Notes under the pieces: generated by a model
Told to the model about the DNA's origin: nothing
Seen by the model: the letters and a program-made list of their open reading frames with translations, nothing else
Database searches by the model: none
In this document: positions 1 to 20,000 of the stretch, piece by piece
Numbering within the stretch: the first letter of the stretch is position 1
How the letters are laid out: each line of letters begins with the position of its first letter
Virus record (IMG/VR): IMGVR_UViG_3300027973_000060
DNA length: 20,000 bases
Direction: 5' to 3' (one strand)
From: an uncultured virus (IMG/VR IMGVR_UViG_3300027973_000060)
Lineage: Duplodnaviria > Heunggongvirae > Uroviricota > Caudoviricetes
Position numbers and translations under genes: made by a program

Positions 1-111
1 ATTGCAGAAAAATTCAAGAATTTTAAGTACGTTGCATTTAGGAGAAATGGTGGGAAAATGAAAACATATAATTTTGATAGATTCACAGAACTCATGAAAG
101 TTGGTGCATAA
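1..111 (+). CDS. 3' end of an upstream phage protein (partial, ...IAEKFKNFKYVAFRRNGGKMKTYNFDRFTELMKVGA*)
   Basis: Frame 1 is open from base 1 to TAA at 109-111, which overlaps the next ATG (TAATG coupling). Confidence 0.7.
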   Translation: MAEKFKNFKYVAFRRNGGKMKTYNFDRFTELMKVGA

Positions 112-587
112 TGGGTGGATCACCCTCTATTCCGTCACCGCCTCCCCCTCCAGACCCGCGAGAGGTGGCTCGGGCTAATGCTGAAGCCTATAGGATGAAC
201 ATTGATACTTACATCGAAAAGTCTCCAGCAATGGCAGCTTTAGAAAACAAACTTCGCATTCAGTATCTACCCCAGCAACGCTCGCTAGAACGCCAATTGT
301 CAGCCTTAGATCAGCAAGCTGGCGTACAATCTGGAATGCAACTAGAGCGTCAATATGGTCCGCAGAGGACTCTGGAAGGGTTGCGCAGATCGTATGAACA
401 AAGCCCACAAGCGTATGCCCTAAACCGAGGACTAGGCGATCAAATGACTAAGCAGTTCGAACGTCTTTACGGAACTAGCCCCTATGGCTCAGTTGAGCAG
501 AATGTAGCGTTTAACCGCCAACCAGGACCAGTTGATTTTTATGGAACAGTTGGAACGAACATCAGCAACCCAGAACTAAAGGCTTAA
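111..587 (+). CDS. Putative internal virion/ejection protein (158 aa)
   Basis: The MGGSPSIPSPPPPPD N-terminus and Gln/Ala-rich helical body are typical of podovirus internal virion proteins. It is first in a run of ejection-type genes and coupled to the upstream stop. Confidence 0.65.
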   Translation: MGGSPSIPSPPPPPDPREVARANAEAYRMNIDTYIEKSPAMAALENKLRIQYLPQQRSLERQLSALDQQAGVQSGMQLERQYGPQRTLEGLRRSYEQSPQAYALNRGLGDQMTKQFERLYGTSPYGSVEQNVAFNRQPGPVDFYGTVGTNISNPELKA

Positions 588-588
588 T

Positions 589-2313
589 ATGGGGAATCAA
601 CAAAAACCAAGGCCAACAAGATACAGGATCAATAGCAATGGAGACATTGAAACAGCAGATGTAAATCAAAGCGGGATTTACAATTATGACAAATATGGAG
701 GGGAATTTCCATACACAAACATAGCTGATGTTCAGAATGAAATTTCAAGAAGGCAAAATGCCAATATTAAAAATCTTCAAGACACCTACGAAAAGCGTCT
801 TGCTGAAGTTACTAGCCAAGAAAACACCCGCAACTCTCTTGCCTCGCAAATCCAGGCATTAACTGCTGGAGGCTTGGGAATGCAAAATCCTAATGCTGGT
901 CCAGAGTTTAACCAGGCCTTATCACAACTTTCTGCTGGTCGTAATTATGGATCGTCTGACCTTGGCTCAATGCTAAACTTCCAAGTATCCGACAATCAGA
1001 TCGTTGATGATTACAATAACTCAAAGTTATCCCGCCTCAACAGCGTGATTGAGCGTGGCAACACGCAGATTGCTGGTATTACCGAAAGGCTTAACTCTGC
1101 CAACAAACTTCTTGCCGATCTTCCCGCTGGCGATGCTAGGCGTACTTCTTCAGAAGTATTCATCAAGCAACTTAGCAATGACTTAAAAAGCGTAACTAGC
1201 GCAGTTACTGACGCGCAGGATATGCAAAAGAATTTCACTCCGATTACGATGGACAGCCCAGAAGGGTTAAAAGAGATCACGGCATTTAGATCATTTGTTC
1301 AATTGCCCGAAGAACGCGCTTCTCAGCAACTTTATCAGATTGATCCGGATTCTTATCGTACCGCGGTTAGCCTGGGCCAACAGTACAGGGATATGGCTAC
1401 TCAACCGCTTGGGCCCACAACCACTCCAAAGACAGAGCAACTTCGCGCCACAATTGAAGAAGAGGCGATGAACCAGCTTCGGCTTGGATCTACGATTGGT
1501 GCCGAAGAACTTCGCGGGTACGAGCAAGCAATCCGAGGGGCTCAAACTGCCCGGGGCAATATTTTTGGCCTTGGACCAGCAGTGCAGGAGGCCGCGCAGA
1601 TTGGCGCAGCCGGGGAACAGCGCAAACTGGCTCGGTTCGGGGCTGCGCAACAGTTCCTTGGATCTGGCGAAACTACTGGCGCAGCAAGGGCTCGCGATCT
1701 TTTACTTCGTGAAGGCGTCAAGCAGAACAGGCTCGGGGCCGCGGCTGGATTCATTGCCGGAGGGCCTAGTATTGGAAACCTGGCTCAAGCAAGAACAGCA
1801 CAACAGCAGGGCGCGATGCAGGGCTATATCCAAGCGAACCAATCTCTTCCTGGTGGGTTTAATCAGCAGGCATCTACCGCTGCGCCTTTCTACCAAGCAG
1901 TTGATCAAAACATTCCTGTCGCCCTTACTCAGGCGTTTAATGATCTTTATCGCTCGCAAGCCAATTACCAGGCCAGCACATACGGAGCCCAAGTTGGGGC
2001 GCAGGCCCAGGTTGATAGCGCGAATTCATTGCCTAACTATCTTTCCGCCGCCGGAGGCATCCTTGGAAAGGTTTCTCCAGGAGGCATATTTGGTGGATCT
2101 GGTGGTGGGCCAATTTTCTGTTGGGTCGCTAGAGAAGTCTATGGAGAAGAAAATCCTAAGTGGCTTCAGTTCCGCGAGTGGATGCTAACCAAAGCGTCCG
2201 ATAATCTAAGAAACTTCTACACTGAGTATGGGGAAAGAATTGCGGAATCGATACGCAACAAACCAAAAATCAAGTCCATCATCCGCAAATGGATGGACAG
2301 CAAGATAGGATAA
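589..2313 (+). CDS. Putative DNA ejection/pilot protein with C-terminal CFI-box-CTERM-like domain (574 aa)
   Basis: Q/A/G-rich coiled-coil composition and a Gly-rich linker (GGIFGGSGGG), followed by CWVAREVYG...FREWM...FYTEYGERIA...IIRKWMD. Confidence 0.7.
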   Translation: MGNQQKPRPTRYRINSNGDIETADVNQSGIYNYDKYGGEFPYTNIADVQNEISRRQNANIKNLQDTYEKRLAEVTSQENTRNSLASQIQALTAGGLGMQNPNAGPEFNQALSQLSAGRNYGSSDLGSMLNFQVSDNQIVDDYNNSKLSRLNSVIERGNTQIAGITERLNSANKLLADLPAGDARRTSSEVFIKQLSNDLKSVTSAVTDAQDMQKNFTPITMDSPEGLKEITAFRSFVQLPEERASQQLYQIDPDSYRTAVSLGQQYRDMATQPLGPTTTPKTEQLRATIEEEAMNQLRLGSTIGAEELRGYEQAIRGAQTARGNIFGLGPAVQEAAQIGAAGEQRKLARFGAAQQFLGSGETTGAARARDLLLREGVKQNRLGAAAGFIAGGPSIGNLAQARTAQQQGAMQGYIQANQSLPGGFNQQASTAAPFYQAVDQNIPVALTQAFNDLYRSQANYQASTYGAQVGAQAQVDSANSLPNYLSAAGGILGKVSPGGIFGGSGGGPIFCWVAREVYGEENPKWLQFREWMLTKASDNLRNFYTEYGERIAESIRNKPKIKSIIRKWMDSKIG

Positions 2314-2317
2314 CTTT

Positions 2318-3283
2318 ATGGCAGGACCAAGAGCTTTATTCCCATTTCCATCTCAGGCCGAAGAATACAGAAAAGAAGATGCTCGCCAGGCGATGGAAGA
2401 TCAAGATCGCGCGCTTAGAGTTGAGATGCTCAAGCAAAAACTTTACCCCGAGCAAGAAGCAAAAAGAGTTGGTCAAGCCCTCATGGCATCGAGCGATCCT
2501 GTCGAACAGGCTGCGCTAATGAATAGGCTGGCAGAGACGACAGGAACAAGGGCAGCGCCCGGCACAAGCATCGTAGTTCCCGCCGGACTTTCAGAAGAAC
2601 TTGTCGACGCCTACGTCGATCGCCAGGTCAACAAGGTTAAGTACTACAAAGAAAAGGCGATGATGGAGCAGGACCCGGAGAAGCGAAGAATCATGATGAA
2701 CGTCGCTGACGCCGGGGAGAAAGCCCTTGTCGCCAAGGGTAAGGAGTTGACGCAGGCAGATTTTGCGTTTGAGTCAAACATCCGCGAGGCATATCGCATG
2801 GCAGACGAGCTTGAGAATACTGTAAAAAAGTACGGAAATTTTGAAACTGTTGACCCAGATGGGTCCGCAACACTGAAGCAAATTCCATACCTATTCGCAG
2901 TATCTCTAGCGAAAGTTCTTGATCCTGGATCTGTAGCAAGAGAAGGCGAAGTTGAGGCAGCCAGGAAGTTTGCCATCCCAATGGGGACAACTCCTGTATC
3001 TGTTGGATTCAACAATCCCCTCACAGGGCCAACCACGGCAACGACGCTCGCCGCGATTAAGAGCATGAGGACAAGACTGAAGGCAAGGGCCGAAGACTAC
3101 AAGAGCATTGCTGGAAGAACCGTTGAATTGCCCAAGTCGAACTTGGACGATCAATCGCAGGGCCAACAAGCCGGGCAGGCTGGGCAACAGCAGATGCCGC
3201 AACAACCCGCACAACGTCCAATGAGTCCTACCGGATTCGGCGGATACGATCCTCGCACTCGCAAGGTAATTCAAAACCGCTAG
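2318..3283 (+). CDS. Putative internal virion/ejection protein (321 aa)
   Basis: Long ORF between ejection-type genes. It has a KVLDPGSVAREGE motif resembling those in phage internal virion proteins and a Q/P-rich tail. Confidence 0.6.
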   Translation: MAGPRALFPFPSQAEEYRKEDARQAMEDQDRALRVEMLKQKLYPEQEAKRVGQALMASSDPVEQAALMNRLAETTGTRAAPGTSIVVPAGLSEELVDAYVDRQVNKVKYYKEKAMMEQDPEKRRIMMNVADAGEKALVAKGKELTQADFAFESNIREAYRMADELENTVKKYGNFETVDPDGSATLKQIPYLFAVSLAKVLDPGSVAREGEVEAARKFAIPMGTTPVSVGFNNPLTGPTTATTLAAIKSMRTRLKARAEDYKSIAGRTVELPKSNLDDQSQGQQAGQAGQQQMPQQPAQRPMSPTGFGGYDPRTRKVIQNR

Positions 3284-3289
3284 TCGGTC

Positions 3290-6200
3290 ATGGCCGACGA
3301 AATCATCCAGGATCCATTGGAGGCAGCAAATTATTTGCTGCGCCAGTACCGCGACAATCCGAATTTTGAGTTTACGCAAGAAGAAGCGTCGCTAGTTCAT
3401 AGCGCCTACGGTGGGGGAGTTTCATTTGTAGACTCTAAGCCTGTCATGGACGAGGCGTCGACCTCGTCATTCCTAAGATCTCAAGATGAATCAGATCCTT
3501 CGTTCATAGCTAGCGAAGAAGAGTTTTCGATTCTCAAGGCTACTGAGCCTGGAGCAATCAGCAGAATTGGTGCTGGAATGACCGGGGCCGCGGAGTATCT
3601 TGGCCCTGTAATCAAAGAAGGCATCCCGGAACTAATCAAAACGGCATCGATGCGCGAGCCGAGGCCGGGCGATCCTTCACTTCCAGCTACATTGCTAGAA
3701 GCCGGGGCCAGGGGAACTGTCGACCTTGGCACAATGGCAGTCGGAGCATCTAAATTTATTGAAAAGGCTCCGTTCATGGTGGCTGGAGCGCTTGGAATGC
3801 AGGACGACTACAAGTCCTACCTAAACCAAAAGACGATCGACCAAAACTACCAGATGCAGGCGATCGACAAGATGAACGCCGAAAGAGCCCAGGGCAAAAG
3901 CATTGTCGGATTGCCGGAAGGGACGTTCGCACCAAAGGCCGCGGAGGCCGCGAGCATGGTCCTAGATCCGACGCTCGCAGTTCCATTCATTGGGCCAGGA
4001 GCGAAGGCGGCAGGAATTGCCGGAAGAGGATTAGGCGCCACAACTAAAATCGCCCGGGGGATTGAGACCGCGGCCCGGGCAACAGGCGGAGCCATTGATC
4101 TTGGAGTCGAAAAGGTTGGGCAAGGTATCCAGCGCGTTCTGCCTGGCGTAACTGCGCCAAAGACTGCAGGAGCAATCGCCACAGGAGCGGCCGCAATAGG
4201 TATCCCCGGGGCATTTCCAATTGGAGCTAAGATAGCCGGGGTTAGGGCTGGAGCAGAGGTTGTGGAGCGCGGAGCCCAGGCAGTCCGGATCGCTGGAGAA
4301 GAGGCGATGACAGGACCATCCAGGATGACCGTCATGGAGCGCGTCGCGAAGAATCAGAAGAATCCCGAGTGGCTTAGAAAGGCCGCGAACACATCGATTG
4401 TATCTTCTCCGATCACGCAAGGGGCCGCGGAGCTTGGCCTGGAGACAGGCAAGGGCGCTGTCAAATCTGCGGCCGTCGGCGCAGGGTTGGGCTATGTTGC
4501 GTCTGGAGGAGAGGAAGAGGGTATCGGTGGCGGATTGGTTATTGGGAGTGGTCTTGGCACGATTGGAGGAGCGGTCAAGGGAGTCGCAGCGATCCCAGCA
4601 AAGAAGGCGCTTGCCAAGCAGGGTGACGTCAACAGACTTTTCGCAAGGCAGGCGGATCTTGGCCTAGACGTAAACAAGATTGCCGACTATGTCCGCAAGG
4701 ACAATCGCCCATTCCTAGACGCCGCGACTCTCCAGATGATGGCGCCCGACGTCCAAGTTGAATTCCACGGTCGAGACTCGTTCATGATGCCCGAAAATGC
4801 TGGGATCAACGCGGCCGGAGTTGTCAAAGCAGTTCCAGATAAGTCAGGCACGACAAGGCTCCTAGTAAACATGGACGACATGCGGTCCTCCGGGGATACG
4901 GTTAAGCATGAGATCATGCATGCCATCATGAAGTCTCCGGCAATTAATAAGGCTGAAGGTCGGATGGCAGTCATGTCAGAATATGGTGAAGAGGGCCTGC
5001 GCAGATTTGGAAATGAGTACGCCAGGAAACTTTTGGAAGGCGAGCGCCAAGGCCGGGGCACACCGACCGAGGCCGAAATAAGGGCAAAGGCAAACGAGCT
5101 CCGAGAAGGATCTCAGCGGTCCGAGCCTGGGGCCGGGGATCTTGATTGGATAGCGGACGAGGTTCTGGCAGAACAGTTTGTGGGCGAGTTCCGCGGGAAG
5201 GATTTAGATTCTCTGCGACGCAAGACCCTCCCGGGCACAGATCTGCTCTCGCTCCAGGAAGGATTCTTAGCCCCTGTTGGCAGGCTCTTGAATAAGTTTG
5301 GGATCGACACAACCGGGCCTAAGCCGACGAATATTGATACTCTATTCAAAGACAATCCTCTTGTTCCGTCTAAACAGCTTCGAGAGTTAACCTCAAGATG
5401 GTTCCGGGACCGCGACAAGTATCTTGACGGACTAGAGAAGGCAGAAAAGCAGAAGGACGTGACGCTAGTCCCGGGGCCAGGAAACAGAAACCTGGCTAAC
5501 AATCCAGCAATCCAATTTACTCGCAACAGAAAGACAAATCTTGAGGAAAACGATTTTGCGGTAAGGTTCCCGGACGGTACTGTTCGAGCCAAAGACCCGG
5601 CATCGATTCTGGCAGTTGACAAGGCCCGGGTGGCAGACGTTGCCAAAATGTACGACCCCAACGCGGTCCTGGAGCGCGGGAGCCCTGAGTTTGGCGTCAA
5701 GATTCAGTCCGATGGCAAACCATACGTCGGTGGCAATACCCTCCCGGAGGGATTCTTTAACCTCGACAGTTTTAACGATTTCACGAAGGAAGTAGCCAAG
5801 ACCCTCCAGGACAGCCGTCAGGAGGGTAAGACATATTCTGTCTGGTACCAAAAGATCGGCACAGGCGAGGATGGGAGTTGGGCTCAGTCTGTTAAGCGCG
5901 GACTAGGCAACATTAAGGTTGGACAATCCGAGATCGCGTTCTTGGGTTGGCGCCTATCCAAGGCCGGGAACATCTTGGCTCAGGCAGTGGACATATCTGC
6001 TCTGCGCGGTCGCATGCTTGATTTTGCCAGGAGCGGAAAGGGCCGGATCAATGAAGTGTGGGGTGGAGACCTGTCGTCTTACGAGAAGGACGTCATGCAG
6101 TACCTGGACAACCATGCCAACGAAAGACCAGGCGAGACAGGGATCGGCATCGATAAGCGCAACGCGATCAACTACCTATTCGGCATCACAAACATTGCCA

Positions 6201-9200
6201 ACAAAAATGCGAATCCCATGTACGTAGCCGAAGGGCGTCCCCCGGGGAGCCTGGTCAAATCCTATCGCCTGGACCGTATTGCTAACTCTCGCGATACCGG
6301 GCGTACAGGATTCTTCTTTGACTACCAGAAGCAAGCCGCGAACTTGGCGCCTGGAGACGTGTCACTCCAGAAGGCTATTCGCGACAAGATGCCAAGACTT
6401 GCCACTCCAGAGCAAGTAAAGGCAATTATTAAGCCAGGCCAGACCCGCGGGGTAAACGAGGAGGATGTTAAGTGGTCAGGAATTAATGAAGAGATTGATA
6501 GGCTTGCAAGTGAAAACGCAGGGAAAGTACCAAGAGATAAGCTGGAAGAATTCCTGGCTGGAAAGGGCAAGGTCCAGCTTGAAGAGACAAGATACGGTTC
6601 AGCAAAAGGCTCAAAAACTGCCTTAAACGAGCAGGATATTGCAAGACTGAATGAGCTTGAGGTCGCAGATTCAGCTAATCCACTGGGAGGAATGGACGAC
6701 GAGATGGGCGATGGTGCCTACGGTGAAATGATGGACTTGCAGAATCGTCGCGACAATATTTCTACATCCAGCCAACTCACAAGGATGGCAATGGCTGCGG
6801 AAGAGGAAGCAAGGGCTTTCCTAAAGAATTCTCCAACAAATCTTGGAAAAATTGGTGAAAGCAAGGTTTACGAAACTTTTGATCGCATGATGAAAAAAGC
6901 AGAGCACTTGAACGCAAGGGCAGAGCAATTTGATAGGGCATCAGTGTCAGGGAATGCGCCAAGGTTTGGTGGGTTCACAATTCCTGGCGGGAAGAATTAC
7001 AGAGAAGTTGTGCTGTCCAGGAAACAGGACCAAGGAACAAAAAGAAAAGGTGCCTACAGAATTGAATTTAAGAACGCAAAAGATGCGGATGGTTTCCTGA
7101 CAGACATAAGCGCAGCCGGATTGGATGAACTTGATTACGGAAGAATTAGTGGCGAGGACATATCAACGAATGACAGGGTCGTTGAGTTTAACGACACGGT
7201 GACACAGGAAATTGTTGACCTTGCAAGAGCATACGACGCGAAACTTCCAAATGAGTCAATTGAAAAAGCATACATTTCAAAGCATTACCCAAAGGTTACC
7301 GACTATATCGCGCACATGCGTTTGGACGAAAGGCCCGATTCTTTTGGTAGAGATGGATTATTCATTGAAGAGATTCAAAGCGATAGGCACCAGGCGGGAA
7401 GAAAGTACGGATATAAAGAGGATGATAATCTTGTAAAATTAGAAAATGAATTCAGAAAGAAGTACGGTGATCCCATTGAATTTGACAAGTTAAGCAGAGA
7501 GGATCAAACGAGATGGTACAGGGCCGAAGGAGAGAGCAAAATAGATCCGTACAAAAGCGTCCCGGACGCACCGTTCCGGAAAGATTGGCCGATTCAAATG
7601 TTCAAAAGGGCCCTGGCCGAGGCAGTTGACTCAGGGAAGAAATGGATCGGATGGACAATTGGCGCGGAACAGCAAGAGAGATATCCTGGCATGGCAGGGA
7701 GTAGCAAGATGGGAATGGCAAAGTTTTATGACGAAATGTTGCCATCCGAGATTGGCAAGTACATGAAGCAGTATGGAGCCCCTGTAGAGAAGTCATCCAT
7801 AACAAACGACCGCTACTATGTAATAACCCAGGATGGCAGGACGTTGCCAATGGATGGCGAGAAAAGCGCAATGGAATCAAGGGCGTCTAATCCTGGGTCA
7901 AGAATTGTAGAGCCAGATCAAATCCCAATGTGGAAAATTGACATTACCCCAGAGGTTTTCGCCGGGGTTCGCAAGATGCAGGAGATGGAGAAAGAGTTTT
8001 CCGGGACCGCTAAGACTGAGCCAAAGTTTACTAGCCTAATCGGTGGCGAAGAGCAGAAACAGTTTGCTCCGGCTAGCCAAGCCGAAAAGAAAGACGAAGA
8101 GTTTTGGGTTAGCCAAAGGAATCCAAAGGCAGTTAAGGCGACAGAGAATCCGCTTACCGAGAAGCTGACGATTGGCCTAGACGTTATCCTGAAGGACAAA
8201 GAACTAGCTAAAAAACAGGCGGACCTTGTTAAGAAGTACCCTGGATTTAGCCCAAAGAGCAAGACCACCGAAGGGGTTCTCGGGGAATTCGTCGATCACG
8301 TTAAGGGCAATCTTTTGTATCTTTACGACTCATTCAAACCCGAGCTTAGGGAGCAGGCCAAGAAGTGGTACGACGGAGCCAGAAAGATTTCCGAGGAGTG
8401 GTCCGGGAAGTATGGGACCGAAACTAGGCAGAATGCAGGAGTGCTCGCTGTGCTATCCCCGCAGAAGGATTGGTTTATGAACGTGTCGCTTGCGGACAGA
8501 GTAATTGACATCAACACAAACAAATCCAAAGAGGTGTTTTCTCAGGAAATGTTTAACTGGTTAAAGTCTGACCCCAAGAGGGGCATGCTAGTAAATTCGG
8601 CGAGGAAGAATCTTCTCGGCAAGCGCTACAGCGAGGTCAAGGATTCGTTCGACAAGGCTATCTTCCTGCGCGCTTGGGACGAGGTCAACAATTCTAGATC
8701 CTTCGACGTCTATAACCCAGACGGAAAGATATTAGGCAAGAAGCTCAACGATGACGGAACCGAGGGCAAGGTTGGTTGGGGGTCATTCTCGCAGATTGAG
8801 AAGGGGATTAGTATTCTTGAGAACGGAGCCAGGGAAAACATTCACAACCAGCTTGGCGAGGAACACAAGGTCAGAAACTTCTTCAACAATATCCTCCAGC
8901 CCAATTCCAAGTTCGGAGACGTTACTATTGATACGCATGCAGTCGCGGCCGGGCTACTCCGTCCCTTGTCCGGCGGGTCTACAGAGGTGCTTCATAACCT
9001 TGGCGGAGGCCCCTCCTCTAAGATAGTTGGAGCGTCTGGCACCTACGCACTATTTGCCGAGGCTTACAGAAACGCTGCGAAAGAGCGCAAAGTACTTCCC
9101 CGGGAGATGCAGAGCATTACCTGGGAGGCAATCCGGGGCCTGTTCAAGCCAACGTTCAAGGGCCAGGCCAAAAATAAAGAATTTGTCGACAGCGTCTGGA

Positions 9201-9493
9201 AGAGCTATACTAAAGGAAGGGTAAAAATAAATGAAGCAAGAAACACAATCAGCAGATTTGCAGGAGGAATTGAAGACCCTAGCTGGGCAAGACGGAGCGG
9301 TCAGGTTCCTACTGAGGGAGGGACTGCCCCTAACGCGGGAGAACTACCTAAGCGTAGCATGGCCGGACAGGACAGCGGAGGACGAACTGGACGCGGAGTT
9401 CGAGGCGCAACTGCCAGAAATGTTCAGACTCAAAACCTCGAATCAGCAGTAAAGTCTAGGCTAATTAAAAAACAACTGGAGGCCAAAAAATGA
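3290..9493 (+). CDS. Large polyvalent internal virion protein (2067 aa): Ala/Gly-rich N-terminus, HExxH metallopeptidase-like domain, EIQSD module, C-terminal HhH-GPD glycosylase-like module
   Basis: A 6.2 kb ORF. Motifs: HEIMH at 4907-4921 with downstream DEVLAE; LFIEEIQSD at about 7358-7384; WY...LSPQKDW...KVRNF...VTIDTHA...MQSITW at about 8366-9124. Confidence 0.8.
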   Translation: MADEIIQDPLEAANYLLRQYRDNPNFEFTQEEASLVHSAYGGGVSFVDSKPVMDEASTSSFLRSQDESDPSFIASEEEFSILKATEPGAISRIGAGMTGAAEYLGPVIKEGIPELIKTASMREPRPGDPSLPATLLEAGARGTVDLGTMAVGASKFIEKAPFMVAGALGMQDDYKSYLNQKTIDQNYQMQAIDKMNAERAQGKSIVGLPEGTFAPKAAEAASMVLDPTLAVPFIGPGAKAAGIAGRGLGATTKIARGIETAARATGGAIDLGVEKVGQGIQRVLPGVTAPKTAGAIATGAAAIGIPGAFPIGAKIAGVRAGAEVVERGAQAVRIAGEEAMTGPSRMTVMERVAKNQKNPEWLRKAANTSIVSSPITQGAAELGLETGKGAVKSAAVGAGLGYVASGGEEEGIGGGLVIGSGLGTIGGAVKGVAAIPAKKALAKQGDVNRLFARQADLGLDVNKIADYVRKDNRPFLDAATLQMMAPDVQVEFHGRDSFMMPENAGINAAGVVKAVPDKSGTTRLLVNMDDMRSSGDTVKHEIMHAIMKSPAINKAEGRMAVMSEYGEEGLRRFGNEYARKLLEGERQGRGTPTEAEIRAKANELREGSQRSEPGAGDLDWIADEVLAEQFVGEFRGKDLDSLRRKTLPGTDLLSLQEGFLAPVGRLLNKFGIDTTGPKPTNIDTLFKDNPLVPSKQLRELTSRWFRDRDKYLDGLEKAEKQKDVTLVPGPGNRNLANNPAIQFTRNRKTNLEENDFAVRFPDGTVRAKDPASILAVDKARVADVAKMYDPNAVLERGSPEFGVKIQSDGKPYVGGNTLPEGFFNLDSFNDFTKEVAKTLQDSRQEGKTYSVWYQKIGTGEDGSWAQSVKRGLGNIKVGQSEIAFLGWRLSKAGNILAQAVDISALRGRMLDFARSGKGRINEVWGGDLSSYEKDVMQYLDNHANERPGETGIGIDKRNAINYLFGITNIANKNANPMYVAEGRPPGSLVKSYRLDRIANSRDTGRTGFFFDYQKQAANLAPGDVSLQKAIRDKMPRLATPEQVKAIIKPGQTRGVNEEDVKWSGINEEIDRLASENAGKVPRDKLEEFLAGKGKVQLEETRYGSAKGSKTALNEQDIARLNELEVADSANPLGGMDDEMGDGAYGEMMDLQNRRDNISTSSQLTRMAMAAEEEARAFLKNSPTNLGKIGESKVYETFDRMMKKAEHLNARAEQFDRASVSGNAPRFGGFTIPGGKNYREVVLSRKQDQGTKRKGAYRIEFKNAKDADGFLTDISAAGLDELDYGRISGEDISTNDRVVEFNDTVTQEIVDLARAYDAKLPNESIEKAYISKHYPKVTDYIAHMRLDERPDSFGRDGLFIEEIQSDRHQAGRKYGYKEDDNLVKLENEFRKKYGDPIEFDKLSREDQTRWYRAEGESKIDPYKSVPDAPFRKDWPIQMFKRALAEAVDSGKKWIGWTIGAEQQERYPGMAGSSKMGMAKFYDEMLPSEIGKYMKQYGAPVEKSSITNDRYYVITQDGRTLPMDGEKSAMESRASNPGSRIVEPDQIPMWKIDITPEVFAGVRKMQEMEKEFSGTAKTEPKFTSLIGGEEQKQFAPASQAEKKDEEFWVSQRNPKAVKATENPLTEKLTIGLDVILKDKELAKKQADLVKKYPGFSPKSKTTEGVLGEFVDHVKGNLLYLYDSFKPELREQAKKWYDGARKISEEWSGKYGTETRQNAGVLAVLSPQKDWFMNVSLADRVIDINTNKSKEVFSQEMFNWLKSDPKRGMLVNSARKNLLGKRYSEVKDSFDKAIFLRAWDEVNNSRSFDVYNPDGKILGKKLNDDGTEGKVGWGSFSQIEKGISILENGARENIHNQLGEEHKVRNFFNNILQPNSKFGDVTIDTHAVAAGLLRPLSGGSTEVLHNLGGGPSSKIVGASGTYALFAEAYRNAAKERKVLPREMQSITWEAIRGLFKPTFKGQAKNKEFVDSVWKSYTKGRVKINEARNTISRFAGGIEDPSWARRSGQVPTEGGTAPNAGELPKRSMAGQDSGGRTGRGVRGATARNVQTQNLESAVKSRLIKKQLEAKK
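9231..9452 (+). CDS. Small acidic protein nested (+1 frame) in the 3' end of the giant gene (73 aa)
   Basis: SD-like AAGGAAGG at about 9213-9220 with an A-rich spacer before ATG 9231. The translation is protein-like (VRFLLREGLPLTRENYLSVAWP...ELDAEFEAQLPEMF), while the host frame becomes low-complexity G/R/T-rich over the same interval. Confidence 0.6.
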   Translation: MKQETQSADLQEELKTLAGQDGAVRFLLREGLPLTRENYLSVAWPDRTAEDELDAEFEAQLPEMFRLKTSNQQ

Positions 9494-9495
9494 CC

Positions 9496-9768
9496 TCACT
9501 CGACGTCGGTATCTCCAAACCTGGAAATAAAACCTCCGTAGGCCCCCTTGGCGTCGACAATGCTTCCATTCCTTGTGAGGCATCCAGCGTAGTTTCCGGA
9601 GGCGTCGGAGAGACTCCTGTTCCTAAAGATGGAACCACCGTATTCCCCTGTGGATGTACTGTAGGAAGTGCGGTAGACGGAACCACCGTAGTTCCCGGTT
9701 GCATCTGTGAGATCCCCGGCGAAACAGTGACCGAGTGACAAGACGACCAACAATAGGATTTTCTTCAT
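9496..9768 (-). CDS. Small exported repeat protein (90 aa); candidate superinfection-exclusion/moron gene
   Basis: Signal peptide MKKILLLVVLSLGHCFA, then four ~16-aa repeats (D/T-x-x-G-x-Y-G/A-G). It is the only convincing minus-strand gene and has its own promoter. Confidence 0.75.
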   Translation of the reverse strand: MKKILLLVVLSLGHCFAGDLTDATGNYGGSVYRTSYSTSTGEYGGSIFRNRSLSDASGNYAGCLTRNGSIVDAKGAYGGFISRFGDTDVE

Positions 9769-10591
9769 GGCTAATACTCTAACACAGATCCCGGAACTAA
9801 GCGCAAGCAGAAATTTTACCCCATTTGGGGCCGGAGAATTCGACAGGCAAAACGCGTCCAGGCCGATGCAAGAGCCACAGAGGGCGGGGTGGACCGACGA
9901 GAAGGGTCAGCGCCTGGTCGCAATGTCTGAGCGCATGCGATCCGCGGCGACGATGGACGACATCCGGTCAGAGACAACACAAAGAGCAATGGAGGATCAA
10001 GTGACTAAAAATATTATGCAGGATCAAAACTTAATCGGGCCAAAGGTGCCCAAGAATGAATACGACTCAGCCCTGGCGACAGTTGACATGGAGGCCAGGA
10101 AGGACAAGTCCGGGAACGTAATGGTCTACAATCTCCCTTCCGGGGATATGGGCGGTAGCTACGAAGTCGCCGGGATCAACGACAAGTATCATCCAGCGGC
10201 CGCGGAGATGCTGAAGAATCTTCCAGCGGGGGAGCGCAGGGACGCAGCTGCCAGGTACGTCGTAGAATATGCCAGGCCCTTCACGTCTAAACTTCCTGAG
10301 CCTTACCGACCCTTCTTCCAGGACCTGGCATTCAACCGCGGGGTCGGAGGGGCAACGAAGTTCCTGCAACGCGCGATCGGCGTGAAGGATGACGGAGCGC
10401 TTGGGCCTCAGACGCTCAAGGCCCTGGAGGGACTGAACCCATCAGAGGTAATGAGGAACGTTTCTGTCGAGCAGATGACCTACGAGAGAAGGCTTGCGGA
10501 GCAGAACCCAGAACGTAAAAAGTTCCTCAATGGTCTCCAGAATAGAGTCTCGAACAGATATCGGCTTTTCGGGAATGCCCCAACCGGGTAA
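9767..10591 (+). CDS. GH108-like lysozyme with PG-binding C-terminus and ~100-aa N-terminal extension (start could instead be 9866 or 9923)
   Basis: E...GDMGGSYEVAGI, DLAFNRGVGGATKFLQRAIGVKDDGALGPQTL and KFLNGLQNRV match the glycosyl hydrolase 108 / PG_binding_3 pattern. Confidence 0.8.
   Translation: MANTLTQIPELSASRNFTPFGAGEFDRQNASRPMQEPQRAGWTDEKGQRLVAMSERMRSAATMDDIRSETTQRAMEDQVTKNIMQDQNLIGPKVPKNEYDSALATVDMEARKDKSGNVMVYNLPSGDMGGSYEVAGINDKYHPAAAEMLKNLPAGERRDAAARYVVEYARPFTSKLPEPYRPFFQDLAFNRGVGGATKFLQRAIGVKDDGALGPQTLKALEGLNPSEVMRNVSVEQMTYERRLAEQNPERKKFLNGLQNRVSNRYRLFGNAPTG
9769..9806 (-). promoter_or_regulatory. Putative sigma70-type promoter (extended -10) for a leaderless transcript of the 90-aa gene
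   Basis: Minus strand reads TTGCGC (9806-9801), 19 nt ending in TGn, TAGAGT (9781-9776), 7 nt, then ATG (9768). There is no SD. Confidence 0.45.
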
Positions 10592-10964
10592 TCGTCAGAC
10601 AGGAGCGGTAGGAGTCGCTAGGGTAATCGCAGGACTCCTCGCTTCCGGGTGGAACGTGTTGACCCCATTTGAGGACAACGCCGGGTACGACATCGTTGCG
10701 GAGAAGGACGGAACATTCAAAAGAATCCAGGTCAAGTCGTGTGGCGCCCCGCGGCTACACAGCAATGGCAGAAGGGGCCCGAGCTACAAGTTCAGCACCG
10801 GGCGCGGAGTCGACAAGAGGAAGTATGGCAAGTGCATCGACCTAATATTCCTGGTCGCGCTGGACAAGGATTTGCTTTGGGTATTTGACTCAAGAAAAAT
10901 GAAAGCGACGCGTTCCGCATCTCCAGAAGATTCAATTGCCTGGATGAGTTTGGCTAAAATATAG
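10575..10964 (+). CDS. PD-(D/E)XK endonuclease (PDDEXK_5 / group I intron-associated type, free-standing)
   Basis: GWNVLTPFEDNAGYDIVAE...RIQVKS...Y...IDLIFLV pattern. The likely start is ATG 10575, overlapping the lysozyme end; the ORF track extends it to 10494. Confidence 0.75.
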   Translation: MPQPGNRQTGAVGVARVIAGLLASGWNVLTPFEDNAGYDIVAEKDGTFKRIQVKSCGAPRLHSNGRRGPSYKFSTGRGVDKRKYGKCIDLIFLVALDKDLLWVFDSRKMKATRSASPEDSIAWMSLAKI

Positions 10965-11001
10965 CAAGTCAAGCTAATTAAAGTTTCCCAAAAATAATGT
11001 G

Positions 11002-11030
11002 TTGACCTAGTTGCCGTGTTTCGGCAGAGT
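11002..11030 (+). promoter_or_regulatory. Putative sigma70-type promoter for the DNA-metabolism block
   Basis: TTGACC (11002-11007), 17 nt, CAGAGT (11025-11030), with an A/T-rich tract upstream, in one of the few intergenic gaps. Confidence 0.6.
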
Positions 11031-11058
11031 CCGGTGATCTTGAAACAAGGAGGTCACC

Positions 11059-11472
11059 ATGGGCGGAGGAAAGATGTCACGCAACAAGGGGAAACGCGGT
11101 GAACGCGAGGTATCAAGCCTGCTCAGTGAGGCTGGATGGAAGGCTAGGCGCGCCCAGCAATTCTGCGGGTCTCCGGATGGCGGAGCTAGTGACGTACTGG
11201 TCGAATCAGAATTCTGGCCCTTCCACGTCGAGGTCAAGTACTGCCAGCAAACCAAAATTTACGACTGGATGCAACAGTCTACCAACGATTCAAAAACTGG
11301 TAAAACACCTATCGTCTGTCATCGAAGAAATCAAACAGGATGGCACGTCACAATGAAATTTAAGGATTGGATCGATTTAGTAAATAATAGTCTTCCGATC
11401 GTGTTGCCAGCAGTTACACACGCAAAAGACATTCATCAGACTTCACCTCAAATAAACCCAAATAAACCATAA
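11059..11472 (+). CDS. Hjc-like Holliday junction resolvase
   Basis: SRNKGKRGEREV...ARRAQQFCG...SDVL...HVEVK...PIVCHRRN...W pattern, with strong SD AAGGAGG. Confidence 0.8.
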   Translation: MGGGKMSRNKGKRGEREVSSLLSEAGWKARRAQQFCGSPDGGASDVLVESEFWPFHVEVKYCQQTKIYDWMQQSTNDSKTGKTPIVCHRRNQTGWHVTMKFKDWIDLVNNSLPIVLPAVTHAKDIHQTSPQINPNKP

Positions 11473-11486
11473 AGGAGAATACACAT

Positions 11487-12104
11487 ATGGCATTAGTACT
11501 AAGCGAGAAAAGCACAAAAGAAAGACCGATCGTAGAGGCGGGAGCGCATCCTGCAATCTGCTATTCGGTAATTGACATGGGAACCCAAAAGAGCACCTAC
11601 CAAGGTGAGACGAAGGAGTTAAAGAAGATCCGGATCGCGTTTGAGATCTGCGACCAGAACGACGACTTCGAGCAAGTAGAGAATGGTAAGGTCACCATCA
11701 TCAAAAAGCCGTTGGTCTGTTCCGCGGAGTTTACCGCGTCGATCGGACCGAAGGCGTCGCTTCGGAAGTTCATTGAGGGTTGGCTAGGATCAGCGCTCAA
11801 CGCGAAGCAACTCGCCTCATTCAAGGTGACTGACTTCCTGGGGAAGTCGGCACTACTCAACGTAGTCCACAAGGTTAGCCAAACCTCCGGCAAGACCTAC
11901 GCTGCGATTGGATCTGCATCCAAAATGCCTAAAGGCATGGCAGTTCCCGAGCGCGTAAACAATCTTATCTCGTATGAGATTGAGCAAGGCCAGGGTGGCG
12001 AGTTTAACAACTTGCCGAAGTGGCTACAGGAAAAAGTTCTTCTGTCGAAAGAGCTCGGTGGAGTCAAGTCGACCGTAGCGACTGACGACGGAGCACCGTT
12101 CTAA
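11487..12104 (+). CDS. Phage ssDNA-binding/replication protein (NGO0469-like)
   Basis: AGAHPAICYSVIDMGTQ...KASLRKFIEGWLG...LPKWLQEKV with an acidic aromatic tail (DDGAPF). SD AAGGAG; adjacent to a nuclease gene. Confidence 0.65.
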   Translation: MALVLSEKSTKERPIVEAGAHPAICYSVIDMGTQKSTYQGETKELKKIRIAFEICDQNDDFEQVENGKVTIIKKPLVCSAEFTASIGPKASLRKFIEGWLGSALNAKQLASFKVTDFLGKSALLNVVHKVSQTSGKTYAAIGSASKMPKGMAVPERVNNLISYEIEQGQGGEFNNLPKWLQEKVLLSKELGGVKSTVATDDGAPF

Positions 12105-12976
12105 TGGCACTGGAACTCTCTACTTATTCGGAAACGCCGACGAAACTTGTGTCAGCGGAATTTTCCGCGCACTGGTACTCGACTGACGGAGAGGCTTACC
12201 ACACGGTCCCGGACGCTGAAGGGCGCGATCGTCCAACAACGCTCCGGGACGTGAGGAAGTTAGCCAAGGAAGGAATTGATCTTCTTCCGTCGGTCACTTC
12301 AGTGATGAAAGTGAAGGACGCTCCACAGCTTAACGCGTGGAAAATATCTCAGTGTCTACTCGCAGCCGACGAGCGCCCAAGACTTCCCGGGGAGTCCCTG
12401 GAAGATTGGGCCTCAGTGATTGAAGAGTTGAGCAAGGCAGTCACCAAGAAGGCGTCGAACCATGGCACTGCTATGCACGACGTCCAGGAGAGGCTACTAC
12501 CACTGCTACGCGAGAAGAAGGAGCCTGTATCCGTAAAGGATATTAAGATCCGGGAAGATCTTGTTCCGTTTGCCGAACACATGGTGAAGTGGATCAACTC
12601 CGATGTCGTCAAGGCGCATTGGGAAGAGAAGGTGCTGGTCGGTGCTGGATACGCTGGGAAGGCGGACGCGCTGATTGATCACTCCGAGTATGGCACATGC
12701 CTAATCGATCTGAAGAACAGATCGTTCGACCCAGATAAGGTGACAGCATCAAGGCGCCCGGTCTACCCACACGACGCTATGCAGTTAGGGGCATACAGGA
12801 AGGCCCTTGGCAAGGAAGTGCACTGCATGTCAGTGATCCTGTCTTCGAAGACTCCATCTGCTCCGTTTGTTCACAAGTGGAGTGAGCAGGAGTTGGAAGA
12901 TGGCTGGAGTGCTTTTCAGCACTGTCTGGCCCTGTGGTGCTTTGACAAGAAATTCAAACCCAAGGGTGTGGTTTAG
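12104..12976 (+). CDS. PD-(D/E)XK exonuclease (phage recombination nuclease-like)
   Basis: LPSVTSV, GTAMHD, EEKVL, YAGKADAL, LIDLKN and QLGAY motifs; TAATG coupling to the previous gene. Confidence 0.8.
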   Translation: MALELSTYSETPTKLVSAEFSAHWYSTDGEAYHTVPDAEGRDRPTTLRDVRKLAKEGIDLLPSVTSVMKVKDAPQLNAWKISQCLLAADERPRLPGESLEDWASVIEELSKAVTKKASNHGTAMHDVQERLLPLLREKKEPVSVKDIKIREDLVPFAEHMVKWINSDVVKAHWEEKVLVGAGYAGKADALIDHSEYGTCLIDLKNRSFDPDKVTASRRPVYPHDAMQLGAYRKALGKEVHCMSVILSSKTPSAPFVHKWSEQELEDGWSAFQHCLALWCFDKKFKPKGVV

Positions 12977-12993
12977 CAAAAGGAGTAATAAAA

Positions 12994-13152
12994 ATGAAAC
13001 CAGGACTATACGCAAACATACATAAGAAGAGGGCCAGGATTAAGGCTGGCTCAAAAGAAAGAATGAGAAAGCCGGGATCTGAGGGAGCTCCAACTGCAAA
13101 AGCATTTGAAAGATCCAAGTTGACAGCGAAGGAGGTTGGTTATGGCAGATAG
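12994..13152 (+). CDS. Small basic phage protein (52 aa, MKPGLYANIHKKRARIKAGSKERMRKPGSEGAPTAKAF...), absent from the ORF track
   Basis: SD AAGGAG at about 12980 and ATG 12994 to TAG 13152. It resembles a recurrent phage family beginning KxGLYANIHxKR. Confidence 0.8.
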   Translation: MKPGLYANIHKKRARIKAGSKERMRKPGSEGAPTAKAFERSKLTAKEVGYGR

Positions 13153-13519
13153 TACTCAATCAATCATGGAAGCGATCGATTCGCTAGGAACAGCAGTTCG
13201 AGAGCTCCAGGAGGGGCTCCCGGTCAGAGAGCATACAGAACCAACGATCGAAGACGTAGCTACTCATGCGAGCACCGTGATCAGAAAGATCATGAGCCGG
13301 GGGTCAAACAAGTCTAGGTTTGGAGAGTGGTTCCACAAGAATTCGCTCCGCTACAACTCGGACAGGGCAATTGCCCACATGACCCGGGCAATGCAACAGA
13401 TCGATGGCAACACGTCTTCTCCGGATGGTTCCGGCGAAACTTGTATCGACCACCTGGAGCGAGCACTGGTTCGGGCCGTGTTTACGCTCTACAAGGCGAA
13501 GGAAGGGAAAATACATTAA
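13142..13519 (+). CDS. Divergent dATP/dGTP diphosphohydrolase-like (DUF5664-like) helical protein
   Basis: SD AAGGAGG before ATG 13142. IMSRGSNK...W...DRAIAHM...DGSGE...HLERAL...F follows the family pattern loosely. Confidence 0.45.
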   Translation: MADSTQSIMEAIDSLGTAVRELQEGLPVREHTEPTIEDVATHASTVIRKIMSRGSNKSRFGEWFHKNSLRYNSDRAIAHMTRAMQQIDGNTSSPDGSGETCIDHLERALVRAVFTLYKAKEGKIH

Positions 13520-13650
13520 TGGCTGGGCGCATCGTTGAGTTGATATTTCTGATTGGGCTAATCACAACTGTCGTGATTGTGCTTGCGCCATTGGTTTGGG
13601 TAACCATGATCGCGGTTGAAAAAATTGACAAAATCCGTGACGACAAATAG
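13519..13650 (+). CDS. Small membrane protein (43 aa)
   Basis: TAATG coupling; a long hydrophobic stretch LIFLIGLITTVVIVLAPLVWVTMIAV followed by a charged tail. Confidence 0.6.
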   Translation: MAGRIVELIFLIGLITTVVIVLAPLVWVTMIAVEKIDKIRDDK

Positions 13651-13822
13651 CACCAGCATCCATATTGGTCCAAAGACAAAGACCTGGGAGGACCCTCTTG
13701 CAGTGTTCCTCCATAAGGACGAGTCGACCAGGATGGAGCGCATCATGGAGTATCTGTCATGGGAAAATTATCGACTGCATCAGATCATCCAGAGATTTAT
13801 GGACGAGAGGAAGTCAACATGA
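13637..13822 (+). CDS. Hypothetical protein (61 aa, GTG start)
   Basis: Fills the gap in a tightly packed operon; its stop overlaps the next ATG (ATGA). Confidence 0.55.
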   Translation: MTTNSTSIHIGPKTKTWEDPLAVFLHKDESTRMERIMEYLSWENYRLHQIIQRFMDERKST

Positions 13823-13971
13823 TCTTTGTCCAGTGGGGCGAAAGGTACTACGCGGTGACTTCAAATGGAGATATTTTTGATTCTGGCGGAAAGCTAACGA
13901 TCATCCCAGAGGGGTTAAAGAAAGCAATCAAGGAGGCAGGCATTAATGAAGAGGCAAATAGTAACAGTTAG
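13819..13971 (+). CDS. Hypothetical protein (50 aa, MIFVQWGERYYAV...)
   Basis: ATGA coupling and upstream GAGAGGAAG; overlaps the start of the next gene. Confidence 0.55.
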   Translation: MIFVQWGERYYAVTSNGDIFDSGGKLTIIPEGLKKAIKEAGINEEANSNS

Positions 13972-14590
13972 TTGCCAGTTGCCGGAATGGTTTGAGAAGC
14001 ATTCCCTGCCAAGGATGGAAGAATCTTCTAAGCGTTGGGACGCTAATCTTGTGGTCATCAAGCCGGAGAACCCGATCGGACTGCTAGCCAAGATGTCGTT
14101 AGTCGACGCGGTGCAGAATTCTGACAGGACTCTGTTCGTTGACAGCGATGTATTGATTTCGCGCGAGTGTGTAAACCCATTCGAGACTTTCCCTCACGGA
14201 CACTTCTACGCTTGTGCCGACGCTCCTCACGGAGACCAGTTGCATTGGGGCCGGGCGAACGAGATGATCTTATCCCAGGCCATGCTCGGATCGGTCAAGT
14301 GGACTCAAGGCTATTTCAATACCGGGGTCATGGTTTGCGACAAGCAACATGCAGGCGCCTGGGCAAATTTCGTGTACGCACCGTTCGCTTTCCCTGAGCA
14401 GACTTTCACAAACTACCGGGCCAGAATGCTCGGTTACTCTATCCGTTTCCTAAGCTGGGAATGGAACGCGATGGAGATCAATACTCCAAAGGACAAGAAA
14501 CAGTCGGACGGATTCATGCCACACGCAGCCGGGATCTACGGAGATGCCAGGGCAAAGTGGATTGAGGAAATGGACAAGGTATTACCATGA
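13946..14590 (+). CDS. Glycosyltransferase, GT-A fold (GT8-like)
   Basis: DxD motif (FVDSDVLI), YFNTGVMV, EQTFTN, EWN and a C-terminal His (PHAAG); SD AAGGAGG. Confidence 0.8.
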   Translation: MKRQIVTVSCQLPEWFEKHSLPRMEESSKRWDANLVVIKPENPIGLLAKMSLVDAVQNSDRTLFVDSDVLISRECVNPFETFPHGHFYACADAPHGDQLHWGRANEMILSQAMLGSVKWTQGYFNTGVMVCDKQHAGAWANFVYAPFAFPEQTFTNYRARMLGYSIRFLSWEWNAMEINTPKDKKQSDGFMPHAAGIYGDARAKWIEEMDKVLP

Positions 14591-15651
14591 GAATATTGAC
14601 CCTAAAAGATCCCATGATGTTGGACGATCGGCTCCACCATCCGCACGATTCAATCGTAGTCCCGGATGAAGTCCGCGGGATACCCGGCACACATGCAGAC
14701 GCGTACACGATACCGTACAGGGTTGGTTGTGCCTCTGGAGGATATGCTTGCCTGTACCGGGGCGGGGCGATTGGAGATCAGTTCATCGCCATGGGCATTG
14801 CCAGGGCAATGCAACACTACGAGGGAGACGGAAGGATCGATGTCTACGTTCCCCAACGTCATCTTGGATTGTGGGAAGGATTTGCAGGAGTCAGGGCGCT
14901 ACCATTAGCACCCACAATCTCCACCTGGAAGTCGTACAAAGGCCACGTCTGTCTTGACGATATCTTGTCGAAGACCGCACACCTAGACGGAAACGTGTAT
15001 GACTACGTCTACAGATCCTGGGGCGTAGAGGTTGACGATCAGTTTAAGAAGCCATACGCAAAGCTGATGGAAAAGGATCAGCATGAACTTGCTACGGTTG
15101 GATTTGACGTTGCCGGACCATTCCTGCTCTATTCGATCAGTGGATCTAGCCTGTGGAAGAGCTACCCAACATACGAGGCAGGACTATTCATCAAGTCGTT
15201 CCTAAAGGAGAATAAGGATTGGCACGTTGTAGCAGTAGGCCACGACGATCCTCCCCTATCCATCACGCACAACAGGCTAATCAATCTCCAGGGAAGACTG
15301 CGCAACGTTAGGTCTCTGCTACACCTTGCGGCTCGATGCGACATGGCTGTTTGCCCAGAGTCGGCAGTGATGCACATGACCGCGGTATTCGACGCGCCAA
15401 CCGTAGGGCTGTACGGACCTTACGGACCTGAGCACACATCGAAGTACTACAAATATGTGAAGCCAATCTTCCCTAAAGATGTTTGTCCCAACGCCCCATG
15501 CTCGGTGTACGAGCAACCCAAGGACAAATGCAAAGATGCAGTCAACTCGATAAAAGGAGACCCCAAATGGTGCAACGTTCTAAGGTCAATCAAGCCAGAA
15601 GATATTCTGGCAAAGACAAAAGAAATCCAAGCAAACCTAAAGAAAATCTAA
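14587..15651 (+). CDS. Glycosyltransferase family 9-like (heptosyltransferase, GT-B fold)
   Basis: GAIGD, WKSYP, INLQGRL, ESAVMHMTAVFDAPTVGLYGP, CPNAPC and C...IKPEDI motifs; ATGA coupling. Confidence 0.85.
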   Translation: MRILTLKDPMMLDDRLHHPHDSIVVPDEVRGIPGTHADAYTIPYRVGCASGGYACLYRGGAIGDQFIAMGIARAMQHYEGDGRIDVYVPQRHLGLWEGFAGVRALPLAPTISTWKSYKGHVCLDDILSKTAHLDGNVYDYVYRSWGVEVDDQFKKPYAKLMEKDQHELATVGFDVAGPFLLYSISGSSLWKSYPTYEAGLFIKSFLKENKDWHVVAVGHDDPPLSITHNRLINLQGRLRNVRSLLHLAARCDMAVCPESAVMHMTAVFDAPTVGLYGPYGPEHTSKYYKYVKPIFPKDVCPNAPCSVYEQPKDKCKDAVNSIKGDPKWCNVLRSIKPEDILAKTKEIQANLKKI

Positions 15652-15821
15652 TCAGAATTGTTTCTGAGAAGAAAGTTGTCTGCTATGAGTTGGGCCTGGA
15701 CGTGGACAAGGACGTCTACGAGGCAATCGCCGAGGCTGGGCGCGTTCATATTGCTAACGACAAGGAAGCACTATTCCAGTACGCACTAAAGACCGCGCTC
15801 AAGGAGATGGCAAATGAATAA
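15567..15821 (+). CDS. Hypothetical protein (84 aa) starting inside the GT9-like gene
   Basis: AAGGAG SD about 7 nt before ATG 15567, in frame with the tracked ORF 15483-15821; protein-like C-terminal half. Confidence 0.6.
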   Translation: MVQRSKVNQARRYSGKDKRNPSKPKENLIRIVSEKKVVCYELGLDVDKDVYEAIAEAGRVHIANDKEALFQYALKTALKEMANE

Positions 15822-16377
15822 CTTCAAACAAAAGATTCTTACGGCAGTGTGTGAGCCGGACGTGTTGACGCAGGGCCAGTGCAATATGATCCGTGATGAT
15901 GCCGAGGTCATAGGCATGAAAAGATCTCACGTCATGAAGAAGGATGGCACGACTAGGTCTTCCTACACCAGGACATGTTCATCGTGCTGGGTACCGTTCG
16001 CGGAACACTACAAGTGGCTATACGAAGTGGTGAGGAATGTCGCTAGCGACCTAAACGAAGAGCACTACAAGTTTGACATCACTGGCATTCAGCAACTGCA
16101 GATCCTGCGCTACAGGCCGGGTCAGTTCTTCCTTCCACACTTCGACTGCTTCGACGGTAGCGACCGCAAGCTAACGATGGTGATCAACCTATCAGATCCA
16201 TCAGAGTTCCTGGGCGGAGGGCTTAGGGTTGAGTGCGACTTGCATAACGGAAAAGATGTAAAGAAGCGTGGATCGGCAACGATGTTCCCCGCCTACATCA
16301 GGCACCAAGCACTGCCAGTGTTCTTTGGCTCTAGGTGGGTGCTGGTCGCCTGGCTTACAGGAGGACAGTGGCGATGA
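15814..16377 (+). CDS. 2OG-Fe(II) oxygenase (prolyl-4-hydroxylase/PiuC-like)
   Basis: HxD (HFD), RKLTMVINLS, GGGL, distal His (IRHQ) and RWVLVAWL. Confidence 0.9.
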   Translation: MNNFKQKILTAVCEPDVLTQGQCNMIRDDAEVIGMKRSHVMKKDGTTRSSYTRTCSSCWVPFAEHYKWLYEVVRNVASDLNEEHYKFDITGIQQLQILRYRPGQFFLPHFDCFDGSDRKLTMVINLSDPSEFLGGGLRVECDLHNGKDVKKRGSATMFPAYIRHQALPVFFGSRWVLVAWLTGGQWR

Positions 16378-16454
16378 GCGATTTCTTTATAATTATGTTT
16401 TGGATGGTTGTCTTTGGAGTACTTCTCATGTACTGCGACAAGCTGAATAAATGA
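16374..16454 (+). CDS. Tiny membrane peptide (26 aa, MSDFFIIMFWMVVFGVLLMYCDKLNK)
   Basis: ATGA overlaps at both ends, upstream GGAGGA and a single hydrophobic helix; not in the ORF track. Confidence 0.55.
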   Translation: MSDFFIIMFWMVVFGVLLMYCDKLNK

Positions 16455-16630
16455 GAGCGCTAGCCTGGACTTTTTATTGGATAGGAGACTTGATCTCAAG
16501 GACGTTCATGCGGTTTGGATATGGGTATTCGATCTACAACAAGGTCATGAACTGGTCTCTTGGATTCGATAAGGACGAGTCAGTCTGGAAGAAGGTTAAG
16601 AACGATTTGCCCCAGAAGAAGGTCAAATGA
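16451..16630 (+). CDS. Hypothetical protein (59 aa, MRALAWTFYWIGDLISRTF...)
   Basis: ATGA overlaps at both ends and exactly fills the gap; not in the ORF track. Confidence 0.65.
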   Translation: MRALAWTFYWIGDLISRTFMRFGYGYSIYNKVMNWSLGFDKDESVWKKVKNDLPQKKVK

Positions 16631-17217
16631 CCCACGCAGCCAGCCTTCCTCGCCACCTATACGTCAAGGTCGACATGGCATTTGTGTCGGACGGTGTGAA
16701 GCAGGAGATAGATGACGCTGTCTGGTTTGGGCTGACTGCGATCCCTGGCCGGGCCTGGGGATGCACGGTTATGCTCAAGTGTGGCGCGATCTACCGCGGA
16801 CTTCCACTGCATGCCTTGGCTCATGGAGAGGTAGCTATTGCCGATTGGGATCTGAACGACGCGCAGAGGTGGGATTGTTTTGGGTGGAACTTCACGACGA
16901 TCGAATACGAATATCTGATGGGTCTGTCCTGCAGGGTGTGGATCGCTAGCAAGAAGACATGGGAGGTTGGGCGCTACATGTTTACTGCTGAACCTTACGG
17001 AGACGGATTCTCCATGGCCCCGGAGCAGACTAAGTCTCACCACTTCATTAGACTAAACAACGGCAGGATCACTGCTGTCCCGGGCAACAACGTCCTGTGG
17101 AACGAGTCGAGCTTCACTACCCCAGGCGACAAGCCTAAGTGGCTGCGCGGACAGCGCGAGACCTGGCACGGTGAGGAAGCGACCTGGGACGATGTAGTCG
17201 GAGAAGAAACAGCGTAA
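16627..17217 (+). CDS. Conserved hypothetical phage protein (196 aa, Trp/Cys-rich)
   Basis: Long coupled ORF; its LPRHLYV...WFGL...PGRAWGC...CGAIYRGLPLHA pattern resembles a recurrent phage family. Confidence 0.75.
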   Translation: MTHAASLPRHLYVKVDMAFVSDGVKQEIDDAVWFGLTAIPGRAWGCTVMLKCGAIYRGLPLHALAHGEVAIADWDLNDAQRWDCFGWNFTTIEYEYLMGLSCRVWIASKKTWEVGRYMFTAEPYGDGFSMAPEQTKSHHFIRLNNGRITAVPGNNVLWNESSFTTPGDKPKWLRGQRETWHGEEATWDDVVGEETA

Positions 17218-17252
17218 TGTCGGTAAACAACAAACAGAAAGGAAACTAAACT

Positions 17253-17408
17253 ATGCCACTCGGAAAGAACGTATCGAAGAACATGCGGGAACTGATTAAG
17301 GATAATAAGAAGAAAGGCAAGGAGCGCGGGGCCGGAGGCAAGGCCCGGAGCTTTGAACAGATGGTTGCGATCGCACTTCGTTCAGCTGGCAAGAGCAAGA
17401 ATCGGTGA
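17253..17408 (+). CDS. Small basic protein (51 aa, MPLGKNVSKNMREL...QMVAIALRSAGKSKNR; DUF6496-like)
   Basis: SD GAAAGGA and Lys-rich sequence with a QxxAIALxxAGKS motif; the stop overlaps the next GTG. Not in the ORF track. Confidence 0.7.
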   Translation: MPLGKNVSKNMRELIKDNKKKGKERGAGGKARSFEQMVAIALRSAGKSKNR

Positions 17409-17647
17409 GCTTGGCGAACACCCTCAAATGGCAACGTGATATCCTCGAGGCAACTAAGAGGATGCTCGTTGTCGAGCGCGATAAGGCTGACCACACTCAC
17501 GCTCCAGGAATCCGGCAGATCATTACAAACGTCGACGCGGCCCTGCTGTTCAACAAAGAACTAAGTGAAAATCTACAAGATAACCTCGGTCAAGTTCGGG
17601 GCGCTTGTGAAGGATCTTGGCCTCGCTCCGGGGAACTTGTTCCCTGA
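17405..17647 (+). CDS. Hypothetical protein (80 aa)
   Basis: GTGA coupling with the previous gene; helical-looking sequence. Confidence 0.55.
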   Translation: MSLANTLKWQRDILEATKRMLVVERDKADHTHAPGIRQIITNVDAALLFNKELSENLQDNLGQVRGACEGSWPRSGELVP

Positions 17648-17816
17648 AGAATTCGGCAACCAAGGAAGAATAATCAACGCGATGCTTTACGATTACTGGC
17701 ACGGAAATGGATATAAGCTGGACATGTTGACAGGATGTTTTGTAGAAGATAAGACAACAACCCCAACGAAAGGAACCCCACAATGCAATCCACCAGACTC
17801 ACAAAAGGAGACCTGA
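17565..17816 (+). CDS. Hypothetical protein (83 aa)
   Basis: GTG start; fills the operon gap and overlaps both neighbours. Confidence 0.55.
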   Translation: MKIYKITSVKFGALVKDLGLAPGNLFPEEFGNQGRIINAMLYDYWHGNGYKLDMLTGCFVEDKTTTPTKGTPQCNPPDSQKET

Positions 17817-18142
17817 CCGAAAGGTATAGGCAACTCGCAGGAGAGGTCGTCGTGCAGATGATCTCAGACATTAAACTACTGAATCGCAGAAAGATTCTGT
17901 CCGGGCTCGTATCAATAGCCAAGCCGAGACGCAACTCGGGACACGGAGACGGATACAAAAGCTACATCGAGTCAGACGAATTAGTCCGCGCGGTCCGCGG
18001 GGAACCTATGGCTACATGGCTCATGGCCGCCGGGGCCAATGTGGACCACCGTGACGTAGTCCGGCGCCTGGAGAAGTTGACGCCCGAGAAGTGTAGTGAA
18101 AATGAGAACCGAAAGTTTCATCAATCAAGGAAGGGTAATTAA
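17783..18142 (+). CDS. Hypothetical protein (119 aa)
   Basis: SD GAAAGGA before ATG 17783; in operon. Confidence 0.7.
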   Translation: MQSTRLTKGDLTERYRQLAGEVVVQMISDIKLLNRRKILSGLVSIAKPRRNSGHGDGYKSYIESDELVRAVRGEPMATWLMAAGANVDHRDVVRRLEKLTPEKCSENENRKFHQSRKGN

Positions 18143-18307
18143 ATGAAGATTGACGAATATAAGTCTGAGGTGCCCAACGAACTAAAGAAACTGGCGGAAC
18201 AGTTCCAGGTTGAGAAGTGCTGGTCGTTTCCTCCCAACGTGTGGAGCGTGATTGTGGAAATGCGTAAGACTGCCTGGAGGAACATGTGGGGGACGCAACC
18301 GCAATGA
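18143..18307 (+). CDS. Hypothetical protein (54 aa, MKIDEYKSEVPNELKKLAEQF...)
   Basis: ATG directly after the previous stop, SD AAGGAAGG, and a stop overlapping the helicase ATG (ATGA). Not in the ORF track. Confidence 0.65.
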   Translation: MKIDEYKSEVPNELKKLAEQFQVEKCWSFPPNVWSVIVEMRKTAWRNMWGTQPQ

Positions 18308-19722
18308 ACCCAGACTCTTACGGACCTCCGCGGGATAACGAGGCGGAGTGGGCAGTGCTGTCAGCATGCTTCACTGACCCAACGATCCTGGACAGGAACA
18401 AGGCTGAGATCCTGGACCCGCACAACTACTACCAACCAGTAGCCCGGTGCGTCGCCCGGGGGCTTCGGGATGGTGTGCCACCTGACGCTGTCGCCATGGG
18501 TGAGTTTGTGGCGAAGGAGCACCAGAAGTATGTGCATGAATTCAGCCTGAAGATTATGTCAGGATCGATCACGTCCGCGTCGAAAATGGACTATTGGTTG
18601 CCCAGGTTGCGGAAGACAACTCGGATGCGGAACATGCACACGGCTGCGCTCAAGGCGCTCGGTGCGATGGAAGAACAGGACGCATGCCCGGAAGATATTA
18701 GGAACATCCTGGCCGGGGCCAGCAAGCCATGGGGCAGTGGGAATCTCCCACTCATCATGGAGGCGGGGGCCCTCGATGAATTGCCGATTGAGAAGCCGGA
18801 GGAGATTATCTTTGGTGCCCTGCACCGCGGTTGCAAGATGGTGCTGGGCGGGACGAGCAAGAGCATGAAGACCTGGACGCTGTTGCAGTTGGCGATATGT
18901 GTGGCGTCGGGCACAAAGTTTTGGGAGATGCCTACTCGCAAGACGCGGGTGCTGTTCATTAACTTTGAGATCCAACAGTACTCGTTCCGGGAGCGGATAA
19001 GATCAGTGTGCCGGGCGCTTGGCATTCAGATACCCAACGACCAGTTGTTCGTTTGGAATCTGCGAGGACACTCGGCGGACCTGAGCGCGTTGCGGCCCAA
19101 GATCATCGACCAGTTGCGGATTGGAGAGTTTGGACTGATCTGCTTCGACCCGATCTACAAGCTGTATGGAGAGAGAGACGAGAACAGTGCCGGAGAGATG
19201 GCAACGTTAATGAACGAGGTTGACAGCATTGCGGTAGAAACAAATGCCAGCGTCGTGTTCGGGCATCACTTCAGCAAGGGCCACGGCAACAGGGCAGGAT
19301 TTGATAAGATGTCAGGCAGTACAGTATTCGCTCGAGACCCGGACAGCATCTTTGTCATGCATCCTCACAAGGAGGAGAATGTTTTAATCGTCGAGCCAAC
19401 GATGAGAGACTTCTCGCCGATTGATCCGTTCTGCGTGCAGTGGGAATTTCCGCTGATGAAACGCACAGCAGAATTTAATCCGGACGACGCGCGACCAACC
19501 GAAGGATCGAAGAAGGCATACGAGGACGAGGAAGTGATGGCATGCGTCGACAAGGAGAAGGGCTCATCGTTCAAGGAGGTGTGGGAGAAAGCAGATCCTG
19601 CTATGGGAATTCCGCGGGGAACTCTCTCGAGGTATCTCACGCGCTTGGTGAAGTCTGGCAAGTTGCTGAAAGATAAAACGCAGTTCGGCGAGGTTTACCG
19701 CGTTCCGTCACCAGGTTTTTAG
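18304..19722 (+). CDS. Replicative helicase: DnaB-N-like domain + RepA/AAA_25 SF4 ATPase + C-terminal HTH
   Basis: PPRDNEAEWAVLS (DnaB-N-like), Walker A GGTSKSMKT, VLFINFE, Walker B LICFDP, GHHFSK, SGS and a C-terminal IPRGTLSRYLTRLVKSG. The start at 18304 is inferred from ATGA coupling. Confidence 0.85.
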   Translation: MNPDSYGPPRDNEAEWAVLSACFTDPTILDRNKAEILDPHNYYQPVARCVARGLRDGVPPDAVAMGEFVAKEHQKYVHEFSLKIMSGSITSASKMDYWLPRLRKTTRMRNMHTAALKALGAMEEQDACPEDIRNILAGASKPWGSGNLPLIMEAGALDELPIEKPEEIIFGALHRGCKMVLGGTSKSMKTWTLLQLAICVASGTKFWEMPTRKTRVLFINFEIQQYSFRERIRSVCRALGIQIPNDQLFVWNLRGHSADLSALRPKIIDQLRIGEFGLICFDPIYKLYGERDENSAGEMATLMNEVDSIAVETNASVVFGHHFSKGHGNRAGFDKMSGSTVFARDPDSIFVMHPHKEENVLIVEPTMRDFSPIDPFCVQWEFPLMKRTAEFNPDDARPTEGSKKAYEDEEVMACVDKEKGSSFKEVWEKADPAMGIPRGTLSRYLTRLVKSGKLLKDKTQFGEVYRVPSPGF

Positions 19723-19740
19723 AAAAAGTATTTCATTCAA

Positions 19741-19753
19741 TATCAACAACTTA
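19741..19753 (+). promoter_or_regulatory. IHF-like binding site
   Basis: TATCAACAACTTA matches the WATCAANNNNTTR consensus exactly, with an A/T tract upstream. Confidence 0.5.
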
Positions 19754-19775
19754 CGCATGGTAGTGAAAATACTTG

Positions 19776-19804
19776 TAGACATAACCCAGCGGATGGGTTA
19801 AATT
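19776..19804 (+). promoter_or_regulatory. Sigma70-type promoter with palindromic operator in the spacer; leaderless start
   Basis: TAGACA, 17 nt, TAAATT, 6 nt, then ATG 19811. The palindrome TAACCCA-gcgga-TGGGTTA lies at 19782-19800. Confidence 0.65.
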
Positions 19805-19810
19805 CTAACC

Positions 19811-20000
19811 ATGAGCAACACATTAACAAAAACCGAAGCAACCCCGGTCAAAGCGGGTCGCACTCAAGCATCCTGGGAAAAACTCGGAGTTAAGTTCAAG
19901 CAGACTGAAAGCATTGGCTTTAGTTTGAGTGGCGGATTCAGTGAGCCCCACTTAACCTGGGTCGCAGTATGCAAAGGTCAGTATGTGGCAAGTGGCGGAA
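19811..20000 (+). CDS. Hypothetical protein, partial (MSNTLTKTEATPVKAGRTQASWEKLG...)
   Basis: Open from ATG 19811 to the window end, directly behind the promoter. Confidence 0.7.
   Translation, partial: MSNTLTKTEATPVKAGRTQASWEKLGVKFKQTESIGFSLSGGFSEPHLTWVAVCKGQYVASGG

Follow-up and report, generated by a model that had tools for sequence, protein, structure and literature searches.

A DUF7178 domain in an inferred phage ejection protein: a predicted OGG-like DNA glycosylase with an overprinted, putative inhibitor gene

The closest described systems to the locus reported here are the 8-oxoguanine glycosylases OGG2, AGOG and OGG1, the bacterial Dag proteins, the phage polyvalent proteins, and the small protein inhibitors of uracil-DNA glycosylase. 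Dag1 acts on 7-deazaguanine with a Lys/Asp/Asp/Trp pocket (K118, D132, D184, and W188) (bioRxiv 10.1101/2025.10.29.685425). One study of OGGs (PMC3397491) places His or Trp two residues after the catalytic Asp. Ugi, p56, and SAUGI are described as small acidic proteins that sit in the DNA-binding site of uracil-DNA glycosylase, mostly that of the host. The word "glycosylase" is absent from the main text of the survey of polyvalent proteins (Iyer et al. 2017, PMC5512222).

Here, we analyze a 20,000-nucleotide stretch of DNA from an uncultured virus (IMG/VR IMGVR_UViG_3300027973_000060; "the window"), in which a DUF7178 domain forms the C-terminal part of a giant modular protein (Table 1). The family name is already known (Pfam DUF7178 / phrog_3842), and GenBank labels some stand-alone genes "glycosylase" or "N-glycosylase/DNA lyase"; these labels are putative annotations. 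The stand-alone genes belong to the same family, to which the window form adds an insertion, a fusion, and a partner gene. Among the papers open to full-text search, none on DUF7178, on a virion OGG, or on the small partner gene was found; the supplementary files of PMC5512222 and the Dag preprint may bear on novelty.

Table 1. Positions of the features discussed, numbered from the first nucleotide of the window
Feature	Position	Strand	Remark
Three upstream genes (158, 574, 321 aa)	111..3283	+	Smaller ejection proteins, inferred from position
2067-aa modular protein	3290..9493	+	Largest and last of four genes of an inferred ejection (internal virion) cluster
DUF7178 domain, aa ~1607-1999	~8108..9286	+	Predicted HhH-GPD (OGG-like) DNA glycosylase/AP lyase
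Trp1693-Tyr1694	8366..8371	+	Invariant, specific to family
Ser-Pro-Gln 1723-1725	8456..8464	+	Likely DNA-wedge loop; predicted small-protein contact
~90-aa insertion (limits approximate)	8522..8773	+	Absent from stand-alone members
Lys1860	8867..8869	+	Predicted catalytic nucleophile; aligns with OGG2 catalytic Lys
Phe1864 (Lys+4)	8879..8881	+	Predicted base-stacking residue, as AGOG Phe146
Asp1881-Thr-His1883	8930..8938	+	GPD catalytic Asp motif
Gln1941 and Trp1945 (i, i+4)	9110..9124	+	Predicted guanine-edge reader and stacking Trp
Shine-Dalgarno-like site of 73-aa gene	9213..9222	+	Duplex energy -8.3 kcal/mol
73-aa acidic gene (net charge -7)	9231..9452	+	+1 frame, nested in big ORF; predicted cognate inhibitor

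Predicted fold and pocket of the domain

Pfam DUF7178 (PF23802) matches the C-terminal domain in two segments, with E 1e-27 and 97.7 bits (curated cut-off, 27); phrog_3842 also matches (E 7.5e-26). This bears out the DUF7178-like assignment of an earlier note made from the sequence alone, whose quoted motifs all occur, in the right order, in the plus-strand ORF. The domain is indeed present over the range given there (8270..9230), but the conserved unit is wider. The window form carries two additional C-terminal helices along with its insertion, and stand-alone members lack both. The domain evolves under a dN/dS of 0.042-0.047 relative to three relatives; relative to a fourth, dS is saturated.

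AlphaFold models of the window domain and of a compact homologue (pLDDT 90 and 91) both show the two-lobed, all-helical arrangement of the HhH-GPD fold. Among 48,161 PDB representatives, HhH-GPD-fold proteins occupy all of ranks 1-20 for the window domain and 1-23 for the compact homologue. OGG2 (3n0u) is the top match for both. It aligns over 185 residues of the window domain (Z 8.7, rmsd 4.0) and over 167 of the homologue (Z 11.7, rmsd 3.6; next Z 9.0), although values of Z below ~13 can be common among helical folds. In the window-domain search, queuine salvage enzymes share the top place with it, at ranks 2-3 (Z 8.2 and 8.0). With Foldseek, the five best matches of the compact model are OGG2/AGOG proteins (prob 0.82-0.89, E 0.3-0.5), and neither model has a PDB match at E<=0.001. 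Queried with the domain and the family profile, the PDB yielded nothing relevant in HMM and sequence searches and nothing at E<=0.001, and Pfam HhH-GPD does not match the 2067-aa protein. In one profile alignment with sequences of the OGG2 family, Lys, Asp, Gln/Asp, and Trp line up (prob 55%, pairwise E 1e-4); two others are weak (prob 0.2% and 6.7%). On the strength of the two predicted models, we are confident that the domain has an HhH-GPD fold, as the earlier note proposed.

That note also likened the domain to endonuclease III; its nearest relatives are instead the 8-oxoguanine glycosylases (OGG2/AGOG/OGG1) and the queuine salvage enzyme. Endonuclease III is ruled out by the missing Fe-S motif, the OGG-type pocket, and its lower structural rank: the C-terminal four-Cys motif seen in Nth sequences is absent, with no Cys at all in the 467 C-terminal residues.

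The catalytic and pocket residues Lys1860, Asp1881, Phe1864, Gln1941, and Trp1945 are kept in 120/120 virion-type and 119/119 stand-alone homologues, and the same set is intact in all 17 divergent sequences. The Asp of the VTIDTHA motif, singled out earlier as catalytic, is the invariant Asp1881, paired with the OGG2 Asp. The catalytic Lys, which follows the hairpin, is conserved as well, and this predicts a bifunctional enzyme (glycosylase/AP lyase). Judging by residue invariance, the domain is very probably an active Lys/Asp glycosylase-lyase.

The sequence register of Gln1941, Trp1945, and Phe1864 is that of an OGG-type pocket, and His or Trp occupies the position two residues after the catalytic Asp, a feature shared with OGGs. 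This OGG/AGOG-type pocket points to a guanine derivative as the predicted substrate, probably a non-canonical guanine. No invariant N7-H sensor, the OGG feature that confers 8-oxoG specificity, was found among the homologues. The strictly conserved C-terminal Lys of OGG2 (Trp+9) is replaced by Pro in the window protein, which continues beyond this point, and by Asp in 110/120 homologues. That Asp is perhaps just a helix cap; its carboxylate was also considered as a possible 8-oxoG sensor. The chain ends at Trp+8 to +10, like OGG2, in 10/14 cultured stand-alone proteins, and only 3/116 metagenomic ones end that early. AGOG is marked by a conserved Gln (N7-H) and by a Lys at Lys+7; the latter is Asn in the window protein and variable in stand-alone forms. 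A motif resembling Ser-Pro-Gln 1723-1725 also occurs in OGG2-family sequences.

Probable virion delivery and the overprinted gene

Gene order in record G000 is the basis for placing the giant ORF in the phage structural module. A weak head-closure-like gene precedes the three upstream genes, and in one relative the DUF7178 gene is flanked on both sides by PHROG "internal virion protein" genes. Neither the three upstream proteins nor the 2067-aa protein outside its DUF7178 domain has a family match in Pfam or PHROG, and none of the four matches an "internal virion" PHROG family. The middle module (aa 1020-1570) has only unnamed Atlas matches, all <0.9. Large, multidomain, and encoded among virion genes, the protein resembles phage polyvalent or ejection proteins, and in relatives DUF7178 is accompanied by ART-PolyVal, LPD22/38/3, RadC, GGDEF, InPase, and 2H domains. 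Gene position and these partner domains make virion delivery of the domain likely, in keeping with the earlier proposal that the phage delivers it with its genome. An apparent gene duplication in G000 (two copies) was rejected, as the record consists of two related ~39-kb genomes joined.

The clade comprises at least 549 viral loci, and the stand-alone form is found in at least 124 cultured phage records; family size and range are lower bounds. Phage LS06-2018-MD07 is a cultured carrier, and the stand-alone gene occurs in A-4L, a cyanopodovirus, and an M. smegmatis phage. In 11 of the 14 cultured phages examined, the stand-alone gene either precedes the RNA polymerase gene or sits no more than ~8 kb from a genome end, which suggests that the activity is wanted at entry. 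One terminal stand-alone gene has an Ocr-like gene a few genes away.

Follow-up analysis exposed a 73-aa partner gene, absent from the earlier note, overprinted in the +1 frame of the giant ORF. Being nested in a longer ORF, it is likely to be missed by gene callers. Between the window and L007, 18.7/33 synonymous sites have changed in the +1 frame as against 3.3/108 non-synonymous sites, and this pattern is reversed in the host frame. Purifying selection therefore acts on the +1 frame. The start codon is ATG in 82/84 distinct copies, and the ribosome-site energy is -8.6 versus -3.3 at control ATGs. The small gene follows the domain in 79/80 viral loci but in 0/14 stand-alone phage genes. Conversely, of 80 loci found via the small protein, 78 have the domain directly upstream and the remaining two are cut off. 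Selection, start signals, and linkage show that the gene is real, beyond reasonable doubt. It was not detected in 11/21 GTDB and 3/4 cultured fused loci, and the candidates that an iterated profile picked up in two further loci are weak (E 0.14 and 0.49). The protein has no Pfam or PHROG match at E<=0.01 and only unnamed Atlas matches (<0.9).

Prediction of a complex between the small protein and the domain scored 0.88 (best control, 0.33), with a score mark that 116/157 solved pairs and 2/215 mismatched pairs reach. At least 87% of contacts recur between runs, and the partner pLDDT is at least 78. The predicted interface covers the active site, including the catalytic Lys and Asp; the ~90-aa insertion supplies much of the predicted binding surface, and the net charges are opposed (-7 versus +12 for the domain). 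Complex models of this kind describe a binding mode, not an effect. The small protein is predicted to be an active-site inhibitor of the domain, which we consider probable.

Possible roles of the putatively injected enzyme

The explanation that we favor, tentatively, is that an OGG-type glycosylase/AP lyase is packaged and injected together with the phage genome, held inhibited until ejection. The domain would most likely excise oxidized guanine (8-oxoG) from the incoming DNA ahead of replication, although 8-oxoG as the substrate is itself a provisional choice. The overprinted protein would block the active site, so that phage DNA is not nicked in the producer cell or capsid, and unfolding of the protein during ejection might release the inhibition. 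The existence of a dedicated brake is most readily understood if the phage's own DNA contains the substrate. Several observations speak against 8-oxoG repair: no N7-H sensor was found, hosts usually have Fpg for this lesion, the domain is joined to conflict enzymes in relatives, the pocket pattern resembles that of Dag1, and the queuine salvage enzymes share first place among the structural matches of the window domain. We give repair of oxidized guanine in the phage's own DNA a slight edge over the two roles proposed in the earlier note, attack on modified DNA and removal of defense-made lesions.

Attack is the next reading, though an unlikely one. An injected Dag-like weapon would excise 7-deazaguanine-type bases and shred DNA, be it that of modified phages in the same cell or of hosts whose guanine is modified, with the small protein as an immunity factor curbing stray AP-lyase activity. 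The locus would then represent a widespread phage effector-immunity module with the immunity gene overprinted inside the effector, which we consider doubtful to the same degree. The spacing of the pocket residues resembles that of the four Dag1 positions, and Dag1 cuts 7-deazaguanine phage DNA; the domain has Gln, however, where Dag1 has its second Asp. Dags cluster near AGOG, and the ranks of the queuine salvage enzymes, the missing N7-H sensor, and co-occurrence with ART-PolyVal, RadC, and LPD domains also fit attack. No Dag structures are among the PDB matches, so the Dag likeness rests on described residues. QueC and FolE were each found in 0/66 carrier records, as the weapon reading requires, but this count has little power: many records are fragments, guanine-modification genes such as these are rare in phages, and of such genes the screen covered QueC and FolE. 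Furthermore, an unmodified phage would have no substrate of its own, which makes a near-obligate inhibitor harder to explain.

It is improbable that the locus is something other than a simple glycosylase with its inhibitor. The domain could instead bind DNA or shield AP sites, or act as a QNG1-like nucleotide hydrolase: its predicted fold also occurs in QNG1 and, as a weak match, in PUGT, a phage amino-acid:DNA transferase. A PUGT-type transferase was set aside at Z 3.7-4.0, and the invariance of the complete catalytic set argues against a non-glycosylase role. The small protein could be a chaperone or activator, but the predicted interface covers catalytic residues. A frameshift-made tail is conceivable, yet the small gene starts at an ATG of its own, behind a separate ribosome site, and in 10/78 loci it extends beyond the stop codon of the host ORF.

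The DarT1 guanine adduct sits on N2. Counter-defense repair of a guanine lesion or adduct put on incoming DNA by the host is similarly improbable, and marginally more so: entry-time deployment by two routes (virion fusion, and terminal genes, one near an Ocr-like gene), the guanine pocket, and a substrate on the phage's own DNA consistent with an inhibitor all suit it, but no matching host system was identified and the DarT1 adduct, on the edge read by a Gln315-type residue, should not fit.

These results give a common phage family a testable function, add a predicted OGG-like enzyme to the repertoire of injected phage proteins, and bring to light a conserved gene that falls in no known family. 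If repair on entry is correct, they would reveal how oxidized guanine is dealt with in virions. If attack is correct, they would reveal a new phage-versus-phage weapon, a phage mirror of the bacterial Dag defense, and the first inhibitor of an HhH-GPD glycosylase that our literature search turned up. Further leads are the 73-aa protein as a putative inhibitor of the OGG fold and the prospect that other polyvalent domains, too, are followed by nested genes in the +1 frame.

Comparison with known systems

OGG2 (PF22175; T. maritima 3n0u, M. jannaschii 3knt) is the best structural match and shares with the domain the aligned catalytic Lys/Asp, a Tyr, and the i,i+4 pocket pair with Trp. The domain differs in having Gln in place of Asp194, Phe rather than His at Lys+4, and no C-terminal Lys sensor, and it adds the invariant Trp-Tyr, the 90-aa insertion, the phage virion fusion, and the partner gene, at ~12% identity. 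It resembles AGOG in its Phe/Trp sandwich (AGOG F146/W212), OGG1 in its Gln (hOGG1 Gln315), and both in His/Trp at Asp+2; it lacks the Lys+7 Lys of AGOG and the N-terminal domain of OGG1, and the N7-H sensor of either was not found.

Compared by description, the domain resembles Dag1/Dag2 in its predicted HhH fold, in the spacing of a Lys-Asp-(Asp/Gln)-Trp pocket, and in a putative modified-guanine target in a conflict setting. Dags, however, are bacterial integron defense genes, whereas the window form is phage-encoded, virion-fused, and accompanied by a cognate partner, in a phage structural module rather than a bacterial integron or defense island. Like phage polyvalent proteins, the window protein is giant, modular, and encoded next to virion genes, but it contains none of the listed polyvalent Pfam domains itself. 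Like Ugi, p56, and SAUGI, the 73-aa protein is small and acidic, and it is predicted to occupy the DNA-binding site of a glycosylase. It differs from them in having no family match, in its predicted binding to the phage's own HhH-GPD enzyme, and in being overprinted in the gene for that enzyme.

Predicted fold and active site of the DUF7178 domain

The motifs quoted in the earlier note are all found, in order, within the 2067-aa ORF. DUF7178 is its sole Pfam match (E 1e-27); PHROGs matches are phrog_3842 and, weakly, phrog_2878. An alignment of the window with 51 of the best 80 IMG/VR loci (52 sequences) delimits the conserved stretch to about aa 1607-1999, with a dN/dS of about 0.045 in the domain (window versus relative loci L003, L004, and L006). 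L004 retains the domain but wholly lacks a middle module (aa ~1020-1570); the big protein is therefore modular. The module, only 46% identical in L006, is swappable. Pfam and PHROG searches with it gave no match, Atlas gave unnamed clusters only (0.84-0.86), and its acidic Glu-x-Gln motif is reminiscent of restriction-fold nucleases.

Predicted models of the window domain (pLDDT 90, pTM 0.89) and a compact stand-alone homologue (pLDDT 91, pTM 0.86) support the proposed HhH-GPD fold. Among 48,161 PDB representatives, they match solely HhH-GPD-fold proteins at ranks 1-20 and 1-23, respectively. The 8-oxoguanine glycosylase OGG2 is the best match for both (window: 3n0u, Z 8.7, rmsd 4.0, 185 aligned; compact: Z 11.7, rmsd 3.6, 167 aligned). 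Further window matches are queuine salvage enzymes (Z 8.2 and 8.0, tied), AGOG (6.9), and endonuclease III (6.4 and 5.8); further compact matches are MagIII (9.0), AGOG (8.3), and OGG1 (7.9). Foldseek on PDB gave no significant match for either model, with AGOG (window) and OGG2/AGOG (compact) in the top rows, and matches in a viral structure library were uncharacterised phage proteins. An endonuclease III assignment does not hold, given these lower Z-scores and the tests that define Nth, which exclude the domain. Those defining OGG2 and AGOG likewise place it outside both subfamilies.

Lys1860, Phe1864, Asp1881, Gln1941, and Trp1945 are invariant in 120/120 virion-type sequences (domain within a large protein), 119/119 stand-alone sequences, and 17/17 divergent sequences. 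A profile of the 17-sequence divergent family pairs Lys, Asp, Tyr, Gln/Asp, and Trp with OGG2 (15 genes retrieved, 13 aligned, tied to PDB numbering; probability 55%, E 1e-4). The same profile gave 21% against an Nth alignment of two sequences only, and comparisons with two other alignments gave 0.2% and 6.7%. Asp1881, in VTIDTHA, is thus the predicted catalytic Asp, as had been suggested. Published equivalents are hOGG1 Gln315/Phe319, OGG2 Asp194/Trp198, and AGOG Asp218/Trp222 (PMC3397491), Pab-AGOG K142, F146, D174, D208, and W212 (PMC9638937), and Dag1 K118, D132, D184, and W188 (bioRxiv 2025.10.29.685425). We therefore predict that the enzyme is bifunctional and has a guanine pocket. The domain is a member of DUF7178 and a predicted member of the HhH-GPD superfamily, and would work like an OGG or Dag enzyme. 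Each OGG subfamily discriminates 8-oxoG from G by a particular residue; no invariant equivalent exists among the domain homologues, so the pocket does not fix the substrate. If, as we assume, many cultured carriers have unmodified DNA, plain G cannot be the substrate.

An overprinted gene and its predicted complex

Over the final 68 codons of the 2067-aa ORF, dS is only 0.05-0.10, versus >1 in the domain, because a 73-aa ORF overlaps in the +1 frame. This small ORF is a real gene. By motif search, 76 of 100 loci carry it behind the domain; inspection by eye added further copies. A profile built from 49 copies (including 39 IMG/VR and 9 GTDB loci) detected it at this place in the window itself and, among IMG/VR loci, in 79 of 80 (the remaining one is cut off; L001 and L002, identical to the window, are counted). 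The profile also detected it in GTDB loci (10 of 21) and in cultured fused loci (1 of 4). It found none behind stand-alone domains (15 loci, 14 phages). When the small protein served as the query in reverse, 143 stretches matched and 132 were confirmed. Some of the top 80 lie on contigs of the domain set. Of these 80, 78 have the domain directly upstream (the other two are cut off), 77 are in the +1 frame, and 68 are fully nested; some nested copies lie inside ORFs continuing ~1000 codons further.

In 13/13 pairs, most substitutions hit the third codon position of the small frame, and 82 of 84 distinct copies start with ATG. Their ribosome-site energy is -8.6, whereas 877 control ATGs give -3.3; choosing the best ATG of each copy introduces a small bias. 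The small protein has a net charge of -7 versus +12 for the domain, and matches no known family. In L115, a +1-frame ORF behind the domain resembles a diverged copy of the partner gene, though with an E of only 0.49.

The modelled complex scored 0.88 versus 0.33 for the best control; the score mark was reached by 116/157 solved and 2/215 mismatched pairs, counts that roughly hold for our own alignments. Runs share at least 87% of contacts, with small-protein pLDDT of at least 78. Among the modelled contacts are Lys1860, Asp1881-Thr1882, Pro1724-Gln1725, residues 1830-1837, loop 1895-1906, and insertion 1761-1790. The model supports binding of the domain by the small protein. Insertion and small gene are both absent from stand-alone members.

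Genome setting and stand-alone forms

Coordinates of features in the window, its parent record, and relative loci
Feature	Location	Coordinates	Strand
2067-aa ORF	window	3290-9493	+
Middle module	window	6350-8000	
Small overprinted ORF	window	9231-9452	+
90-aa gene	window	9496-9768	- (antisense)
GT8-like, GT9-like, oxygenase row	window	13946-16377	
Mom-like gene	G000:C1	27785-28453	
Candidate divergent partner	L115	3821-4087	
Fused gene, Roseobacter phage CRP-738	L082	8819-11326	
Fused gene, Virus Rctr197k	L083	837-6959	
Stand-alone gene, Tunturi_3	L104	4959-5555	

The virus record from which the window comes (G000; 66,080 bp, with the window as its final 20 kb) is likely an assembly chimera: two related ~39-kb genomes (69-93% nucleotide identity), both encoding the big protein, are joined head to tail. 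Terminase is followed by a 635-aa gene (portal, by position), the major head gene, several tail-like genes, a gene with a weak match to head closure, a putative ejection cluster (158, 574, 321, and 2067 aa), and an endolysin-like gene. Podophage ejection proteins are encoded at such a place. The four cluster proteins match no ejection-protein-type family. In L009, the sole ~660-aa-type locus scanned, two PHROG "internal virion protein" genes flank the DUF7178 gene.

DUF7178 lies near the ORF C terminus in the best 80 of 549 viral loci (three ORFs end at contig ends). In a scan of 21 fused proteins, 15 from the 21 GTDB loci and six from elsewhere, ART-PolyVal accompanies DUF7178 in six (two below cut-off), and LPD22, LPD38, LPD3, RadC, GGDEF, InPase, 2H, and methyltransferase domains in single cases each. 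All of them are domains of polyvalent proteins (PMC5512222; "glycosylase" is absent from its main text). From gene position and partner domains, we infer that the big protein is injected with phage DNA.

The 90-aa gene right after the big ORF has a signal-peptide or lipoprotein-like start and no Pfam match, and is possibly a superinfection-exclusion moron. In L082, an insertion-type domain follows a methyltransferase-like stretch in one protein, encoded between portal and coat genes, outside the ejection cluster. The 2040-aa L083 protein has two compact DUF7178 copies, two InPase domains, and one 2H domain. The partner gene was detected at neither locus.

Stand-alone DUF7178 (~200 aa) occurs in 124 cultured phage records; several of the 60 listed carry the GenBank label glycosylase. 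Among 14 stand-alone genes examined, 11 are located either no more than about 8 kb from a genome end or immediately before the RNA polymerase gene, which we take to be positions of the earliest-expressed genes. The activity seems to be delivered at entry by two routes, virion fusion and early stand-alone gene. One 198-aa member (Tunturi_3) is labelled "portal protein", likely a mis-annotation.

Proposed mechanism and substrate

The small protein, translated from within the same message, would bind the late-made big protein. This would prevent nicking at lesions or abasic sites while DNA is being replicated and once it is packaged, when nicks could not be sealed. Upon ejection, the big protein would lose this brake and act immediately, its target being a non-canonical guanine. 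For stand-alone copies, which are made early and not stored with DNA, no brake would be required.

As substrate we tentatively favor 8-oxoG in the phage's own genome, because among solved structures OGG2 comes nearest, oxidation in the virion affects every infection, and an own-DNA substrate best accounts for the brake. Attack on 7-deazaguanine DNA ranks next and is rather doubtful; Dag1 does this with the same pocket (bioRxiv 2025.10.29.685425), and QueC and FolE occur in 0/66 records that carry the domain (48 from the set of 80 IMG/VR loci and 18 cultured; low power). Removal of lesions made by host defence is improbable, and other explanations are scarcely more credible.

The parent record contains a gene for Mom-like DNA modification (phrog_1384, E 2e-50); the phage may modify its own DNA. 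GT8-like, GT9-like, and 2OG-Fe(II) oxygenase genes stand in a row amid replication genes, possibly for surface or base modification.

The glycosylase assignment is already present in GenBank labels of some members. The literature searched gave no description of the OGG-type pocket, the virion fusion, or, above all, the overprinted partner.

Follow-up and report, generated by a model that had tools for sequence, protein, structure and literature searches.

Does the 73-codon open reading frame lying out of frame inside a giant virion gene of this uncultured phage encode a protein, and if so, what would that protein do beside the enzyme-like domain that precedes it? The window analysed here (20,000 nt, part of a 34.5-kb phage record) contains a gene for a giant polyvalent virion protein of the ejection type (3290..9493, plus strand, 2067 aa; ORF list and domain scan). 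By its place in the ORF list it is the last of four virion genes and is followed by an endolysin (9767-10591, domain library matches). An earlier note, made from the letters of this DNA alone, had placed the ORF at 9231-9452 in the +1 frame, wholly within the giant gene, and these coordinates were borne out.

Comparison with relatives divides the giant gene into parts. The conserved trunk (3290..6352, plus strand, aa 1 to ~1021), which carries an HExxH motif at aa 540, is common to relatives with differing C-termini. It is followed by an exchangeable module with an IEEIQSD-type domain (6353..8059, plus strand), which is missing from one relative (L304) and replaced in others; a conserved nested gene was looked for in this module and not found. 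A short QFAPA-like junction motif (8060..8077, plus strand), which by eye recurs at the module starts of relatives, is a candidate recombination box. Next come a DUF7178 domain (8096..9289), a linker read in the host frame across the small gene (9290..9436) and a C-terminal tail (9437..9493) shared by relatives with different effector modules, all on the plus strand. DUF7178, in residues ~1603-2000, is the sole named domain that Pfam matches in the giant protein, and no MuF domain was matched by Pfam, PHROGs or NCBIfam. LPD38, RadC and ART-PolyVal adjoin DUF7178 in relatives, ART-PolyVal also in a relative with the same trunk (L303). As in polyvalent proteins, this is a very large multi-domain protein from a virion block whose relatives carry named polyvalent domains. 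Directly after the giant gene lies a pair of short ORFs (9496-9768, minus strand; 9490-9738, plus strand); the 90-aa minus-strand ORF has a signal-peptide-like start and a weak match to phrog_18536, and the segment 9490-9768 varies among relatives independently of the effector module.

The length of the nested ORF is in itself no evidence for a gene, because long open runs are common in the giant gene's +1 frame, which holds eight stop-free runs of 73 codons or more. This openness is what would be expected if the ORF were a shadow of host codon bias, and four other +1 ORFs of the giant gene that we tested were such shadows, each gaining stops in at least one of five close relatives. The nested ORF itself is open in 5/5 close relatives, ending 4 codons early in one, and the disruptive stops that the earlier note had named as refuting its reading did not appear. 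We compared selection in both frames over six close sequences, one of which is identical to the window: for the nested core, pN/pS was 0.07 in its own frame versus 6.3 in that of the host, and for the host domain upstream it was 0.14. The variable columns shift from host codon position 3 in the domain (230/353) to position 1 in the nested core (20/29). Across 90 nested loci (2673 pairs), variation at host codon positions 1/2/3 was 0.46/0.22/0.18 over the nested gene versus 0.15/0.12/0.58 in the domain. The ORF also has relatives at the protein level, including free-standing and antisense copies. We conclude that the 73-aa ORF at 9231..9452 (plus strand, ATG start) is a real gene; the selection on its frame, the codon-position shift and the free copies refute the shadow explanation, to which we leave almost no probability. 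In four RNA runs, from four studies, contigs belonging to close relatives cover the small gene. Since this stretch itself was the query that retrieved these runs, with small shares of matching words, and since their contigs give neither strand nor level, they are not counted as evidence of expression.

Which of the two frames is the newcomer is a separate matter. Over the nested core, the host frame does read as G/R/T/S-rich filler, much as had been described, and relatives show it to be an unconserved linker without stops. In free copies of the small gene, the frame equivalent to the host's contains stops (21/22 downstream copies and 10/12 orphans), so nested copies hold the host frame open under constraint. 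On a quick unrooted tree of 68 rows, nested and free states alternate, and the 'downstream' state requires 14 changes, at least 5 of them forced by well-supported branches. The simplest reading is that the host gene reads through a pre-existing small gene, using its other frame as a linker. Since the small gene also occurs free-standing and the host frame across it is an unconserved linker, its description as 'overprinted' is probably the wrong way round, the host linker being the likelier overprinted frame.

The nested gene has a Shine-Dalgarno-like sequence of its own, AAGGAAGG (9213-9220, plus strand), with a 10-nt A-rich spacer to the ATG, as previously noticed, and by eye motifs of the GGAG/GAGG type stand ahead of most homologous starts. 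A sequence scan also placed a candidate sigma70-like promoter, TTGTCG-17-TATACT (9183..9211, plus strand), among the host codons, 19 nt ahead of the nested start codon. One such site was found versus 0.5 expected, and similar sites precede the nested genes behind two other module types (B and D, described below) of the same lineage. A -10-like hexamer occurs at this fixed spot in 58/68 end-nested loci versus 171/6321 background windows, counts that are dominated by one large clade; it was seen in 8/25 mid-gene and 2/21 downstream loci, in 0/15 domains without a partner, and in 6/61 members of the wider type B family. The Leu or Val codon that supplies the TA of the hexamer ends in TA in 55/56 cases versus 494/3041 elsewhere. 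A promoter-like site at this place suggests that the small gene is expressed independently of the late giant gene. Synthesis of the small protein while the virion protein is being made, as originally proposed, is kept as one phase of its production, but not as the only one.

The product is a protein of an unnamed family, predicted to be all-helical with four helices (pLDDT 78). A phmmer search with it found 138 relatives at E <= 0.001, mostly of 55-130 aa, of which 3 are long repeat-protein noise by inspection or length. No PHROG fits any of 109 aligned family members, and Pfam gave these members no consistent match, its three unrelated single weak matches being noise; NCBIfam and PADLOC scans of the window's protein returned no family, and the ESM Atlas returned only a lead at 0.78, twice. 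A fold search of the model against 48,161 chains gave nothing above Z 2.7, with Ugi, p56 and SAUGI unmatched. The window's copy is acidic (net charge -7), but the strong acidity ascribed to it is only moderate in the family, whose median is -5 (range -15 to +2, 59 rows) and some of whose members are neutral or basic. The conserved residues (P33, T35, R36, E37, N38, Y39 and P62) form a motif and not an acidic surface. Neither the fold nor the charge supports the idea of an acidic DNA mimic like Ugi. The gene mostly follows the DUF7178 domain, as had been stated, but its first ~20 codons overlap the domain's last conserved helix, which extends to ~9289.

The domain in question had been called glycosylase-like, and its model, built with a 59-row alignment (pLDDT 97; Pfam 97.7 bits for this type A member), folds as an HhH-GPD DNA glycosylase, which assigns a fold to the previously unnamed DUF7178. 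The best structural match was 3n0u, an 8-oxoguanine glycosylase (Z 9.4, rmsd 3.8, 183 aligned residues), and the top 21 matches were all HhH-type glycosylases or related queuine-salvage enzymes (Z 9.4-4.7), so the predicted fold resembles those of Ogg2, AGOG and queuine-salvage proteins. Foldseek placed AGOG first, though weakly (E 0.22), and searching PDB sequences with a profile of the domain gave 0 matches. As Ogg, queuine-salvage and EndoIII enzymes all score similarly (Z 9.4-6.3) at ~10% identity, the fold does not fix the substrate. Lys1860 (8867-8869) and Asp1881 (8930-8932), which are K255 and D276 in the alignment, are invariant in 59/59 rows and probably form the catalytic pair; we take the spacing of this motif to match that of the HhH-GPD family. 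The domain would then be a bifunctional glycosylase/lyase, with its fold predicted by the model and its activity suggested by these residues. Elsewhere in the window, two glycosyltransferases and a 2OG-Fe(II) oxygenase are encoded at 13946-16377, and an ORF outside it (G000:C1:3306-3974) carries what we presume to be a Mom-like acetyltransferase motif. These genes may serve DNA or surface modification, with a possible bearing on self-protection from the glycosylase.

We then considered how tightly the small gene and the domain are linked. Among 80 loci retrieved with the DUF7178 domain, 77 have the +1 ORF: fully nested in 67, with the host stopping first in 7, and open to the end of the locus in 3. 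Of the three loci without a called ORF, two are cut short and the pattern failed to pick up the third. The reverse search, made with a degenerate DNA motif for the small gene, an approach that favours typical members, yielded at least 119 viral loci, 118 of them HMM-confirmed; the domain adjoins the small gene in 115 of these 118 among the matches listed, and the remaining 3 loci begin at the small gene, cut at the locus start. To survey the arrangements, we clustered at 60% identity the 195 loci that have a complete domain. The sample is biased, since many of these loci were drawn via the small gene and the same contigs turn up in more than one scan. Of the 40 resulting clusters, 10 have the partner nested mid-gene, 9 have it nested at the end and 1 is mixed; in 14 it stands free downstream, in 1 it is antisense, and in the remaining 5 no partner was detected. 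Every nested partner in the 195 loci is in the +1 frame. In the antisense arrangement (L264:1924-2103 and L269:3205-3420, minus strand), the partner is inverted and convergent on the stop of the glycosylase gene. The linkage of small gene and domain outlasts both un-nesting and strand inversion. The expectation that homologues would be linked to DUF7178 holds as a tight two-way linkage, apart from the orphans described below.

Some copies of the domain had no recognisable partner. In three of the five clusters without a detected partner, a divergent +1 ORF that starts with ATG occupies the same position. No partner was found nearby in the CRP-738 lineage (10 loci, with Lys and Asp intact), nor elsewhere in the two genomes searched. 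In the zth2-2 lineage (8 loci), the window's partner family (partner A) was not found, and a different +1 ORF follows the next domain in 3/3 loci inspected; in L257, L259 and L262 this conserved ORF, from 3877, has a strong ribosome-binding site and a PLP..HPLK-type motif and is a candidate partner family. In three viruses, cultured or enriched, that carry DUF7178 as a short gene on its own, no partner was found within 4 kb of it. The deposited phage LS06-2018-MD07 contains an unannotated, divergent nested copy (L252:10136-10378) in the middle of a gene labelled as a methyltransferase, and in prophage-like proteins of Bradyrhizobium (L209, L234) the domain is present and the nested gene lies mid-protein; a relative (L137) is fused to a prohead protease domain. 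Distances between small proteins correlate with those between domains (Spearman 0.41) at the level expected from co-inheritance alone, and the charge correlation was uninformative (p 0.10).

The C-terminal modules are swapped among otherwise near-identical proteins. We retrieved 26 relatives with the trunk, 89-100% identical and diverging after residue ~1020. The 17 complete ones carry C-termini of type A (6), B (5), C (3) or D (3), and most of them end in the same last residues despite the type of module. A conserved N-terminus with a variable C-terminal enzyme, here of four types among 17 relatives, is a feature of polymorphic toxin-immunity systems. DUF7178 scored 47.9 bits in type B and 27 bits in type D; type C had no DUF7178 match, its likeness resting on motifs seen by eye. 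Each of types B, C and D has a different +1 ORF behind the module. The nested ORF is under selection in type B (pN/pS 0.25 versus 1.05 in the host frame) and appears to be so in type D (0.19 versus 0.42, three sequences); the type C ORF was rejected as a selected gene (0.63 versus 0.22). A strict motif of the B partner was present in 42/66 distinct B loci versus 0/132 control windows. There was no cross-pairing: partner A is found in 0/80 type-B loci, and partner B in 0/195 type-A loci. A cognate, type-specific small gene is clear for A and B, weak for D and not found for C. The prediction that effector and partner would be shuffled together as modules is upheld by the swapped C-termini and by the A and B partners, which never cross.

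In types C, D and the zth2-2 group, a second unnamed domain intervenes between the glycosylase and the nested ORF, making the target of that ORF ambiguous. This ~210-aa domain (L307:5954-6586, L300:7999-8778, L257:3189-3900), which has different nested ORFs behind it, had no Pfam or PADLOC match, and a search for further loci with it found only 4 near-copies. The C-terminus of L303 has an extra domain after the type C module, with what we take to be an ASCH-like motif and with no Pfam match; its stacking there implies that modules are added in series.

Copies of the small gene also occur in cellular genomes, where 24 of 45 motif matches were HMM matches, several of them weak or broken. Five of these 24 small genes are linked to the domain and 19 are orphans, of which three by eye adjoin integrase-like ORFs, and the DUF7178 domain was found in 0/5 orphan-bearing draft genomes. 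By analogy, the orphans resemble orphan immunity genes. Orphans L207, L220, L225, L221 and L216, beside integrase-like ORFs, come from soil Acidobacteriota bins; L221 has two copies of the small gene, and the copy in L216 is frame-broken. In P0013 and P0018 the small domain is duplicated in tandem.

Taken together, we consider it probable, with some reserve, that the locus encodes a virion-delivered polymorphic glycosylase effector and its nested cognate inhibitor, moving as one in-frame cassette. The giant protein would be packaged and injected with the phage DNA, as its gene position and the biology of polyvalent proteins suggest, and its C-terminal HhH-GPD module would excise a base, most likely a guanine derivative, from the DNA of the host or of a competitor phage. 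The nested 73-aa protein would be the cognate inhibitor of this glycosylase, with a ribosome-binding site of its own and probably an internal host-type promoter. It could thus be made soon after DNA entry as well as during late synthesis, and both early and late inhibitor could protect the phage and the producer cell. The other frame of the small gene would provide a stop-free linker, which would let the pair move in-frame among positions and virion proteins, and a polyprotein gene would in this way house a polymorphic effector-immunity system.

The two-way linkage and the type specificity would equally be predicted if the small protein were a cognate accessory subunit, that is, a chaperone, a packaging adaptor, a post-entry activator or a specificity factor, and an early internal promoter suits an activator just as well. 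Orphans beside integrase-like ORFs with no domain detected make little sense for a chaperone or an activator, however, and the domain persists intact without a partner in two lineages; we regard a subunit as unlikely. A co-injected repair glycosylase, acting for example on 8-oxoG from the free virion and tuned or stopped by the small protein, would agree with the closest solved folds being 8-oxoguanine glycosylases, but Z-scores to several kinds of enzyme are close at ~10% identity, leaving the substrate unfixed by the fold. The rapid swapping of four paralogous types of module in near-identical phages further points to conflict rather than to housekeeping, and we find a repair role quite improbable. 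We give even less credence to a small gene with an unrelated role, such as a counter-defence or host-takeover peptide, that travels by physical embedding. The existence of orphans and a Spearman correlation no higher than co-inheritance alone gives would both be accommodated, but the small gene stays adjacent when it is free-standing or inverted, and partner A never stands behind type-B domains in the same phage lineage.

If the effector-inhibitor cassette is correct, the nested proteins are an inhibitor family for an HhH-type glycosylase, of which none surfaced in our literature search, and effectors could be sought by a simple rule, namely that a +1 ORF under selection occupies the linker following a domain. 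DNA glycosylases would join the candidate weapons injected by phages, and the cassette would offer a possible answer to how phages tolerate and quickly shuffle polyvalent enzymatic domains. A layer of genes dropped by ordinary annotation is exposed, such as the divergent copy left unannotated in the deposited LS06-2018-MD07. More tentatively, polyvalent virion genes at large may be arrays of effector-immunity cassettes whose 'low-complexity linkers' are alternate frames of self-promoted inhibitor genes, with one large branch delivering a varied set of HhH glycosylases to remove modified bases from the DNA of hosts or rival phages, and with bacteria or satellites collecting the inhibitors as orphans. 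A literature search that covered few subscription journals returned no description of DUF7178 or of nested partners, although the supplements of PMC5512222 may list the domain, and nothing that treats polyvalent proteins and HhH glycosylases together.

Several known systems share features with this one. In phage lambda, the spanin gene pair Rz/Rz1 likewise has a small gene lying in another frame within the gene for the protein it works with, but the products are membrane lysis proteins and not a swappable enzyme-regulator cassette. Ugi, p56 and SAUGI are likewise small acidic glycosylase inhibitors; as the available parts of the sources describe them, they block the host's uracil-DNA glycosylase, have another fold and act in trans. 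Dag1 and Dag2 (bioRxiv 10.1101/2025.10.29.685425) are HhH-superfamily glycosylases with a Lys-Asp pair that serve as weapons against DNA with modified guanine, a likeness to DUF7178 in predicted fold, in the Lys-Asp pair and in proposed use; they differ in being bacterial and free-standing, with no partner protein apparent in the available text of the preprint. Polyvalent proteins, as the available text of their description has it, are huge multi-domain proteins encoded among late virion genes and proposed to be co-injected with DNA (Iyer et al, 2017; PMC5512222). The relatives studied here carry LPD38, RadC and ART-PolyVal in the same way, but the words 'glycosylase', 'overlap' and 'linker' do not occur in the main text of that paper, and nested partners are not seen in its available passages. 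In the MuF toxins, according to the available text of Jamet et al (2017; PMC5576092), a virion protein bears a C-terminal enzyme that varies, and a small ORF read as immunity comes next in 89.4% of 191 cases, so that these toxins share with our locus both the variable enzyme and the small partner gene. They differ in that here the MuF domain is absent, the effector is a glycosylase (a word absent from the available text of PMC5576092), the partner is encoded in another frame within the gene itself, often mid-gene, and the modules are stacked.
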